A stretch of 64,000 nt of DNA, taken from positions 130,688 to 194,687 of the forward strand of contig CAZCCG010000001.1 in the NCBI GenBank assembly GCA_964497535.1, given 5' to 3'. The translations under genes and the position numbers were made by a program. This document shows positions 1 through 64,000 of the stretch, piece after piece. How positions within the stretch are numbered: position 1 is the stretch's first letter; each line of letters begins with the position of its first letter. Below the pieces are notes generated by a model, which had not been told where the DNA came from, made no database searches, and was given only the letters and a program-made list of their open reading frames with translations. The DNA comes from an uncultured Gammaproteobacteria bacterium. Lineage in GTDB: Bacteria; Patescibacteriota; Microgenomatia; Levybacterales; UBA12049.

Positions 1-1044
1 CGGATTGAGTGGTCCATTCATCTCAAAGACCAGATTCTGTTCTTCAATATTTGAGAGGAAATCCAGAAGATATCTGGCATTAAATGCTATCTCATTCTCT
101 TCCCCTGATAATTTTGCTTCTACTTCTACGCTATTCTTTCCAACGCTGGGAGTATTTGCCGAAACGATTATCTTATCTTTAGCAATTGCTATTTTGACAA
201 TATTTGCAGAGTCCCTTGCAAAAATCGAACAGATCTTTATTGCTTTGAGAAGCTCTTCCCGATCATACGCTACTTGCGACGAGGATTCGCTTGGGATGAT
301 CTTTTCATAATTTGGGTATGGTGCTTCAATTAGACGACCAACTATGATCAGATCTCCCTGTTTAAAGATTACTTGTTGTTGCTTTTGAGAGAGAAAGACC
401 TCAGTTTCCCCTTTTTCCTCCTTTACAGAAATAGTTTCTCGTAAAATCCGGGCAGGGATTAATAACTGCTGTTCTTTTGAGTCTGCTGTCTTTTCTTCAG
501 TATGTTTTTTCAGTGATAATCGATACCCATCTGTTGCGACAAGCAAGAATCCTCCGTCACTATCTTGTTTGATAAGAACCCCGGATAGCGCCGGTCTCCC
601 AACATCCAGACTCGCCGAGAAAATAACTGATTGTAGGTCTTTTTTTAATGTTTTATTTGTAAATACCGCAATCTTTTGTCCCATCTCTTCAAAAAGTTTG
701 GGGAATTCATCTGCAGATACTGTCTGAAACGTACTCTGGGTATTCTTACTTCTGACTTTCAGATTATTTTCTTCAAGTTCTAACTCTATCTTTTCATTTG
801 GTAGTGAATTAATAAGTTCTGAGAATAATTTAGCAGATACTGTTGTTTCTCCTTCCTGTTCTATCTGTGCAGGAAGTGTTACTTGAATTCCAATCTCTAG
901 ATCTGTCGCAGAAAGTATGATTTCTGATTTTTCTGCTTTAATATGAATATTTTGAAGAATAGGGAGAGGATTTTTAGACGAGATTGCTTTTTGCACAATC
1001 TGTAACTTTTTCTGGAGATTTTCAGATGTTATAGTTATCTTCAT
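1..1044 (-). CDS. dnaN: DNA polymerase III beta sliding clamp; 3' end cut by the window edge
   Basis: Minus-strand translation from ATG at 1044 reads MKITITSENLQKKLQIVQKAISSKNPLPILQNIHIKAEK... and continues without a stop to position 1. Typical beta-clamp N-terminus, immediately downstream of dnaA. Absent from the ORF track because it runs off the window. Confidence 0.8.
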   Translation of the reverse strand, partial: MKITITSENLQKKLQIVQKAISSKNPLPILQNIHIKAEKSEIILSATDLEIGIQVTLPAQIEQEGETTVSAKLFSELINSLPNEKIELELEENNLKVRSKNTQSTFQTVSADEFPKLFEEMGQKIAVFTNKTLKKDLQSVIFSASLDVGRPALSGVLIKQDSDGGFLLVATDGYRLSLKKHTEEKTADSKEQQLLIPARILRETISVKEEKGETEVFLSQKQQQVIFKQGDLIIVGRLIEAPYPNYEKIIPSESSSQVAYDREELLKAIKICSIFARDSANIVKIAIAKDKIIVSANTPSVGKNSVEVEAKLSGEENEIAFNARYLLDFLSNIEEQNLVFEMNGPLNP

Positions 1045-1277
1045 ATATATACTTTTGTAGTTGTTGTAGTGTATCGGGAAATGTGGAAAAAATCAAGGAT
1101 ACAGAGCCGATAAAAAAAATCCTGCAGGGTTTAATATTGTGTTACCAATCTATTATCAATAGTGGCTAGAGCAAGATAGTTGTATAGTAGGATACATTAC
1201 TGACCGTAAGCCACTGTGGGAAATTTGTTTATAAAATTGTGTATAACCTGTTGATAACTATCAAACGGACATATAAA
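1045..1277. promoter_or_regulatory. AT-rich dnaA-dnaN intergenic region with degenerate DnaA-box-like 9-mers (oriC-like)
   Basis: 233-bp non-coding AT-rich region containing TGTTGATAA (1248-1256, 1 mismatch to TGTGGATAA), TGGTTATCCCCA and TTATCAATA-like motifs. Canonical position for oriC between dnaA and dnaN. Confidence 0.4.
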
Positions 1278-2633
1278 CTACTTATTCCCATTTAATACAC
1301 TGGTTATCCCCAGGATATCCTCAGTTACCCGAGCTTTACTGTCAAGTAATCTCTCCATCTTTTCCACACCATGCATAACAGTGGTATGATCTCGTCCCCC
1401 GAGTAAATTTCCTATTTCTACCAATGTTATGCCAAGCTCTGTTTTGAGTAAATACATGGTGACTTGGCGGGCTCGAACAATTGAGGCGTCGCGTTTGGGG
1501 CCTTTCAGTTGTGTTGGTTTTACACTATAGAAAGAACAGACTGCTTGGATAATATCTTCTGCATGCACTGTATGGGGTCGTTCCTCCTCTATTCCCCCCA
1601 GTGCTCGTTTTGCAAGTTCAATAGTAATATCAGATCCGGTTGTAGACGCCTGGGTAATTACTCGAAGAAGGAGTCCTTCAAGGCTCCGCGTATCCTGCGC
1701 CATTGTTGCAATTACTTTGGCAATCTCAATTGGCAGGTCAATATTGAATTTCTTTGCTTTAATGAGTAAAATGGCAGATTTCAATTCAAAATCGGGTCGT
1801 TCTATATCGACAGTAAGCCCGCCGGCAAAGCGGGAAGAAAGCCGTTTCTCCAGTTTTTTTATTTCATGAGGAGGACGGTCTGATGACAAACAAATCTGAG
1901 ATCCCTGGTCGATAAGAATATTAAATGTATGAAAGAGTTCTTCCTGAACGCGTTCTTTGCCTTCAATAAATTGTATGTCGTCAATGATCAGAAGAAATGC
2001 GGACCGAAATCTTCTTTTCATTCGCGCAGTATCGTTACTGCGAATTGCCTCTACAACTTCATTGGTAAATTCTTCAGACGTAATGTAGATAATTTTTTTA
2101 TCCGGTTGCCGTTGATATACATCATTGGCAATTGCATGCATCAAATGCGTTTTCCCAACTCCTACCGGGCCATAAATAAAGAGTGGATTGTAAGAAGTCC
2201 CGATATTTTTGGCAACGGTTTGACTGCTTACGTAAGCGAGTTGATTGCTTGAAGACACCGCAAAGTTTTGAAATGTAAAATCTGGACGTACTCGAGGGAG
2301 ATGTCCCACGCTTAATGGTTGAGGAGCGGGTGTGGTTTCAAATAAAGGACCTTTGTCTTCTTGTTGTAGCTGTTTGGTTGTGAGTCGGGGAACAAAAATA
2401 AGTAAGACTTCTGTATTGGTGAGTAATTTTAGTTGTCCCTTAATCAGTGCTGCAAACTTTGTCTGTAAGACATTGATAACCATTGAAGACGGTGCAGCAA
2501 TCGTTGCGGAATTGTTTTCAAACGCAAGAAGCTCAGTGTTTTTTAATAAGGTCACAAAATGGGCTCGTGAAACCTCTTTTTCAAGCTCTTTGAGTACTTG
2601 TGACCAAAGATTATGTAACTGTGTAGTATCCAT
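1278..2633 (-). CDS. dnaA: chromosomal replication initiator DnaA
   Basis: Walker A GPVGVGKTHL, Walker B LLIIDDIQF, and a C-terminal DnaA-box-binding helix-turn-helix (TMYLLKTELGITLVEIGNLLGGRDHTTVMHGVEKM). The longest ORF starts at 2708, but a perfect DnaA box lies 8 bp upstream of that codon. The internal ATG at 2633 gives the typical MDTTQLHNLWSQVLKEL N-terminus, so I prefer the 2633 start. Confidence 0.9.
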   Translation of the reverse strand: MDTTQLHNLWSQVLKELEKEVSRAHFVTLLKNTELLAFENNSATIAAPSSMVINVLQTKFAALIKGQLKLLTNTEVLLIFVPRLTTKQLQQEDKGPLFETTPAPQPLSVGHLPRVRPDFTFQNFAVSSSNQLAYVSSQTVAKNIGTSYNPLFIYGPVGVGKTHLMHAIANDVYQRQPDKKIIYITSEEFTNEVVEAIRSNDTARMKRRFRSAFLLIIDDIQFIEGKERVQEELFHTFNILIDQGSQICLSSDRPPHEIKKLEKRLSSRFAGGLTVDIERPDFELKSAILLIKAKKFNIDLPIEIAKVIATMAQDTRSLEGLLLRVITQASTTGSDITIELAKRALGGIEEERPHTVHAEDIIQAVCSFYSVKPTQLKGPKRDASIVRARQVTMYLLKTELGITLVEIGNLLGGRDHTTVMHGVEKMERLLDSKARVTEDILGITSVLNGNK

Positions 2634-2715
2634 AGTTGAAGCGGAGGATACTTCCCTACTCGTCTGGAGATACGTGGTTGGAAGGCAAACCTTGGCTCGG
2701 ATTTCCATTTAATAA

Positions 2716-2724
2716 TGTGGATAA
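2716..2724 (-). promoter_or_regulatory. perfect DnaA box (TTATCCACA on minus strand)
   Basis: Plus strand reads TGTGGATAA at 2716-2724, in the dnaA/rpmH divergent intergenic region. Confidence 0.6.
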
Positions 2725-2922
2725 CTTTTTGTCAAGGAGCAATATCCAGTTATCAGTTCTCTGTTGTCAGTTGTCGGATCTAAGTTGGTCTGTTTTCTGT
2801 TCATCAGTTTAAAACAGACAGACTGATAACCGAGAGACCCCCTATCTGAAAACCGACGACCGAGAACCGATAACCGAATTTCTCTCCTTCCCATTCGTGC
2901 CCACTTCTGGTATACTCTATCA

Positions 2923-3057
2923 ATGGAAAAGTTCCGAAAGATTAAAAAAGTAAAAAGAAAGAGAAAACACGGTTTTTTGACCCGAATGCAGTCCCATGGA
3001 GGGCAGAAAGTATTAAAACGCAGAAGAAGAAATGGACGAAAAAAGCTTACTGTTTAA
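2923..3057 (+). CDS. rpmH: 50S ribosomal protein L34
   Basis: 44-aa ORF MEKFRKIKKVKRKRKHGFLTRMQSHGGQKVLKRRRRNGRKKLTV, matching the L34 consensus (...KRxxxHGFRxRMxTxxGRxVLxxRRxKGRKxLTV). Too short for the ORF track. Canonical position upstream of rnpA. Confidence 0.85.
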   Translation: MEKFRKIKKVKRKRKHGFLTRMQSHGGQKVLKRRRRNGRKKLTV

Positions 3058-3066
3058 TAGCGCTTC

Positions 3067-3393
3067 ATGTTTGAAAGAAAATTGCGGCTTCCGGCAACAA
3101 CCAAATTTACCACAGCGGTAAGTATAAAAACTTCCTATTGTACCATCCTTTTTGCATCCAACAGCCGTTCTTATAACCGATATGGTTTTGTGACATCAAA
3201 AAAGGTGGATAAACGGGCGGTTGTCAGAAATCGGGCAAAACGTTTGGTGCGGACGAGTATGGAACTGCTTGCTCCCCGCTTGCGGCAGGGAATGGATTTT
3301 CTGTGTATCATCCACAAACAAGCCTATGATGCTTCTGTAGCGGATATCACTGCAAATTTAACCGTACAATTTCAAAACAAAGGTTTATTATGA
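3067..3393 (+). CDS. rnpA: ribonuclease P protein component
   Basis: RKLRLPATTKFTTAV...ILFASNSRSYNRYGFVTSKKVDKRAVVRNRAKRLVR...MDFLCIIHKQA aligns with E. coli RnpA (RELRLLTPSQFTFVF...[25 protein letters not shown]...MDFVVVAKKG). Confidence 0.85.
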   Translation: MFERKLRLPATTKFTTAVSIKTSYCTILFASNSRSYNRYGFVTSKKVDKRAVVRNRAKRLVRTSMELLAPRLRQGMDFLCIIHKQAYDASVADITANLTVQFQNKGLL

Positions 3394-3596
3394 AACATGG
3401 TATAATTACTGGTATTGTTTTGTATCAGAAGATCGTATCACCTCTTTTGAAGCAACTATTTGGAATCGGAGCTATGTGTCGTTTTTCCCCCAGCTGTTCG
3501 GCATATGCAAAAAGAGCCATTGAAAAAGAAGGAGTTATAAAAGGAAGCGTTCTGGCAGGAAAACGATTATTACGCTGTCAGCCGTTTTGGTCATAG
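3390..3596 (+). CDS. yidD: membrane protein insertion efficiency factor YidD
   Basis: 68 aa with the YidD/DUF37 signature CRFSPSCSAYAKRAIEKEGVIKGSVLAGKRLLRCQP. Overlaps the rnpA stop. Confidence 0.8.
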   Translation: MKHGIITGIVLYQKIVSPLLKQLFGIGAMCRFSPSCSAYAKRAIEKEGVIKGSVLAGKRLLRCQPFWS

Positions 3597-4441
3597 AATA
3601 TATGGGAAATCTTTTAGCACCTATTGGTCACATTTTTACGATAGCATTTGTAAATCCAGTCTTAACAGTATTGGTTGGGTTATATCAATTCCTTTACTTC
3701 CTCCATGTTCCGTTTGCTTTGGGGTTTGCAATCATCCTTTTGACTGCAATCATCCGTTTGGCACTCTTTCCTCTCATGGCAAGTCAAATGAAGACCTCCA
3801 AGAAAATGCAAGAGCTCTCCCCTCATCTTTCACGGCTCAAACAGCAACACAAGGGTGATTCTCTCAGGTTACAGCAGGAGACATCAAAACTTTATAAAGA
3901 GCATGGTATTAATCCTGCGGCAGGATGTTTGCCAATGCTGGTACAATTGCCTATTATTTATGCGCTCTATGGGGCGTTGCAAAGCACAGTTATGTTACAT
4001 GGTGCTGCAATTGTCACCCACATCAATAGCTCCATTTATATAAGTGCCTTTAAGTTACAGCAACCATGGGACACCCATTTCCTTGGGTTACCCCTGGGGC
4101 AAAGTCCCCATGTTTTGATGAATACTATTGGGTTTATCGTGCTGGTAATCCCTATCCTTACGGGACTTTTGCAATTCATCCAATCAAAAATGATGATTTC
4201 TACTCCTGCTGCATCTTCTCATCCGGTCAAAGCAGGTGAGAAAAAAGAAGAGGACTTCGCTCAGGCATTTCAGACTCAATCCATGTACATTTTTCCTCTC
4301 ATGATTGGATTCTTCTCATTCAACTTCCCCATCGGGTTATCCTTATACTGGAATACCTTCTCACTTTTTGGTATACTACAGCAGTATAAAATCTCCGGTT
4401 GGGGCGGTCTTACGACCCTTCTGCCTAAACGAAAGGAATAA
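3587..4441 (+). CDS. yidC: membrane protein insertase YidC (short form)
   Basis: 284-aa multi-TM protein with the conserved YidC C-terminal core (QSMYIFPLMIGFFSFNFPIGLSLYWNTFSLFGILQQY). Sits in the rpmH-rnpA-yidD-yidC-jag order. Confidence 0.8.
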   Translation: MVIEYMGNLLAPIGHIFTIAFVNPVLTVLVGLYQFLYFLHVPFALGFAIILLTAIIRLALFPLMASQMKTSKKMQELSPHLSRLKQQHKGDSLRLQQETSKLYKEHGINPAAGCLPMLVQLPIIYALYGALQSTVMLHGAAIVTHINSSIYISAFKLQQPWDTHFLGLPLGQSPHVLMNTIGFIVLVIPILTGLLQFIQSKMMISTPAASSHPVKAGEKKEEDFAQAFQTQSMYIFPLMIGFFSFNFPIGLSLYWNTFSLFGILQQYKISGWGGLTTLLPKRKE

Positions 4442-4444
4442 TAT

Positions 4445-4918
4445 ATGGCAAAAGCTACAAAAACAGTTTCAGAGCAAACACAAGTTGAAGATATTGTTCA
4501 GGATTTATTGGAGCGTCTTGAAGTTGAGGCGGAATTTGAGACAGAACTCAAAGATGATGTTGCAGAAATAAAGCTAGATACAGAAGACGGTGGAATGATT
4601 ATTGGATATCATGGAGAGGTTTTGGAATCGCTTCAGTTAATTCTGGCATTGATGGTTTCCAAAAGAATTGGCCGCTTCATCCGTATTTCTTTGGAAGTCG
4701 GAGATTACAAAAAAAACAGAGCTTCGTATTTGGAGCACATGGCACAGCAGACAAAAGAGCAGGCATTGGCGGAAAATCGAGAAATAATACTTCCCAACTT
4801 AAAATCATGGGAACGACGTATTATTCATGTGATTTTGCAAAATGATGAAGCAGTAGTATCAGAATCAAGCGGAGAAGGAAAAGATCGTGTATTAGTCATA
4901 AAACCTCGTGTTGCTTAA
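4445..4918 (+). CDS. jag: Jag/KhpB-like RNA-binding protein (KH + R3H domains)
   Basis: 157 aa. The R3H-like C-terminus RRIIHVILQNDEAVVSESSGEGKDRVLVIKPR and its position right after yidC are typical of Jag. Confidence 0.7.
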   Translation: MAKATKTVSEQTQVEDIVQDLLERLEVEAEFETELKDDVAEIKLDTEDGGMIIGYHGEVLESLQLILALMVSKRIGRFIRISLEVGDYKKNRASYLEHMAQQTKEQALAENREIILPNLKSWERRIIHVILQNDEAVVSESSGEGKDRVLVIKPRVA

Positions 4919-6215
4919 AACAATAGAACAAATAGTTTTTTACCTTCTTCTTTTTTTACTTCCTATTCAAATTGGCAAACACTTCTGGCCCTGGTTCACT
5001 CAAGTTTTAGGTATCCGGGTTGATTACCTCTCTCCTGTTTTATATGGAACAGATCTGCTGATTATTTTTCTTGCTGGTATCGTTCTCTTTACCAATCGAA
5101 GGCATATGCTTTCTTCTGGCAGAGCTGCCTTTTCTCATTTTTTTATACAAGGGCTTGGTATGCTGATCGTAAGCTGTAGTATTGGCGTTATTGTTTCCCC
5201 GATTCCTCCAGAAGGGCTCTATGGATTAATTAAGATAATTGAATGTGTTTTTTTCGGTTGGTATGTGGTTAGCGTAGTCAAGACAGAGACAGAGTTTCAA
5301 AGAATTGTTGGTATCCTCTTTTTGAGTGCATCCCTCCAGTCCCTTCTGGCTATTATGCAATTTCTTCATCAAGGTTCAATAGGAGGACTGTTGTACTGGA
5401 TTGGTGAACGCAGTTTTACTCTTCAAACGCCGGGAATTGCCCGAGCTACAATACAAGGGGCATTACTCCTTCGTCCATACGGGACATTCCCCCACCCAAA
5501 TGTTCTGGCAGGATTTTTGATAATCATCATGATATATGCTCTTTCTATGATAAATGCATTTAAAAACAAATGGTTGGTTATCGGTGGTCTTATTCTCTGT
5601 TCTTTTGCGCTTTTTCTTACTCTGAGTAGATTGCCCATACTTCTATGGGTTTGTATTATTGTCTTTTATGGAGGAGTTGGTCTTCGTCATCAGAAACGAT
5701 TTGAACAATGGATGATTATTCTAGGAGGAATCGTTCTTTTTAGCATCTTTTACATTTTGCCCACCGGTGAACGCTTGATTCGCTCATCCCTCTCTGAGGA
5801 ATCTGTGGTAGTTCGGGAACAACTTGCTCTTTCTAGCCTTGGCATGATTCGTGACCATCCGTTTTTTGGAGTGGGACTGCGCAATTTTCTCATTGCACTA
5901 CCAGGATATAATCCTCCTCATATGATTACTTTTTCATTGCAACCGGTACATTCCATATATCTGTATTGGTTTGCTGAAACCGGCATCTTTGGATTATTCT
6001 TTGGACTGATCTTTTTAATAAACACATTTTTCCATGGGGTGCAGTGGGCAAAATTTAAAGCATCATCCCAAAACGTATTCGTCGCATTTATTGTGGTATT
6101 GATTCTAGGATCTTTTGATCACTACTTTCTTACGCTTCAACAAGGGCAGCTCTTGTTCGCCTTAGTCATAGGGTTGGTATGGGCTGTTCCATTCTCACTG
6201 CCGAGGAGAACATGA
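4908..6215 (+). CDS. O-antigen ligase (Wzy_C)-like polytopic membrane protein
   Basis: 435 aa, about 10 TM segments. Conserved LTLSRLP...GG loop and C-terminal periplasmic-loop pattern typical of WaaL/Wzy_C family proteins. Confidence 0.45.
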   Translation: MLLKTIEQIVFYLLLFLLPIQIGKHFWPWFTQVLGIRVDYLSPVLYGTDLLIIFLAGIVLFTNRRHMLSSGRAAFSHFFIQGLGMLIVSCSIGVIVSPIPPEGLYGLIKIIECVFFGWYVVSVVKTETEFQRIVGILFLSASLQSLLAIMQFLHQGSIGGLLYWIGERSFTLQTPGIARATIQGALLLRPYGTFPHPNVLAGFLIIIMIYALSMINAFKNKWLVIGGLILCSFALFLTLSRLPILLWVCIIVFYGGVGLRHQKRFEQWMIILGGIVLFSIFYILPTGERLIRSSLSEESVVVREQLALSSLGMIRDHPFFGVGLRNFLIALPGYNPPHMITFSLQPVHSIYLYWFAETGIFGLFFGLIFLINTFFHGVQWAKFKASSQNVFVAFIVVLILGSFDHYFLTLQQGQLLFALVIGLVWAVPFSLPRRT

Positions 6216-6229
6216 TACAATAGCCTCAG

Positions 6230-7453
6230 ATGTTTTTATCAACTATTTTCAAAAACACGACGTTTCAGTTCGTTAGCCGGCTTATTACCTCTTCATCATC
6301 TTTTATTATTCTTCTTATGGTGGGTTCCTTATTTGGAACGTTAGGATATGGAAGCCTGACCAAAATTATTGCCATTGTTAGCCTTTTTTATCTGGTTGTG
6401 GATTTTGGTTTCAACCCGTTTTATCTGCAGGAAGAAAATACTTCCCTCCAGTTTCGTACCCTTCTCTACTCCCGGTTGCTTATTGCAGGCGTTATTACTT
6501 TTTCCCTGGTACTTTTTGCGCTTTTTGTTCCGGGGAATATCTTTTCTCTCCAGGAGAGAGGTGGAATAGTCCTTTTTTCGATGATGCTTTTTGCCAATGC
6601 CATTGCTTATAGCTCAACAGCATTGTTTCAAAAAAGACTGTCGTATCAGACGCTAACTATTGCTCAGCTTTCCGGTAGCAGTATTGCATTGGTAGTGGCA
6701 GCGGTGCTTTTCCTTGTAAGAGCTCCCCTTCTCTTTTTTCTGGGAGCAATAGTAGTGGGTGGATTGCTATCTGCTCTTCTGTCATTGGTGGCTACAAAAG
6801 AAAAAATTCGTCCTGTTCATATACAATTTGTATTTACCAAAACGCTTATCAGAAAAAGTCTCCCCTATTTTCTTATGCTATTTATTAATATGCTCTACTT
6901 TAGCATTGACACCATCTTGCTTTCTTTTTATACCTCGACTCAATCAGTGGGAATATATGGCCTTTCGTACCAGGTATTCGAATTTTTAATTGCGCTGCCC
7001 CTATTTTTATCCAATTCTATCTATCCTATCCTACTTTCCCTGCAGAAAAATAATAGAATGGCCAAGTCGTACATGCTTCGTTACGCCGGGATATATCTGG
7101 GTGCGGCAGTTGTAGTGATGATACTTGCGTGGATTTTGTCACCCTTGGTTGTATTGGTTCGGGCAGACTTTTCAGCCTCAATTCTTCCCCTTCGAATTTT
7201 GCTTGTGTCACTCCCCTTTTTCTTTTTGACCAGCTTTTTGCAATGGCTTCTTATTACAAAAAACCATCAAATGTTTTTATTGTGGGTATATTTCGGATCC
7301 TTGATCTTAAATATTGTATTAAACATTGTATTTATTCCTCAGTATTCATATGTAGCATCGGCGGTTATAACAGGCATTGGAGAAGTGCTCGTTTTCCTTG
7401 TATTGGCAGTAAAAATACTGCGTACGCCGAAATTTTTTGATAATGGCAACTGA
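6230..7453 (+). CDS. polysaccharide/oligosaccharide flippase-like membrane protein (MOP/Wzx-like)
   Basis: 407 aa, about 12 predicted TM helices. Adjacent to the O-antigen-ligase-like gene. Confidence 0.4.
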   Translation: MFLSTIFKNTTFQFVSRLITSSSSFIILLMVGSLFGTLGYGSLTKIIAIVSLFYLVVDFGFNPFYLQEENTSLQFRTLLYSRLLIAGVITFSLVLFALFVPGNIFSLQERGGIVLFSMMLFANAIAYSSTALFQKRLSYQTLTIAQLSGSSIALVVAAVLFLVRAPLLFFLGAIVVGGLLSALLSLVATKEKIRPVHIQFVFTKTLIRKSLPYFLMLFINMLYFSIDTILLSFYTSTQSVGIYGLSYQVFEFLIALPLFLSNSIYPILLSLQKNNRMAKSYMLRYAGIYLGAAVVVMILAWILSPLVVLVRADFSASILPLRILLVSLPFFFLTSFLQWLLITKNHQMFLLWVYFGSLILNIVLNIVFIPQYSYVASAVITGIGEVLVFLVLAVKILRTPKFFDNGN

Positions 7454-7871
7454 AAGAATACTCAATATCTATACTGATGGTGGTTCTCGGGGAAATCCCG
7501 GTCCTGCTGCATTGGGAGTCTATATCACGGATGAAAATAATGAGATTGTATATCGTCATGGAAAACGCTTGGGAGTAGCAACCAACAATGTTGCCGAATA
7601 TAGTGCTGTTGTTCATGCACTGGAATGGGTGAACAGTTATGTTCCCAAAGAGCCGATTGAAAGAATCCGTGTTTTTATGGATTCTCAACTAGTAGTATCA
7701 CAATTAAACGGGCTGTATAAAGTAAAACATCCGATGATGCGTACTCTTTTGTTTCAAGTTCGGGAACAAGAGGGGAGTTTGAAAATTCCAATTTCTTATA
7801 CCCATATCCCTCGTGAACAAAACAAGCAGGCAGATGCTATGGTAAATCAGGCATTGGATTATAAGATTTGA
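7437..7871 (+). CDS. rnhA: ribonuclease HI
   Basis: ILNIYTDGGSRGNPGPAALGVYI...EYSAVVHALEW...IRVFMDSQLVVSQLNG...HIPREQNKQADAMVNQALD gives the RNase H catalytic DEDD pattern. Confidence 0.8.
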   Translation: MIMATERILNIYTDGGSRGNPGPAALGVYITDENNEIVYRHGKRLGVATNNVAEYSAVVHALEWVNSYVPKEPIERIRVFMDSQLVVSQLNGLYKVKHPMMRTLLFQVREQEGSLKIPISYTHIPREQNKQADAMVNQALDYKI

Positions 7872-7925
7872 TATCTCGTCTTCGTATACAAAAACACTGT
7901 ATAATAATCGGTATAACACTGCCCT

Positions 7926-10631
7926 ATGACTCAGACGCAGCAACAAAAAACTCCGCCGATTCTTATTATTGACAGGCAAGGAATACTGGGTGCCAAGCTT
8001 GCACTTGTTCTGCAGGAGATTACTCCGATTGTTTTTATCTCAGATACGCGGGAATTATTTGAGCATAGAGAGTTTATCAAGCAAATTCATCAGAAAGAAT
8101 ACTGGGATAAAATTCCTCAAATCCCCAATCTCAAGTATTCACATATTTTTGTAGTATATACAAAAGGAGTAGGGGAATTTCTGACCCAATTTCTGAAAAA
8201 AGCAGAATCGGATGGATCACGTATTGTTTTGCTGTTTCCGTTGAGTACATACCGAAAAGAAACAGCGGAAAAGATTATGAATGCGTACCCCACGTGTTCC
8301 ATTATCATTTTCGGAGACCTATTCGCGGAGGAAAAATTAAACACAAATACCATTATCAATCGATATCTGCAAAGTGCTCAAAAACATCTTCGTATTAATG
8401 TCCCCAATGATGGTACTCACAGTACCTATCCTGTATTTTTACCAGATGCCATAGAAGGTATCCTGAAATGTGGTTTCTCACAGGGACAGCATCTGGTATT
8501 TTTGTTTCCCCAGCATCCACCCACGATGCTTTCTCTGGCGCATATGATTCATAAAGCAGAACCGGAGGTAACGATCGATTTTTATCAGGATAAAACACTT
8601 CCTATTCAAAAGCAGGTTGGGGATGAAGGGCGTTATGTTTTGGGTAGCGATTATCCACTTGCCAAACGGATACGGCACGTAGTTGAGGGTTTACATATCT
8701 CCCCTCAAAAAAAAACTATTCTCAAGCATTCTACCAAGAATAGTTCCCTACAGGATTCTCCAAAAGCAGGTCCTAAAAAATTGTTGCTCGTTCTGGGGAT
8801 ATTGTTCGTATTGGCATTGCCTATGTTGGCAACTCTAAGTGGGGTTCTGCTTAGCTTTTTGCTGCTATCATCAGCAAAGCAGGATATCGAGCGGGGAGAC
8901 TTCAAAAAGGCACAATCGGCTGTAAGTGTTGCCGCCCCGCTTCTTGCAGCATCCCAGAAGGCCTCAGCTGTTGTCGTTGCCCAGGCATCTTTAATTGGCC
9001 AAGGAAAGAAAGCCAGGATGTTGTCTCAAACCCTTGAGATAGCGGCAGATTTGGTAGATAGTGTACATTATTCATTGGAGGGAGTAGTGAGTCTCAAAAG
9101 CGTTTTTGCCCAAACAAGCAAAAACCCCAAGTCAGATTTTGTAAATGCGCTGAATTCATTTAAAAATACATTGGAGTTGATGCAGCGTCTCCAAACTCGT
9201 ACTCCGACCTCACCTTTGGATGGATCACTAATTCGTAGTGCTTCACTTTTCGGGCAGAGAATTATCCCCAGTCTGGAGCTGTTGTCTGGTATTTCTGAGG
9301 TATTGCCGCAATTGGTTGGATTCGATGGTCAGAGAAAATATCTACTGCTGTTCCAAAATAATATGGAGCTTCGTCCTGGTGGGGGATTTATTGGTTCCTA
9401 TGGTTTGGTAACACTGAAAAACGGTTTGTTGAAAGAGTTTAGAATTTATGATGTATACGATGCTGATGGACAATTAAAAGCTCATATTGAGCCGTCATTT
9501 CCGGTGAGGCGCTATTTGGGAAATGTACATCTGTATCTTCGTGACAGCAATTTCGATGTTGATTTTCAACAGAATGCCTCAAATGCGGCCAGATTGCTCT
9601 TTGAAGAAAAAGGAGATAAAGTCGATGGGGTAGTAGGAGTTGATGTTTTATTCGTCAAAGAATTACTCTCAGCAATTGGATCCGTATATGTCGCCGATTA
9701 TGATGAGACAATAACCTCGCAGAACCTTTTTCTAAAAGCCGAGACCCATGCAGAGAAGAATTTTTTTGAGGGATCGACCCAAAAGAAGGAGTTTCTGCGC
9801 TCGGTATTTAATGCAATGCGGTTGAAGCTTGAAACCGGCAAGAACCTGCCGTATTTGGCAATCGCAAAAGCAGTACGGAATGCAATTTTGCAAAAGCATA
9901 TCCTTTTTGCGTTTGCTAACCCTACCATACAAAGTCTATTTACCGTTCAGGGGATGTCAGGAGCGCTGTGGGATCAGCGGCCGGATGACCCGCAAGTAAT
10001 AAATGACTTTTTGGGTATTAATGAAGCAAATGTTGGAATAAATAAAGCTAATTATTTTCTCAGCCGTAGAATGAATCAGTCGGTAGGGATTGATACTGAC
10101 GGGAGTATAACGGAGCGAGTGACCGTATCCTATTCTAATGCCAGTAATGGATGGCCTGGCGGGGATTATACGGATTACTTCCGTTTGATTGTTCCGCAAG
10201 GCGCAATACTCGCAGATATTGCAATTGATGATGCTATTGTGACTACAACACCGGCTATTACGGATTTTCTCAGATATGAAGCCAAGAATTTCAAAAAACC
10301 TGACGATCTGGAAATTGAAACACAAAATGAAAATGGCAAAACGCTCTATGGATTTCTTATTACCGTTCCGGCAAAAGGAACGAAAAAAGTGACTGTTTCT
10401 TATACGCTTGCCAAAAAAATTGATCTTTCTCAACCGGTTTTCTCCTATGATCTGATGCTTTTTAAGCAACCGGGAACAGATCAGGATCCCTATACTTTTA
10501 GCCTTTCATATCCTGATGGATTTAAAATTCTACATTCGACTCCTGGGATAGAGAGTCGGATTGGCAATGTTGTTTATACCTCCCCACTGACGACAGATAA
10601 GAATCTTCGTGTCGACTTTACCAAAAAATAG
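7926..10631 (+). CDS. large membrane-anchored protein with a DUF4012-like extracytoplasmic domain
   Basis: 901 aa. An N-terminal cytoplasmic domain of about 285 aa, a single TM (LLLVLGILFVLALPMLATLSGVLLSFLLL), then a large domain containing YLLLFQNNMELRPGGGFIGSYGLVTLKNGLL, the motif I associate with DUF4012. Confidence 0.5.
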   Translation: MTQTQQQKTPPILIIDRQGILGAKLALVLQEITPIVFISDTRELFEHREFIKQIHQKEYWDKIPQIPNLKYSHIFVVYTKGVGEFLTQFLKKAESDGSRIVLLFPLSTYRKETAEKIMNAYPTCSIIIFGDLFAEEKLNTNTIINRYLQSAQKHLRINVPNDGTHSTYPVFLPDAIEGILKCGFSQGQHLVFLFPQHPPTMLSLAHMIHKAEPEVTIDFYQDKTLPIQKQVGDEGRYVLGSDYPLAKRIRHVVEGLHISPQKKTILKHSTKNSSLQDSPKAGPKKLLLVLGILFVLALPMLATLSGVLLSFLLLSSAKQDIERGDFKKAQSAVSVAAPLLAASQKASAVVVAQASLIGQGKKARMLSQTLEIAADLVDSVHYSLEGVVSLKSVFAQTSKNPKSDFVNALNSFKNTLELMQRLQTRTPTSPLDGSLIRSASLFGQRIIPSLELLSGISEVLPQLVGFDGQRKYLLLFQNNMELRPGGGFIGSYGLVTLKNGLLKEFRIYDVYDADGQLKAHIEPSFPVRRYLGNVHLYLRDSNFDVDFQQNASNAARLLFEEKGDKVDGVVGVDVLFVKELLSAIGSVYVADYDETITSQNLFLKAETHAEKNFFEGSTQKKEFLRSVFNAMRLKLETGKNLPYLAIAKAVRNAILQKHILFAFANPTIQSLFTVQGMSGALWDQRPDDPQVINDFLGINEANVGINKANYFLSRRMNQSVGIDTDGSITERVTVSYSNASNGWPGGDYTDYFRLIVPQGAILADIAIDDAIVTTTPAITDFLRYEAKNFKKPDDLEIETQNENGKTLYGFLITVPAKGTKKVTVSYTLAKKIDLSQPVFSYDLMLFKQPGTDQDPYTFSLSYPDGFKILHSTPGIESRIGNVVYTSPLTTDKNLRVDFTKK

Positions 10632-10677
10632 CTTCAAAACGTGCAATTTCGCTTCAGTTTTTATATAATCATCGTTT

Positions 10678-12783
10678 ATGGCCAGACATGAGTCAAATTT
10701 TGATATTCGGGCAACGCGGTTCGATCATTTAGCGCAGGATCTTTGCTATGGACTTCCCCAGAAACAAGTAGACGCTCTCGAAGAGGAAACATTACATATG
10801 ATGGGAGAGCGAAAGCCTGAGGTGGAAGCCGAGCCAACCTATTACCTCACTGGGGAGAATTCGCCCTTTTCTACAAAACCTGATATTTCACCAACAGAAC
10901 AAGTACGCAGATTGGCGAAGGGATTATTGGGGACAGAACAAACGCTGTATGAACCGGTAATCCGAGAACAAGAACAACCCGTTGTAGCGGAAACCATACC
11001 TGAGGAAAAGAAAAAAAATCCATGGGAAGAATACTTTGAAGGAAGAGAAAGAACAGATCCGGTCCATTTTCTTGCAGAATTTAAAGCACTGACAAATTTT
11101 TATGAATATCCTGAAACAGGACTGCAGGTATTAAGAGACGTAATTGGGTTTAAGAGATTTAGAAATGACGGGACGATTGAAGGATATGAGCAAAAATTGG
11201 AAGAAGAAGTAAAAAAAGGGCAAACAGAAGCTGCCTCATTTGGAATTGCAAAGATCGGGCACCAAAAGTTTGTATTTGCCGCAACACACTGGGGTTTTAT
11301 GAGAGGTTCTATGGGCAGTGCGGTGGGTGAAGAGCTTGTCATGGCAATGGAGCTTGCCCAGCGGGAAAAATTACCTCTTGTTGCTCTTCATTCATCAGCA
11401 GGGGTACGGCAACAGGAGAATACTGCCGGGTTAATGCAAATGCCAAAGCTAGCAGATGAACTTCAAGAGTTTGAGGAACAACTAGCGGAAAGAAATATTC
11501 CTTATATTTCTATTTTGTGTGAATGTTTTGGCGGATTATCAGCAAGTATAGCAACTGGGGATATAACAATCGGAGTAAAAGGTACCCGGTATGGGTTTGC
11601 GGGTCCTGAGCCAATCCAGGAATATCAAGGACCAACGAAGCCACCGGTTACATGGGCTGATCAAAGTGTTGAAAGACATCTCGCTGAAGGGAATATCGAT
11701 TTGTTAGTAGACAATCCTAAAGACCTTCAAGAGAGGTTGAGAGTATTATTTGCTTTGCTTCGAAATAAAAAACGAAATAATGAAAAAACTAAGACTACTA
11801 TACCACCAATAGCTGAGGGAAAGATTATCCGTCATATTCCGGAACCAGGATTTTATGCCCCCGATCAATTGGTCCGGCTAAATACCATAGAACCTATTGT
11901 TGATGAAGCACCGGTAAGAGAACGCACTCTTTTCCAAACGTCCGAGGCTTTAAATTTTGATCCCAATAGACCAGAATTTCAGGATATTTTACAGATGGGA
12001 GTACCAGATTTTTTTCCGCTGTATATGGGCTGGAAACTTCCCAATGAGGAGCATAATATGTTGCACTATCCGCCAATAGCAGCAGCAATCGGGAGGCTGG
12101 GGGATCAAACGGTCATGCTTATCGGGAACATGCCTCAGTATTATGAAGATGCAGGTAATGTAAGAAAGTTACCGTCAAGCCCAGATGTTAAAAATATACA
12201 ACGGATGAATCGGCTCTATAGACTAGCAGAAAAGCTGGGCTTAGATTGTGTTGTATTTTGTAATACTCCGGGAGCAAAACCAACATTAGCACAAGAATAT
12301 TTAGGCATGCCATTTGCTATTCAGGAAGCAATGAAAGCAGGGGGTCGATTCAAAAAAAGATTGATAACAGTAATCAATGGAAAATTAGGCAGTGGGGGAG
12401 GTTTGGTAACGGCCCCTCGTGGAGATAGAGTGCTCATTACTGAGGATTCATTTGCCGGAGCTGCAGATTTGCCTTATATGGTTCGTATCGTAAAGAAAAA
12501 TGCTACGCAAGAGGATAAGGAACTTATTGCCTCAAATATGAGAGGAACAGCACATGACCAGAAAGACCTTGAATTTGCCGATGAAGTTATCTATTTTCCC
12601 GCGGAAGGATCTTCCCGACGTCCTGTTGCAGCAGTTGGCGCAATTTGTACAGCAGTCGTAAACGCTTCAGTAACATTAAATGAAAGTTCTTTAGCTCATG
12701 TAAGAAGAGAAAGAAGAAAAAGAATAAGAAGACTCAGGGGGATGCCGTTACGTCATAGAACTACCAAGGAAGAGAAAAACTAG
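10678..12783 (+). CDS. fused acetyl-CoA carboxylase carboxyltransferase (AccD-like N-half plus AccA-like C-half)
   Basis: N-half FMRGSMGSAVGEE...LHSSAGVRQQENTAGLMQMPKL matches AccD (FMGGSMGSVVG...SGGARMQE...SLMQMAK). C-half NTPGAKPTLAQEYLG...INGKLGSGGGLV matches AccA (TPGAYPGVGAEE...IGEGGSGGALA). Also a roughly 130-aa N-terminal extension and a basic C-terminal tail. Confidence 0.65.
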   Translation: MARHESNFDIRATRFDHLAQDLCYGLPQKQVDALEEETLHMMGERKPEVEAEPTYYLTGENSPFSTKPDISPTEQVRRLAKGLLGTEQTLYEPVIREQEQPVVAETIPEEKKKNPWEEYFEGRERTDPVHFLAEFKALTNFYEYPETGLQVLRDVIGFKRFRNDGTIEGYEQKLEEEVKKGQTEAASFGIAKIGHQKFVFAATHWGFMRGSMGSAVGEELVMAMELAQREKLPLVALHSSAGVRQQENTAGLMQMPKLADELQEFEEQLAERNIPYISILCECFGGLSASIATGDITIGVKGTRYGFAGPEPIQEYQGPTKPPVTWADQSVERHLAEGNIDLLVDNPKDLQERLRVLFALLRNKKRNNEKTKTTIPPIAEGKIIRHIPEPGFYAPDQLVRLNTIEPIVDEAPVRERTLFQTSEALNFDPNRPEFQDILQMGVPDFFPLYMGWKLPNEEHNMLHYPPIAAAIGRLGDQTVMLIGNMPQYYEDAGNVRKLPSSPDVKNIQRMNRLYRLAEKLGLDCVVFCNTPGAKPTLAQEYLGMPFAIQEAMKAGGRFKKRLITVINGKLGSGGGLVTAPRGDRVLITEDSFAGAADLPYMVRIVKKNATQEDKELIASNMRGTAHDQKDLEFADEVIYFPAEGSSRRPVAAVGAICTAVVNASVTLNESSLAHVRRERRKRIRRLRGMPLRHRTTKEEKN

Positions 12784-12795
12784 TATAATAAAGAA

Positions 12796-13716
12796 ATGAA
12801 TATCTTTTCCGTCCTTCTTACCATTGCCGGACTGTGTTTGTTTGAGGTCATTTCAAGCATCGATAATGCCATTATCAATGCCGAAGTGCTCTCAACAATG
12901 AGCCAAAAAGCACGACGGTGGTTTGTTACCTACGGGCTCTTTTTTGCAGTTATTGTCTTGCGAGGATTATTACCCTGGGTTATCGTTTTTCTGGTAAACC
13001 CCTCGTTGGGACCTCTGGGTGCATTGACCGCAACATTTAGCAATGATCCCCGTGTGCACGAATCGGTTGAATCATCCGCACCACTACTATTTGTTGGTGG
13101 TGGAATCTTTTTGGTATTTCTTTTTTTCCATTGGCTTTTTTTGGAACCCAAACATTTTGGAATCAAAGGGGAGCGGTTTTTTGTAGAACAAGGAGTGTGG
13201 TTTTACGCAGTTATTTCAATCCTTCTGACAGGAGTTGTCTGGTTTGCGTTGCAGATAAATCCGCTTCTGGCATTCTCAGCAGTTATAGGTTCGACAGCTT
13301 TTTTTATCACGCATGGATTTCGACAAAATGCTGAAAAAAGTGAAGAAACCCTTTTGAAAGGAAAAAACGGACTGTCAGATATTAGTAAGATTTTATATCT
13401 TGAGGTCATTGATGCGAGTTTTTCAATTGATGGGGTATTGGGAGCGTTTGCTTTCACGCTTTCAGTTCCATTGATTCTGATTGGAAATGGTCTGGGAGCA
13501 TTTGTCTTACGTGAATTAACTATTCGTAATATAGAGAATATCAAAAAGTATCGATATCTGAAAAATGGGGCAATGTATTCAATCCTGGTACTGGGAATTA
13601 TCATGCTGATGAATGGGTTTGGAGCGCATATTCCGGAGGCATTATCTCCTGTGGTGACATTTGGAATTGTAGGATATTTCTTTATCAAATCCCACCAGGA
13701 ACTGAAGAGAAACTAA
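12796..13716 (+). CDS. TerC/DUF475-family integral membrane protein
   Basis: 306 aa multi-TM. Two TerC-type repeats with conserved S-x-D motifs (EVISSIDNAIINAEVL and LEVIDASFSIDGVLGAFAF). Confidence 0.5.
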   Translation: MNIFSVLLTIAGLCLFEVISSIDNAIINAEVLSTMSQKARRWFVTYGLFFAVIVLRGLLPWVIVFLVNPSLGPLGALTATFSNDPRVHESVESSAPLLFVGGGIFLVFLFFHWLFLEPKHFGIKGERFFVEQGVWFYAVISILLTGVVWFALQINPLLAFSAVIGSTAFFITHGFRQNAEKSEETLLKGKNGLSDISKILYLEVIDASFSIDGVLGAFAFTLSVPLILIGNGLGAFVLRELTIRNIENIKKYRYLKNGAMYSILVLGIIMLMNGFGAHIPEALSPVVTFGIVGYFFIKSHQELKRN

Positions 13717-13885
13717 TCTGGTATTTTGTATCTAGTATTTGGTATAGGGAGTTAGCAATGAGCAATTAACAGTAGGGAATGTGTTTATTGTTTCGTTTTT
13801 CAATCAACTACACGCTACCAGCCTCGCCAGACGCGAGTCTAGGCGGGAACGCTTCTAACTAAACGCTTCCAAGTTTGTAGATTAC

Positions 13886-14749
13886 TTAGGAGCGCTTGAC
13901 GTGAGCGAAGAGGGGACAGTTTTTATGCAGGGTGCAGGTTGGATATTTCCCTCGGGCAGTTGCACGTCCATGTTCAATCAGTAAATATGTTAGCTGGAAC
14001 CACTGGTCTTTAGGAAATAATTTCATCAAATCCTGCTCGATTTTATTTGGATCCGTATTTTTTGTAAGCCCCAAAAGCTGAGCCTGTTTGCGTACATGCG
14101 TATCTACCGCAATTCCTTCATATACATGGTAGGCATTTCCCAAAACTACATTTGCTGTTTTTCTGGCAGCGCCAGGAATTGTAATCATCCCGGCCATTGT
14201 TTTGGGAACTTCTCCATGGAATTTCTCCAAGATGACTTTTGCTGCTGCCTGCAGGCTTTTTGCTTTGGCACGGTAAAACCCTGTTGAATAAATATCCTTT
14301 TCAAGTTCATGAATATCTCCCTGTGCAAAGTTGACAAGCTCGATAAACTTGTTCTCATCGAGCTTGTCATCCTGAGCAAGCGAAGCGCGTCGAAGGATCT
14401 CTGCTTTTCTTTCAAGCATGGGATGAGATTCTTCGCTGGTGCTCAGAATGACATGACGGTAATTATCATAGTGCTTTTTGAGTTCAGGATTCGCTTTTCT
14501 ATATTTTGGAAATAATTTTTCCGTAACTTTATTTACGCCAATATCGGTAGATTGAGCAGAAAGAATAACGGCAACCAGAAGTTCCCAGTTATTGTCCCAA
14601 TTCAGGATCATTTTTGCATGAGGATAATGATCTTTCAATAATGTAAAAATCTCTTGGGCATATTGCTTGGTTGGCTGTGGCATGGACGAATTATAAAAGA
14701 AAAGGAGGAGGTTGTCTATGAATGAGAATTTTCTCCAGTAGGATCCCAT
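13886..14749 (-). CDS. nth: endonuclease III-like HhH-GPD DNA glycosylase (no complete Fe-S cysteine set)
   Basis: ELLVAVILSAQSTDIGVNKVTEKLF and GEVPKTMAGMITIPGAARKTANVVLGNAYHV...IAVDTHVRKQAQLLGL...LLIEHGRATA match the Nth HhH-GPD core. Has a ~40-aa insertion, and the C-terminus carries only 2 Cys (CTLHKNC) instead of the C-X6-C-X2-C-X5-C cluster. Confidence 0.65.
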   Translation of the reverse strand: MGSYWRKFSFIDNLLLFFYNSSMPQPTKQYAQEIFTLLKDHYPHAKMILNWDNNWELLVAVILSAQSTDIGVNKVTEKLFPKYRKANPELKKHYDNYRHVILSTSEESHPMLERKAEILRRASLAQDDKLDENKFIELVNFAQGDIHELEKDIYSTGFYRAKAKSLQAAAKVILEKFHGEVPKTMAGMITIPGAARKTANVVLGNAYHVYEGIAVDTHVRKQAQLLGLTKNTDPNKIEQDLMKLFPKDQWFQLTYLLIEHGRATARGKYPTCTLHKNCPLFAHVKRS

Positions 14750-15039
14750 TGGGCAGGAGTATAGCCTTTATCGGATGCCGGAATAGCTATTTGGGTGGTA
14801 GTAATTCCCTCATACTCGTCATGTATTCTTAATGTCCGCATTCTCGTGAATTCTCGGTGGGAAACTCCATCAGAGGACTCGGTGCCTGGTTGAGTCAACC
14901 CATATTGTTCTTCACCAAATAAAGTTAGATCCATATCTTCTGCACCGGGAGGAAGATCGTGATGCATACGAGAAACTGGAGGAAGGCCAGATGTTCGCTC
15001 GACTGGTGGTCCTCCCTCCAGTTGTTCAAACTTATTCAT
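14716..15039 (-). CDS. hypothetical small acidic, Pro/Gly-rich protein
   Basis: 107-aa ORF overlapping the nth start by 34 nt. No recognizable domain and a weak RBS. GC visibly higher than the flanking genes. Confidence 0.3.
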   Translation of the reverse strand: MNKFEQLEGGPPVERTSGLPPVSRMHHDLPPGAEDMDLTLFGEEQYGLTQPGTESSDGVSHREFTRMRTLRIHDEYEGITTTQIAIPASDKGYTPAQWDPTGENSHS

Positions 15040-15273
15040 ACAGGCATCTTACCCAAAATAAAAATGGCGTGCTTGACAAGTGAGGGACATAATTCTGACA
15101 AGAAATCCTGTTATCGGTTCTCAGTCTCCCGCCTGCAACGCTTTGCGTAGCATTGCGGGCAGGTCGGTTTTCAGATCTTAGTTGGTCTGTTTTCTGTTTT
15201 TCAGTTAAACCGATAGACTGAATACTGATAGACTTGGATCTGATAACAGAGAACAGAAAACTGGATTCTTGTT

Positions 15274-16341
15274 TTATATTACGAGATGGGATGCTCCCAG
15301 GATCGGGCTATTTTCAATTTCAACTAAATCAATCGTATGGTTTGTTAATTGTGGAAGGAGTGCATCAACCCGTTTTTTATATGACGTATCCCAGAAAAAA
15401 CTGCCGTCCATAACAAATATCATATCTTTTTGTCTAAACTCCGTTATTGCCGCCAGTTGGGCACAGATATAGCCTGCGGATCGATCGAGGAGTTCATTTG
15501 CAAGGTTGGATAGTTGCGGTATATGTTGTTGGGAAATATTTTTTAACTCAAGCGTTGAAGTAAGCGGTTGAAAAGAAACACCCTTTTTTTGAATAATGAG
15601 ATTAAAATGTCTATATAAATAGGCACCCGTTATTTCTTTCTCAAATAAAGCGGATTGAGGAAGTGTCGATTCCTGATCAATTTGTTTTCCTTCTTCACTT
15701 TGAGTGAATTTATCAAAGCTATTTGATTCGAGATTTACCAAATGGGTATCATCGATAAAAAACGCAGCATTCATACCGGTTCCCAAAATACCGCAGGCTA
15801 AGGTATCTTTTTTGTATTTTGTTAAGCCGGATAAGAGGAGGCATACGGTATCATTTGCGCAAGAAACAACTATTCTTTGACCACGTTTTTTTAAGAAATA
15901 TTCCGCAATTGTTTTTCCAACTTGTTTGCCCACCAAACCCTTGAATTCATGTTCCTTTGTTCCTCGTATCAATATGCCATCTAAGACATTATTGTCCAGG
16001 ACTGGAGTAAGGGGAACGGCGAAATCCAGCGCTACAACTTTGGTATCAATATGAAGTTTGGTATCCAGATAGTTAAGGAAGACATCAACAGTGTCAAATA
16101 TGGGTTGCATTTTCTCTTCATAACTGAGGGTCTCTATATGATTATTCACTTTTTTTACATGGGCTACTTTGCCCATGCTGCCGCCTACGACAATTACCTG
16201 AAACTCCTGTCCGTCGGTGATAAGCGGTACTGTAGGCAGAGGATTAATAATAAAAGGAAGACTGGTTTTTTTACCAGCTGCCGCATCTTTTAATTCCTGG
16301 ACAAAATTATCCCGGACTGTTTGTAGGATTGCTATATCCAT
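15274..16341 (-). CDS. hexokinase-family sugar kinase
   Basis: Motifs in hexokinase order: VIVVGGSMGKV (phosphate-1), ALDFAVPL (sugar site), ANDTVCLLLSG (NDTVGTL-like), GILGTGMNAAF (GxIxGTGxNxxY), VMDGSFFWDTSYKKRV and a C-terminal ENSPILGASHLV. Confidence 0.6.
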   Translation of the reverse strand: MDIAILQTVRDNFVQELKDAAAGKKTSLPFIINPLPTVPLITDGQEFQVIVVGGSMGKVAHVKKVNNHIETLSYEEKMQPIFDTVDVFLNYLDTKLHIDTKVVALDFAVPLTPVLDNNVLDGILIRGTKEHEFKGLVGKQVGKTIAEYFLKKRGQRIVVSCANDTVCLLLSGLTKYKKDTLACGILGTGMNAAFFIDDTHLVNLESNSFDKFTQSEEGKQIDQESTLPQSALFEKEITGAYLYRHFNLIIQKKGVSFQPLTSTLELKNISQQHIPQLSNLANELLDRSAGYICAQLAAITEFRQKDMIFVMDGSFFWDTSYKKRVDALLPQLTNHTIDLVEIENSPILGASHLVI

Positions 16342-16432
16342 CTATTTATAGTTGCGAACGGTGTAATATACACATATTTCAGGCATGATACCATATTTTC
16401 CAATTGTTGAGATAAGTATATCACGGAATTAT

Positions 16433-17263
16433 TCATATAGTTCTGATTGTTTGGAGTACTTCACCAATCGCGTCATGATACGAGCTATTGGCAACAAATC
16501 CACCATGATCCTGTACAAATTGTTTGTATTCGTCACTCGCGTTGCCAACTGCCGCAACCAGTCCTCCTCTTTCAAGAAGCTGGGATGCGGCATCGATATC
16601 TCGATTATGATCGGCAATAAAAACAGTGGGGGTTGTATGAGGATCGATGGTATGAAGAGAGAGAAGTGTTTGGATGCCTTCTCTTTTGGAAAGTCCCCGG
16701 GGATCTATGTCAATTGCTTTTCCTACATCGATTCTGAAACGATCAGTACAGGCAAGCTCCTCAAGCACCGGTGCCACTTGATGCATTGCGTACTCATGGA
16801 TGTCACACTCTTTTGGGGGTACAATAACAGTTTTTATATATCCCATTCCGGGAAGAAATTGAGCTTCATCTGGTGAAAAAGGAATTGAGGCAACAGCCCC
16901 CTGTTCTTGGAGAGCCTGCCGCAGACGAGGAACATCATGGGATGCATATGTTTTCCATTGTGGGAGAACCGCTTGGGTATTATGTCCTACATCATAGAGT
17001 GATCCTCCACCTTCAGTAATCCATAAACCGTTCTTTTCTCCCAAATAATAAGCAACCGGTTGCATCTCCGAAGGTGGTCTATTGGTAAGTACAGAAACGG
17101 CGCCGCCATTTCGCCGAAAATCCTGCAAGTGCTTGGCCATTTGGACATACGCATCAGGATTAAGGGTATGAAATTGCGGCCATCGTAACACAACTCCATC
17201 AAGATCCAGAATAAGGAATTGTCGTGGTTTTGCTTCTATTTCTGCTGAAGGTCGTTCATGCAT
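16433..17263 (-). CDS. HAD-superfamily (IIB-like) phosphatase
   Basis: Motif I LILDLDGVV near the N-terminus, 276 aa. In an operon with the hexokinase-family gene. Confidence 0.5.
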   Translation of the reverse strand: MHERPSAEIEAKPRQFLILDLDGVVLRWPQFHTLNPDAYVQMAKHLQDFRRNGGAVSVLTNRPPSEMQPVAYYLGEKNGLWITEGGGSLYDVGHNTQAVLPQWKTYASHDVPRLRQALQEQGAVASIPFSPDEAQFLPGMGYIKTVIVPPKECDIHEYAMHQVAPVLEELACTDRFRIDVGKAIDIDPRGLSKREGIQTLLSLHTIDPHTTPTVFIADHNRDIDAASQLLERGGLVAAVGNASDEYKQFVQDHGGFVANSSYHDAIGEVLQTIRTI

Positions 17264-18167
17264 ATAATGCGTATTGTTGGTCTTGAGTAAGAAGACGGGC
17301 GGCAGTGGTTATATCGTCCTGGTCAGGAAGAATACCACCGATCCCAATATGTGTCAAATGGTATATTTCATGAAAATCCTCATGAGAGAGTGATCCTTTG
17401 TGTTTTTCTTCTGCAGCGATGATCCGTAATAAGTCTACATCCTGGGGATTAGGAGCGGATAATAATCGTTCCCGTTGGTCGCCGGTAATATCAATGAGTC
17501 GAAAAGCCTCCATTCCCAAATGAATGCCAATTGCAAACTTAATCCGATCAAACAATATATCTCTTCCTTCAATAGCCCGCAGAAGTTGTGGATAGATAAC
17601 GCGGGCTTGCATCGGAGTGAAGTATCTCTGATCAATAAAATCACGTGACTGCTCCGGGGGAGTAGGCCATTCGCTAATGACGCTTCCGTCTTCTAATTTC
17701 TGGCGGGGAGGCATGGTATCAACATACCACATGGTGCCTGTAGCGTCTTTGCAAAAGTTAGCAGGCGGAGGATCCAGTGAGATAGGAAATCCGGCATCCC
17801 ACACGGTTCTGAAAAGATCCAGGTACTGACTGATATCAGTCAGTACTTCTTCGTTGGTTGTGTTGGGGTCACCAAATGACACCCGCAGATCCGCTCCTGC
17901 CGGAGATACTACTTCAACCAGATTTACCTTTCCGGGATGCCCATTTTTTTCTATGTAATGTCCTTTTGTTTGAGAAACAGGTACTCCTATCTCTGCGGCA
18001 ATTGCCGCAAAGCTTCTCATATGCATCGCAATATCCATTGCATGAGACTGCTCAAATCCATGAGCTTTTTGTCCATATTGCTTCATCAAAAGTTCTGTTC
18101 CTTGGGAGGACATGACAGAAGAGATAACCGAGTGAAATCCTGATACTGTCCTTTGCTCAATTGCCAT
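17256..18167 (-). CDS. hypothetical protein (first gene of the hypothetical/HAD/hexokinase operon)
   Basis: The long ORF extends to 18386 but overlaps the divergent regulator gene. The internal ATG at 18167 (MAIEQRTVSG...) leaves a sensible divergent promoter region. No domain recognized. Confidence 0.4.
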   Translation of the reverse strand: MAIEQRTVSGFHSVISSVMSSQGTELLMKQYGQKAHGFEQSHAMDIAMHMRSFAAIAAEIGVPVSQTKGHYIEKNGHPGKVNLVEVVSPAGADLRVSFGDPNTTNEEVLTDISQYLDLFRTVWDAGFPISLDPPPANFCKDATGTMWYVDTMPPRQKLEDGSVISEWPTPPEQSRDFIDQRYFTPMQARVIYPQLLRAIEGRDILFDRIKFAIGIHLGMEAFRLIDITGDQRERLLSAPNPQDVDLLRIIAAEEKHKGSLSHEDFHEIYHLTHIGIGGILPDQDDITTAARLLTQDQQYALYA

Positions 18168-18281
18168 AACAACTATTCTAAAAGACTTCGTATTGTTGTG
18201 CTTGACGCTTAGGAAACACGGTTCTGACAAAGGGCTGACAACAACCGCATATTGATAACGGGTGGGCAAAACCAGTACAAT

Positions 18282-19616
18282 ATGATGCACCATACTATGG
18301 AAACAGTTAATCTTGAAGCGGAATACCCAATAACATTCCACGAAAAAGAAGCCAGAGAGCTGGGACAGCATCTCAAAAGTCACCACTCAGTAGTTCTGAT
18401 TGGGATGAAGCGCGTAGGAATCAGTAACTTTCTGCGGTTTTTCCTCTATCATAAAGATATTGCCACAACCTACATCGGAGATGGTAAAAAACATCTTTTT
18501 ATTCATGTTGATCTTAATAATCTCGTAGAACGGGAGATACCGGCCTTCTGGACATTGACACTCAAACGGATTGTAGATTCGATTGAAAACACGGATATCC
18601 CGGGTAATATCAAAGATGACATTGAGTCGCTCTTTATGGATAGTATCCAGTCCCAGGATCTGTTTATCACTATTGATAGTGTACGTAAAAGCCTGATGAT
18701 GCTCGTTGAACAAAATATCGAGCCTACCCTCTTTTTTGTTCTTTTTGACCGTATGCAAGATGCTATTACGGTAGAGTTCTTCGCAAATTTACAAGGAATA
18801 CAAGATGCGGTTCATGATCGATTGTCGTATGTATTCACCAGTTTTCGAAGCCTGGATGTTGTTTCTCCGCAAGTATTTACTCGTCCTTCCTTGGTTGTAT
18901 TTTCGCATGATTCATATATCCGACCTGCCAAAAGGGCAGATGTTGAAATTGTTTTTGAAACGCTGCGGCAACAGTATGATTTGGCTGTTTCAGATGAATT
19001 GAGAGAATGGATTTTTGAGCTAGTGGATGGATACATGCGATATTTACATCTGGCGCTAATCCATCTGAATGAGAAAAAGCCGACAGATTTCAAGACAAAA
19101 GAAGAGTTATTCAAGAGCCTTTTGGAAGATGAACGGATTTATTTCCAGTCGGAAGAGCTGTGGGAGAGTTTGAGCCCACAAGAACAAGAAGTGCTGGTAC
19201 AGATTGAGAAAAAGCAGAAAGTTTCAGAAGAGAAAAAAAAGCAGGCAAAATATGTATGGGATACAGGATTTATCTTTGATGGGAAAGGAAAGTGGAATAT
19301 CTTTAGCCCTTTATTTGAGCATTATGTGTCAGAAAAGGTATCAGGACAAAAAAGTGAGGGTATAGTAGCAGGAACCGTTGAATTTACCAAGAAAGAGCAT
19401 TTACTCTTTGATTATCTCAAGAAAAATATCAATGACGTATGCGAGCGGGAGAAAATTATCGAAGCAGTCTGGCCGGAAGTTGAGGCATTGGGGGTTTCAG
19501 ATTGGGCAGTTGATCGACTCGTTGCGCGGGTGAGAAACAAGATGAAAGAGCAGCAAAGCAAGTACGAGATACAAACTATCAAAACCCGGGGGTACAAGCT
19601 CGTTTCTACCGAGTAA
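18282..19616 (+). CDS. transcriptional regulator: N-terminal degenerate P-loop NTPase-like domain plus C-terminal OmpR/PhoB-type winged-helix DNA-binding domain
   Basis: The C-terminal EREKIIEAVWPEVEALGVSDWAVDRLVARVRNKMKE...IQTIKTRGYKLVS is a classic trans_reg_C wHTH. The N-terminus has a Walker-A-like VVLIGMKRVGISNF (Lys replaced by Ile) and Walker-B-like hydrophobic-DE/DR stretches. The ORF-track start at 18252 is a TTG; the first ATG is at 18282. Confidence 0.55.
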   Translation: MMHHTMETVNLEAEYPITFHEKEARELGQHLKSHHSVVLIGMKRVGISNFLRFFLYHKDIATTYIGDGKKHLFIHVDLNNLVEREIPAFWTLTLKRIVDSIENTDIPGNIKDDIESLFMDSIQSQDLFITIDSVRKSLMMLVEQNIEPTLFFVLFDRMQDAITVEFFANLQGIQDAVHDRLSYVFTSFRSLDVVSPQVFTRPSLVVFSHDSYIRPAKRADVEIVFETLRQQYDLAVSDELREWIFELVDGYMRYLHLALIHLNEKKPTDFKTKEELFKSLLEDERIYFQSEELWESLSPQEQEVLVQIEKKQKVSEEKKKQAKYVWDTGFIFDGKGKWNIFSPLFEHYVSEKVSGQKSEGIVAGTVEFTKKEHLLFDYLKKNINDVCEREKIIEAVWPEVEALGVSDWAVDRLVARVRNKMKEQQSKYEIQTIKTRGYKLVSTE

Positions 19617-19659
19617 ATCCTCCACTAACTAGTCATTTTAGCCTCAAAACTCTAAAAAT

Positions 19660-19714
19660 TCGTGAATTATTCGGGAATTGCATTCGGAAATAATTCGGGA
19701 AATTCTCGGGAATT
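19660..19714 (+). promoter_or_regulatory. array of five direct repeats T(T)CG(G/T)GAA(A/T)T at 10-14 bp spacing (candidate operator)
   Basis: Copies begin at 19660 (TCGTGAATT), 19671 (TCGGGAATT), 19685 (TCGGAAATA), 19695 (TCGGGAAAT) and 19706 (TCGGGAATT), i.e. helical-turn periodicity, immediately upstream of promoter P1. Confidence 0.5.
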
Positions 19715-19739
19715 GTAGGCATGAACCTATCCTATAGTC

Positions 19740-19768
19740 TTGACTTGTGGCTACGTTTTTGCTATACT
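19740..19768 (+). promoter_or_regulatory. sigma70-type promoter P1 (TTGACT, 17 bp, TATACT)
   Basis: TTGACT at 19740-19745, a 17-nt spacer, TATACT at 19763-19768, embedded in the conserved context CCTATAGTCTTGACT...GCTATACTTT. Confidence 0.55.
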
Positions 19769-19918
19769 TTTCAGTAGTAAATTTCCCCCCATAAGCGCAT
19801 TTTTTGCTTCTGTGGGATAATTTATTTGGACTTTGAAATAATCAGAATCTTATGGATGCCTTTGTGGGTATATGGATACCTACGGAGGTGTTCATAAGTA
19901 ATAGGAGGGGAGAAGTGC

Positions 19919-20155
19919 ATGAGTCAGATGCAGATGGGATATGTCCCTCCGGATGAAGGTTCCTCGAAAGCCGTCTGCGGATCGTGTTGTACAATTCAGA
20001 ACACGTACTCCGACTACTGCGGAGTAAGCTGGATTAAACAGCATCGTTTGCAAGATGGTTCCTTCTGTCCCGGAGGCAGTAAGTTTCCTAATCTCAACGT
20101 AAGTCTTGTGGGTTTGCTCGTTTCCAAGAGGCTGGAAGGAGAGAGTCATGAGTAG
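19919..20155 (+). CDS. small Cys-rich protein (78 aa), first gene of GC-rich cassette 1
   Basis: Strong RBS AGGAGG 8 nt upstream of the ATG. Sequence MSQMQMGYVPPDEGSSKAVCGSCCTIQNTYSDYCGVSWIKQHRLQDGSFCPGG... has 5 Cys. Its stop overlaps the next ATG (ATGAGTAG), suggesting translational coupling. Confidence 0.4.
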   Translation: MSQMQMGYVPPDEGSSKAVCGSCCTIQNTYSDYCGVSWIKQHRLQDGSFCPGGSKFPNLNVSLVGLLVSKRLEGESHE

Positions 20156-20534
20156 GATACAGCCTGAGATGTCGCAACAGGAGATCGCAGAATTCTGCCG
20201 GGAATGGCAGGCTCACCTTGCTCTCCTGGAGGGCAAGGTCAACCCGGAGTATCTGCTCATCGCGCGTTGCGCGGTAACGCCGGAGAATTTCGGCCGCGAG
20301 CAGGGGCAGCTGAGCCCCATTCGGGAGAATTCTCCCTTCGATCTGTATTTTCTCCTCGTTCCGGCACCGGGGGTGCCGGATGCCTTGCTCATCTGCAGAT
20401 TGCAGGCCGAGCAGGTGCAGGAGGCTCTTGACCAGGAGGATCCTAGCCGCGTGGAGATCGATATCTCCACGGTCGAAGGACGCCTCTTCAAACTCCAGCT
20501 CGAGTTGCTGGAGTTGGGCTATCCGCCCAGGTAG
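20148..20534 (+). CDS. hypothetical acidic protein (129 aa) in very GC-rich DNA, second gene of cassette 1
   Basis: RBS AAGGAGAG 5 nt upstream of the ATG at 20148. MSRIQPEMSQQEIAEFCREWQAHLALLEGKVNPEYLLIARCAVTPENFGREQ... Codon usage (CTG/GCC/GGC/CGC) is unlike the neighbours. The GC-richness also produces long stop-free ORFs in other frames. Confidence 0.45.
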   Translation: MSRIQPEMSQQEIAEFCREWQAHLALLEGKVNPEYLLIARCAVTPENFGREQGQLSPIRENSPFDLYFLLVPAPGVPDALLICRLQAEQVQEALDQEDPSRVEIDISTVEGRLFKLQLELLELGYPPR

Positions 20535-20542
20535 TTTCTCAC

Positions 20543-20576
20543 GCCGCCTTTCCCATCTGGGGGAGGCGGCTTTTTA
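20543..20576 (+). terminator. rho-independent terminator of cassette 1
   Basis: GCCGCCTTTCCC-ATCT-GGGGGAGGCGGC stem-loop followed by TTTTTA. Confidence 0.55.
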
Positions 20577-20590
20577 TGGGAATGAGTCTT

Positions 20591-20621
20591 TCGGGAATAA
20601 ATCGGGAAATCCTCGGGAATT
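20591..20621 (+). promoter_or_regulatory. second array of three TCGGGAA(A/T)T direct repeats at 11-bp spacing (plus a degenerate fourth upstream)
   Basis: Copies begin at 20591, 20602 and 20613. Same motif and spacing as the 19660-19714 array, upstream of promoter P2. Confidence 0.5.
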
Positions 20622-20650
20622 ATATCGTCACAGCACTTTACCCTATAGTA

Positions 20651-20679
20651 TTGCACTTGAGGATAAGATCTGCTATACT
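20651..20679 (+). promoter_or_regulatory. sigma70-type promoter P2 (TTGCAC, 17 bp, TATACT)
   Basis: CCTATAGTATTGCAC...17 nt...GCTATACTTTC, paralogous to P1. Confidence 0.5.
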
Positions 20680-20720
20680 TTCTACGCTAGCCACATTCGC
20701 ATCAATGAAAGGACATATCT

Positions 20721-20891
20721 ATGTCTACATGTGGTACCCCGGCAGACCTGGGATATTATTCCGCCTTGATTAAGGACAAGCAGGAAAAATTGGCGATAAC
20801 AGCTTATCCGCAGGTCAAGCAATGTCTTGACTCTCAATGCCCGAGGTGTACGTGGCTCTTTACCCAGTTGCAGCAGCCAATTAGCTCGTAG
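20721..20891 (+). CDS. small Cys-containing peptide (56 aa), cassette 2
   Basis: MSTCGTPADLGYYSALIKDKQEKLAITAYPQVKQCLDSQCPRCTWLFTQLQQPISS with an AAAGGA RBS about 8 nt upstream. Not in the ORF track because it is under 60 aa. GC-elevated and followed by a hairpin. Confidence 0.3.
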   Translation: MSTCGTPADLGYYSALIKDKQEKLAITAYPQVKQCLDSQCPRCTWLFTQLQQPISS

Positions 20892-20896
20892 CATCC

Positions 20897-20940
20897 TAGC
20901 CGCTTATCCCTTTGGGATAGGCGGCTCATTTACTTTTATA
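20897..20940 (+). terminator. putative terminator hairpin of cassette 2
   Basis: TAGCCGCTTATCCC-TTTG-GGATAGGCGGCT stem-loop (similar in sequence to the cassette 1 terminator) followed by the T-rich stretch TTTACTTTTA. Confidence 0.4.
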
Positions 20941-20983
20941 GCCATCTCTTTATAGCAGCCTCACTTCATGTTACAATGACGCC

Positions 20984-23221
20984 ATGGAAAAAAGTTATAA
21001 TCCCAAAGAAGCAGAAGAAAAAATTTATAAGTTTTGGGAAGAAAAAGGCTACTTCAAATCCAATATTAATAAAAGTAAAAAGCCGTTTACTATTCTCCTT
21101 CCTCCTCCTAATGCAAGCGGTCGCATGCATACAGGGAACGTACTCATGATTGCTATTGAAGATTTGCTAATTCGATGGCATCGGATGAAGGGTGATCCTA
21201 CATTATGGATACCAGGCACTGATCATGCAGGGACTGAAACACAAATTACTTTTGAGCGAGAACTCAAGAAGCAAGGGAAATCACGATTCAATTTCAACCG
21301 GGAAGATTTATATAAGCAGATTTGGAATTTTGTACAAAACAATAGACATGTAATTGAAGACCAAATTAAAGAAATGGGAGCTTCAGTTGATTGGTCTCGT
21401 TATACTTTCACATTGGATGACAAAGTTATCAAGACAGTATATGCGACATTTAAGAAAATGACTGATGATGGGTTGGTATATCGTGGGGAGTACATGGTTA
21501 ATTATTGCCCGAAATGTGGCACAACGTATTCAGATGTTGAAATCTCACATATTGAACGAAAAGACCCGCTGTATTATATGAAATATGGACCGTTTGTCTT
21601 GGCAACCGTTCGACCGGAGACTAAATTTGGAGATACAGCAGTTGCAGTAAATCCGAAAGACAAGAGATACAAAGAATGGATTGGAAAAGAAATCGAAGTT
21701 GAGGGGTTAATTGGCAAAGTGACACTGAAAGTTATTGGGGATGATTATGTTGATCAGAAGTTTGGAACAGGAGTAGTAAAGGTGACTCCGGCTCATGACA
21801 AAAATGATTACGATGCCGGATTGCGACACCATCTTGAGATCCGTCCGGTGATTGATTTAAATGGAAAGCTCAATGAGCGAGCAGGAAAATATGCAGGGCT
21901 GAGTGTATTTGAAGCTCGCAAAAAGGTTGTTGAAGACCTGGAAGAAAAGGGACTTATCGAGAAAATGGATGAAAATTATCTCCATACGATTTCTGTATGC
22001 AAAGCAGGGCATGAAATCGAACCCATGGTTTTACCCAATTGGTTTATTCGAGTTGATGACAAAAAAAAGTCATTAAAGAAACCGGCATATGATGCCGTAA
22101 AGAGCGGACAAGTAAAGATTCTTCCTAAATGGCAGGAGAAACGGTACTTTTCATGGATTGAGGAAATGCGAGATTGGCCGATTTCTCGACAGAATACATG
22201 GGGGATTAGGATCCCTGTTTGGTATTCTTTAGAAAAAAACCCAACACTTCAAGTATCATATTTGAAAAATGATGGTCAGAGGGTCATTCGCAGTGGTGAA
22301 GGAATACTAGAAAAAAATGAATTTGAAGAAGCACAAAAAGGTCTTCAAAAAATCATCGCTCCAATCCAATGTACATCTGAGCTTGAGCCGTCATCTCCAA
22401 AAGAACATTATTTACAAGAAACAGACACTTTTGATACGTGGTTTTCCTCAGGTCAATGGCCCCTGGTGACTCTTGGTTATCCTGACTCTGAAGATTTCAA
22501 ATATTTTTATCCCACTTCGGTTATGGAGACTGGATGGGAAATTATGAGACTGTGGGTTTCTCGCATGATTATGTTCGGGATGTATATGACCGGTAAGCCG
22601 CCATTTGAATATGTATACCTTCATGGTCGTGTTATGGCTCCCGATGGTAGAAAGATGAGTAAGTCATTGGGAAATGTGATTAACCCCGAAGAATACCTCG
22701 ATCAATATGGGGCTGATGCTCTCCGGATGGGGCTTATTTCCGGAACCGCGACAGGACAGGATTTTTCCTTTCCGAAAGACAAAATTTTGGGCTACAAGCA
22801 TTTTGCCAATAAGATTTGGAATATGGCCCGGTTTATGCTCATGATGATAGACGAGTACGGTAAAGAGTTGTCCTTGGTTGAAGATCTTGCCAAAGACCAA
22901 CTTACCACAGAAGATAGGGTAATCCTTTCAGACCTGAATAAGCTGATCAAAGTGGTTGACGCATCTTTGGAGAAGTTCCGCTTTACCGATGCAGCAGAAG
23001 GTATTTATCAATTTATGTGGCATACTCTGGCAGATAAATATATAGAGGAAGTTAAAAAACGGGAAGATAAAGAAGTTGCTCTTTCAGTGTTAAGGCATGT
23101 ATATATGACAAGTTTGACGCTCCTTCATCCTTTTATGCCCTTTGTAACAGAAGCAATTTATCAGCAGATACCAGGGAGAAAAAGTGAATCGATTATGATA
23201 CAAAAATGGCCCTCGGAATAA
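20984..23221 (+). CDS. valS: valine--tRNA ligase (short form, no C-terminal coiled coil)
   Basis: PPPNASGRMHTGNV...LWIPGTDHAGTETQ, the editing-domain motifs (RPETKFGDTAVAVNP, GTGVVKVTPAHDKNDY) and KMSKSLGNVINP. Note that the HIGH signature reads HTGN. Confidence 0.85.
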   Translation: MEKSYNPKEAEEKIYKFWEEKGYFKSNINKSKKPFTILLPPPNASGRMHTGNVLMIAIEDLLIRWHRMKGDPTLWIPGTDHAGTETQITFERELKKQGKSRFNFNREDLYKQIWNFVQNNRHVIEDQIKEMGASVDWSRYTFTLDDKVIKTVYATFKKMTDDGLVYRGEYMVNYCPKCGTTYSDVEISHIERKDPLYYMKYGPFVLATVRPETKFGDTAVAVNPKDKRYKEWIGKEIEVEGLIGKVTLKVIGDDYVDQKFGTGVVKVTPAHDKNDYDAGLRHHLEIRPVIDLNGKLNERAGKYAGLSVFEARKKVVEDLEEKGLIEKMDENYLHTISVCKAGHEIEPMVLPNWFIRVDDKKKSLKKPAYDAVKSGQVKILPKWQEKRYFSWIEEMRDWPISRQNTWGIRIPVWYSLEKNPTLQVSYLKNDGQRVIRSGEGILEKNEFEEAQKGLQKIIAPIQCTSELEPSSPKEHYLQETDTFDTWFSSGQWPLVTLGYPDSEDFKYFYPTSVMETGWEIMRLWVSRMIMFGMYMTGKPPFEYVYLHGRVMAPDGRKMSKSLGNVINPEEYLDQYGADALRMGLISGTATGQDFSFPKDKILGYKHFANKIWNMARFMLMMIDEYGKELSLVEDLAKDQLTTEDRVILSDLNKLIKVVDASLEKFRFTDAAEGIYQFMWHTLADKYIEEVKKREDKEVALSVLRHVYMTSLTLLHPFMPFVTEAIYQQIPGRKSESIMIQKWPSE

Positions 23222-23234
23222 TATAAAATGAAAA

Positions 23235-23645
23235 ATGCATATGAAACAGATTGCTGCAGTTATTCTGGAGAATAAAAACAAAGAATTGTTGTTCTATCTA
23301 AGGGATAACAATCAACAAATTCCATTTCCTCATCATTGGGATTTGTTTGGTGGACATGTAGAAGAAGGAGAAACACCGGAAGTTGCGCTCAAACGGGAAG
23401 TCCAGGAAGAGTTGGGGATAGAGTTATTGGATCTTAAGTTCTTCAAAAAATATACGGTTTTGACAGGAGATGTCCATCAAAATATAAAATATATCTATAC
23501 TGCGCCAATTGATATCCCGGCTTCACTGTTAAAACTTCAAGAAGGAGAACGGCTTCAATATTTCTCACGAGAAGAAATTCCTCAGCTTAAATTTGCCAAT
23601 GTTTTGAGAGATATTGTGTTGGATTATCTTGAACGTACAAAATAA
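23235..23645 (+). CDS. NUDIX hydrolase
   Basis: Nudix box GGHVEEGETPEVALKREVQEELGIE. Confidence 0.75.
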   Translation: MHMKQIAAVILENKNKELLFYLRDNNQQIPFPHHWDLFGGHVEEGETPEVALKREVQEELGIELLDLKFFKKYTVLTGDVHQNIKYIYTAPIDIPASLLKLQEGERLQYFSREEIPQLKFANVLRDIVLDYLERTK

Positions 23646-23750
23646 TGTATAATTTGCCATCGCGAGTAAAGCGCGGCGATCTCAAACATTCATGACCTGC
23701 CTGTAGGGATTACTTCGTCACTTCGTTTCTCGCAATGACAGTAAGTAGAT

Positions 23751-24386
23751 ATGAAAAAGATGAGCTGGAAGCCGCCATTTTATAAACACAAGAAGAAGGT
23801 TTTTGAAAAAGTTCTCAGTGTGAGTAGCTTTATACATCAAATTGGTGAATCTGATAACCTGCGGAAACCTTCTGCTCAAGTTCCTCTGGCAACAATTACA
23901 AGTCAAGCATTTCAAAAGAAAGTTCAGTACTTAAAGTCATGTATGAGAAAGTATCGTAAGCTGACCGGGGCTGGAAGAGGAATAACAGCTGTTCAAATTG
24001 GCATACCTGAGTGTTTTTCCGTCATATACATGCCTCAATTGAAAGGTAACCTTCTTATTGTTATCAATCCGAAGATTACCAAAAAATCAAAAGAACTATT
24101 GAAGTATCCGGAAGTATGTATGAGCGCAAATCCGATTATTGCTTCAGTTACTCGTCCTGCATGGATAGAATTTGAATATTATGATGAAGCAGGAAAGAAG
24201 CAGCATTGGAATATCAAAGCAGATACAAAAGAAGGTACTTTGTACAATCGGGTTTTCCAGCATGAAATCGACCATATGCATGGTATTATTAATATAGATC
24301 TGGTTAATTCCAATACTCTTATTTTCGAATCAGATCCCACATTTTATGTCAAAGCGGCGTTCGAAAAAGTTAAAAGCACAAATTAG
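23751..24386 (+). CDS. def: peptide deformylase
   Basis: Motif 1 GAGRGITAVQIG, motif 2 EVCMSAN and motif 3 QHEIDHMHG (the HExxH metal site). Confidence 0.7.
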   Translation: MKKMSWKPPFYKHKKKVFEKVLSVSSFIHQIGESDNLRKPSAQVPLATITSQAFQKKVQYLKSCMRKYRKLTGAGRGITAVQIGIPECFSVIYMPQLKGNLLIVINPKITKKSKELLKYPEVCMSANPIIASVTRPAWIEFEYYDEAGKKQHWNIKADTKEGTLYNRVFQHEIDHMHGIINIDLVNSNTLIFESDPTFYVKAAFEKVKSTN

Positions 24387-24798
24387 AGCCCAAAAGGCTG
24401 CCAAAATAACTGCCGAAGTAGTCAAAGTTGAACCTCAAAAACGACCGCGAAAGAAATTTCTTCAAAAACTCTTCATGGACTGGTTTTTTATTGCCAGTCT
24501 TCTGATGCTTCTTCTTATTTTTGCGATAGGAATTATTGGGGTAGATGTGAAGCGAAATACACAGCGGCTGGAAGAAAAAATGACTGCCCAACATGGTGTG
24601 GAACAACAAAAAAAGAAATGGGAGGGAATTGTGAGCAAGTATCCCAATTATCGGGATGGATATTTCAAAGCAGCACAGTATGAATATCAACTGGGAGATA
24701 AGAAAAAAGCGTTGGCAAATGTACAACAGGCGCTTTTTATAGATCCAAATTTCGAAATCGGGAGAAAATTTGAGGCTTTTCTAAAATCCAAACAATAA
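24346..24798 (+). CDS. hypothetical single-TM protein with a TPR-like C-terminus
   Basis: Basic N-terminus, TM helix FFIASLLMLLLIFAIGIIGV, and a C-terminal helical repeat. Overlaps the def end by 41 nt; the real start may be the internal Met at about 24475 (MDWFF...). Confidence 0.3.
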   Translation: MSKRRSKKLKAQIRAQKAAKITAEVVKVEPQKRPRKKFLQKLFMDWFFIASLLMLLLIFAIGIIGVDVKRNTQRLEEKMTAQHGVEQQKKKWEGIVSKYPNYRDGYFKAAQYEYQLGDKKKALANVQQALFIDPNFEIGRKFEAFLKSKQ

Positions 24799-24803
24799 GC
24801 AGA

Positions 24804-25505
24804 TTATTCTGATTTTTCCACAGGTGCTGCGTCTTTTGCTTCGTCTTTTACTTCTTCTGCATTTTCAGCGGCCTGCGCTGCTCCTTCTTCTTTGGCTTCT
24901 TCTGCTGCGGCTGCTTCTGCTTGGGCTTCAACTTCTGCTTCTTTGCTGACTAATTCTGCAACTCGTACGATAACCTGGGTTGGATCAGTGAGTATGGTAA
25001 CATCTGCCGGAGCTTTCAAATCTGCGACAGTAAGCTGATCTCCAACTTGTGCAAGCTTTTCTACATTAATTTCCAGGTTTTCTGGAAGATTATCAGGAAG
25101 TGCTTCAACCTCAACTTCTGAAATCTGTTGCATTACGAGTCCTACTTTATCAGCTACTGCTTGTGCCTCACCAACTTGTTCGACTGGTACCATAGATTTG
25201 ATTTTTTCTTTGAGGTTGACCTGGAAGAAATCAACATGCAGGGTTTGGTCAGTGACCGGATTATCATGCGTATCGTGAATCAGGACAGGGAGTGTTTTTC
25301 CATCAAGTTCCAGATCAACCAATCCGGTATAACCGACTTGTTCAAAAACATCATCAAAATCTTTGTAGGGGAGTTGTACCGAAGTAGATGCGATGCCTTT
25401 TCCGTAGACATTTCCAGGCAATAGTCCTTCTTTTCGAAGTTTTTTTACCTTTTTGCCGGTAATTTCGCGTTTCGTAACGGTGAGTTTTGGATGCTTTGTC
25501 GCCAT
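24804..25505 (-). CDS. rplY: 50S ribosomal protein L25 / general stress protein Ctc form
   Basis: MATKHPKLTVTKREITGKKVKKLRKEGLLPGNVYGKG... L25/Ctc N-domain plus an acidic Ala/Glu-rich tail. Start ATG at 25505. Confidence 0.8.
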   Translation of the reverse strand: MATKHPKLTVTKREITGKKVKKLRKEGLLPGNVYGKGIASTSVQLPYKDFDDVFEQVGYTGLVDLELDGKTLPVLIHDTHDNPVTDQTLHVDFFQVNLKEKIKSMVPVEQVGEAQAVADKVGLVMQQISEVEVEALPDNLPENLEINVEKLAQVGDQLTVADLKAPADVTILTDPTQVIVRVAELVSKEAEVEAQAEAAAAEEAKEEGAAQAAENAEEVKDEAKDAAPVEKSE

Positions 25506-25616
25506 AATTAACTGTACTATATAGTATAGCATTTAAAAATGCAACTGTCAAACTATGGGCTTACACATCTGTATGTCATTCCCGCATAAGCGGGAATCCA
25601 GTGTTATAATCGTCTC

Positions 25617-26102
25617 ATGAGGATTTTGGGGATTGATCCGGGAATCGGACGGTTAGGGTGGGCAGTAATAGAATATCAAAAATCAAATATTAAAGATCAA
25701 ATATTTGGATGTATTGAAACATCGAAAAAAGATACATTAGAAAAGAGATTGTTGCAGATCCATTCTTTCCTCTCAGAGTTGCTCGACCGGGAGAATCCTG
25801 AAGTTATGGCGGTTGAGGAGTTGTTCTTTGGTACCAATGTCACAACGGCATTTGCCGTCGGGCAGGCACGAGGAGTTGTACTGCTGACTGCAGCCGAACA
25901 CAATATACCTGTGGTAACCTATTCTCCCAATGCGGTTAAGATTGGGGTAACAGGATATGGGAAAGCAGATAAAAATCAAGTTGGGCAAATGGTCAAACAG
26001 ATCCTCAAATTACCAGGCATTCCCAAGCCGGATGATACTACTGATGCTCTTGCAATAGCGATAACTCATGCGTATTCTGCAAAAAGCCCTAAATATCTTT
26101 AA
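25617..26102 (+). CDS. ruvC: Holliday junction resolvase RuvC
   Basis: MRILGIDPGIGRLGWAVIE...MAVEELFFG...DALAIAITHA gives the RuvC catalytic acidic residues and fold order. Confidence 0.85.
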   Translation: MRILGIDPGIGRLGWAVIEYQKSNIKDQIFGCIETSKKDTLEKRLLQIHSFLSELLDRENPEVMAVEELFFGTNVTTAFAVGQARGVVLLTAAEHNIPVVTYSPNAVKIGVTGYGKADKNQVGQMVKQILKLPGIPKPDDTTDALAIAITHAYSAKSPKYL

Positions 26103-26229
26103 TTCAAAAAGTAAAATTTAAAAGTTAAAAGTGTGGTTCCTTTTGAATTTTGCATTTTAACTTTTGACCTTTAACTTGGGGTATCTGATTTGAAATTCTT
26201 AAGGTATCTGAGTATAATCATCCTACTCT

Positions 26230-26805
26230 ATGATTGGGTTTTTGAATGGGACTGTTGAATTACAAGACAATGCAAGTGTGATCATAAATGTGGGTGGAGT
26301 AGGATACAAAGTATTGGTTCCTCCAAAACTTCTGACAGATGGATTTTTAGAAAACGAATCCCTCAAGCTCTATACGTATACCCATGTTCGTGAAGAAGCA
26401 CTCGAACTCTACGGTTTTTTGGATAGACGGGATCTGCGGCTGTTTGAACAACTCATCAGCGTTTCAGGAGTTGGTCCCAAGACTGCATTGGGAGTTTTTG
26501 CATTGGGTGGTGCGGATGAAATAGAAACGGCCATTGTGACCGGTAATGTAGATTTTTTCACGCCGGTTCCGCGTCTTGGCAAAAAGAATGCGCAAAAAAT
26601 CATCATAGAGCTGAAGAACAAATTGGGAAGCAAGATAGAACTGGATTTGTCTGAAAAAGATACCAAAGAAAATAAAGATGTGATAGATGCTTTGAAATCT
26701 TTTGGTTTCACAGCCAAAGAAGCAGCCGAAGTTATCAAACAATTACCAAAAGAACTAACAACAGAGGAGAAAGTGCGCAACGCACTGAAACTTTTAGCCA
26801 AGTGA
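26230..26805 (+). CDS. ruvA: Holliday junction DNA helicase RuvA
   Basis: MIGFLNGTVELQDNASVIINVGGVGYKVLVP...LYGFLDRRDLRLFEQLISVSGVGPKTALGV. Confidence 0.85.
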   Translation: MIGFLNGTVELQDNASVIINVGGVGYKVLVPPKLLTDGFLENESLKLYTYTHVREEALELYGFLDRRDLRLFEQLISVSGVGPKTALGVFALGGADEIETAIVTGNVDFFTPVPRLGKKNAQKIIIELKNKLGSKIELDLSEKDTKENKDVIDALKSFGFTAKEAAEVIKQLPKELTTEEKVRNALKLLAK

Positions 26806-26922
26806 ATGCAAAAGTCAAAAATCAAAAGGCAAAAGTACAGTTCAAAAGTAAAAAGTAGAAGACGTTCCCAGCTTTTGAATTTTAACTTGAACCTTTGAAT
26901 TTTAACTTTTAACTTTTGATTT

Positions 26923-27957
26923 ATGGTAGATATAAAAACAAAACAAGAAGAACAAACTCCACCCGAGGAAATAGTAATGCTCAACTCTCTTCGTGCCCGA
27001 GCGTGGCCTGAGTTTGTGGGACAGGAGCCAATCAAAGAGTCCCTCAAAATTGCCATTGAAGCGGCCAAAAATAGAGGTGAGGCAGTAGAGCATATGCTCT
27101 TTTATGGACCACCGGGGCTTGGAAAGACAACTTTGTCTCATTTGGTTGCAAAAGAACGGGGAGTGAATATCCGGGTTACGTCAGGTCCGGCTATTGAACG
27201 TACCGGGGATCTCGCTTCAATTCTCACCAATCTGGAAAAGGGAGATATACTATTTATAGATGAAATCCATCGGCTCAATAAAGCAGTAGAAGAGACTATG
27301 TATCCGGCTATGGAAGATTTTGCTCTGGATATTGTCCTGGGGAAAGGGCCTTCTGCCCGGACGATGCGGTTGGATTTGCCGCAGTTTACTATTATTGGTG
27401 CAACGACTCGAGTCGGGTTACTATCGGCACCGCTTCGGGACCGATTTGGAGTAGTACATCGTCTCAACTTCTATAATCCGCAGGAACTGGCCATTGTAAT
27501 TAGGAAAGCAGCAGACAAACTCAATGTCAAAATTGATGAGGGTAGTGTTGAGGAACTAGCCAAACGGGGACGGGGAACTCCCCGTATTGCGTTGAAGTTT
27601 CTCAAACGTGCACGCGACTACGCAGCAGTCAGAGGAAAAGGAGAAATTACAAAGGATCTGACTCATCAGGCATTGGCTCTGATTGAAGTCGACCAGATGG
27701 GGTTGGATTCCCTGGATCGCAAAGTTCTGGAATCAATTATTCACAAACATAGTGGTGGACCGGTTGGGATTGAGACTATTGCGGCAAGTATATCTGAAGA
27801 TATTGGAACACTTGAGGATATGGTCGAGCCGTATCTGATGCAAATCGGGTTTCTCAAAAGGACTCCTCGGGGACGAGTTGCCACCAAAGCTGCATATCTT
27901 CATTTAGGGTTAACCCCTCCTAAGGAGGACAATACCAATCAACAAAAACTCCTCTAA
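26923..27957 (+). CDS. ruvB: Holliday junction DNA helicase RuvB
   Basis: [15 protein letters not shown]...[11 protein letters not shown] (Walker A/B) and the RuvB C-terminal winged helix. Confidence 0.9.
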
Positions 27958-28040
27958 ATTTAATCCCCTCTGTCATTGCGAGGAATGAAATGACGAAGCA
28001 ATCTCACGTCATCCTGAGCTTGTCGAAAGATCTAATTTTC

Positions 28041-28076
28041 AAAGAAAAACCCCTCGCAGCCGAAGCCTTGAGGGGC
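28041..28076 (-). terminator. rho-independent terminator for the minus-strand gene 28086-28847
   Basis: On the minus strand: GCCCCTCAAGG-CTTCGG-CTGCGAGGGG followed by TTTTTCTTT. Confidence 0.5.
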
Positions 28077-28085
28077 GTATGTATA

Positions 28086-28847
28086 CTAGGAGTACTGTTT
28101 CGCCGTCTTGATTTCCTCTAGGCAGAAGGGGCACTCGAGAACATGTCGTCGTACCTCTTCGGAGGCTTTGTTCCAGAAAACCAACATAAGCAGTTCATCT
28201 CGTTCCGGACACAGTTGGTTCGTTTCCTGTAGATGGTTGAATCGGTGACTAGTCGCATGCCGGAACACACGTTCACACTCGACACATGCCAACAATTCTT
28301 CCAGCAAGAACTTGGTCTTGATCCTCTCAAGAGGAAAGATCGAGCCTCTTGAGGTCAACCGGATGAAGTCGAGTGGTACTTGGTAGGCTGCGCGTATTGC
28401 CAGCTTACTATGGGGACATGTCGACTCAATGGCCGGCAAGATCCTCTCATCGATTTCCTCAATCGTTTGAGGAGAGAGCGTTGGGGAGGGAGGTCGTCCC
28501 GGAATGATCAGACGAAGAGTGAACTGAGAGGCTCCTGCCACCCTTTTCCTGAATTGAGCTCTTCTGTGGCTGTGTCCAATGGCTTTCCTGCAGAAAGGAC
28601 TTTCTTCTCCCAGTCGGTAGAGCAGAATCTTTACCATTGTTCCTAAATGCCCAAAGGATGTCATCTCGACAGTGCTTACCGGATGGATCTCCACGTATGC
28701 CGAGAAGTAATTCTCAGTGCCACTGGATGCCAGGCGAGTCATTACAAATTCATTGCTGTCCTCGTATGTTTGGCCGACATCGTACGTCTTGCCTTCCAGT
28801 AGCGGTCGAGCAGCCTCGCAGACCTCGTTCCACGTAAGCGCGACCAT
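28086..28847 (-). CDS. hypothetical Cys/His-rich protein (C-terminal zinc-ribbon-like CxxC...CPFC) in GC-rich DNA
   Basis: 253 aa, visibly GC-rich relative to the neighbours. Upstream on the minus strand there is TTGACA-16nt-TATACT with the same GCTATACTT -10 context as cassettes 1 and 2. C-terminus reads LACVECERVFRHATSHRFNHLQETNQLCPERDELL...HVLECPFCLEE. Confidence 0.45.
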   Translation of the reverse strand: MVALTWNEVCEAARPLLEGKTYDVGQTYEDSNEFVMTRLASSGTENYFSAYVEIHPVSTVEMTSFGHLGTMVKILLYRLGEESPFCRKAIGHSHRRAQFRKRVAGASQFTLRLIIPGRPPSPTLSPQTIEEIDERILPAIESTCPHSKLAIRAAYQVPLDFIRLTSRGSIFPLERIKTKFLLEELLACVECERVFRHATSHRFNHLQETNQLCPERDELLMLVFWNKASEEVRRHVLECPFCLEEIKTAKQYS

Positions 28848-29033
28848 GGGTTGCTCCTTTCAATGTGCTAGGATTTGTCCTGACTGAGAAGTATAGCCTA
28901 TAATATTCATGTGTCAATAGTATTGCCATTAATATTATGATTAAATACCCCTAATAGCCTTAAAAATGGGTTTGTTGACAAAATAATAGGGAGCTATTAC
29001 AATATGAAGTGACGATAAATTCGTCATCAATTT

Positions 29034-29774
29034 ATGCCTGATTTTATTGCATCAGATGCCCTGCAAGCTCTTCATTTAACCCCACGAGAACAATCTATTT
29101 ATCTTTCAGCGTTAGAATTGGGGGAATCACTACAAGTACCTTTGGCACAAAAAGCCAAAGTCAAACGGACTACACTTCGGGAACTGATGCCGGATTTGTT
29201 AGCCCGAGGTATCCTCCAGCAAAAAGTAGTAGGGAAGCGTAAATTTGTCATAGCCCGCGATCCTCGCGAGTTGATTGCAGAGCTTGAAGAAAAGACCAAA
29301 CGGGCGCAAGAGGCTTTACCACAATTGTTGGCCTTGCAAAATAGTATGGCTAACAAACCTGAAGTACGATTTTATGAAGGTATTGAGGGGTTAAAGCAAA
29401 TCTATCAACTGACGCTGGATGTTGGTTTAACAATGTATTGTTTTGTAAATGCTGAATATATGTATCCGGAGTTTCGTAAATGGGTTGCCAACTACTATTT
29501 AAAAGAAAAGCTGAGGAGAAAGATTTGGATTTATAATATTATGACAGCAGGGGAGGAGACCAAGTCTTTGATGCCCGAGCATGGGTATCGGGAAAATAAA
29601 TATATATCAAAAGACCAATACCCATTCCAAATGGAGATTGTGACATTTGGTGATTATGTTACCTTTCATCATTTCCGTCAAAATGAACCACCGTCTGCGA
29701 TTCTGATCAAAAGTAAAGCAGCGGCCCAGACCATGCTCTCCATCCACAAACTCATCTGGAACTTTCTCAAGTGA
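29034..29774 (+). CDS. TrmB-like transcriptional regulator (N-terminal wHTH)
   Basis: N-terminal LSALELGESLQVPLAQKAKVKRTTLRELMPDLLARGIL...VVGKRKFVIARDP resembles the TrmB-family HTH. Lies upstream of the ABC transporter operon and is preceded by TTGACA-17-TACAAT and a TGACGA-N5-TCGTCA palindrome. Confidence 0.45.
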   Translation: MPDFIASDALQALHLTPREQSIYLSALELGESLQVPLAQKAKVKRTTLRELMPDLLARGILQQKVVGKRKFVIARDPRELIAELEEKTKRAQEALPQLLALQNSMANKPEVRFYEGIEGLKQIYQLTLDVGLTMYCFVNAEYMYPEFRKWVANYYLKEKLRRKIWIYNIMTAGEETKSLMPEHGYRENKYISKDQYPFQMEIVTFGDYVTFHHFRQNEPPSAILIKSKAAAQTMLSIHKLIWNFLK

Positions 29775-29867
29775 GCGTTTAGGGTTTAGTTAACTATACC
29801 CTTATTAATTTCCCTCTTGCAAAGAATTCATCTGTATGATATTGTTAGCGCGAATTCAAAAATATCA

Positions 29868-31040
29868 ATGAAAAATATCGCATTATTAGTCATTGCCCTC
29901 ATCATCCTGCTTGTCCTTCTCGTTGTCGCCGGTAACAAATTCGCTAAGAAGAATACATCGTCATCCACCCCAGCTCAATCCATGACAGAAGGTTCTACTA
30001 TTAAAATCGGTTTCCTCGGTCCGCTTTCCGGTGACGCAGCAGTATATGGAGAACCATACCGCAATATGACTGTGATGGCAGTTGATCAAATCAACGCAAA
30101 CGGTGGAGTAAACGGTAAAAAAATTGAAGTTGTATATGAAGATGGAAAGTGCAACGGAAAAGATGCTACCAATGCTATGCAAAAACTGGTCAATGTAGAA
30201 AAGGTACAAGTTGTTATTGGAGGATTCTGCAGCAGTGAATCTCTCGCAGCAGTAGCAGTAGCCCAGAAAGGAAAAGTTGCTCTGTTCTCTCCTGGGTCAA
30301 GCAGCCCCAGTCTGACAGGCAGAAGTCCTTATTTTTTCAGAAATTATCCTTCAGATGCTTCTCAAGGCAAAGTTCTTGCAGAGGTGGCATACAAGGATAA
30401 AAAATGGAAAAAAGTAGCATTTATCCAGGAACAATTGGATTACCCATTGGGTATTTATAAATCCTTCACTCAATCGTTTGAAACCATGGGTGGAAAGGTT
30501 ATCAAAGAAGAATTTGTTCCCCAGACTAGTGATTTTCGATCTCAATTGACCAAGCTTCAGAGTCAAAATCCCGATGCTATATTTATCGATGTCCAGACTC
30601 CTGCTGCAGCAGATCGAATTCTAAAGCAGCTTGATGAGTTGGGATGGAAGCCGGGTATCATGATTTCAGATATCGTTGCAGGAGATGCCAAAACCCTTGC
30701 TGATAATAAAACTACACTTGAAGGTGCATATGCGGCAGAGTTTGGTACCAATCCCAACAATCCAAAATTCAAAAAAATGATAGCAGACTACACCAAAAAA
30801 TATAAAAAAGCACCTGAATTTCAAAGCTATGCACAAACCGAATACGATGCGGTATTTATGCTCAAAGATGCGCTGACTATGGTTGGTAACAATGGACAAA
30901 AGATTGCAGCATGGTCACGAACAGTCAAAGATTGGAATGGTGCATCAGGGTCAATTACCATTGAAGAAACCGGAGATCGTTCCTCAGGACATGTGGCAAA
31001 AATCATCAAAAACGGACAAACAGAACCCTACACAGAATAA
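29868..31040 (+). CDS. ABC transporter substrate-binding protein (branched-chain amino acid / LivK-like, type I PBP), N-terminal TM anchor
   Basis: MKNIALLVIALIILLVLLVVAG anchor, then GFLGPLSGDAAVYGEP...VIGGFCSSESLA..., typical of the Leu/Ile/Val-binding protein family. The ORF track begins at 29817, but the ATG at 29868 precedes the TM segment. Confidence 0.7.
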   Translation: MKNIALLVIALIILLVLLVVAGNKFAKKNTSSSTPAQSMTEGSTIKIGFLGPLSGDAAVYGEPYRNMTVMAVDQINANGGVNGKKIEVVYEDGKCNGKDATNAMQKLVNVEKVQVVIGGFCSSESLAAVAVAQKGKVALFSPGSSSPSLTGRSPYFFRNYPSDASQGKVLAEVAYKDKKWKKVAFIQEQLDYPLGIYKSFTQSFETMGGKVIKEEFVPQTSDFRSQLTKLQSQNPDAIFIDVQTPAAADRILKQLDELGWKPGIMISDIVAGDAKTLADNKTTLEGAYAAEFGTNPNNPKFKKMIADYTKKYKKAPEFQSYAQTEYDAVFMLKDALTMVGNNGQKIAAWSRTVKDWNGASGSITIEETGDRSSGHVAKIIKNGQTEPYTE

Positions 31041-31081
31041 GTCCCTGGTATTGGTATCCTCAACTTAGGTATAATTCAGAC

Positions 31082-31945
31082 ATGAATATTCTACCGCAGC
31101 TTATTGCCAATAGTCTTATTGCGTCTTCATTTTATATCCTGGTTGCTCTTGGGTTTAACCTCATGTATGGATCAACGAAGTTTTTTAATTTGTCCTATGG
31201 CAGCGTTGCAATAGCTGGAGGATACGTAACACTTTTTTTTCTACAACTAGGGCTAAACGTTGGGTTTAGTATAGCTCTTGGAATTGTCGCGGCAGGCCTT
31301 ATGGGATTTATTTTTGAAAAAGGGATTTTTTTGCCGCTTCGTCAACGCCAGGCCACTCAGATGAATCTTCTTATCGCGTCTTTGGGCATATCAATTGCTC
31401 TTGAAGCACTATTAGCAATCCTATTTAGCCCTCAAATTCAGAGCATGTCTCATTATTTGGGACGCACAACTATAGTATCGATAGCCGGAGCATCCTTGAC
31501 TACGGTTCAGATCACAACGATTCTGGTTTCTATTGTAGTATTTGTTGTTGTAGCGGTATTTCTGAAAAAAACATCATTTGGAAAAGCAGTGCGGGCAATA
31601 TCGGACGATGAAGAAGTGGCAAAAATTATCGGTATTCATACCGCCAAAGTTATCGGTTTAGTTTTCCTGCTCGCATCTGCCATTTCTGCAATTGCAGGAG
31701 TTGCCCAGGGGTTTGATATCGGTCTTGAGCCAACCTTGGGGTTTTCTCTTCTTCTCAAGGGTATCATTGCCGCAATTGTTGGGGGACTGGGGAATATCTA
31801 TGGAGGATTATTAGGGGCATTGATTTTAGGATTTGCGGAAAACTTTGGTATTATCCAATTGTCAGGAGAATGGAAAGATGCTATCGCCTTTGGAGTATTG
31901 ATTATAGTACTTATTTTTAAGCCGAAAGGAATCCTATCAAAGTAA
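31082..31945 (+). CDS. branched-chain amino acid ABC transporter permease (LivH-like)
   Basis: 287-aa polytopic membrane protein with the conserved LivH-family EAA-like loop. Operon position after the SBP. Confidence 0.7.
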   Translation: MNILPQLIANSLIASSFYILVALGFNLMYGSTKFFNLSYGSVAIAGGYVTLFFLQLGLNVGFSIALGIVAAGLMGFIFEKGIFLPLRQRQATQMNLLIASLGISIALEALLAILFSPQIQSMSHYLGRTTIVSIAGASLTTVQITTILVSIVVFVVVAVFLKKTSFGKAVRAISDDEEVAKIIGIHTAKVIGLVFLLASAISAIAGVAQGFDIGLEPTLGFSLLLKGIIAAIVGGLGNIYGGLLGALILGFAENFGIIQLSGEWKDAIAFGVLIIVLIFKPKGILSK

Positions 31946-32021
31946 GTGTAAAGTTAAAAGCGTAAAGTGTAAAAGAAACAGTTACTTTGCATTTTTCACT
32001 TTTCGTTTTACGTTTAACTAT

Positions 32022-32885
32022 ATGGAATATATTATTCACATTGCCATTATGGTCTTGCTCTACGGGATGCTTGCGATGAGTCTGAATCTGATCGTTGGCT
32101 ACACGGGTCTCTTGTCATTGGCTCACGCGGCTTTTATGGGAATCGGTGCCTATGCGACAGCCATTTTAACAACTCAATATAATGTACCTTTTTTTCTTTC
32201 AATTCTGGTCGGCGTGGGGTTGACAATCATCGTGAGTTTTCTAATCGGACTTCTTTTGAGCCGGTTCCGTGATGATTTCTTTGCATTGGTATCTTTGGGT
32301 TTTATGGTTATTATTCATAGCTTCTTTCTCAATTGGCAGCCGCTTACTAATGGACCGCTTGGAATCACCAATATTATCCGCCCTCCATTTATCGATCTTA
32401 CTTCTTCAAATCTAACTTTTTTGGTATTTTTACTCATTCTTTTTGTTGTGGTATATGGAGTATGTACCTACATTGTCAGATCGCCGTTTGGGACAACACT
32501 TCGAGCTATTCGGGAAGACGAGCGGGCCATACAAGTGTTTGGGTACAATACCCTTCATTATAAATTACTTATTTTTATTATCGGAGCCGTGATTGCGTCA
32601 ATCGTTGGGGCTTTTTTTGCTTCTTATATTACCTATATTGATCCTACATCCTTTACGATTTCAGAGACCATATTTATTCTAGCGATTGTTATTCTAGGCG
32701 GCCTTGCTTCTTTGAAAGGATCTCTCGTAGGAGCTCTCATTTTAGTTGTGTTACCAGAAGCGTTGCGGTTTTTAGGATTCCCCAATGAAATAGCAGGGCA
32801 GATGCGTCAGCTGACCTATGGATTACTCCTGGTTATTCTTATGCTGTATAAACCCCAGGGATTATTGGGAGAATACAAGCTGTAG
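32022..32885 (+). CDS. branched-chain amino acid ABC transporter permease (LivM-like)
   Basis: 287 aa, second permease of the operon. Confidence 0.7.
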   Translation: MEYIIHIAIMVLLYGMLAMSLNLIVGYTGLLSLAHAAFMGIGAYATAILTTQYNVPFFLSILVGVGLTIIVSFLIGLLLSRFRDDFFALVSLGFMVIIHSFFLNWQPLTNGPLGITNIIRPPFIDLTSSNLTFLVFLLILFVVVYGVCTYIVRSPFGTTLRAIREDERAIQVFGYNTLHYKLLIFIIGAVIASIVGAFFASYITYIDPTSFTISETIFILAIVILGGLASLKGSLVGALILVVLPEALRFLGFPNEIAGQMRQLTYGLLLVILMLYKPQGLLGEYKL

Positions 32886-32887
32886 CT

Positions 32888-33619
32888 ATGAATGCTTTTG
32901 ATATAACAGACATACAAAAATATTTCGATGGAGTTGCCGCAATTGATGACCTTACATTATCATTTCCCAAAGGCAAAATCATTGGCATTATTGGACCCAA
33001 CGGTTCCGGTAAAACAACATTGATCAATACTATTACCGGTATGTTCCCATGGGATAGCGGCGTACTGCATATCGGAAAAAGAACACATGAGAAGATGATT
33101 GCCTACACAATCCGCTCCTATGGAATGACGCGGACGTTTCAAGAAGTACGGTTATTCAATCAAATGTCTGCATTGGATAACATTCTCGTAGTACTGTCCA
33201 AACCAAATATGTTTCAGTCCTTGATAGATGGGAGAAGAGATGACAGGCAACAAAAAGCCCAACAGGTTTTGGAACAGGTTGGGCTATGGGAATATCGCAA
33301 CAAAAACGCGATACATCTATCATATGGGCAGAAAAAACTTTTGGAAATTGCCCGCGCAATCAGTATCGGTGCAGATATTTATTTTTTTGATGAGCCGTTT
33401 GCCGGATTATTTCCGGAAATGATTAAGATTGTAGTAACCATTATAAAGCAATTGCGGGGTAGTGGTAAAACAATTATTTTGGTCGAGCACAATATGGAAT
33501 TGATGAAGGAGTTATCAGATGAAATGATTGTTTTGGATAGCGGGAAGCTTCTTGCTCTGGGTAAACCGCAGAATGTATTAAAAGATAAAAGAGTGATAGA
33601 AGCATACCTGGGTGAGTAA
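32888..33619 (+). CDS. ABC transporter ATP-binding protein (LivG-like)
   Basis: Walker A GPNGSGKTT, signature LSYGQKKLLEIARA, Walker B IYFFDEP. Confidence 0.8.
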   Translation: MNAFDITDIQKYFDGVAAIDDLTLSFPKGKIIGIIGPNGSGKTTLINTITGMFPWDSGVLHIGKRTHEKMIAYTIRSYGMTRTFQEVRLFNQMSALDNILVVLSKPNMFQSLIDGRRDDRQQKAQQVLEQVGLWEYRNKNAIHLSYGQKKLLEIARAISIGADIYFFDEPFAGLFPEMIKIVVTIIKQLRGSGKTIILVEHNMELMKELSDEMIVLDSGKLLALGKPQNVLKDKRVIEAYLGE

Positions 33620-33633
33620 ATGTAAAAGTCAAA

Positions 33634-34377
33634 ATGCAAAATTCAAAAGGTCAAGTTAAAAGTAAAAATAATTGCCTTCGATTAGAAAATATTTCAGTTT
33701 CGTATTACGAAGTGCCGGTGCTTACCGATGTGAATTTGGATATTGGTCAGGGGGAGTTTATCGCACTGATGGGTCCGAATGGTGCCGGGAAATCCACGAT
33801 TCTCAAAGCTATCTTTGGATTAGTCCCTCAATTTTCAGGTACAATTTTCTGGAATGGCCAAAAAGTTATTCCCATTCCCCATGAGATGGCCAAGTATGGG
33901 ATAGCATTGGTTCCGCAAGGACGAAGGGTTTTTCCCCATTTAACAATCCGCGAAAATCTTGATGTAGGAGGATTTAGTATTTCAGATACAAAAGCACGGA
34001 ACGGTGCAATAGAGCATGTTTTGGACATCTTTCCACAGCTGAAGGAGAAAGAAAAAAAACCAGCCGGAATTCTTTCAGGAGGGCAGCAGCAGATGCTGGC
34101 TATTGCCCGTGCGTTGGTAATCCAGCCGCAGCTTCTTCTATTGGATGAACCAACGCTTGGACTGGCTCCAAAAATTGTAAAAGAAGTATTTGAAAAAATG
34201 AAAGAAATAAATACTCGATACGACACAACCATTCTAGTAGTTGAGCACAATATTAAATCAATTCTTACCTTGACTCACCGCGCGTATATTTTGGATAAGG
34301 GACGAATTATTGAAGAGGGAACATCTCAACAATTGCTCAAAGGGAAAACGCTTCAACGAGTACTGCTGGGAAGTTAA
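33634..34377 (+). CDS. ABC transporter ATP-binding protein (LivF-like)
   Basis: Walker A GPNGAGKST, signature LSGGQQQMLAIARAL, Walker B LLLLDEP. Confidence 0.8.
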   Translation: MQNSKGQVKSKNNCLRLENISVSYYEVPVLTDVNLDIGQGEFIALMGPNGAGKSTILKAIFGLVPQFSGTIFWNGQKVIPIPHEMAKYGIALVPQGRRVFPHLTIRENLDVGGFSISDTKARNGAIEHVLDIFPQLKEKEKKPAGILSGGQQQMLAIARALVIQPQLLLLDEPTLGLAPKIVKEVFEKMKEINTRYDTTILVVEHNIKSILTLTHRAYILDKGRIIEEGTSQQLLKGKTLQRVLLGS

Positions 34378-35067
34378 TTAGCGTAGTTGCGGTAAAATCA
34401 TTACTTGTGATTTGGTAACACCTTGTTTGAATTTTGCTTCGGTAGCCGCTGCTTTGTCTCCCAGTAACCGTTTGTAATGCATCGGGATAGTCACTTGTGC
34501 TGCAATGGTATTTGCCGCCTCAATTGCTTCGTCAACATCCATGGTATAAGTTCCCCCAATAGGTAGCATTGCCACATCCAGATGCAAATTAGTGAGTGAT
34601 TTCATCTCAGGAATAAAATCAGTATCTCCCGCATGGTACATTTGTTTGCCATTGAGGTCAAAAATATATCCCACCCAATTATTTGCTTGTGGGTGAGCTT
34701 GCAGACGCTCTGGATTGATATTATAGGCAGGTACTGTCTGGAAAGAAAATTTTTCAATGATATAACTTTGAAGTGGAGTGACTTCTTGTTTTTGACCGGG
34801 ACTTAGAGAGAGACGATCCAGACAATCTTTGGGTGCTACCACAATCGAGGTATCTTTAAGAAGAATCTTAATATCAGGAAGTGATAGATGGTCAGGGTGT
34901 GCATGGGTGATAAAAAGAATATCTGCTTTTTCCAAATCCGTCTGGTGCAAATCAAACGGATCGACATAATAGATTCGTTGATTAGATTTTGTATCTATAA
35001 ACGAAAAACTTGCATGTCCCAACCAGGAAATATTTGGTAAAGAATCCATACTCCTATTATATACCAA
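34378..35067 (-). CDS. MBL-fold metallo-hydrolase
   Basis: HxHxDH motif ITHAHPDH plus downstream His/Asp ligands. Confidence 0.65.
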   Translation of the reverse strand: MVYNRSMDSLPNISWLGHASFSFIDTKSNQRIYYVDPFDLHQTDLEKADILFITHAHPDHLSLPDIKILLKDTSIVVAPKDCLDRLSLSPGQKQEVTPLQSYIIEKFSFQTVPAYNINPERLQAHPQANNWVGYIFDLNGKQMYHAGDTDFIPEMKSLTNLHLDVAMLPIGGTYTMDVDEAIEAANTIAAQVTIPMHYKRLLGDKAAATEAKFKQGVTKSQVMILPQLR

Positions 35068-35171
35068 GATAGTCTAATGTATGCGAATGAATAAATACAG
35101 AAAGCGAGGAGGATTCCGAAGGGAATAATTCGAATTAATTCGCAGTATTTAAATTAGTAGAAATTCGCATA

Positions 35172-37547
35172 TTAGAGGCCGAGGTGGAAGATTGTTTCAA
35201 AGAAGGGAATTACATTAATTGCTACTTGTGTCACAACTGCCGCCAGTACGCACAGCACTAGCATTTTATTAAAGCTAAAGATCATATTTCCGCGTACCAC
35301 AAATGCCACAAGCAGGCGCAGTCCTACCAGGAGATTAAAGATAAGCGTTCGGGAGGCCAAAGGGGTATGTACCTGTAATAATAATTGAAAAGTAACAAAA
35401 AGAGATCCTGCTAACAGTACTCCTAAAAATGTTATAAAAATGAGCCTTTCACGAGTGAGTATCGGTGAGTTTTGGGTTCTGGGTTGATGTCGCAACATGC
35501 TGGGGTCTTTTGTATCTGCTGCAAGTGCCAATGCAGGAAGGCCGTCTGCAATGAGATTGATCCAGAGGATATCAGTCGGCAGAAGTGGAGAAGGAAGACC
35601 AAACAGAGCAGTTGAAAAAATAAAAAGAATTTGTGCCAAATTACCCGAGAGCAGATAGGTAATTGATTTCAAAATATTGTTATAGATATTGCGTCCTTCT
35701 TCAATTGCTCCAACCAGGGTTGCGAAATTGTCATCCAAAAGGATTATATCTGCTGCCTCTTTGGCTACGTCAGTTCCTGATTGTCCCATGGCAATTCCCA
35801 CATCTGCGCGTTTGAGAGCCAGGCTGTCATTAACTCCGTCACCGGTTACTCCCACTACATATCCGTTTCTTTTGAATGCCTCAACCAGTCGTAATTTATC
35901 TTCAGGTTCTGATCTGGCAAAAATATTGATTTTTCCAATGATCTGGTCAAGCTGCGAATCGGTAAGTTTTTTCAGCTGATCACCGGTGAGGACATCTTCA
36001 TCTTTCTCAACCAATCCGACTTCTTTGGCAATGGTGAGTGCTGTTAGTTCATTATCTCCGGTTACCATTACGGTATGAATACCGGCTCGTCGTGCTTGCT
36101 CGACGGCTTGGTGTGCAGCTTCACGTGGAGGATCATAAATACCAACGATCCCGGTGAAGTGAAGGTGACTTTCAGCATGTTTGCGGTCGGGTATTCCATC
36201 ATGATCCTCAACTTTGTATCCAAATCCGATCACCCGCAAGCCTTCTTTTGCAAAAATATCAACCTGGGTAAGTATTTTTTCTTTCTCAGTTTCCGACTGT
36301 GTACTGCTTGCAAGAATTGCTTCCGGAGCTCCGCGAACAAATACATGAGTTTTTCCATCATGCTTCAAAACAGCTGAAATTGTTTGAGTTTGTGGATCAA
36401 ACGCATATTCTTCAAGCGGTTTTGACAATCCGTCCCATATCGTTGTACGTTTTCTTTGAGCTGTTGCCCACAAAAGCAGTGCTCCGTCTGTTTTATCACC
36501 CACCACATCCCATTCATCTTTGGGGGAATGTGATCCCTCCTTTTCTACAATCGTTGCGGTATTGGCAACCATACAGGCGGGGAGGATATATTTCATCTCT
36601 TCCGGCTTTTTTGTCCACCATTTTTTAACTTTCATATTATTTTGTGTTAATGTACCGGTTTTATCTACTAAAATGACCTGGACAGATCCTAATGTTTCAA
36701 TAGCAGGCATTTTACGAACAATTGCATTTCTTTTGGCCATGCGGTTGGTTCCAATTGCCAAAGCGATTGTGATAACTGCTGGCAACCCTTCAGGAATTGC
36801 GGCAATTGCGATGCTCACTGCCAGAAGGGTGAGGGGAAGTAATTGTTGTCCGTGCATAAGGCCAATGGGGATAATCAACAGCGCCCATCCGATTGCTGAG
36901 ATCGAAATGAATCTACTCAACGTATCAATCTTTTTCTGAAGCGGACTTTGATCCATCTCAAGAGTGGAAAGGGTATGTGCAATTGAACCAAGACGGGTTT
37001 GCATACCAATTTTCTCAACCAACATTTTCCCTTTGCCTTGCGTTACTAATGTCCCTTTCAGAACTGTATCATTGTGGTTTTTGGTGATGGGTAATGATTC
37101 TCCAGTCAAAAGCGATTCGTCAATCTCGATATGATGGTCTAAAATAAGCCTGCCATCAGCGGGAATACGATCCCCTTCTGATAACAGGACTACATCCTCT
37201 GGTACCAGTTCGTTGGTTGGGATCAGATGTTCTTTCCCGTCACGAAAGACTCGTGATATCGGTTTAACATATGATGATAATTTCTGTAGTGCCTTTTGCG
37301 CGCGGTATTCCTGAATAAATCCCAAAATTCCATTGAGAAGCAATATCAGCAGTATAAAAATGCCGTCAAAACGATCAGTAATAAAAAATGAAAGGAGACC
37401 TGCAGTAAAAAGGATAGCGTTAATTACGGTGGGAAATTGGGAAAGAAAGAGCAGTAGCGTTGTTTTTTGTTCAGAGGTGGTAATCTCATTTTTACCATAT
37501 TCCTCCCGACGTTTTGCAGCTTGTTGTGATGTTATTCCTTGCTCCAT
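35172..37547 (-). CDS. cation-transporting P-type ATPase (type II, Ca2+/Mg2+-like)
   Basis: Phosphorylation motif DKTGTLT, TGDN, hinge GDGVNDSLALKRADVGIAMG, 791 aa with about 10 TM segments. Confidence 0.85.
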   Translation of the reverse strand: MEQGITSQQAAKRREEYGKNEITTSEQKTTLLLFLSQFPTVINAILFTAGLLSFFITDRFDGIFILLILLLNGILGFIQEYRAQKALQKLSSYVKPISRVFRDGKEHLIPTNELVPEDVVLLSEGDRIPADGRLILDHHIEIDESLLTGESLPITKNHNDTVLKGTLVTQGKGKMLVEKIGMQTRLGSIAHTLSTLEMDQSPLQKKIDTLSRFISISAIGWALLIIPIGLMHGQQLLPLTLLAVSIAIAAIPEGLPAVITIALAIGTNRMAKRNAIVRKMPAIETLGSVQVILVDKTGTLTQNNMKVKKWWTKKPEEMKYILPACMVANTATIVEKEGSHSPKDEWDVVGDKTDGALLLWATAQRKRTTIWDGLSKPLEEYAFDPQTQTISAVLKHDGKTHVFVRGAPEAILASSTQSETEKEKILTQVDIFAKEGLRVIGFGYKVEDHDGIPDRKHAESHLHFTGIVGIYDPPREAAHQAVEQARRAGIHTVMVTGDNELTALTIAKEVGLVEKDEDVLTGDQLKKLTDSQLDQIIGKINIFARSEPEDKLRLVEAFKRNGYVVGVTGDGVNDSLALKRADVGIAMGQSGTDVAKEAADIILLDDNFATLVGAIEEGRNIYNNILKSITYLLSGNLAQILFIFSTALFGLPSPLLPTDILWINLIADGLPALALAADTKDPSMLRHQPRTQNSPILTRERLIFITFLGVLLAGSLFVTFQLLLQVHTPLASRTLIFNLLVGLRLLVAFVVRGNMIFSFNKMLVLCVLAAVVTQVAINVIPFFETIFHLGL

Positions 37548-37568
37548 AGATCTATTGTAGCAGGAAGT

Positions 37569-39299
37569 TTATTTGCAGGAGTTTTGATAGCGTTGGATAA
37601 ATACAGAAGCAGTAGGATTTTGTTGCTGTGACAAAATTCTTGCAAGTATATAAAGTGCATTACAGTTATTCGGCTCAATAGTGAGCAGATTTTGCAGAGA
37701 GGTTATAGCTTGATTTTGCCATCCCGCAGCTAAGAAAAAGTTAGTAAGTGGGAGCAGCGATTCCATGTTACGTAGGGTATTAGGAATTTTATAGGAATCT
37801 TGGGTGATGGTATAACGCTCTATGACTGATTTGTTCTGATCATTATCTTTGAGCAAAATCATCGTGGTATTGTCCAAATAGACCAATTTCCAGGCAGGAT
37901 TATTGACAATGGTATTGATAAATTTCGCTGCCCACGGAGTCTGATCGGTATGAGTAAAAAAGATCGTATTGAAATGATATTTTTTATCTGCTTTTGCAAA
38001 TTTTTTTGGATCCTCCTGTAAGGGGATATATGTGTTTTGGAAAAATGAAACCGGATATGCCTCAGGCCGTCCATCTACAAATACACGCTGCTTTGGATAG
38101 AGGCGATATTCTAGATAACTGCCAATGTCAAAGTTATTCAGGATTGGTCCTTTCAGTTTGTTATTAATAAAAAACTGTGCCGCAGGTGCTGATCCTGCTA
38201 TGACACCAAATCCCAAAGGGTATTTTTCGGCAATTTGTACCATTTGTACGATGAGAAGACAGAGTAGTGATATATAGAAAATTAACTTTACAATGGGGAT
38301 ACGAGCAGAAGTTTGTCTGATTTTTGCAAACATAGTTTGCAGCACAAAGTGAAGATAATAAACAGCCGGGATAAAGGTACCAAAGACAAAAAGCGGAAAA
38401 TTACGGATAGAAGTAATTGCAAGCGCAGTAAAAAAGAGTGCCAACAGCCAATCAATCGGGCGGGTACGTTTGATTTGCATGAGTAAACTTCCAAAAAGCA
38501 CCCCAACAGACACCCAAAAATAAATAATGGTTTGTTTGGAAAAGAGCCCCCATAAGAAAAAAATATTTTGATTTTCTTCAATAGCATAGCCATAATTTTC
38601 AAAGACATGAAATGGATATATAGCTCCCCGCAAGCCGTTGGGGTTGAGAAGCGTTACTGCAGTTACCCCAAGACACACGCACAGCAAAAATAAAATATGT
38701 TTTCCATAGGGATTTTTGCGGTGGGTCAACAGGGCATCGGCAAAAAAGAGCCAGATAATAGCCACACCGATAATAAAATAGACATGCATATTTACCCACA
38801 GAAGCTCAAGGGGAATCAGAAGAATAATCAATCTAGTAAAGCGGTTGCGATATGAATAAAGGAGCGTTACAAAACAGGAGAGAAACAAAAAACTGAAAAT
38901 TTCAGGCCGTACATCAGTCCGTTCAAACAACACTCTCAGATAGAGCAGCGAAACAATTGCAACAGCAGGGATTTTACTGCGTTTTGCGCTATACCAATAG
39001 GGGATCGCAAAGGCAAAACCGACGATAAAAATTGTTATAGCAAAAAGTCCCTCAAAAGAGTAGCGTTTGAAAATTGCGAAAAATAGTACTTCTGAAAACC
39101 AATGATGGTTGATAAAAGGGAAGGTAGGATAGGTATATGAGTATAAGTTTATTGTAGGAACAGTATGGGTTTTAAGAATTAATTCTCCCGTCAAAAGATG
39201 TCTGCCCAAATCCTGGCTCATGGCTGATATCGGATGATAAAACTCCAGGAATAAGAGAAAAAAGAGAAAGATAGTAAATACAAATGTTTGGAATTTCAT
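37569..39299 (-). CDS. polytopic membrane protein with a C-terminal TPR-like soluble domain (GT-C glycosyltransferase-like)
   Basis: 576 aa with more than 10 TM helices in the N-terminal two thirds, then a soluble tail ending in TPR-like helices (NALYILARILSQQQNP). No catalytic motif identified. Confidence 0.35.
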   Translation of the reverse strand: MKFQTFVFTIFLFFLLFLEFYHPISAMSQDLGRHLLTGELILKTHTVPTINLYSYTYPTFPFINHHWFSEVLFFAIFKRYSFEGLFAITIFIVGFAFAIPYWYSAKRSKIPAVAIVSLLYLRVLFERTDVRPEIFSFLFLSCFVTLLYSYRNRFTRLIILLIPLELLWVNMHVYFIIGVAIIWLFFADALLTHRKNPYGKHILFLLCVCLGVTAVTLLNPNGLRGAIYPFHVFENYGYAIEENQNIFFLWGLFSKQTIIYFWVSVGVLFGSLLMQIKRTRPIDWLLALFFTALAITSIRNFPLFVFGTFIPAVYYLHFVLQTMFAKIRQTSARIPIVKLIFYISLLCLLIVQMVQIAEKYPLGFGVIAGSAPAAQFFINNKLKGPILNNFDIGSYLEYRLYPKQRVFVDGRPEAYPVSFFQNTYIPLQEDPKKFAKADKKYHFNTIFFTHTDQTPWAAKFINTIVNNPAWKLVYLDNTTMILLKDNDQNKSVIERYTITQDSYKIPNTLRNMESLLPLTNFFLAAGWQNQAITSLQNLLTIEPNNCNALYILARILSQQQNPTASVFIQRYQNSCK

Positions 39300-39308
39300 G
39301 AGTGTTAT

Positions 39309-40838
39309 CTACAAGTTATCCACATAAGATCGATATTGTAATGCTTCAGCAATATGTACAGCCATAACCTCATCTCTCATATCCAAGTCAGCGATCGTCC
39401 GCGCGACCCGGACAGTTCTATTATACGCCCGCGCTGAAAGATTCATACGTGAAACTGCATTTTTCAAAAGTTCCAGGCAAGTATCAGAAAGAGATACATA
39501 TGTTTTCAGGTCTCGCGTGGTCATCTCGCTATTGGTGGTAAGATTTGTGCCTGAAAAGCGCTCGGTTTGGCGGTCCCGTGCTTTTTGCACACGGTGCTTG
39601 ATACTTTTTGAAGAGTCACCGCTCCTATCTTTGCTTGATTTAACAAGCTTTTCTACTTTTACGGCAGGAAGGGTAAGATGAAGATCAATGCGGTCGAGCA
39701 GTGGCCCTGATATCCGTTTTTTGTATTGCATAATGCGAGTATGAGTGCATGAGCATTGATGAGAGTTATCCCCAAGATATCCACATGGGCATGGATTTTG
39801 TGCGGCAACGAGCATAAAATGGGTAGGAAAAGTCAGTCGGCCATGGGCACGGGAAATTGTAACAACGCGGTCTTCAAGCGGTTGGCGCAGTGTTTCCAAG
39901 ACCTGACGGGGAAACTCGGGAAGCTCATCCATAAAAAGTACTCCCCGGTGAGCCAGTGATATTTCTCCCGGTTTGGGGTAGGCGCCACCGCCGATCAGAC
40001 CCACATAGGAGGTCGTGTGATGAGGACTACGAAACGGCCGTTTCAAAATGAGACCATCATCAGAAAGCATTCCTGCGATACTATACATCTTGGTTACTTC
40101 AATTGCTTCTTGTAAGGTGAGTTTTGGTAGAATTGTTGGCAGTGTTCTGGCAAGCATTGTTTTTCCCGCACCCGGAGGGCCTTTCATCAATATATTATGA
40201 GCGCCGGCTGCGGCAATTTCTAATGCCCGTTTTGCTTTTTCCTGGCCACGGATGTCGTTCATATCGCAGTCAAACTCTTCATCCAAATCACCGGTATATA
40301 CATCTGCCGGTTGAGGATCAATGCGTGAAATCCCTGATAAATGATGAAAGAGTTTTAGTAGCGTTTGTGTTGGGTATACCGTAACACCGGTAATAATAGA
40401 TGCTTCTTTTGCATTTTCATTCGGAACAAACATTCGTTTGATACCGATTGTGGGGGCCAAAATTGCCTGGGATAATACTCCAGCAACCCTGCGCAATTTT
40501 CCGTCCAGTGATAATTCTCCTAAGAAAAGCGCATCTGAGAAATCTCCTTGTAATTGTCCTGATGCGATCAGGATTCCTATAGCAATGGGGAGATCATACG
40601 AAGGGCCGGCTTTGGGTAAATCAGCCGGGGCTAGATTGACTGTAATTCTTTTGGCTGGAAAATCAGCGCCTGAATTCTTCAATGCACTGCGTACTCGTTC
40701 CCGGGCTTCTTCAACTGCTTTATCAGGCAAACCGACAATGGTGAAAGAGGGGAGACCTTGGCTGGCGATATCCACTTCAACTTCAATTGGCACAGCGTCC
40801 AGTCCGACTATCGCAGATGAGTTAATTTGGGCAAGCAT
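39309..40838 (-). CDS. comM: YifB/ComM-family Mg-chelatase-like AAA+ ATPase
   Basis: N-terminal Lon-like MLAQINSSAIVGLDAVPIEVEVDI, Walker A MKGPPGAGKTMLAR, a CPCG zinc motif, 509 aa. Confidence 0.8.
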   Translation of the reverse strand: MLAQINSSAIVGLDAVPIEVEVDIASQGLPSFTIVGLPDKAVEEARERVRSALKNSGADFPAKRITVNLAPADLPKAGPSYDLPIAIGILIASGQLQGDFSDALFLGELSLDGKLRRVAGVLSQAILAPTIGIKRMFVPNENAKEASIITGVTVYPTQTLLKLFHHLSGISRIDPQPADVYTGDLDEEFDCDMNDIRGQEKAKRALEIAAAGAHNILMKGPPGAGKTMLARTLPTILPKLTLQEAIEVTKMYSIAGMLSDDGLILKRPFRSPHHTTSYVGLIGGGAYPKPGEISLAHRGVLFMDELPEFPRQVLETLRQPLEDRVVTISRAHGRLTFPTHFMLVAAQNPCPCGYLGDNSHQCSCTHTRIMQYKKRISGPLLDRIDLHLTLPAVKVEKLVKSSKDRSGDSSKSIKHRVQKARDRQTERFSGTNLTTNSEMTTRDLKTYVSLSDTCLELLKNAVSRMNLSARAYNRTVRVARTIADLDMRDEVMAVHIAEALQYRSYVDNL

Positions 40839-41028
40839 ACACTCTTAGGGCTATAGAGTAACTGGTATTAACTATAAGAGTATCAGAGTAAGAAAGCAAG
40901 AGATCTTTTAGACTAAATTCTGCGTAGTTTAGCGTCCGCCATCTGGCGGATGTTCCGCGTGGTTCAGCCTAGCGCAAAACCGTCTGTACTCTCTTGACAA
41001 TTTCTTTATTTATAGTATAAGGTAAAGT

Positions 41029-42165
41029 ATGGATACCCATTCTTTTCCGCTCGCACTTACCTTTGATGATGTATTGCTGGTTCCAGGCTATACCGATTTC
41101 TCGCGTTCTGCGATTAAACTCTCCACACAATTAACCAAAGAGATTACTCTTCAAATTCCATTGGTATCTTCTCCTATGGATACCGTGACAGAAAGTCGAT
41201 TGGCTATAGAGCTGGGAAAGCTGGGGGGAATTGGTATGATTCATCGTAATCTTTCAGCCTCAGACCAGGCAACAGAAGTTCAAATTGCAAAACAAGCGGG
41301 TGTCGTGGTTGGAGCAGCAGTAGGATCATCTACCGGGTACGAAGAACGCGTTGAGGCACTGATGAAAGCCGGCGTAGATGTGTTGTTGGTTGATACTGCG
41401 CACGGTTTTACCAAAACAACGCTTGAGATTATTACAACTCTTAAAAATAAGTATAAGGTCCAGATCATTGCCGGAAATATTTCTACCGCAGATGCTGCAG
41501 CAGGCCTCATTAAATCCGGTGCTGATGGATTGCGGGTTGGTATGGGGCCGGGGGCAATTTGTACAACTCGCGTAATCTCCGGAATGGGAGTGCCTCAAAT
41601 AACAGCACTGTTGGAGACAGTAAAAGTGGCCAAAAAACATGGTGTTCCAGTTATTGCAGATGGGGGTATTAAATATTCCGGTGATATGGTCAAAGCATTG
41701 GCAACCGGAGCGACCGCGTGCATGATGGGAAGCTATTTTGCATCTGCTGAGGAAGCACCGGGGGAAGTGATGGTTTTGGATCGGGCTCATGTACCATCAC
41801 GATTTAAAAGTATCCTTAAAGATGACCAAAAAGAGTACAAATTCAAAGAATACCGTGGTATGGGTTCAATAGGAGCGATGCAAAAAGGCGCAAAAATAAA
41901 ATCTGAAGATGAATATCATGGGAAAGATTACAAAGACCGTGTTTTGGTAGCAGAAGGAGTCGAAGGCCTTGTTCCAATCAAAGGAACGCTCAAACAAATT
42001 GTTGACCAGGCGTTGGGCGGAATCAAATCCGGTATGTATTATGTAGGCGCAAAAACAATTGGGGAGCTGCATGAAAAAGCGCGATTTATGCAAATTACCC
42101 AGGCTTCATTGACCGAAAGCCATCCCCACGATGTCCTCATCACCAACCCGGGTAAGAATTACTAA
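41029..42165 (+). CDS. guaB: IMP dehydrogenase family protein (short form without a CBS subdomain)
   Basis: FDDVLLVPGYTDF...PLVSSPMDTVTE...GMGPGAICTTRVISGMGVPQITAL (catalytic Cys loop)...YFASAEEAPGE, 378 aa. A GMP reductase cannot be excluded. Confidence 0.75.
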   Translation: MDTHSFPLALTFDDVLLVPGYTDFSRSAIKLSTQLTKEITLQIPLVSSPMDTVTESRLAIELGKLGGIGMIHRNLSASDQATEVQIAKQAGVVVGAAVGSSTGYEERVEALMKAGVDVLLVDTAHGFTKTTLEIITTLKNKYKVQIIAGNISTADAAAGLIKSGADGLRVGMGPGAICTTRVISGMGVPQITALLETVKVAKKHGVPVIADGGIKYSGDMVKALATGATACMMGSYFASAEEAPGEVMVLDRAHVPSRFKSILKDDQKEYKFKEYRGMGSIGAMQKGAKIKSEDEYHGKDYKDRVLVAEGVEGLVPIKGTLKQIVDQALGGIKSGMYYVGAKTIGELHEKARFMQITQASLTESHPHDVLITNPGKNY

Positions 42166-42335
42166 ACTTTTGCACACTACATAGTGTTTTCCATAGAGAT
42201 TGTCATCCCGCACTTGATGCGGGATCCAGAGAATGAAAACTTATTATAACTGGATTCCTGGTCAAGTCCTTCAATAAGCTCAGGACAAATTTTACAGTGA
42301 GCGCAGCCGAACTGCAAGGAATGACAATTGTAAGG

Positions 42336-43349
42336 TTATAAATATGCTTCGAGGCCTTTTCCGGGGATGAAGGTGCTTGCAAAGGCAATTTTATTGCATT
42401 GTTCAATTTCCTCATCACTCAAGATCTTTTCATCTCTCAGTAGTTCTAATTGCTTCCATAAATGGGCGTTTTCAATAATCTCAGGCCAATCGGTGTTGAT
42501 ACAAAACTTCACGTTGTTTTCAACAAGAGTTCGAATAATAAATTTCATCTCATCCAAGTTTTCAACTGCTTGAAGTGCTAAGTTTGATAAAGGACAGACT
42601 TCAAGTACTATGTTTTGTTCAACCAATTTCTTCATGAGTGACTTGTCGTATGCTGCTCGGATGCCATGACCAATTCGCTCGGGACGAATAAATTCAATCG
42701 CATCCCACATATCATCGGCATCTTTTACTTCACCTGAGTGGGTTGTTACATGCAGACCTTGTTTTCTGGTGTGTTCGACCAGATCTTTGTATTCTTTTAA
42801 ATGGAAGTTAGGATTACCAGGGCCTGCAAAATCGATACCAACAACACCGCGTCTATGGTAGCGAATTGCTTTTTCTACAATAATTTTATTCTTCTCATAG
42901 GAAAAGTCGCGGTCCAGACAAAAAATGATACCTGCAGTTAGGGTTGGGTATTCCAGAAGTGCCCGCTCCATTCCGCGCAAACTTGCCATAATAATGTGAT
43001 CCAAATCCAGTTCTGCGTTGAGGTTATGTTTCATGGGGTTATAGCGAAGCTCAATAAGAGTAATGTTATTTGCTCGGTAGGCGCCGCTTATAATTTCATA
43101 GGTTGCCCGTTCAACAGCATGAGTGCCGGAACTAAGCTTATTGAGAATTGGATGGTAAATATCTTTGAGATATTGGTTGAGCGTTGTCTTCTTCTGCGGC
43201 GAAAGCATCAGGTACTCAATAAACGTATGATAATCTTTCTGCGGCAAGCGAAATCCCAAATCATGGGCAATTTGCCAATAAATAGACGGGTTGATAGAAG
43301 AGGAGAGATGAGCATGCAGTTCTGCCAGGGGAGGATGGGATTGTTTCAT
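42336..43349 (-). CDS. add: adenosine deaminase family protein
   Basis: HAHLSSS (HxH metal ligands), TTHSGEV, RIGHGIRA, LEVCPLSN and INTDWP (SLNTDDP-like). Start taken at the ATG at 43349 (MKQSHPPLAELHAHL). Confidence 0.75.
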   Translation of the reverse strand: MKQSHPPLAELHAHLSSSINPSIYWQIAHDLGFRLPQKDYHTFIEYLMLSPQKKTTLNQYLKDIYHPILNKLSSGTHAVERATYEIISGAYRANNITLIELRYNPMKHNLNAELDLDHIIMASLRGMERALLEYPTLTAGIIFCLDRDFSYEKNKIIVEKAIRYHRRGVVGIDFAGPGNPNFHLKEYKDLVEHTRKQGLHVTTHSGEVKDADDMWDAIEFIRPERIGHGIRAAYDKSLMKKLVEQNIVLEVCPLSNLALQAVENLDEMKFIIRTLVENNVKFCINTDWPEIIENAHLWKQLELLRDEKILSDEEIEQCNKIAFASTFIPGKGLEAYL

Positions 43350-43494
43350 TATCGCTAGTCTAGCAGTGAGGTATGTTAGTGTCAAGAAAACAAGAGTAAA
43401 AATCAAATAGGAAATATGAAATATATTTACTTTTTAATGTTTAATATTTGATAAGCTAGGTTAATTGAGAACATATCTAGATCAATAATAAGAA

Positions 43495-45039
43495 GTGGGT
43501 TATAATGAAACTATGATAGTAGTGATTGATTTTGGTTCCCAAACAACGCATCTGATTACCCGTAGATTAAAAGAACTAGGATGTCCTTCACAACTGGTTG
43601 CACCACAAGAAGCCCTGGAAACAATTGCAGCTATCAAACCCCAGGGAATTATATTATCAGGAGGTCCGGCATCAGTATACGAAAAAGATGCTCCTCGTAT
43701 TGATCCTGCTGTGTTTAACGGCGGAGTTCCCATTCTGGGTATTTGTTATGGTTTGCAATTGACAGCATTTTTACTTGATGGTGATGTGGTTGCGGGTAAA
43801 AAAGAATACGGACCGGCACAACTTACCATCGAACTTCATAATTCACCAATGACAGAAGGATTACGGGATAGTTTTACTGTCTGGATGAGTCACGGAGATG
43901 AAGTAACCAAAATTCCTTCAGGATTTGAAACACTTGGTTCTACCGAACATGTTCCGTACGCGTTTGTCGCAAATGAAACACAAAAAATATACGGTGTGCA
44001 ATTTCATCCCGAGGTAGAGCATACCGAAATGGGCACCCAGATTCTAACTAATTTTATAACAATTTGCGGCGTTACCCAAAGTCATACATCAATTGATATT
44101 GAGGCTATAAAGCAAAAAATTCGAGATAGAGTAGGGGAGGGATATGTTATCGGGGCAGTTTCCGGAGGCGTTGATTCGACAGTAGCCGGCGTTTTAGCTG
44201 CTGATGCAATTGGGAAACAATTTATTCCAATTTATGTAGATAACGGATTGATGAGAGCGGGGACAGGGGATATCGTAAAAAGGATTTTTGAAAAACACAA
44301 TGTTGAGCCGACCATTTTGTCTGTTGAAGATCAAATGCTTGAGCGGCTCACCGGCGTTGATGATCCGGAAGAGAAGCGTAAAATTATTGGGAACTATTAT
44401 ATAGAATTATTTGAAGAACAAATGGATCAGCTAATCGCACAAGGGAAAAATGTCAAATTCCTGCTTCAAGGCACGATCTATTCCGATGTTATTGAAAGCC
44501 AGGGAACCCGCCACGCGGCAAAAATTAAATCTCATCACAATGTGGGAGGATTACCTCAGCATATGAAGCTGGAGCTTCTGGAACCGCTTCGGGAAATGTA
44601 TAAAGACGAAGTACGTAGTTTGGGAGAAGAGTTGGGAATACCGCATGAATTTGTATCCAAACAAACATTCCCCGGTCCCGGGTATGGGATTCGGATCAGG
44701 GGCGAAGTGACCAAGCAACGGCTTGATCAAGAGAGACAAGCTGATACGATTGTTTTGGAAGAGATTGAAAAAGCAGGGTGGCTGGGAAAAGTATTTCTCT
44801 CATTTGCTATTATGAGTGGGGCGTCCTCAACTGCGGTAAAAGGGGATGGAAGATTTTTTGGTGAAGTAGTTGCGCTTCGAGTAGTTGAATCGAAAGATGT
44901 CATGACCTCAACTTGGGCACGGTTACCCTATGACTTGTTACAAAGAATATCCTCAAGAATTGTCAATGAAGTACCGGGAATTTCTCGTGTTGTCTATGAT
45001 ATCTCCACCAAACCTCCGGCCACCATGGAATGGGAATAA
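43495..45039 (+). CDS. guaA: GMP synthase (glutamine-hydrolysing)
   Basis: Class-I GATase (GICYGLQL...HPEV) followed by the ATP-PPase SGGVDS P-loop and C-terminal dimerization domain. An alternative start at 43513 (MIVVIDFG) is possible. Confidence 0.9.
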   Translation: MGYNETMIVVIDFGSQTTHLITRRLKELGCPSQLVAPQEALETIAAIKPQGIILSGGPASVYEKDAPRIDPAVFNGGVPILGICYGLQLTAFLLDGDVVAGKKEYGPAQLTIELHNSPMTEGLRDSFTVWMSHGDEVTKIPSGFETLGSTEHVPYAFVANETQKIYGVQFHPEVEHTEMGTQILTNFITICGVTQSHTSIDIEAIKQKIRDRVGEGYVIGAVSGGVDSTVAGVLAADAIGKQFIPIYVDNGLMRAGTGDIVKRIFEKHNVEPTILSVEDQMLERLTGVDDPEEKRKIIGNYYIELFEEQMDQLIAQGKNVKFLLQGTIYSDVIESQGTRHAAKIKSHHNVGGLPQHMKLELLEPLREMYKDEVRSLGEELGIPHEFVSKQTFPGPGYGIRIRGEVTKQRLDQERQADTIVLEEIEKAGWLGKVFLSFAIMSGASSTAVKGDGRFFGEVVALRVVESKDVMTSTWARLPYDLLQRISSRIVNEVPGISRVVYDISTKPPATMEWE

Positions 45040-45117
45040 GTGTAATAAACCAATAATCAAATCAACAAATAATCCAATAAACAAATAAACAAGAAGAGTG
45101 AATAAACCTTGTTTCTG

Positions 45118-45762
45118 TTAGAGGTTTTTTATTTCATCTACAGAGATTTGTGTAAAGGAATCAATTATTTTTGTTGCCATCTTTAGATCGGCTTTTGTAT
45201 GAGTAGTTGTAATACCAATTGATTTCATTCCGGCACGATTTGCAGCTTCTATTCCAGCCGGTGCATCCTCAACAACAACGCATGTATCGGGAGTAACATT
45301 CAGTTTATGCGCCGCAAGTAAAAAAAGATCCGGATGTGGTTTGCCCAACGCAACATCATAGGAAGATGCTATAACAGAAAAGTACTTCCTCAGATCTAAT
45401 TTGTTCAGGACATATTCCACAAATTGCGTTCGTGATGCTGAGCCTACCGCAAGGAGTAATCCCTGTGCAGAAAGAGAAGCGATAAAGGGTTTGACATAAT
45501 CAATTGCTCTTATTTTGTCTTCATGCATATACATTCTTTGCCATTTTTCTTCCAATAGTTTTTGAGCAGACTCATGACTTTTATGTTGGGCAAGTATTTT
45601 TATGAACAGTTCCACATCTTTTGTACCTGAAAAGTGTTCGGTAATATATGTAGGGGAGAGAGTAATGCCAAATTTTTTCAGTACTTGGCTCTCAACTTGG
45701 GCATGGAGAGATTGAGTATCTGAGATGACGCCATCCATATCAAAGATAACTGCGTGTGTCAT
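45118..45762 (-). CDS. HAD-IA family hydrolase (beta-phosphoglucomutase-like phosphatase)
   Basis: Motif I VIFDMDGVISDT, motif IV VVVEDAPAGIEAANRAGM. Confidence 0.65.
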   Translation of the reverse strand: MTHAVIFDMDGVISDTQSLHAQVESQVLKKFGITLSPTYITEHFSGTKDVELFIKILAQHKSHESAQKLLEEKWQRMYMHEDKIRAIDYVKPFIASLSAQGLLLAVGSASRTQFVEYVLNKLDLRKYFSVIASSYDVALGKPHPDLFLLAAHKLNVTPDTCVVVEDAPAGIEAANRAGMKSIGITTTHTKADLKMATKIIDSFTQISVDEIKNL

Positions 45763-46019
45763 AGCTACATTATAAAATATATTTGAAGAGTTTGATTGAC
45801 AAAAACGAGCCTAATTGCTGACAAAATAAAGACGGGAAGAGGTGGGGAAGAGAGGAGCCGAAAAAAACACGAAAAAGAAAAATGATACAGTTAATATTAG
45901 TGATGTAGTATGATATAGTTATTGTCTTATAGTGTAAAGTTGTCGTAGACAGACGATGACTGCTAATCCTTTTCACGATATCCTATAATTTTCACAGGAT
46001 GCATACAATTGCATGGGGA

Positions 46020-46028
46020 TGTGGATAA
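46020..46028 (-). promoter_or_regulatory. isolated perfect DnaA-box 9-mer (TGTGGATAA on plus strand)
   Basis: Lies within the 580-bp non-coding region 45763-46343. May be coincidental. Confidence 0.25.
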
Positions 46029-46343
46029 GTGATAGAGCGCGTTGGGTGTGGCACGTAGCATGTAGAGAACAAAATAAAGTATTATATTTGATATTAACTA
46101 CACGCTATACGCTACTAACTACACGCTGCTACGGATGCTCTTCTCTATTACTGGATTGGAGAAGTACCCCGCTCTTTCATATGTCTACGTCGCACAATAA
46201 ATGTTGGCAGATTGTCATAAGAAATTGTGGACAATCCGCCGATTCTATAATCATTATAATTTTTATAAAAGTTATAAGAATTATAGTGAGAAAATTCGAA
46301 GAGATTTTTGCGGATTAGAGAGAGTCTTCTCTCCTCCATTCAC

Positions 46344-47462
46344 TCAGGAGTATTGGTTTATAAAGAATTCTACGTTTTGGCGTGCCTGGGAATCGGTAAA
46401 TTGCTTGGGAGGAGACTTCATAAAGTAAGAAGATGGTTCTTCTAAAGGTCCCCCAATCTTGTGATCCAATGCAATTTTACAGCAGCGAATAGCATCAATT
46501 ACAACGCCTGCGGAGTTGGGTGAATCTTCTACGGATAGTCGTACTTCAATATCCATGGGTATATCTCCAAAATGCCTGCCTTCAATTCTAATAAATGCGA
46601 GTTTGTTGTCTTTGAGCCATGGTACATAATCACTGGGTCCGATATGCACATCATCTGAATCGATATCCAGATCGTGCAATTTGATTTGTGAGGTAACCGA
46701 TCTGGTTTTTGAGATTTTCTTGGACGTAAGACGTTTTCTCTCAAGCATATTTTGGAAATCAGTATTGCCCCCAACGTTTAGTTGATATGTCCGGTCAATC
46801 GGCATCCCTCGATCCAGGAATAAATTAACCAAGGTTCTGTGTACTATCGTTGCCCCAACTTGTGATTTGATATCATCTCCGATAATTGGAACTTTTGCAT
46901 CTATAAATTTCTTTGCCCATGCTGGATCTGACGCTATAAAAACAGGTATACAATTAATCATTGCAACTTTGGCTTTGAGACAGACCTGTGCCCAATATTC
47001 TGTTGCTTTCTGACTGCCAACGGGTAAATAATTAACCAGAATTTGTGCACCGCTATTTTTGAGTATTTCGACAGGGTCTGTGATTTTTTCTTGACTGAGG
47101 GTAATAAGATCTTTTACATACTCTCCTACCCCATCCATTGCCCTGGCATTATGAACCTTTATACCGGTCCGTTTTACTTTGGCAAAAATAACCGTATTAT
47201 TCGGATATGCATACATTGCATCAGCAAGGTCTTTGCCTACTTTTGTTTTGTTGATGTCAAATGCAGCGACTATTTCAATATCTGAAATGGTATATCCTCC
47301 CAGTACCGTATGCATCAGCCCTACCACACGTTTTTCATCTTTCACATTTTTGTAATAGGTTAATCCCTGAACCAATGATGATGCACAGTTCCCTACTCCC
47401 AGTAATGCTACTTTAATAGGTGAATTTTCTATTTTCTTTTTTCGAGTTGTAATGCGTGCCAT
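46344..47462 (-). CDS. myo-inositol-1-phosphate synthase
   Basis: VALLGVGNCASSLVQGL Rossmann motif, NVGGNTDFQNMLERKRLTSKKISK (MIPS NxGGNxDF motif), 372 aa from the ATG at 47462. Confidence 0.75.
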   Translation of the reverse strand: MARITTRKKKIENSPIKVALLGVGNCASSLVQGLTYYKNVKDEKRVVGLMHTVLGGYTISDIEIVAAFDINKTKVGKDLADAMYAYPNNTVIFAKVKRTGIKVHNARAMDGVGEYVKDLITLSQEKITDPVEILKNSGAQILVNYLPVGSQKATEYWAQVCLKAKVAMINCIPVFIASDPAWAKKFIDAKVPIIGDDIKSQVGATIVHRTLVNLFLDRGMPIDRTYQLNVGGNTDFQNMLERKRLTSKKISKTRSVTSQIKLHDLDIDSDDVHIGPSDYVPWLKDNKLAFIRIEGRHFGDIPMDIEVRLSVEDSPNSAGVVIDAIRCCKIALDHKIGGPLEEPSSYFMKSPPKQFTDSQARQNVEFFINQYS

Positions 47463-47532
47463 ATATGAGTATAATAACAAACAATAGTTAGCAAGTAAAA
47501 TTAATGTATTTTATTATCCATAAATAATAATT

Positions 47533-48369
47533 ATGAATATTGAGTTGGAACGATTTATTACACTTGTCCAAATAGGTTCTTTTACCAAAGCTTCAGAAAA
47601 ACTATTTATTACCCAACCTGCTCTCTCTCTTTCCATCCAGAGGCTTGAAAAAGAATTGGGAGTGCGTTTATTTCGTTCCGTTGCTAAACATATCCATCTG
47701 ACATCCGAGGGAGAATTGATATATGAGATTGCTTTGGGAATGCAGCGGCTCTGGCATAGTGCCAAAGATATAAAAACAACATACCGTGCATTATCAAAAT
47801 ATAGATTTGGATTATATGATAATGCTGCATTAAAACTATCAAAATATTTTCAAAAAAAGCTTGAAAAAGATCGGTTTGAAATTGGGATAGATCGGTCTCT
47901 GTCTCTATTAAAAAGCCTCAATAGTGGTATTTTTGATGTAGTAATTTGTGTTGTTCCCGAAGATTTAAAGTTTTTCCCAAATGTTATTTTAGTTCATTCA
48001 TTTTCGGAATTGTTGGTACCAGTATCAGAAAAAAAATGGAGAGAAGAAGTTTCACAAATCCCATTTATACTCTACAACAAGGGGTCGGAGACGCAGCGAT
48101 ACATTGATATGGTATTTTTAGAACATGGGATAAAACCGAAGGTTATTGTGGAATCAACAGATCCATCATTTATGCGGCAATTAGCGCTTGGAAATTGTGG
48201 CGTAGCGATTTTGCCCAGAAATATTGTCGAACAAGAATTAAAACGAAAAAAACTATTTATCCAAAGACTTCCTTTTCAATTCCGCAGAAATGTTGGAGTA
48301 TTTATTGGAAAAAATAGCACAATCAAAGAGGATAAAAAAGTTCTTACTGAGATAGTGAAGTATCTATAG
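47533..48369 (+). CDS. LysR-family transcriptional regulator
   Basis: N-terminal HTH LERFITLVQIGSFTKASEKLFITQPALSLSIQRLEKELGVRLF plus a substrate-binding domain. Divergent from the inositol-phosphate synthase gene. Confidence 0.7.
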   Translation: MNIELERFITLVQIGSFTKASEKLFITQPALSLSIQRLEKELGVRLFRSVAKHIHLTSEGELIYEIALGMQRLWHSAKDIKTTYRALSKYRFGLYDNAALKLSKYFQKKLEKDRFEIGIDRSLSLLKSLNSGIFDVVICVVPEDLKFFPNVILVHSFSELLVPVSEKKWREEVSQIPFILYNKGSETQRYIDMVFLEHGIKPKVIVESTDPSFMRQLALGNCGVAILPRNIVEQELKRKKLFIQRLPFQFRRNVGVFIGKNSTIKEDKKVLTEIVKYL

Positions 48370-48376
48370 AAATAGT

Positions 48377-49483
48377 TTATCTTAAGTCAAGAGTAGCACC
48401 TTTATATACTATATTTTTTGGTTTAATAATGACTTGTTTTTCACCTTTTTCTATATATCCCGCATCCAGTCCCTTGAATTTATTTTTCTTTACAATCTGC
48501 AACGCTTTTTTCATATGTTTTTGGGGAATAAAGATAGCGTAATCCTGCCCCATATTATATGTTTGGTAGATTTCATAATCATCTGTATTGGCATGCTTTT
48601 GAATGAATAAAAATATTTCTTGCGGATCAAATATTTTTTCAATTATGTAGGTAAATTTCCCCCGTGCTCGCATAATTTTTCGCATCCCATGTCCGGTGAT
48701 ATTTGATATGTAGTGGATATCTATATCAGCCTTTAGTAAATCCTGGATAAGCTTTGCATAAATATTTGATTTGGTTAACAGTGCTTCTCCATAATAGGTT
48801 CCATTTTTTAATTTTGTTGCATAACCTTTGGGCAATCTCTTTGCAAGTGCGCGAGTCAGAGAAATACCATTTGCATTTACACCATTACTTTTAATAAGTA
48901 ATATCCTATCACCTGATTTTAATTTGTTATCGGTTACCAACCTTTTCTTATCTGTAATAATTCCAATGGCAGATCCTGCAAACTCCGCTACGTCTTTTTT
49001 TACGATTTGTTTCATGGTTGCTGTTTCTCCTCCGCCCCATGTGGCACCGGCTATATCACATGCATTTTTCCATCCAATAATTAAATCAGTCATCCGTTTT
49101 TTATCAGCAAGCCATGTGTTATCTTCAATTGCCCAATAAGCATGAATCACAAGTGGTTTTGCTCCTACACAGATAAGATCATTAATGATGGTAGCGATAG
49201 TATCATGAGCGACAATGTCATAATACGTTTTGCCGGTAGTTTTTCTCATGCCATCTGCGATTAAATTTTTGGTTCCCAAACCTTCTATAACTGATGCCAT
49301 GAAATAGTTTCCTTGTTTCCAGACAAATGCGGATTCCCCTCTCGTCTCTGAAACTTCAGGAAACCCCGATTTTTTTAAATGTATAGAAGTTTTTTTTGCT
49401 GCAGTTTGGAACAATTTTTTAATGGGGTCTTTTGTTTCATAGTTATCCCCTACTTGAGAGTATGTAATTTTTTGTTTTTTCAT
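48377..49483 (-). CDS. purM: phosphoribosylformylglycinamidine cyclo-ligase (AIR synthetase), divergent
   Basis: EGLGTKNLIA (DGVGTK), AHDTIATIINDLICVGAKPL, GGGETATM, KSNGVNANGISL and NITGHG, in PurM order. Last gene of the pur operon. Confidence 0.7.
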   Translation of the reverse strand: MKKQKITYSQVGDNYETKDPIKKLFQTAAKKTSIHLKKSGFPEVSETRGESAFVWKQGNYFMASVIEGLGTKNLIADGMRKTTGKTYYDIVAHDTIATIINDLICVGAKPLVIHAYWAIEDNTWLADKKRMTDLIIGWKNACDIAGATWGGGETATMKQIVKKDVAEFAGSAIGIITDKKRLVTDNKLKSGDRILLIKSNGVNANGISLTRALAKRLPKGYATKLKNGTYYGEALLTKSNIYAKLIQDLLKADIDIHYISNITGHGMRKIMRARGKFTYIIEKIFDPQEIFLFIQKHANTDDYEIYQTYNMGQDYAIFIPQKHMKKALQIVKKNKFKGLDAGYIEKGEKQVIIKPKNIVYKGATLDLR

Positions 49484-50133
49484 AAGCTATATAATAACTG
49501 TCTATTGATGTGTTGTAAACTCTCAACTATCGCATGAGCTTTTGAAAAATCATGATCTCGTGTATATAACGTGGGTACGGCAATTATCTTCATGCCGGCG
49601 GTATACGCAGATAACACTCCAATTTCAGAATCTTCTATAGCGATGCATTTGGATGGTTTTAGTCGTAATTTTTTTGCCGCAGCAAGATAAATATCAGGAG
49701 CAGGTTTATGTTTTAGATGAAGACTGGGACCGCTGATTACTTCAAAGAAATGGGTAATTCCAAGGTTCTCTAATGCAAGATGTATATGGGCGAAATTTCT
49801 ACTTGATGCAAGAGCAATTCTTATTTTCTCGTTTTGCAGAAGACGAATGGCTTTTTTAAAACCGGGCATCGGAGAAAGTTTTTTTTGTAAGAGGCGTTCA
49901 TAGATATCTCTTCTTTTCCTTTTGAAGTTTTCCAAGCTGTCATTTATACTATGTTTCTTCATGATGATTTTGTAACTATCATCCCCTGCTGCACCAACTA
50001 TTTGGATAAGGCCATTTTTATGACGAATGGGCACTTGTCCATATTCTTTCAAAAGTACTTCAAGGGATAGTGATTGAAGTGGTTCGCTATCAACGATGAC
50101 ACCGTCCATGTCAAAAATTACTGCTTTGATCAT
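49480..50133 (-). CDS. HAD-IA family phosphatase embedded in the pur operon
   Basis: MIKAVIFDMDGVIVDSEP motif I. The ATG at 50133 abuts the purQ stop; the longer ORF to 50232 would overlap purQ by 100 nt. Confidence 0.6.
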   Translation of the reverse strand: MIKAVIFDMDGVIVDSEPLQSLSLEVLLKEYGQVPIRHKNGLIQIVGAAGDDSYKIIMKKHSINDSLENFKRKRRDIYERLLQKKLSPMPGFKKAIRLLQNEKIRIALASSRNFAHIHLALENLGITHFFEVISGPSLHLKHKPAPDIYLAAAKKLRLKPSKCIAIEDSEIGVLSAYTAGMKIIAVPTLYTRDHDFSKAHAIVESLQHINRQLLYSL

Positions 50134-50930
50134 TTGAAATATGTTACTGAGTTTTTGAAGATTTGCAATCCTGGTCCATGTTTGGGTATATCTTTTCCGT
50201 CTCTTTGTAATTGTTCTTTGAGAAAGGTCCAATTGGGTAAATGGGTAAAAGCAATTGCGCGTTCGGGGTGAGGCATCAATCCAAAGATTCTACCTGTCTC
50301 ATCAGTGAGTCCAGCAATATTATCCACCGATCCATTGGGATTTGGTTGCAAGCCTTGGTAATTGCAGATTACACCGTCATAGTAGCGAAGCGCAATAAGA
50401 TTTTTTTTATGGAGAGCATCAAGTATTTTCGGTTCTACAAATACTTTTCCCTCGCCATGCGCAATTGGTACGGAAAAACTCTCGATGCCTACAAGCCATG
50501 GTGTTTTATTTTCTACTTTTACATCCACCCAGCGCACTGTATAACGTGCATTATCATTATGAAGCAGCGCGACTTCTTGCTTGCCATAATTCTTGCCCAG
50601 TGCCGGTACCAATCCCAAGTTAGTTAAAATTTGAAAGCCATTGCAGATGCCAATCACGAGATGATCTTTTTCTACAAAACGTTTTATCTGTTCCCAGAGC
50701 CGATTTTTAATCCGTTGTGCATATGCGTTCCCTGATCCGGTGTGGTCTCCATACGAGAATCCACCGGGGAGTGCTAGAATTTGAAACTGTTGCAGATTTT
50801 TGTCGCCCGCTACCAAATCGTTGATATGCACGATTTCTCCTTTGGCACCGGCCAGTTCAAATGCGTACTTGGTTTCTTCTTCACAATTAAGTCCAAATCC
50901 TGAAAAAATTAAAACTTTTGGTTTTGCCAT
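50130..50930 (-). CDS. purQ: phosphoribosylformylglycinamidine synthase subunit PurQ (glutaminase)
   Basis: MAKPKVLIFSGFGLNCEEE..., the catalytic ICNGFQIL and GLMPHPER. Confidence 0.85.
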   Translation of the reverse strand: MAKPKVLIFSGFGLNCEEETKYAFELAGAKGEIVHINDLVAGDKNLQQFQILALPGGFSYGDHTGSGNAYAQRIKNRLWEQIKRFVEKDHLVIGICNGFQILTNLGLVPALGKNYGKQEVALLHNDNARYTVRWVDVKVENKTPWLVGIESFSVPIAHGEGKVFVEPKILDALHKKNLIALRYYDGVICNYQGLQPNPNGSVDNIAGLTDETGRIFGLMPHPERAIAFTHLPNWTFLKEQLQRDGKDIPKHGPGLQIFKNSVTYFK

Positions 50931-50931
50931 A

Positions 50932-53900
50932 TTAATATCCTTTAAATGGTGATCGATAATGATCCAAACATGTTTGTATATCCGCTTTGACAATTACATT
51001 TTTTCCTTTGTCAGTAATAGTAATAGCATCAGTATTTGTCACCATGCCAATCAGTGAATGAGGAATGCGGGCAAAGAGTTTTTCAAATGAGTTTTTATTT
51101 TTAGGATTTATCGTTACCAGTATCCGCCCTTGGGATTCTGAAAAAAGTGTGAAGTCATCACGAGTCGTTTTGCCTACTACTTTGTTTAGATTAATCTCCA
51201 ATCCTAATTCTCCTCCCATTGCGGTTTTCGCAAGTGCTAATCCTAGCCCTCCAAGTCCCACACTGATTGCCGAAGTGATTATATTTTTTTGAACTGCTTT
51301 AAAATATGTTTGGTACATTATTTTATTCTTCTTTGCGTTTACTTTGGGAAGTATTCCCGCAACTGCTGCGTCTTTCTTATTTTTCTCGTTCAGATACCAG
51401 AAATATTCTGATGCTCCCATCTCATCAAAAGTTTCACCCAACATATATACTAAGTCACCGGCAAATTTAGCATCCAAGGATACTACTTTTGCCGCATCGG
51501 GAATAACACCAATGGAAGAAATCAAAAGTGTTGGGGGAATAGATACCTTAATAGGATTATTGTGTTTGTCAAATCCTTTAAAGTCATTAAACATACTGTC
51601 TTTTCCTGAAATAAAAGGGGTTTGGTATGCAACAGCATAGTCATAACAGGCTTTTACCGCAAGTTTGAGTTGATACAAACGCTCCGGTTCATTGGAAGAA
51701 CACCAGCAAAAGTTATCCAATAGTGCCATATAATCGATATTTCCTCCGACTGTGACTGCATTGCGTACTGCCGTATCAATTGCACAGGCAGCCATAGTAT
51801 AGGTATCAATATCCGAATAATGAGGGTTAATACCTTGTGATAATACAACTGCTTTTTGAGAATTGAGAACCGGTCGTATTACTGTTGCGTCCGCATTTAT
51901 TCGTCCTCTTCCCTGGATAGGTTTGAGGACTAATCCTGCTTGGACTTCATGGTCGTACTGATTTGATATAAATTCAAAACTTGCCGTATTGAGCCGTGAA
52001 AGCATGCCATAAAATAATGGGGTACTATCTTTTAACTTTGGTAAGATGGGCTTTTTCACTGTGGGTTTCAATAGCTTTGTCTTCATGGGGCGCGGTGGTA
52101 ATCCATCATGTAGAAAATCCATAGCGACATCCATAATAATTTTCCCATGGAAGGATACTTGGCATTTGCCCGTATCCGTGAATTTACCGATAATGGTTGC
52201 TTCTACTCCGCGGCTTTCCATAAGTTTTTGGAATCGATCCCATTTATGGGGAGGTACTGCCAATGTCATTCTCTCTTGCGATTCTGATATCCATATTTCC
52301 CATGGTTGTAGTCCGGGATATTTCAAAGGTACTTTCTCAAGCCATACATCACAACCGCCTGATTCTTGAGCCATCTCCGCAACTGAACAGGATAATCCTC
52401 CCGCGCCATTATCAGTAATACTGTTATAGAGTCCGCAATCTCGTGCCTCGTTGACCAAAACTTCGGAAAGGAGTCTTTGGGTATCTGCAATACCATCGAT
52501 TACGCCGTCATGACGGGCTTCTTTTACTATCGCGTCTGACAACTTCTTCTGGGTGATAGGATCTCCAATTTGAACTGCAGTGGCAGGACTGCCCGAATCC
52601 AGCGCTACAGATGAAAATGTTGCACCATGAATACCATCAAGTCCGACTTTTCCTCCTACCATTACGATGTAATCACCGGGTTTCGCCTGTTTCTCATAAG
52701 AAGGTTTTCCTCCTATTTTTTCAGGAATAAGACCTACCGTACCTACAAATACCATGGGCTTTCCTTTAAATCTTTTATCAAAAAAAAGAAATCCTTGGGG
52801 TGTTGGAATACCGGAACAATTTCCTCCATTATTAACGCCTTCTATAACCCCTTTCATGATGCGTCGAGGAGAAAGCATTTTTTGTCGAAAGTTTGAAACT
52901 CGATACAGGGGTTCGCTATCGTTGGGGTCTGCAAAACAAAAACCATAGGTGTTGATGATTGGCTTTGCCCCCAATCCAAATCCAAGCGCATCCCGATTAA
53001 CTCCGACGATGCCGGTGACCGCTCCGCCAAATGGATCAAGTGCGGAAGGAGAATTATGAGTTTCTGCCTTATGAGTTATCAAATATGTATCATCAAATCT
53101 GATCGCGCCTGAATTATCGGTAAAAACAGATACACAAAAATCTTTCTTCCCTTTTAATTTTCTGATTTTTTCCGTTGCTCCTTTAATGTATGTTTTGAAT
53201 AATCCTTTGGTAATATCATCAATTGCATCGGCAAAAATAGTATGTTTACAATGTTCAGACCACGTTTGGGCAAGGGATTCCAGTTCAATATCTGTCGGGG
53301 TACGATCATGCAGGGAAAAATAAGTCTTGATTGCTTGCATGTAGGTCAGATCCAATGCCAATGGTCCCCCTCGTTCGCCTTCACCATTTACAATACCCAG
53401 CTTTCCAATATTAATGAGTTCTTCATCTGAAACATTAAGATCAACAAATCCCACACTGGATGCCTGGACCAATTTAACGCGGGGAATAACAAAATCCATC
53501 CCATTATCCTGCTGAAATTCTTTGAAGCTTTTAATACTAATTCTTTGAATAAGCGGATTTGCCAAATTCTCAGCGATAATAATCGCATCTTGCCGGGATA
53601 AATTCCCAAGGATAAACGTCATCTGAGTAGTATAAACACCTTCTCCCGGTTGGAACGTAATTTTTAGTAGATCTTCAATGGCTTCTTTTGCAGTTGCTGC
53701 CAAGTTATCGGTTACGCCGGGGAGTAATCCTACTTCAATTGCCCAAGAAAAAGTTTTCGGAGCATTAAATTTTCGTGATTTACCATTTTTTTTGTAGGAA
53801 TATTCTTGTCCTTCCTGAGAAATAGGATTTGAAAGCATGGAGGTTACTTGTTTCAGTTGTTTGGGAGTAAGGTCTTTCTCAATGGTATAAACGTCAACCA

Positions 53901-54009
53901 GATCAATATTTCTAATACGTTTGGCAATCCCAATACTTTTGAGCCATTTCCGTCTCACATCAGCTCGTGTATCAAAAACCTTTGCCGCTATTTCAATTCT
54001 ATGAATCAT
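50932..54009 (-). CDS. purL: phosphoribosylformylglycinamidine synthase PurL with an N-terminal extension (possible PurS-like fusion)
   Basis: About 1025 aa. PurL/AIRS-like duplicated domains and conserved motifs throughout. The ORF-track start at 54054 is a TTG; the ATG at 54009 (MIHRIEIAAKVF...) is preferred. Confidence 0.85.
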   Translation of the reverse strand: MIHRIEIAAKVFDTRADVRRKWLKSIGIAKRIRNIDLVDVYTIEKDLTPKQLKQVTSMLSNPISQEGQEYSYKKNGKSRKFNAPKTFSWAIEVGLLPGVTDNLAATAKEAIEDLLKITFQPGEGVYTTQMTFILGNLSRQDAIIIAENLANPLIQRISIKSFKEFQQDNGMDFVIPRVKLVQASSVGFVDLNVSDEELINIGKLGIVNGEGERGGPLALDLTYMQAIKTYFSLHDRTPTDIELESLAQTWSEHCKHTIFADAIDDITKGLFKTYIKGATEKIRKLKGKKDFCVSVFTDNSGAIRFDDTYLITHKAETHNSPSALDPFGGAVTGIVGVNRDALGFGLGAKPIINTYGFCFADPNDSEPLYRVSNFRQKMLSPRRIMKGVIEGVNNGGNCSGIPTPQGFLFFDKRFKGKPMVFVGTVGLIPEKIGGKPSYEKQAKPGDYIVMVGGKVGLDGIHGATFSSVALDSGSPATAVQIGDPITQKKLSDAIVKEARHDGVIDGIADTQRLLSEVLVNEARDCGLYNSITDNGAGGLSCSVAEMAQESGGCDVWLEKVPLKYPGLQPWEIWISESQERMTLAVPPHKWDRFQKLMESRGVEATIIGKFTDTGKCQVSFHGKIIMDVAMDFLHDGLPPRPMKTKLLKPTVKKPILPKLKDSTPLFYGMLSRLNTASFEFISNQYDHEVQAGLVLKPIQGRGRINADATVIRPVLNSQKAVVLSQGINPHYSDIDTYTMAACAIDTAVRNAVTVGGNIDYMALLDNFCWCSSNEPERLYQLKLAVKACYDYAVAYQTPFISGKDSMFNDFKGFDKHNNPIKVSIPPTLLISSIGVIPDAAKVVSLDAKFAGDLVYMLGETFDEMGASEYFWYLNEKNKKDAAVAGILPKVNAKKNKIMYQTYFKAVQKNIITSAISVGLGGLGLALAKTAMGGELGLEINLNKVVGKTTRDDFTLFSESQGRILVTINPKNKNSFEKLFARIPHSLIGMVTNTDAITITDKGKNVIVKADIQTCLDHYRSPFKGY

Positions 54010-54092
54010 ATAAATGCTAATGCATGCGAATGATAATACTTCTAATTCATCCAAATTACAACACTACAAAAACTCATTGTAGATGTATGAAC

Positions 54093-55544
54093 TCATTCGG
54101 AGATATTCGCACTATTTTTATTTGAATACATTCGAATTACATCTCTCCAGCCAATGTCTGTTCTGTAGTGAAGATTATTGCCTTCAATGGTGATTATTGC
54201 CAATGCTCCATACGCTCTGACCCGTGCTTGTATAACCGTTTCTCCCTCTGCCACGACATGAAATACCCTACCGCCATTTGCCAACAATTTTTTCCCTGTG
54301 CTTTTTATTCCTGCGCCAAAAATAGTAATACCGGGTAGTTTTGATGCTTGTATGAGTCCAAAAATCTCTTTATCTTTTGCTTGGGAATAATCATCAGGAT
54401 ATCCCATTGAGCATCCTGCAATACTGATGCGGACTTTTTTATCAAATGTAATTTTTATTTTCTTTAAGTTGTCGGACAAAACTGCATCAACAAGGTCCAT
54501 ATAGTCGGTTTGGATAGATGGGATAATAACTTCTGCTTCCGGATCTCCCCAGCGGGCATTAAATTCTATAATTTTTACCATAGGTTTTATTGTTCGAGCC
54601 TTGCGAGAACTTCTCACTTTGTTCGAAGAATAATTTTGTCGTGTTATAATCATTCCTCCTAAATATAAAATTCCCCTATAAGGGCGGCCTTCCTTTTGCA
54701 TCCCGTTCATAAAGGGTTTAAGAATCTTTTTCTCAACTTCCGCAAGAATTTTTTTAGTTACAATACGGGGAGGTGCTACACATCCCATCCCACCGGTGTT
54801 GGGTCCGTGGTCTTTGTTATATACAGTCTTATGGTCTTGTGCAGCTTTGGCAATGACATAATCGGTACCATCACAGATGGCAAAGAGGGAAAATTCTTCA
54901 CCGATCATACCTTCTTCTATCAGAAAGGTTTCCCCCGCTTTCCCAAATTGTTTCATTGATTTGATGGCGGTAATTGCCTGGTCTGTTGTTTGTGCGCGTA
55001 TTGCGCCCTTTCCTCCGGCAAGCCCCGCTGCTTTAATGTACAGCAAAATATTGTCATTCCCGTGAACACGGGAAGCCAGAGAAATCCTGGATCCTTGATC
55101 AGGTCCAGGATGACGATAAAGTTTCTTAATATATTCAATGGCTTTTTTTTCATCAGTAAATGATTCGTAATGAGGGATTGGAAGATTATATTTCTTCATG
55201 AAATCCCGTGCCCAATCTTTATTCCATTCAATCTCAGCTGCTTTTTGTGTCGGACCAAATGCGGATATCCCTACTTTTTGAAATTTGTCTACATATCCTT
55301 GGAAAATACAATCGTCTTGGGAAACGTCAACGAAATTTATTTTTTCAATTTTACAAATTGGAAGAATTGCATCAAAATCAAATGGATTTATATCAGGATA
55401 ATTTTTTATTTTATTGCTTCCTAGTTTTGTTAATCCATTTCCTGGAATCATGATAACTTTTTTTACCTTATCACTTTTTGCGTATGCAGTTGCCAATGCA
55501 TGTTCCCGGCCATTGGCTGTTATGATCAAAACGTTTTTTTTCAT
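54093..55544 (-). CDS. purD: phosphoribosylamine--glycine ligase
   Basis: MKKNVLIITANGREHALATAYAKS... and the ATP-grasp EFNARWGDPEAEV motif. 483 aa with an insertion. Confidence 0.85.
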   Translation of the reverse strand: MKKNVLIITANGREHALATAYAKSDKVKKVIMIPGNGLTKLGSNKIKNYPDINPFDFDAILPICKIEKINFVDVSQDDCIFQGYVDKFQKVGISAFGPTQKAAEIEWNKDWARDFMKKYNLPIPHYESFTDEKKAIEYIKKLYRHPGPDQGSRISLASRVHGNDNILLYIKAAGLAGGKGAIRAQTTDQAITAIKSMKQFGKAGETFLIEEGMIGEEFSLFAICDGTDYVIAKAAQDHKTVYNKDHGPNTGGMGCVAPPRIVTKKILAEVEKKILKPFMNGMQKEGRPYRGILYLGGMIITRQNYSSNKVRSSRKARTIKPMVKIIEFNARWGDPEAEVIIPSIQTDYMDLVDAVLSDNLKKIKITFDKKVRISIAGCSMGYPDDYSQAKDKEIFGLIQASKLPGITIFGAGIKSTGKKLLANGGRVFHVVAEGETVIQARVRAYGALAIITIEGNNLHYRTDIGWRDVIRMYSNKNSANISE

Positions 55545-56338
55545 AAGTTATAATTTGGAAAGAGCGTTATCGCTAATTTTTTTGCATCGTTTAAAATTGC
55601 AATATTTGCCTTTGGTATGAGTGGTTTTTTTCTTTTGTACTCTGTTACTGTTCCCTGCGAAAAAAGCTGCAATGTTTTGATAACATTATGATGCTCAACA
55701 GGATAGAAAGCTTTTTGTACCTGGTGGGTTGTTTGAATTAAATCTTCAGGGTTTTTCCGCAGTAAAGAAATTGGTATCAGTTCTTTTTTTGTTGGTATTT
55801 CCATTTTTTCTGTTCGTATGATACCCCCTTTGTCAAATTCTTCCGTGACAAAATGAGTATCGCTTTCTGTCCAGGGATCTTCTCCTGTTGCCCATACATA
55901 TGCAAGTCTGGCACTATTTGTTCGGTAGGGGGTTGACATACCCGCTCCCCCGAAATCCGGCCTGCCCGGATCCATGGGTCCGGGATGCTGATTGATAATT
56001 CTGCCGTTATATTTTCGGACAATTTTTGCCGGGATAAGCAGAAGCCATCCTTGGAGAGAAATAATATCAATTTGTAAATCGTTGAGCAAGTAGAATAATT
56101 TCTCATTAAATTTTTCTCTCGTTGAGAAATTTTGTGTGTCAAGAATATGAAGTTCAACTCCCAGTTTTTTAACTCGTTCGTTTCCTTTGGCCTCACTACT
56201 ACTGGAAATAACAATAGGGTTAATTCCTGACAAATGTTTTTTTTGACACGCTTTTATAACTGCCTCGGCTGTAGTACCACCGCCGGAGATAAGGATAGCG
56301 GTTCGTAAGTTCTGAGTAATTCCTGCCAATCGTTTCAT
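55541..56338 (-). CDS. purN: phosphoribosylglycinamide formyltransferase (divergent)
   Basis: N-terminal AILISGGGTTAEAVIKA and an IINQHPGP formyltransferase-like core, in the pur operon. Motifs diverge from the canonical NIHPSLLP. Confidence 0.6.
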   Translation of the reverse strand: MKRLAGITQNLRTAILISGGGTTAEAVIKACQKKHLSGINPIVISSSSEAKGNERVKKLGVELHILDTQNFSTREKFNEKLFYLLNDLQIDIISLQGWLLLIPAKIVRKYNGRIINQHPGPMDPGRPDFGGAGMSTPYRTNSARLAYVWATGEDPWTESDTHFVTEEFDKGGIIRTEKMEIPTKKELIPISLLRKNPEDLIQTTHQVQKAFYPVEHHNVIKTLQLFSQGTVTEYKRKKPLIPKANIAILNDAKKLAITLFPNYNL

Positions 56339-57810
56339 TCTGTTTCGACAAGTTCTGATGGATACAGAGGATTTTCCAATTGGAATTTTCCTCGTTGTCC
56401 TCGCAGTGGAATTTTATATTTCCCTGTCATACAAGCAGTGCAAAACGATGTTTTTTGTGGATCAAAACTTTTCTTTGTTGTTCCTTGTTCACCCGCAGCT
56501 TTGAGTAGATTAGCAAGGGAAAGAAACTCAAGGGAATCAGCTCCAATTATTGTGCGAATTTGTTCAACATCGACACTTCCATCTTTTTTTGGTTTGCCTG
56601 CAATCAATTCTTTTTTTGTCGGTGTATCAACTCCATAAAAACACGGATCGGTGATGGGTGGACAGGCAATGCGCAAGTGTACTTCACGGGCTCCATAGGT
56701 GCGAAGAAGCGTTATAAATTCTCGCATAGTAGTACCTCGAACAATTGAGTCATCAACGACAATAACCCGTTGATTTTTCAGATTTGCGGTCATGGGACCG
56801 AATTTTATTTTAATCCCCAGTTCTCGCAGTCTCTGATCAGGTTGAATAAATGTTCTGCCGATATATCTGTTTTTAATAACGCCTTCACTGAGAGGTATTT
56901 TAGATGCTTTGGCATAGGCAATTGCTGCAGTATTGCCTGAGTCAGGAACTGACATAACCATATCTGCTTTGACCGGTGCTTGAGATGCCAGTAATTCTCC
57001 ACAGCGCTCCCGTACTTTTCCAACGCTTTGCGCGTTGAGTGTGGAATCAGGACGAGCAATGTAGACATATTCAAAAATACAAAAAGCCCGGCGTTTGATT
57101 TTTTGTCGATAAAATGATTTTGGTCCGTCTTTATCAATAATAACTGCTTCTCCTGGTTCTACTTCACGAACAAATTTTGCTCCGATACCGGGGAATACAC
57201 AATCTTCAGATGAAAATACCCATCCATCATTTACTTTTCCCAAAAGAAGCGGGCGTACGCCGAATGGATCGCGAATCCCAAAGAGCAAATCACGGGTTGC
57301 AATAACAAAACTATATGCGCCTTGTACTTTGGGAAGTATGTCATCAAACCGCTCTTCCCACGTCTGTTTTTTACTTTCCAGAAGAAGCGCTGCGACGATT
57401 TCGCTATCTGTCGTAGAGCCCAGTTTGGTGTGCTTAACTTTTTTACGCAGCTCGGCGCTATTAATTAAATTCCCGTTATGGGCAATAACGATTGATCTTC
57501 CTTCTTCTTCCAAAAGAAATGGTTGAGCATTGCAAATGTGGGAAGACCCAGTGGTAGAATATCGATTGTGTCCTACTGCAATTATTCCTTTCCCCAAACG
57601 ATTAATGTCTTTGTCAGTTTTGAATACATCACGGACCAGCCCCATACCGCGCCGCAACTTAAATCTCTTTCCGTTGCTTACTGCAATTCCGGAACTTTCT
57701 TGTCCGCGATGTTGGAGTCCATATAACGCAAAATAACTGATTCTGGCAACATCCAGATTGGGATCAAAAATTCCAAATATTCCACACTGATCATGCATCT
57801 TATCTTCCAT
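56335..57810 (-). CDS. purF: amidophosphoribosyltransferase
   Basis: N-terminal nucleophile CGIFGIF (possibly preceded by a short propeptide MEDKMHDQ), the Ntn-GATase domain, then a PRTase domain (VIVVDDSIVRGTT). Confidence 0.9.
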   Translation of the reverse strand: MEDKMHDQCGIFGIFDPNLDVARISYFALYGLQHRGQESSGIAVSNGKRFKLRRGMGLVRDVFKTDKDINRLGKGIIAVGHNRYSTTGSSHICNAQPFLLEEEGRSIVIAHNGNLINSAELRKKVKHTKLGSTTDSEIVAALLLESKKQTWEERFDDILPKVQGAYSFVIATRDLLFGIRDPFGVRPLLLGKVNDGWVFSSEDCVFPGIGAKFVREVEPGEAVIIDKDGPKSFYRQKIKRRAFCIFEYVYIARPDSTLNAQSVGKVRERCGELLASQAPVKADMVMSVPDSGNTAAIAYAKASKIPLSEGVIKNRYIGRTFIQPDQRLRELGIKIKFGPMTANLKNQRVIVVDDSIVRGTTMREFITLLRTYGAREVHLRIACPPITDPCFYGVDTPTKKELIAGKPKKDGSVDVEQIRTIIGADSLEFLSLANLLKAAGEQGTTKKSFDPQKTSFCTACMTGKYKIPLRGQRGKFQLENPLYPSELVETE

Positions 57811-57886
57811 ATATGTATCTAATTTTAAGTTTTAATTTTTCAATTTTAAATGAAATCTTAATTTGAAATATTTAAACATTTACCAT

Positions 57887-58834
57887 TCAATGAAAATTTC
57901 TAATTTCAAATTGAAAATTCCTTATATTATCGTTAATTCTTTTTTCAATATCTCCTGTATATTTTTTCAGTTTTTTTTCAGTGAGTTTTTCATAGATATC
58001 TACGTATCGTTTGCTGACGTTCTGGACAAAAGTAGCAGGCATTCTTGGGGCAATACCATCTCCGGTATATCCCCTAGCGGCAAACCAAAGCCGCAAGAAT
58101 TCTTTATCAAAGTTCTCTGGTTCTTTATTGTTCTCAAAACGGTTTTTATATGTTTTTTTGATCCAGAATCGTGAAGAATCAGGAGTATGGATTTCATCAA
58201 TCAGCATGAGCTTGCCGTTATATAACCCAAATTCATACTTGGTATCCACCAGAATAATTCCCTGCTCTTCACATAGTTTCGTACCGTATTCAAAAAGAGC
58301 CAGGGCTGCTTGTTCCATTTGTTCATAAATTTCTTTAGCAATGATGCGGGTTTTTATGATTTCATTTCTTGTTAATCGTTGGTCATGACCAATAACTGCC
58401 TTGGTTGTAGGAGTGATAACAGGGGATGGCAGCTTTTGGTTTTTTTGTAATCCTTGCGGGAATTTAAGTCCATAGATCAACCGTTGTCCTTTTTCATAGC
58501 TGCCCCAAATAGAAGTACCGGTAACGCCGGTGATATACCCGCGAACGACCATCTCAATTGGGATGAGTTCACAATTTTTAACAACTAATACATTGGGGTC
58601 AGGTACTGCAATAACATGATTTTGGATAATATCGTGGGTTTTTTCAAACCAAAATGCAGTAAGCTCGTTGAGTACGTGTCCTTTATACGGAATATATCCC
58701 AGATTCTGGTCAAATGCTGAAATGCGATCTGTTGAGATAATAATGCGTTTATTGTCTTTCACATAAAAATCCCGCGTTTTACCGGAATATTTTTTACCGA
58801 GATTTTTGAGATTAACAGTTTTAAGTACGTTCAT
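57887..58834 (-). CDS. purC: phosphoribosylaminoimidazole-succinocarboxamide synthase
   Basis: [31 protein letters not shown] and downstream SAICAR synthetase motifs. Confidence 0.85.
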
Positions 58835-59360
58835 CTAAGTATTTTTTAAACTTTACTGTTTCAAGTTTTTGTGCTTTTTGGGAAACTTCCTGTTCCAGGC
58901 TCTTTTTGTAATCAGCAATTTTTTTTTGTATTGTTGTGTCAAAAGTGCCAAGAATACTTGCTGCTAGAATTCCCGCATTTTTTGCGCCGTTTACCGCAAC
59001 TGTTGCAACTGGAATTCCCGGCGGCATTTGCGCTATTGAAAGCAGGGAATCAAGTCCATTCATTGATTTTGTTGTGATGGGAACTCCGATAACCGGTAAT
59101 GGAGTGAGTGCCGCAACCATACCGGGTAAATGTGCAGAACCTCCTGCTCCGGCAATAATTACTTTTAGATTTTTTTGCACTGCAGTTGTTGCATATTCAT
59201 ACAATTTCTTAGGAGTTCGATGTGCTGACACAATAGTTAACTCATACGAAATTCCAAAACCATCCAAAATCTTAGCAGCATCCTGCATGACAGGAAGATC
59301 AGAATCCGAACCCATGATGATACCTACCAAACATTTCATGTTTGAATTTTTAATTTTCAT
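58821..59360 (-). CDS. purE: N5-carboxyaminoimidazole ribonucleotide mutase
   Basis: [14 protein letters not shown]...VSAHRTP...[16 protein letters not shown]. Confidence 0.85.
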
Positions 59361-59442
59361 TTTTCAATTTTCAGTCAAATCAAAATAATTTAAATTTTAA
59401 TTTTAAAGCATTCATTTCAAATTTTAAATTTCAAATTGAAAA

Positions 59443-60591
59443 TTATATTGTTAGTGCTTTTCTTGCCTTATTTGCTTTTTTCAAACACTCTTCAATGGTA
59501 TTTCCTACCACCGTTATGTGTCCCATTTTTCTGCCCGGTCGTGACTGCTTTTTTCCATACATATGTATCGAGACGTTTGGGATTTTCAGTGCTTTTTCAA
59601 GCCCTTTGGGAAATCCATTCCCCTGCTTTTCTCCCAAAATATTTTTCATCACGACTGCTTTACAAAGCAACGTCGTTTTACCCAGTGGCAGTCCCATAAT
59701 TGCCCGAATGTGTTGCTCAAACTGTGATGTAACAGCGGATTCTATTGTATAATGTCCGGAATTATGAACGCGAGGGGCAATTTCATTCACTAATATCTTA
59801 GCTTGCCCTAAGCTTGTCGTTGGGGTAAGGAACATTTCAATACCGAATACTCCGGCGCCGTGCAATTTTTGTACTGTTTTTATTGCCAATTTTTGTGCTT
59901 TCTCTTGAACCGTCTTAGATGTTAGTGAGGGAACAATGACAGTATCACAAATGTTATCTTTATGAATAGTTTGTGTTACAGGGTATGTTTTTATTTCGCC
60001 TTTTGTATTGCGAGCAACCATAATTGCAAGTTCTTTTGTGAAGGGAACAAATTTTTCAACATACAGTATTCGTCCTTCTAACTTTTTCATCCCTTTCTCA
60101 ATATCGGATTTATTTTTGACCAGATAGTTTCCTTTTCCATCATATGCGTCTGTCCTGGCTTTCAAAAGCAACGGATACCCGAATTTTTCTCCCGCTTTTT
60201 CAATATCTTGTTGGGTAACAACAGAAATAAATTCTGCTGTGGGAATACCATTTTTTTTGAGGAATTCTTTTTGGTGTAATTTATCTTTGATAATCTGAAT
60301 TGTTTGGGGAGAGGGATGTACTGGTATACCCTCTTTTACCAGCTGGGCTAATACCTCATCATTTACAAATTCTGCGTCAATGGTAATAACATCGACCTTT
60401 TTAGCAAGGTTGCGTGTGGTTGTTTCATCTTTATACCCGCCGGTAATTTCCTCATCAGCGACTTGTCCTGCGGGGCTGTGAGGAGTTGGGTCTGTAACGA
60501 TAACCGTAAATCCCATTTTTTTTGCCGCAAGAGTAAGCATTCTGCCTAATTGTCCTCCTCCGACAATACCGACTCTAGTTTGATAACTCAT
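59443..60591 (-). CDS. purK: N5-carboxyaminoimidazole ribonucleotide synthase (ATP-grasp); PurT not excluded
   Basis: VGIVGGGQLGRMLTLAAKKMGF N-terminus, ATP-grasp body, 382 aa, directly upstream of purE. Confidence 0.65.
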   Translation of the reverse strand: MSYQTRVGIVGGGQLGRMLTLAAKKMGFTVIVTDPTPHSPAGQVADEEITGGYKDETTTRNLAKKVDVITIDAEFVNDEVLAQLVKEGIPVHPSPQTIQIIKDKLHQKEFLKKNGIPTAEFISVVTQQDIEKAGEKFGYPLLLKARTDAYDGKGNYLVKNKSDIEKGMKKLEGRILYVEKFVPFTKELAIMVARNTKGEIKTYPVTQTIHKDNICDTVIVPSLTSKTVQEKAQKLAIKTVQKLHGAGVFGIEMFLTPTTSLGQAKILVNEIAPRVHNSGHYTIESAVTSQFEQHIRAIMGLPLGKTTLLCKAVVMKNILGEKQGNGFPKGLEKALKIPNVSIHMYGKKQSRPGRKMGHITVVGNTIEECLKKANKARKALTI

Positions 60592-61981
60592 GCTTTAATT
60601 GTTTGAGAAATGTGGTACATGCTTGTGGTGCATTGCCGATATGAGTTGTTGGATCTAAGAGTTTTCCTAAATCCTTTTTTGGTATATAGCGTGTAATATA
60701 AGAATCATTCTCCATAAGTTGGGGAAGTGGATTTTTTCCTGTTTTCTGTATGGCATCATATGCTTTCAGTGCATGGGTTCTGAGTATCTCATGTAATTTT
60801 TGTCTATCTGCTCCTTGTTTGACTGCCTCCATTAAAATACTTTCGGTTGCGCAGAACATACCATACCTAGTAAGATTTTTTTTGATTGCATGATCATGAA
60901 TAACCACGTCACTCATAATAGTATTCGCGCTTGAAAGAATTTCATCGGTTGCCAAAAAAAGTTCCGGTATAAAAACACGCCGATTTGCTGAATCATCCAA
61001 TGTTCGTTCAAGCAACATATGGGCTGCATTATCTGCCGGGAGATTTGAAAGATGAATAATATATCGTGCAAGTGAACAAATTTGTTCAGACTTCCAGGGA
61101 TTTCTTTTAAATGGCATTGCTGATGAACCAACTTGTTTTTTGCCAAACGGTTCAGATAATTCTCCAAATGCGGGTGATTGCAAAATACGAATATCAAAAG
61201 CCAGTTTATACAAAGATGCTGCAATTGAGGAAAGTACAGAAATAATAAGTTGTTCTTGTTTCCGGGGTGCCGTTTGGCTCGTAATGGTAAATGCATCCAT
61301 GCCAAGTTTTTTCATAACTTCTTGTTCAACTTCCGATGCATTTTCCATAAGTTGTGTATAACTTGCTGATGTACCGACAGCTCCTTTAAGGCCTTTTCCT
61401 TTTTGCGAGTGCTTAGCAAAACGAAGAAGTTTTAAATCCATCAGTAAATCCTGTGTGTAAAAGGCGAATCGATAGCCAATTGTTGTTGGTTCTGCGGGTT
61501 GTAAATGGGTGTATCCCATACAGGGAACATCTTTATACTGATTAATTTTTTCAGAAAATGTTTGTAAGAGGTTTTTTAATTTAATTTCAAGAAGGTCTAA
61601 TGATTCTTTTTCCCGCAGTGCATCTGCGTTGTCTTCAATATCCATTGAGGTTGCTCCTAAATGTAATTTCCCACCTCCTGTGGGTGATTGTTCTGCATAG
61701 GTTTTTATTTCTGCCATCAGATCATGGTGGATTTCTCGTTCAATTTCATGGGCACGTTCTATATCAACTGTTGTTTGATGTTTTATTAAATCGTCTAATT
61801 CTTTTTTTGTGAGGAGTCCTTTTTTGTGTTGTGCGGTTGCCAGTTCCACCCAAATTTTTCTCCAGAGTTTTCTTTTATTTTCTTCCGACCAAATAGAACG
61901 CATTTGGGGAGATCCGTAGCGCCAGGTGAAGGGGGAAAGGTAGGTCGAGAAATCAAATGTCGTTTTTGGCATTGATATCAT
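60575..61981 (-). CDS. purB: adenylosuccinate lyase
   Basis: Fumarate-lyase signature GSSAMPFKRNP. The N-terminal MISMPKTTFDFSTYLSPFTWRYGSPQMRSIWSE matches PurB. The long ORF to 62065 is probably over-extended; start taken at 61981 or 61972. Confidence 0.85.
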   Translation of the reverse strand: MISMPKTTFDFSTYLSPFTWRYGSPQMRSIWSEENKRKLWRKIWVELATAQHKKGLLTKKELDDLIKHQTTVDIERAHEIEREIHHDLMAEIKTYAEQSPTGGGKLHLGATSMDIEDNADALREKESLDLLEIKLKNLLQTFSEKINQYKDVPCMGYTHLQPAEPTTIGYRFAFYTQDLLMDLKLLRFAKHSQKGKGLKGAVGTSASYTQLMENASEVEQEVMKKLGMDAFTITSQTAPRKQEQLIISVLSSIAASLYKLAFDIRILQSPAFGELSEPFGKKQVGSSAMPFKRNPWKSEQICSLARYIIHLSNLPADNAAHMLLERTLDDSANRRVFIPELFLATDEILSSANTIMSDVVIHDHAIKKNLTRYGMFCATESILMEAVKQGADRQKLHEILRTHALKAYDAIQKTGKNPLPQLMENDSYITRYIPKKDLGKLLDPTTHIGNAPQACTTFLKQLKHELSN

Positions 61982-62063
61982 TCTTATAACCAATACTGGG
62001 GAAAAATGCAAGGAGAAAAACGATAATTGCACCTCTAATCTGGTACTGCGTGGTACAATAGGC

Positions 62064-63839
62064 ATGCCTATGGATCAGACAGCACAGATACGTCAAAAAA
62101 CAGATATTGTACAACTCATTTCCGAGTTTATAACACTGAAAAAAACCGGACATAATTTCCATGCATTATGTCCATTCCATGGAGAAAAAACTCCTTCTTT
62201 TGTGGTATCACCCGAACGACAGATCTGGCATTGTTTTGGGTGTGGTATGGGGGGAGATGCTTATACATTTCTCATGCAATATGAAAACCTGGAATTTCCC
62301 GAAGCATTGCGTATGTTGGCAAAACGAGCGGGAATAGAACTGCAGGAATCATTCAGAAATAAAGCAATCAGTTCCCAAAAAGAGCGGCTCTATAGTCTCA
62401 ATATGCTTGCTGCGGAGTTTTATCATTATTTATTAACCCGCCATCCAATTGGCAAAACTGCGCTGCGGTATTTGATAGAAGAACGGCATATTAAGCCCCA
62501 AGTAGTAGATACCTTCATGATTGGGTTTGCTCCCCGCAACGGAAATACATTGTCACAATATCTCACGCAAAAAAAGAATTATCCCCCCCAAGATTTAATT
62601 GACGCAGGGTTATCAATTCCACGGGGTCGGGATTTGATTGATTTCTTCCAGGGTCGGTTGATGTTTCCTTTGTTTGATCATCGAGATAATGTTGTAGGAT
62701 TTTCCGGCCGAGCGCTTGAGGGTTCAACGATGAGCGGGAAATATATTAATACGAGAGAAACAGTTCTATATAAAAAAGGCAATCACTTCTTTGGACTCAA
62801 TCGCGCTAAAGAGTCAATCAAAAAAGAACAGGCAGCACTGGTTATGGAAGGAGAATTTGACGTGATCTCTGCATTCCAGGAAGGTATTACCAATGCGGTT
62901 GCGGTAAAAGGGTCGGCATTGACAGAAGAACAGGTACAGCTTCTTATGCGTTTTGCCCCCAAGGTTGTATTATGTTTTGACACTGACAAAGCAGGAATTG
63001 AAGCAATTAAAAGAAGTGTACCAACTCTGGAAAGAAGAGGTGCGGCAATAACAGTCGTGGTGATTCCCGGCGGAAAAGATCCGGACGAATCGATAAAAAC
63101 AGATCCTTATGCTTTCAAACTAGCCATAAAACACGATGTGAATGTCTATGATTTTCTTATTACAAATGCGATTGCAGCGACTGCTCCAACAACTATTGAA
63201 GCAAAAAAGAAAATAACCGACGAAATACTTCCCTATCTGGCAGCGATTGAAAATGAAATCGTGAAAGAACATTTCCTCAAAAAATTAAGCAACGAACTTG
63301 ATGTGTCATTTGAAAGTTTGGTCAAGCAAACGGATAAATTAAAAGCAAAAAATACCAAGCCGGAAACAATTATCCCCATATCCAAAGGCAAACGACCTCG
63401 TGAAGAAGTATTGGAAGAATATTTGTTGGCTCTTATTGTCCAGAGTAAAGATCCGTTTTTGTCTGCTGAACATGCGATGGAGATTATTGCTTCATTGGAT
63501 TTTAGTATTCCTGCATACCAAAGATTATTGGAGCATGTAGTCACTTTTGGAAAGGGGCATCATTTTGAAGGGAAGAAATTTTCAGATGAATTACCGGCAG
63601 AATTGCAGCATGCCTATGACACCTGTTATTTATTACCATTGCCTGACTTCAAAAATGACGGCATGGCGCTTGAAGAGCTTGAAAAAGTGGCACAGGACAT
63701 TAAAAAGATGAAGCTGAAGGAGAAAATAAAGGTTTTGAGTGATCAAATCAAAAAAGCAGAATCGGACAATAATCAGGAGCAACTGGCAGTTTTGCAGCAA
63801 TCTTTTCAGCAAACCCTATCCTCTATGAAGTCGGAGTAA
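62064..63839 (+). CDS. dnaG: DNA primase
   Basis: CHC2 zinc finger CPFHGEKTPSF...HCFGCGMGGD, a TOPRIM domain (EGEFDVIS...DTDKAG). Confidence 0.9.
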   Translation: MPMDQTAQIRQKTDIVQLISEFITLKKTGHNFHALCPFHGEKTPSFVVSPERQIWHCFGCGMGGDAYTFLMQYENLEFPEALRMLAKRAGIELQESFRNKAISSQKERLYSLNMLAAEFYHYLLTRHPIGKTALRYLIEERHIKPQVVDTFMIGFAPRNGNTLSQYLTQKKNYPPQDLIDAGLSIPRGRDLIDFFQGRLMFPLFDHRDNVVGFSGRALEGSTMSGKYINTRETVLYKKGNHFFGLNRAKESIKKEQAALVMEGEFDVISAFQEGITNAVAVKGSALTEEQVQLLMRFAPKVVLCFDTDKAGIEAIKRSVPTLERRGAAITVVVIPGGKDPDESIKTDPYAFKLAIKHDVNVYDFLITNAIAATAPTTIEAKKKITDEILPYLAAIENEIVKEHFLKKLSNELDVSFESLVKQTDKLKAKNTKPETIIPISKGKRPREEVLEEYLLALIVQSKDPFLSAEHAMEIIASLDFSIPAYQRLLEHVVTFGKGHHFEGKKFSDELPAELQHAYDTCYLLPLPDFKNDGMALEELEKVAQDIKKMKLKEKIKVLSDQIKKAESDNNQEQLAVLQQSFQQTLSSMKSE

Positions 63840-63886
63840 TACTGATTGTAGTTTCATTGAGGCTGGTTTTGTGGTAAAATAGACCT

Positions 63887-64000
63887 ATGAACAAAAAAAT
63901 TATCCCGGTAGTCTCAGAGATTGTTACTCAGGCAAAAAAAAGAGGCTATATCACCCAGGAGGAAATCCTCAACTTTTTCCCCAAACCCGAACAATATTTG
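63887..64000 (+). CDS. rpoD: RNA polymerase sigma factor RpoD, N-terminal fragment (continues beyond the window)
   Basis: An ATG at 63887 opens MNKKIIPVVSEIVTQAKKRGYITQEEILNFFPKPEQY with no stop before the window end. Canonical dnaG-rpoD order. Confidence 0.5.
   Translation, partial: MNKKIIPVVSEIVTQAKKRGYITQEEILNFFPKPEQYL

Follow-up and report, generated by a model that had tools for sequence, protein, structure and literature searches.

The DNA sites of the OmpR/PhoB family of regulators are tandem direct repeats placed about one helical turn apart and upstream of a promoter, as in the pho boxes. Among small cysteine-containing proteins, the zinc ribbons have two beta-hairpins, each of which bears a CxxC or CPxC knuckle, so that the four metal ligands come from two pairs, and peptides secreted through the Sec system begin with a signal peptide that has a hydrophobic core. 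Lineage-specific orphan proteins of about 50 residues are typically encoded by short stand-alone ORFs, each with a promoter, a ribosome-binding site and an intrinsic terminator to itself, are missed or mis-framed by gene callers, and are without detectable homologues. In the CPR bacteria, genomes are tiny, experimental data are almost absent and many of the small genes are uncharacterised. Here, we have analyzed a 56-codon ORF in a CPR genome that resembles the orphan small proteins in all of these respects but differs from the well-established ones, which are backed by expression evidence or at least by conservation, in being known from sequence alone.

The ORF is located at positions 20721-20891 on the forward strand of a 64,000-nt stretch of DNA, hereafter referred to as the window, and reads MSTCGTPADLGYYSALIKDKQEKLAITAYPQVKQCLDSQCPRCTWLFTQLQQPISS. 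On its 5' side, three TCGGGAA repeats (20591-20619, forward strand) start at positions 20591, 20602 and 20613, and thus form a tandem array with 11-bp spacing upstream of a core promoter (20651-20679, forward strand), with which they make up the module P2 (20591-20679). In the core promoter, 17 nt separate a -35 box, TTGCAC (20651-20656), from an extended -10 box, TGCTATACT (20671-20679), and transcription would start near position 20686 and leave a 5' untranslated region of about 35 nt. A Shine-Dalgarno (SD)-like GAAAGGA (20707-20713, forward strand) is placed 7 nt upstream of the ATG, and only 6 nt separate the stop codon from the stem of a hairpin, T2 (20898-20939, forward strand). This hairpin has a 13-bp stem (20898-20926) with 8 GC pairs followed by the T-rich, interrupted tract CATTTACTTTTAT, and hence the arrangement of a G+C-rich hairpin and a U-rich tract that is characteristic of intrinsic terminators. 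The predicted transcript from P2 to T2 is about 245 nt long.

All of these elements had been proposed in a first-pass annotation of the window, and each of them, promoter, operator repeats, ribosome-binding site and hairpin terminator, was recovered around the ORF, the translation of which yielded the same 56 residues as quoted there, including the peptides MSTCGTPADLGYYSALIK, LAITAYPQVK and CTWLFTQLQQPISS. The accompanying description of a self-contained unit holds as far as the anatomy is concerned, with comparative data behind the promoter and operator. The region 20591-20939 is best explained as an independent transcription unit that would be under the control of the regulator described below. 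The sequence is also open in other frames, with an overlapping ORF of 65 aa in another forward frame (20576-20773) and one of 70 aa on the antisense strand (20682-20894). The automatic gene caller selected the 65-aa ORF, the frame of which crosses the promoter, on one contig from the Logan assemblies, and both this ORF and the 56-aa frame, cut off by the contig end, on a second.

The core promoter of P2 was read from the sequence and scores below the threshold of the sigma-70 scan. It aligns with a second module, P1 (19660-19768, forward strand), the hexamers of which pass the scan. P1 contains five TCGGGAA-type repeats, starting at 19660, 19671, 19684, 19695 and 19706, a -35 box, TTGACT, and the same extended -10 box, TGCTATACT. 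The alignment of P2 to P1 (19659-19775), situated 910 nt upstream, extends across some 160 nt, in which the repeats are nearly identical; CCTATAGTnTTG is common to both and TGCTATACTTT is identical. P1 and P2 are paralogous. A two-repeat pattern (TCGGGAA, 4 nt, TCGGGAA, with at most two mismatches) was matched six times in the 64-kb window against an expectation of 0.46, and five of the six matches fall in P1 (19660-19712) and P2. The exact 22-mer of the operator gave no match in a metagenome scan.

The presumed regulator gene is located immediately upstream of P1 (18297-19616, forward strand) and encodes a protein with an AAA-like N-terminal part and a C-terminal winged helix of the OmpR/PhoB type (Pfam Trans_reg_C, E=2.9e-14). 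The protein is 439 aa long if started at the ATG of the public gene calls, while the ORF opens at a TTG at position 18252. About 1650 homologues were identified at E<=0.001, several of which are named at their source as Candidatus Levybacteria or Patescibacteria and many of which are 55-63% identical to the query; one entry (P0002) is 100% identical to the regulator across 439 aa. From these names, the window is assigned to a CPR bacterium of the Candidatus Levybacteria. A scan of genome contigs with the regulator sequence alone retrieved no close relative, and a scan with the regulator alignment retrieved 80 loci.

The gene order from the regulator to valS, which is located at 20984-23221 on the forward strand of the window, is maintained in the relatives, most of which have an intergenic region of only 40-220 nt. 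This short spacer contains the triple TCGGGAA motif and, behind it, an extended -10 box from which valS would be transcribed without a leader, as for example in L003, L005, L007, L020, L031 and L032, and in the relatives that carry the triple motif the module is normally placed directly 5' of valS. When up to three mismatches were allowed, the triple motif was matched 64 times, next to the regulator gene in 45 of 82 related loci, and never in shuffled versions of them; the repeats are thus a DNA signal that is conserved throughout the lineage and linked to this regulator. The operator repeats of the first-pass annotation have thereby gained strong, if indirect, comparative support, and P2 is best explained as a duplicated copy of what appears to be the regulator's own target module, consisting of the triple TCGGGAA motif and the extended -10 box.

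The likeness to the OmpR/PhoB sites is considerable. Three 7-bp direct repeats with 11-bp spacing are positioned 5' of a -35 box, a gene for a Trans_reg_C winged-helix protein adjoins them, and the motif is conserved in the lineage. However, the regulator lacks a receiver domain and has an AAA-like N-terminal part in its place, TCGGGAA matched none of the known operators that were checked, and the relatives have a second, inverted copy of the motif beyond valS. This inverted triple TCGGGAA is found about 2.3 kb downstream of the first in many Levybacteria (L003 9865(-), L005 4196(-), L007 6759(-), L026 7049(-), L028 6848(-) and many others), such that the pair brackets valS, and no such copy was seen beyond valS in the window. 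It might serve in DNA looping, as a divergent promoter or as a site of recombination.

Upstream of the regulator, three genes are encoded in the divergent direction: a hexokinase-like gene (15274-16341, reverse strand), a HAD-IIB phosphatase-like gene (16433-17263, reverse strand) and a gene for a 376-aa protein that matched no family (17256-18386, reverse strand). This three-gene arrangement is retained in L002 and L003.

The position of the unit next to valS raises the question of whether P2-T2 could be a regulatory leader of valS, an attenuator or a T-box-like element, with read-through of T2 coupling valS to the regulator. The operator module is placed directly 5' of valS in the relatives, T2 is just 57 nt from the valS ATG, and the interruption of the U-tract makes some read-through conceivable. 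However, valS has its own extended -10 promoter (TGTTACAAT; 20949-20977, forward strand), homologous to the valS promoters in the relatives, which ends 6 nt upstream of the ATG at 20984 and so implies a leaderless valS mRNA, as in the relatives. Furthermore, neither a T-box nor any other leader was matched in Rfam, and no alternative antiterminator structure was evident in the fold. We consider a leader function to be highly improbable.

The spacer between the regulator and valS in the window is 1,367 nt long with a GC content of 49%, as compared with about 40% for the genome, and contains two units. Judging from the comparison with relatives, the junction of the regulator and valS is a hotspot for insertions, and the P2 unit belongs to one that is specific to this strain. 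Inserts at this junction were also found in L009, L013, L020, L022, L032, L043 and L065, and the other inserts include MazF-like and BrnT/BrnA-like toxin-antitoxin pairs, a PIN toxin, a NUDIX gene and glycosyltransferases. The operator module is doubled and flanks the insert in the window as well as in L002, L013 and L032, and the toxin-antitoxin pair inserted in L009 is preceded by a module that has a -10 box of its own.

The first unit of the insertion, behind P1, contains two ORFs. One of these encodes a 78-aa cysteine-containing protein (19919-20155, forward strand) preceded by an AGGAGG ribosome-binding site. The other encodes a 128-aa protein (20148-20534, forward strand), overlaps the first, has a strong SD and a GC content of 59%, and is followed by the terminator T1 (20543-20570, forward strand), a 12-bp stem and then TTTTT. 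T1 and T2 are 79% alike across 29 nt. The 128-aa ORF has a strong, GC-rich coding periodicity (GC1/2/3 = 0.68/0.37/0.74) and found no match other than itself among 5.8 billion protein clusters; this orphan gene is probably of foreign origin and acquired by horizontal transfer. The leader of the P1 unit contains a near-perfect hairpin of 23 bp (19849-19898) directly 5' of the AGGAGG site, and the 150-nt leader as a whole folds at -52.8 kcal/mol (z=-5.3). This hairpin could gate the translation or transcription of the P1 unit.

The closest relative, L002, the regulator of which is 79% identical, has a simpler arrangement: a first module, an ORF of 65 aa with the cysteine pattern CxxC...CPG, a terminator and a second module. 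Its 65-aa ORF (6473-6670) resembles the 78-aa ORF in the window (pairwise BLASTP, E=2e-4), and the two have the pattern PPxEG..CGxCxTxQ..(22 residues)..GxxCPG in common, although the 78-aa ORF matched no family in Pfam, NCBIfam, PHROGs or PADLOC. The 78-aa protein having a counterpart in L002, small proteins are the cargo of the module in the one close relative that bears such a cassette, which speaks in favor of translation in the P2 unit as well. The T2-type hairpin has a single other copy among the window and 92 related loci, and this copy, the terminator in L002 (6700-6740), is orthologous to T2; nothing in L002 matches the 56-aa coding segment.

Alternatively, the P2 unit may be a by-product in decay, left when the P1 cassette underwent tandem duplication or recombination at the hotspot, in which case the ORF would be an accident of functionless scar DNA. 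In line with this, P1 and P2 as well as T1 and T2 are paralogous, the unit is a singleton in the lineage, and the content of the junction varies greatly from relative to relative, the inserts being toxin-antitoxin pairs, NUDIX genes and glycosyltransferases. In addition, a segment covering the 3' end of the ORF and an arm of T2 (20865-20903) matches, in frame, a segment of the 128-aa gene (20412-20450), with 28 of the 39 positions identical (blastn E=0.002; Smith-Waterman score 17, as compared with a maximum of 16 among shuffles). This similarity may be a trace of recombination, but it is short and marginally significant, and the 56-aa product has no protein-level similarity to the 78-aa and 128-aa products or to the ORF in L002. 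Nor does the unit look decayed, with intact promoter hexamers, three perfect operator repeats, an SD and a terminator. We regard this origin as decidedly unlikely.

A few dispersed intergenic repeats were observed elsewhere in the window. These include a 34-nt inverted pair (23708-23741 and 27970-28003; 88% complementary), a 27-nt inverted pair (26139-26165 and 33624-33650; 96%) and a 47-nt direct pair (2766-2812 and 15163-15209; 85%), the last of which is accompanied by a 26-nt inverted pair (2858-2883 and 15101-15126).

Whether the P2 unit encodes a protein is a more difficult question. When the transcribed segment was shuffled 20,000 times with its dinucleotide composition preserved, an ORF of 56 or more codons starting with ATG arose in 5.3% of the shuffles and was accompanied by a suitably spaced SD-like motif in 0.25%, which indicates that the ORF by itself is near the level of chance but that the whole package is not. 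The codon usage is not host-like, with a log-odds score of -5.8 bits against host genes, as compared with 18.4 +/- 6.8 bits for 56-codon chunks of real host genes, every one of which scored above the ORF. The periodicity is likewise weak (GC1/2/3 = 0.45/0.46/0.57). Both measures carry little weight for DNA of foreign or recent origin.

The translation signals point in the other direction. A clear SD was found in just two of the 48 genes in the window, at 4445(+) and 28847(-), and in both it is GAAAGGA, at the same spacing (-14 to -8) as at the 56-codon ORF. The tight fit of the ORF between the short 5' untranslated region and the terminator likewise speaks for coding. Many genes in the window have instead a TAnAAT box that ends 6-8 nt upstream of the start codon and no SD (for example those at 6230, 10678, 12796, 20984, 25617, 31082, 35172-37547(-) and 62064), which implies that leaderless mRNAs are widespread. 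Our literature search on leaderless translation in Levybacteria or Patescibacteria returned no papers.

These observations need to be weighed against the possibility that P2-T2 is transcribed but not translated, as a small RNA of about 245 nt under the control of the regulator, or else that it is a spare copy of the operator and promoter with a chance ORF. The near-chance length of the ORF, the codon usage and periodicity, the equally long ORFs that overlap it in other frames and the lack of a protein homologue are all compatible with such a transcript, as is the finding of a 35-nt leader with an SD in a genome segment where most genes are leaderless. However, the body of the RNA has no excess structure (z=-0.5 relative to shuffles), and the Rfam search, carried to E<=10, gave no gathering-level match and only chance-level matches at E>2, which together argue against a structured RNA, be it a T-box or of another kind. 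There is also no conserved RNA counterpart among the 92 related loci, and a non-coding transcript would leave to be explained why the SD heptamer is found at exactly the spacing seen in the two SD-bearing host genes. We consider a non-coding unit to be rather unlikely, although an alternative to be reckoned with. Translation into a small protein is plausible but unproven, and we favor it with some hesitation, at slightly below an even chance. The ORF is in this sense a plausible lineage-specific small gene.

The searches for homologues of the 56-aa peptide were extensive, and none was found. There was no homologue in 5.8 billion protein clusters, no match in Pfam, NCBIfam, PHROGs or PADLOC, and no tblastn match among the 92 related loci. 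The best match in a sequence search of the PDB was an unrelated enzyme (E=0.77), back-translated scans of metagenome and viral contigs produced no match, and the phage and plasmid collections gave one match at E=0.5 and no homologue. The Logan assemblies of the locus, which come from three runs, show 100% identity with the window, so that no signal of substitution or selection can be read from the 56 codons.

An exhaustive HMMER search of 1.84 billion representatives yielded three matches, all to long repeat proteins. One of these (P0123) was rejected as a junk repetitive translation. The other two (P0122 and P0124) are large repeat proteins resembling surface proteins, with a 47-residue repeat of the beta-propeller type, GxYSSIAIDSNNKxHISHY, and residues 3-36 of the peptide align to one repeat unit with about 40% identity. 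The E-value of 4e-11 is inflated, since the scores of many near-identical repeat copies were summed. A profile of the repeat unit gave 12.9 bits, or about 4e-6 in a single comparison, which is not significant database-wide. The kinship was thus rejected, and the resemblance is probably due to chance.

The four cysteines of the peptide, at positions 4, 35, 40 and 43, had led to the suggestion of a small zinc ribbon or a disulfide-stabilised secreted peptide. The likeness to zinc-ribbon proteins consists of the four cysteines and one CPRC knuckle (C40-P-R-C43). Yet, this is a single knuckle, C4 and C35 are placed elsewhere, no family was matched, and the prediction is helical: the single-sequence AlphaFold2 model (pLDDT 73, pTM 0.49) has three helices and no strands. 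The antisense 70-aa ORF gave lower values (pLDDT 59, pTM 0.30), a difference in favor of coding, although the comparison is a thin one given that it involves one control. No structural relative of the model was identified in the PDB with Foldseek. The zinc-ribbon assignment is accordingly not upheld for this peptide. The 78-aa ORF and its counterpart in L002 appear to be better candidates for that description, as judged from their cysteine patterns.

The idea of a secreted peptide fared no better. By the Kyte-Doolittle scale, the peptide has no hydrophobic N-terminal segment (maximum mean over 11 residues 0.62; GRAVY -0.28), and there are no modification, protease or export genes near the ORF, the neighbors of which are the regulator, the hexokinase-like gene, the HAD hydrolase, valS, a NUDIX gene and a deformylase. 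A precursor of a RiPP or bacteriocin was also considered, and was rejected in view of the same neighborhood. The most that can be said is that the product would be cytoplasmic, small and helical, with a possible metal or redox site formed by three cysteines.

Taken together, the best explanation as a whole is that of a regulator-controlled unit with a translated 56-aa orphan, an interpretation that we put forward tentatively, as one that falls just short of being probable. According to this hypothesis, the regulator would bind to the TCGGGAA repeats and control initiation near position 20686, and the resulting transcript of about 245 nt would end at the hairpin T2. Translation from GAAAGGA-N7-ATG would then most likely give a soluble, cytoplasmic and mainly helical orphan protein of 56 residues, in which a role in metal binding or in a disulfide is conceivable for the C35/C40/C43 cluster.

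A broader hypothesis is that the triple TCGGGAA motif and the extended -10 box constitute a portable module of a regulator found throughout the Levybacteria, which has been duplicated at the hotspot and captures foreign or new small genes. In this reduced CPR genome, the 56-codon ORF would then encode a very young cysteine-containing protein, arisen de novo or recently acquired, that shares its control with the essential gene valS. We think of this scenario as unlikely in its entirety.

If translated, the 56-codon ORF would be a lineage-specific small protein of a CPR bacterium, although as a singleton it is by itself of modest interest. Its context is more useful than the ORF, in that a conserved pair of a regulator and its putative operator is tied to valS across the Levybacteria. 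The junction between these genes gathers cargo genes, at times together with a second copy of the operator module. This context offers a testable handle on gene regulation in the CPR bacteria.

Follow-up and report, generated by a model that had tools for sequence, protein, structure and literature searches.

A conspicuously GC-rich gene on the minus strand, flanked by ruvC-ruvA-ruvB on one side and by a TrmB-like regulator gene and an ABC transporter on the other, raises the question of where such a gene came from, and of what its Cys/His-rich product might do. It lies in a window of 64,000 nucleotides, i.e., the whole stretch of DNA that was analysed, which starts with dnaA, yidC and khpB. 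A sequence-only reading of the locus had regarded the gene as possible acquired cargo of the same family as two cassettes at 19.6–21 kb (cassettes 1 and 2), and its product as a protein with what looks like a zinc-ribbon or HNH-like metal site, perhaps a nuclease or a defence protein. Our overall reading, offered tentatively and at a little less than even confidence, is that of an expressed gene in a variable slot beside a conserved TrmB-like regulator in soil Saccharimonadales (Patescibacteria), an imported cargo that carries a module like that of zinc-associated anti-sigma (ZAS) factors, by which it would bind a partner. The parts of this reading differ in strength and are taken up separately below; the features on which they rest are collected in Table 1.

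A GC-rich orphan gene and its control signals

The reading frame has a GC content of 0.512, as against 0.406 for the whole window, and its GC3 of 0.571 lies far above that of 49 host genes (mean 0.345, s.d. 0.041, maximum 0.435; z = 5.5), so that the composition profile confirms the earlier impression of a conspicuously GC-rich gene. Of the three codon positions the third is the richest in GC; GC1 and GC2, too, lie somewhat above those of most host genes checked, and arginine is preferred over lysine (21 vs 10 residues) in a protein that contains 8 Cys and 9 His. Apart from the 20-kb cassette ORFs, no other convincing gene in the window is a GC3 outlier. The change in composition is abrupt at both ends: GC drops from 0.54 to 0.33 at the ATG, and a second abrupt fall is located just beyond the terminator.

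The control signals that had been read from the sequence are in place. The TTGACA-16-TATACT promoter is present upstream of the gene, and the terminator hairpin, followed by UUUUUCUUU, has a folding energy of −17.8 kcal/mol (z = −3.25), a stability reached by 0 of 200 shuffled sequences, which is in agreement with its description as a strong GC-stem/T-run terminator.

Table 1 Features of the orphan gene, its divergent neighbour and the intergenic region, in positions of the window
Feature	Position	Strand	Remarks
REP-like palindromic element	27974..28030	.	ruvB-side boundary of the cargo; related copy at ~42.2 kb
Intrinsic terminator	28040..28076	-	Hairpin 28049-28076 and U-run 28040-28048
GC-rich orphan gene P0001	28086..28847	-	ORF with ATG start, 253 aa
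Codons of putative C-terminal ZAS-like module, residues 205-253 (C213, H235, C239, C242)	28089..28235	-	Match to P0003 repeats; predicted helices
Codons of C144-P-H146...C188-x2-C191 cluster, candidate metal site A	28275..28418	-	Five residues invariant between P0001 and P0002
Codons of invariant N-terminal peptide AARPLLEGKT, residues 12-21	28785..28814	-	10 consecutive identities between P0001 and P0002
Shine-Dalgarno AGGAG	28854..28858	-	6 nt 5' of ATG; inside conserved 5'UTR block CACATTGAAAGGAG
Sigma-70-type promoter TTGACA-16-TATACT	28890..28917	-	11/12 consensus positions; kept at four orthologous loci as TTGACA-N10-TAYAGGnTATAMT
Regulator promoter TTGACA-17-TACAAT	28975..29003	+	Kept in orthologue alignment
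Palindrome TGACGATAAATTCGTCA, candidate operator	29010..29026	+	Between regulator -10 and ATG
TrmB-like winged-helix regulator gene	29034..29774	+	246 aa, host-like GC; PF01978 E=0.0032, 17.7 bits, under the 25.6 cutoff

The product (P0001) has hardly any relatives. An exhaustive phmmer search of 1.84 billion representative proteins returned, beyond the protein itself, only P0002 (225 aa; library-wide E = 7.7e-8, covering residues 5–196 at 29% identity) and P0003 (library-wide E = 4.8e-4, residues 192–245). In 5.8 billion proteins searched through a word index, the single sequence recovered only itself, and a two-sequence profile of P0001 and P0002 found nothing beyond these two. P0002 is the only homologue proper among about 15 billion proteins, and, as far as sequence similarity reaches, the family has two members worldwide in the searched libraries. 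Homology to a conserved housekeeping protein of host-like composition, which would have spoken against an acquired gene, did not turn up.

Common to P0001 and P0002 are the peptide AARPLLEGKT, C10, C144-P-H146 and C188xxC191. At 36 of the 62 identical residues with degenerate codons the two genes use different synonymous codons, and within AARPLLEGKT the codons differ synonymously at six of the ten positions, a pattern characteristic of selection on the protein. Judged by this pattern and by the conserved Shine-Dalgarno sequence and ATG, the reading frame is almost certainly a genuine protein-coding gene. The notion of an artefact can for practical purposes be set aside, whether GC-rich reads of foreign origin had been joined wrongly to the contig or an ORF had arisen by chance in GC-rich DNA that encodes no protein, e.g., a structured RNA. 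This notion draws on the fact that a GC-rich patch in an AT-rich genome often turns out to be an RNA gene, and on the three Logan contigs of the locus, all of which break at 27971–27977 and stop short of the ruvB junction. These same three independent assemblies (SRR9179560, SRR9179562 and SRR9179563) agree, however, at every position of the gene and of its junction with the regulator (100% identity), and a homologous arrangement exists in two further independent assemblies. The synonymous-substitution signature of protein-level selection and the highest GC at the third codon position also speak against an artefact, as does the outcome of Rfam (E ≤ 1) and tRNA scans, which gave no matches in the region of the gene.

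The proposed kinship with cassettes 1 and 2 was based in part on the promoters. The context GCTATACTT occurs four times in the window, as against 0.24 expected, and the cassette promoters P1 (19761) and P2 (20672) are among these occurrences. The promoter of rplY (ribosomal protein L25) at 25551..25523 has GCTATACT together with a TTGACA −35 box, and in a four-way alignment everything that the orphan gene has in common with P1 and P2, i.e., the −35/−10 core, is found at rplY too. Because a housekeeping gene uses the same elements, the shared −10 context is the strong-promoter consensus of the host and not a cassette signature. The resemblance to P1 and P2 thus holds for the core promoter and ends upstream of it: a set of three TCGGGAAW repeats precedes P1 and another precedes P2; such sets occur nowhere else in the window, and the promoter of the orphan gene has no such repeat. 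Likewise, the terminator is of the same type as those of cassettes 1 and 2 but of different sequence. Comparison of the protein with the cassette-1 and cassette-2 proteins gave no significant similarity; an alignment of its N-terminus (C..LLEGK) with the 128-aa cassette-1 protein was considered and is not significant. Since the proteins are dissimilar, the TCGGGAAW repeats are absent and the shared core is also present at rplY, the assignment to one cargo family with the cassettes finds no support. What unites the orphan gene and the two cassettes is a foreign composition and a strong promoter of host type, with no sign of common ancestry in the alignments.

Gene content behind a conserved regulator and promoter

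The divergent neighbour is tentatively assigned to the TrmB-like winged-helix regulators by a PF01978 match below the cutoff, and its orthologues have PF01978 on record. A PDB profile search with the regulator yielded winged-helix proteins, with AF2008 at E = 0.0018 and TrmB only at E = 0.15. Orthologues with 63–84% identity are present in four other assemblies. A scan of the genome-contig collection with the regulator alone gave no match.

The intergenic region between the two genes measures 186 bp and holds back-to-back promoters. It can be aligned in its entirety across the window and the loci L087, L086 and L085, including both promoters and the palindrome, which also precedes some orthologues down to ~50% identity; the most distant ones retain a half-site only. 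The 5'UTR of the cargo aligns up to the ribosome-binding site in the window, L087 and L086, and its block CACATTGAAAGGAG is kept at all three despite the different cargo of L086. TGGCA/TGACA repeats are seen at the −35 box of the cargo promoter.

Behind this constant region the genes differ. The gene for P0002 is likewise divergent from a 246-aa regulator, which is 63% identical to that of the window, and has a GC3 of 0.549 compared with 0.356 for this neighbour; the two cargo proteins thus share 29% identity where their regulators share 63%. At L086, where the regulator is 81% identical and promoter and 5'UTR are kept, the slot is taken by three unrelated GC-rich genes (two XRE-type paralogues and one unknown protein; GC3 0.50–0.61). 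In total, GC-rich cargo is found at three of the four closest loci. More distant regulator orthologues (47–74% identical) have other arrangements: L108 has no divergent gene, its regulator following an AbiEii-like gene and preceding Phd/ParE, and others have divergent genes of host GC, several of them of radical-SAM/B12 type.

No integrase, tRNA gene or direct repeats were seen around the orphan gene, and its ruvB-side boundary coincides with a REP-like element. The palindrome TGACG...CGTCA at 27991–28011 was considered as a second operator flanking the cargo; it is more likely part of such an element, and its folding is not unusually stable.

These data suggest that the gene is the cargo of a variable slot and was probably imported horizontally. 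Independent and recent import from a GC-richer pool is favoured over vertical descent because the cargos diverge far beyond their regulators, yet keep a high GC3 in AT-biased genomes. To this extent the earlier view of an acquired cargo gene is upheld, with its foreign composition and its own strong promoter and terminator, and only the kinship with the cassettes falls away. The alternative is a lineage-specific, vertically inherited and fast-evolving gene, in which a local process keeps GC high, be it selection (on the mRNA or the protein) or, at a recombination hotspot, GC-biased gene conversion. In its favour, two genomes have the family at an equivalent position next to orthologous regulators, the copies are nearly equal in GC3 (0.57 and 0.55), and very large databases contain neither a donor nor any outside homologue. 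We regard vertical descent as unlikely nonetheless. The synonymous sites are heavily substituted, and an AT-biased host would by now have ameliorated the GC3 of the gene; moreover, the closer relative L086 has wholly different GC-rich genes in the slot, which indicates replacement and not divergence, and the somewhat raised GC1 and GC2 and the excess of arginine over lysine also argue against it. A donor lineage was not found in the libraries of 5.8 billion and 1.84 billion proteins or among phages, plasmids and viral contigs, and because of this a local GC-enriching process retains some probability. In these searches, tblastn against plasmids with the orphan protein gave no matches, as did scans of viral contigs with its family and with the regulator family; tblastn matches in phages fall on the opposite strand of Brevibacterium phage protease genes (E = 0.03) and were judged spurious.

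In the mechanism that we propose for import, the cargo would most likely stem from a gene pool richer in GC, from which horizontal exchange carried it to a place behind a promoter and 5'UTR of the regulator side. Via the conserved palindrome, the TrmB-like neighbour probably acts on its own promoter, and it may also control the cargo promoter.

A bolder version, which we consider very improbable, takes the regulator and the divergent promoter/5'UTR as a fixed expression platform into which foreign GC-rich genes of regulatory type are swapped at or next to the start codon; its examples would be the anti-sigma-like zinc protein of the window and the XRE-type proteins of L086. Soil Saccharimonadales are regarded as epibionts that live on high-GC Actinobacteria, and the cargo could therefore consist of modules taken from the host that serve to disturb transcription in the host or in the bacterium itself, e.g., an anti-sigma mimic. 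If true, Patescibacteria would possess a novel type of exchange system for small gene cassettes.

The combination of a constant regulator, promoter and 5'UTR with unrelated foreign genes behind them in close Saccharimonadales relatives is the more interesting aspect of the locus; should the pattern, so far seen at three loci, be general, it would suggest that ultra-small, host-dependent bacteria have a compact route for sampling foreign regulatory genes.

The Cys/His-rich C-terminus

The structure prediction that had been suggested as a check was informative for a short C-terminal module and not for the protein as a whole. The full-length AF2 model (pLDDT 43) is unusable for a fold search; it shows one helix and seven strands in the N-terminal part, a low-confidence α/β fold. 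This N-terminal half (residues ~1–135) has no recognisable relatives in profile and large library searches, just as the sequence-only reading had it. The C-terminal half is predicted to be helical and is rich in Cys and His, with two candidate metal sites: site A, C144-P-H146...C188xxC191, in a region (C144–C191) predicted to be helical with low confidence, and site B, a terminal module of three predicted helices.

The string CVEC...H...H...NH...C...CPFC, formerly taken for a zinc ribbon or an HNH-like site, is present and its Cys/His residues probably bind metal, but neither fold is borne out. The segment from C188xxC191 to C239xxC242 is predicted to be helical and matches no ribbon model, and the C-terminal 72 residues, in a region predicted to be all-helical, match no HNH family at E ≤ 10. 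Furthermore, the two CxxC pairs are not conserved as a single site, because P0002 keeps C188xxC191 together with C144/H146 and has no C239xxC242; the C-terminal module as such is missing from P0002.

A different relationship emerges from residues 205–253, ...C213PERDELLMLVFWNKASEEVRRH235VLEC239PFC242LEEIKTAKQYS, which correspond to C-x21-H-x3-C-x2-C. The HxxxCxxC motif and the distal Cys align column for column with the four repeats of P0003, and the pairwise E-value of the C-terminal segment with two of these repeats is about 1e-6. P0003 is a protein of 665 aa with four tandem copies of the motif; it matches the RsrA model TIGR03988 at E = 6.4e-9 and has a hydrophobic segment that by eye is probably membrane-spanning, and its gene immediately follows one for an ECF sigma factor. 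In ZAS domains, zinc is coordinated by the residues of HxxxCxxC and by a further ligand, a distal His or Cys of helix 1 (PMC2877774).

For the 49-aa module, AF2 with a 5-sequence alignment predicts helices at module residues 12–21, 26–34 and 36–48 (pLDDT 83.9); H235 ends helix 2 and C239xxC242 starts helix 3 in this prediction. A Foldseek search of the PDB gave nine non-significant matches, among which RsiW-Zn ranked first both in TM-score (TMq 0.53) and in the length of its alignment, which ran without gaps over 45 of the 49 columns, at E = 8.7. With hhalign the motif is in register with those of RsiW and RsrA at a probability of about 1%, and PDB sequence searches with the protein, the homologue profile and the C-terminal profile found nothing meaningful. 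PF13490 (zf-HC2), TIGR03988 and other anti-sigma models match neither the whole protein nor the isolated C-terminus, even at permissive E-values; this carries little weight, because even between RsrA and RsiW, both authentic ZAS proteins, the match is no better than E = 0.046. The 56-aa protein of cassette 2 and the first CPH..CxxC unit of the orphan protein were likewise compared as potential ZAS-like repeats and gave only motif-level alignments of 1–5% probability.

On balance, motif, predicted topology and transitive homology via P0003 favour assignment of the C-terminus as a ZAS-like zinc module, distantly related to ZAS. The protein itself is not classed as an anti-sigma factor. In class I anti-sigma domains, helices 1–3 form a bundle and a fourth helix binds sigma domain 2 (PMC7406223). 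The orphan protein has no fourth helix and ends 11 residues past C242, within helix 3, and there is no sigma gene adjacent to it or among the ORFs of the window that were scanned, which included ten further ORFs. We infer that the protein might bind zinc, hold a partner and be regulated by its neighbour. The helical zinc module would hold a protein partner, namely a regulator of transcription such as a sigma factor, and loss of zinc or oxidation of the thiols may free it, as in RsrA and RslA; the protein is possibly a thiol-redox-sensitive zinc-binding protein. A partner-binding regulatory role is, in our estimation, conceivable but rather doubtful.

The suggestion of a protein that acts as a nuclease or in defence against phages, that has a metal site of HNH-like or zinc-ribbon type and that belongs to one cargo family with the cassettes at 18–21 kb, finds some footing in the Cys/His-rich C-terminus and in a foreign composition like that of the 20-kb cassettes. 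In addition, the regulator of L108 stands among AbiEii and Phd/ParE genes, and such regions can hold defence or toxin-antitoxin genes. Searches with the protein and with P0002 in Pfam, PADLOC, PHROGs and NCBIfam nevertheless gave no matches, the PADLOC defence models giving none at E ≤ 1 for the orphan protein, and the PADLOC, PHROGs, phage and plasmid searches were empty of any real nuclease or defence signal. Taken with the missing HNH and zinc-ribbon matches at E ≤ 10, the helical prediction, the CxxC pairs that are not conserved together, and the dissimilar proteins and different upstream control regions of cassettes 1 and 2, this makes a nuclease or defence protein extremely improbable.

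Comparison with known systems

With the ZAS factors RsrA, RslA, ChrR and RsiW, the orphan protein has in common the HxxxCxxC motif with a Cys ~21 residues upstream and, if the prediction is right, a three-helix bundle. The likeness extends to the significant similarity to the repeats of the ECF-linked P0003, and the protein, read by eye and not by a predictor, has no visible signal peptide or membrane segment. Unlike in ZAS factors, the module is C-terminal rather than N-terminal, lacks helix 4, an adjacent sigma gene and a match to the family models, and is fused to an N-terminal domain of ~135 aa and a second cluster, CPH...CxxC; the ligand spacing also differs, x21 as compared with x24–26 in ZAS. 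This architecture is not known from ZAS-type modules, and the gene thereby adds an unusual variant in which a C-terminal module with three predicted helices occurs with no sigma partner nearby.

The locus as a whole resembles divergent regulator-target pairs of TrmB/MarR type with an operator palindrome, in that the promoters are back to back, the palindrome overlaps the 5'UTR of the regulator and the architecture is kept across orthologues. It differs from these pairs in that the target gene varies, one promoter and 5'UTR serving unrelated foreign genes. Genomic islets and hotspots with ORFans offer a further parallel, as they show the same abrupt compositional break, a content that varies between close relatives, and ORFan proteins. 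In contrast to such islets, the exchanged unit here is a single gene that has no integrase, tRNA or direct repeats, and one of its boundaries, behind a conserved promoter of the host side, falls on the start codon or directly beside it.

Cargo and regulator of the slot in relatives

A divergent slot with three GC-rich genes (GC 0.52–0.57) is present in another assembly (L086:2244-3801), next to a TrmB-like regulator 81% identical to that of the window. Two of its genes encode XRE-type HTH paralogues of 149 and 171 aa and the third an unknown protein of 163 aa; the promoter and 5'UTR ahead of them are the same as those of the Cys/His-rich target gene. At a further locus, L108:1-1963, the start of a TrmB-like orthologue (74% identical) lies 6 nt past a nucleotidyltransferase gene of AbiEii-like type, with a Phd/ParE toxin–antitoxin pair downstream of the orthologue; farther along lie MBL-fold and P-type ATPase genes, whose window counterparts are at 34378-37547.

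The palindrome (G)TGACGATAAATTCGTCA(T), which is likely an autoregulatory operator of the TrmB-like gene, is complete ahead of the L109 orthologue and shrunk to a GTGACGATG half-site at the L110 and L114 orthologues (about 50% identity). The -35 element of the cargo promoter is also flanked by TGACA/TGGCA repeats.

The ruvB-side boundary

The REP-like element at this boundary contains TGACG-N11-CGTCA, and a related copy occurs at about 42190-42320 in the window; a further site is L099:1343-1357. Its translation yields VILSLSKD / FDKLRMT-type peptides, of a kind familiar from spurious ORFs in many genomes. The three Logan contigs (independent assemblies) all end within 27971-27977, a sign that this side of the slot may hold a repeat or vary between strains.

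Mini-cassettes and window layout

Two GC-rich mini-cassettes lie in tandem at 19640-20930, each preceded by three TCGGGAAW direct repeats, for which the AAA-like/OmpR-type regulator is a plausible candidate binder. On the scale of the whole window (1-64000), cumulative GC skew rises up to about 46 kb and falls thereafter, and at this peak gene orientation switches from mostly plus to mostly minus; no more than about 44 kb separate the switch point from dnaA, which is accompanied at the window start by yidC and khpB.

Positions of features in the window
Feature	Position	Remarks
dnaA	1278-2708	minus strand; window start
AAA-like plus OmpR-type winged-helix regulator	18252-19616	mini-cassettes directly downstream
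Cassette ORF, 78 aa	19919-20155	Cys-rich; driven by P1
Cassette ORF, 128 aa	20148-20534	GC3 0.74; driven by P1
Terminator of P1 cassette	20543-20570	
Cassette ORF, 56 aa	20721-20891	C4...C35-x4-C40-x2-C43; driven by P2
Terminator of P2 cassette	20898-20926	
REP-like palindromic element	27974-28030	between ruvB stop and terminator of target
Palindrome	29010-29026	just upstream of start codon of TrmB-like gene

A multi-ZAS protein in another assembly

P0003 (665 aa; L111:101-3075), with an ECF sigma gene immediately upstream, is an apparent anti-sigma factor whose hydrophobic segment is probably membrane-spanning. It carries four zinc-associated anti-sigma (ZAS; HxxxCxxC) repeats in tandem rather than one, an unusual architecture.
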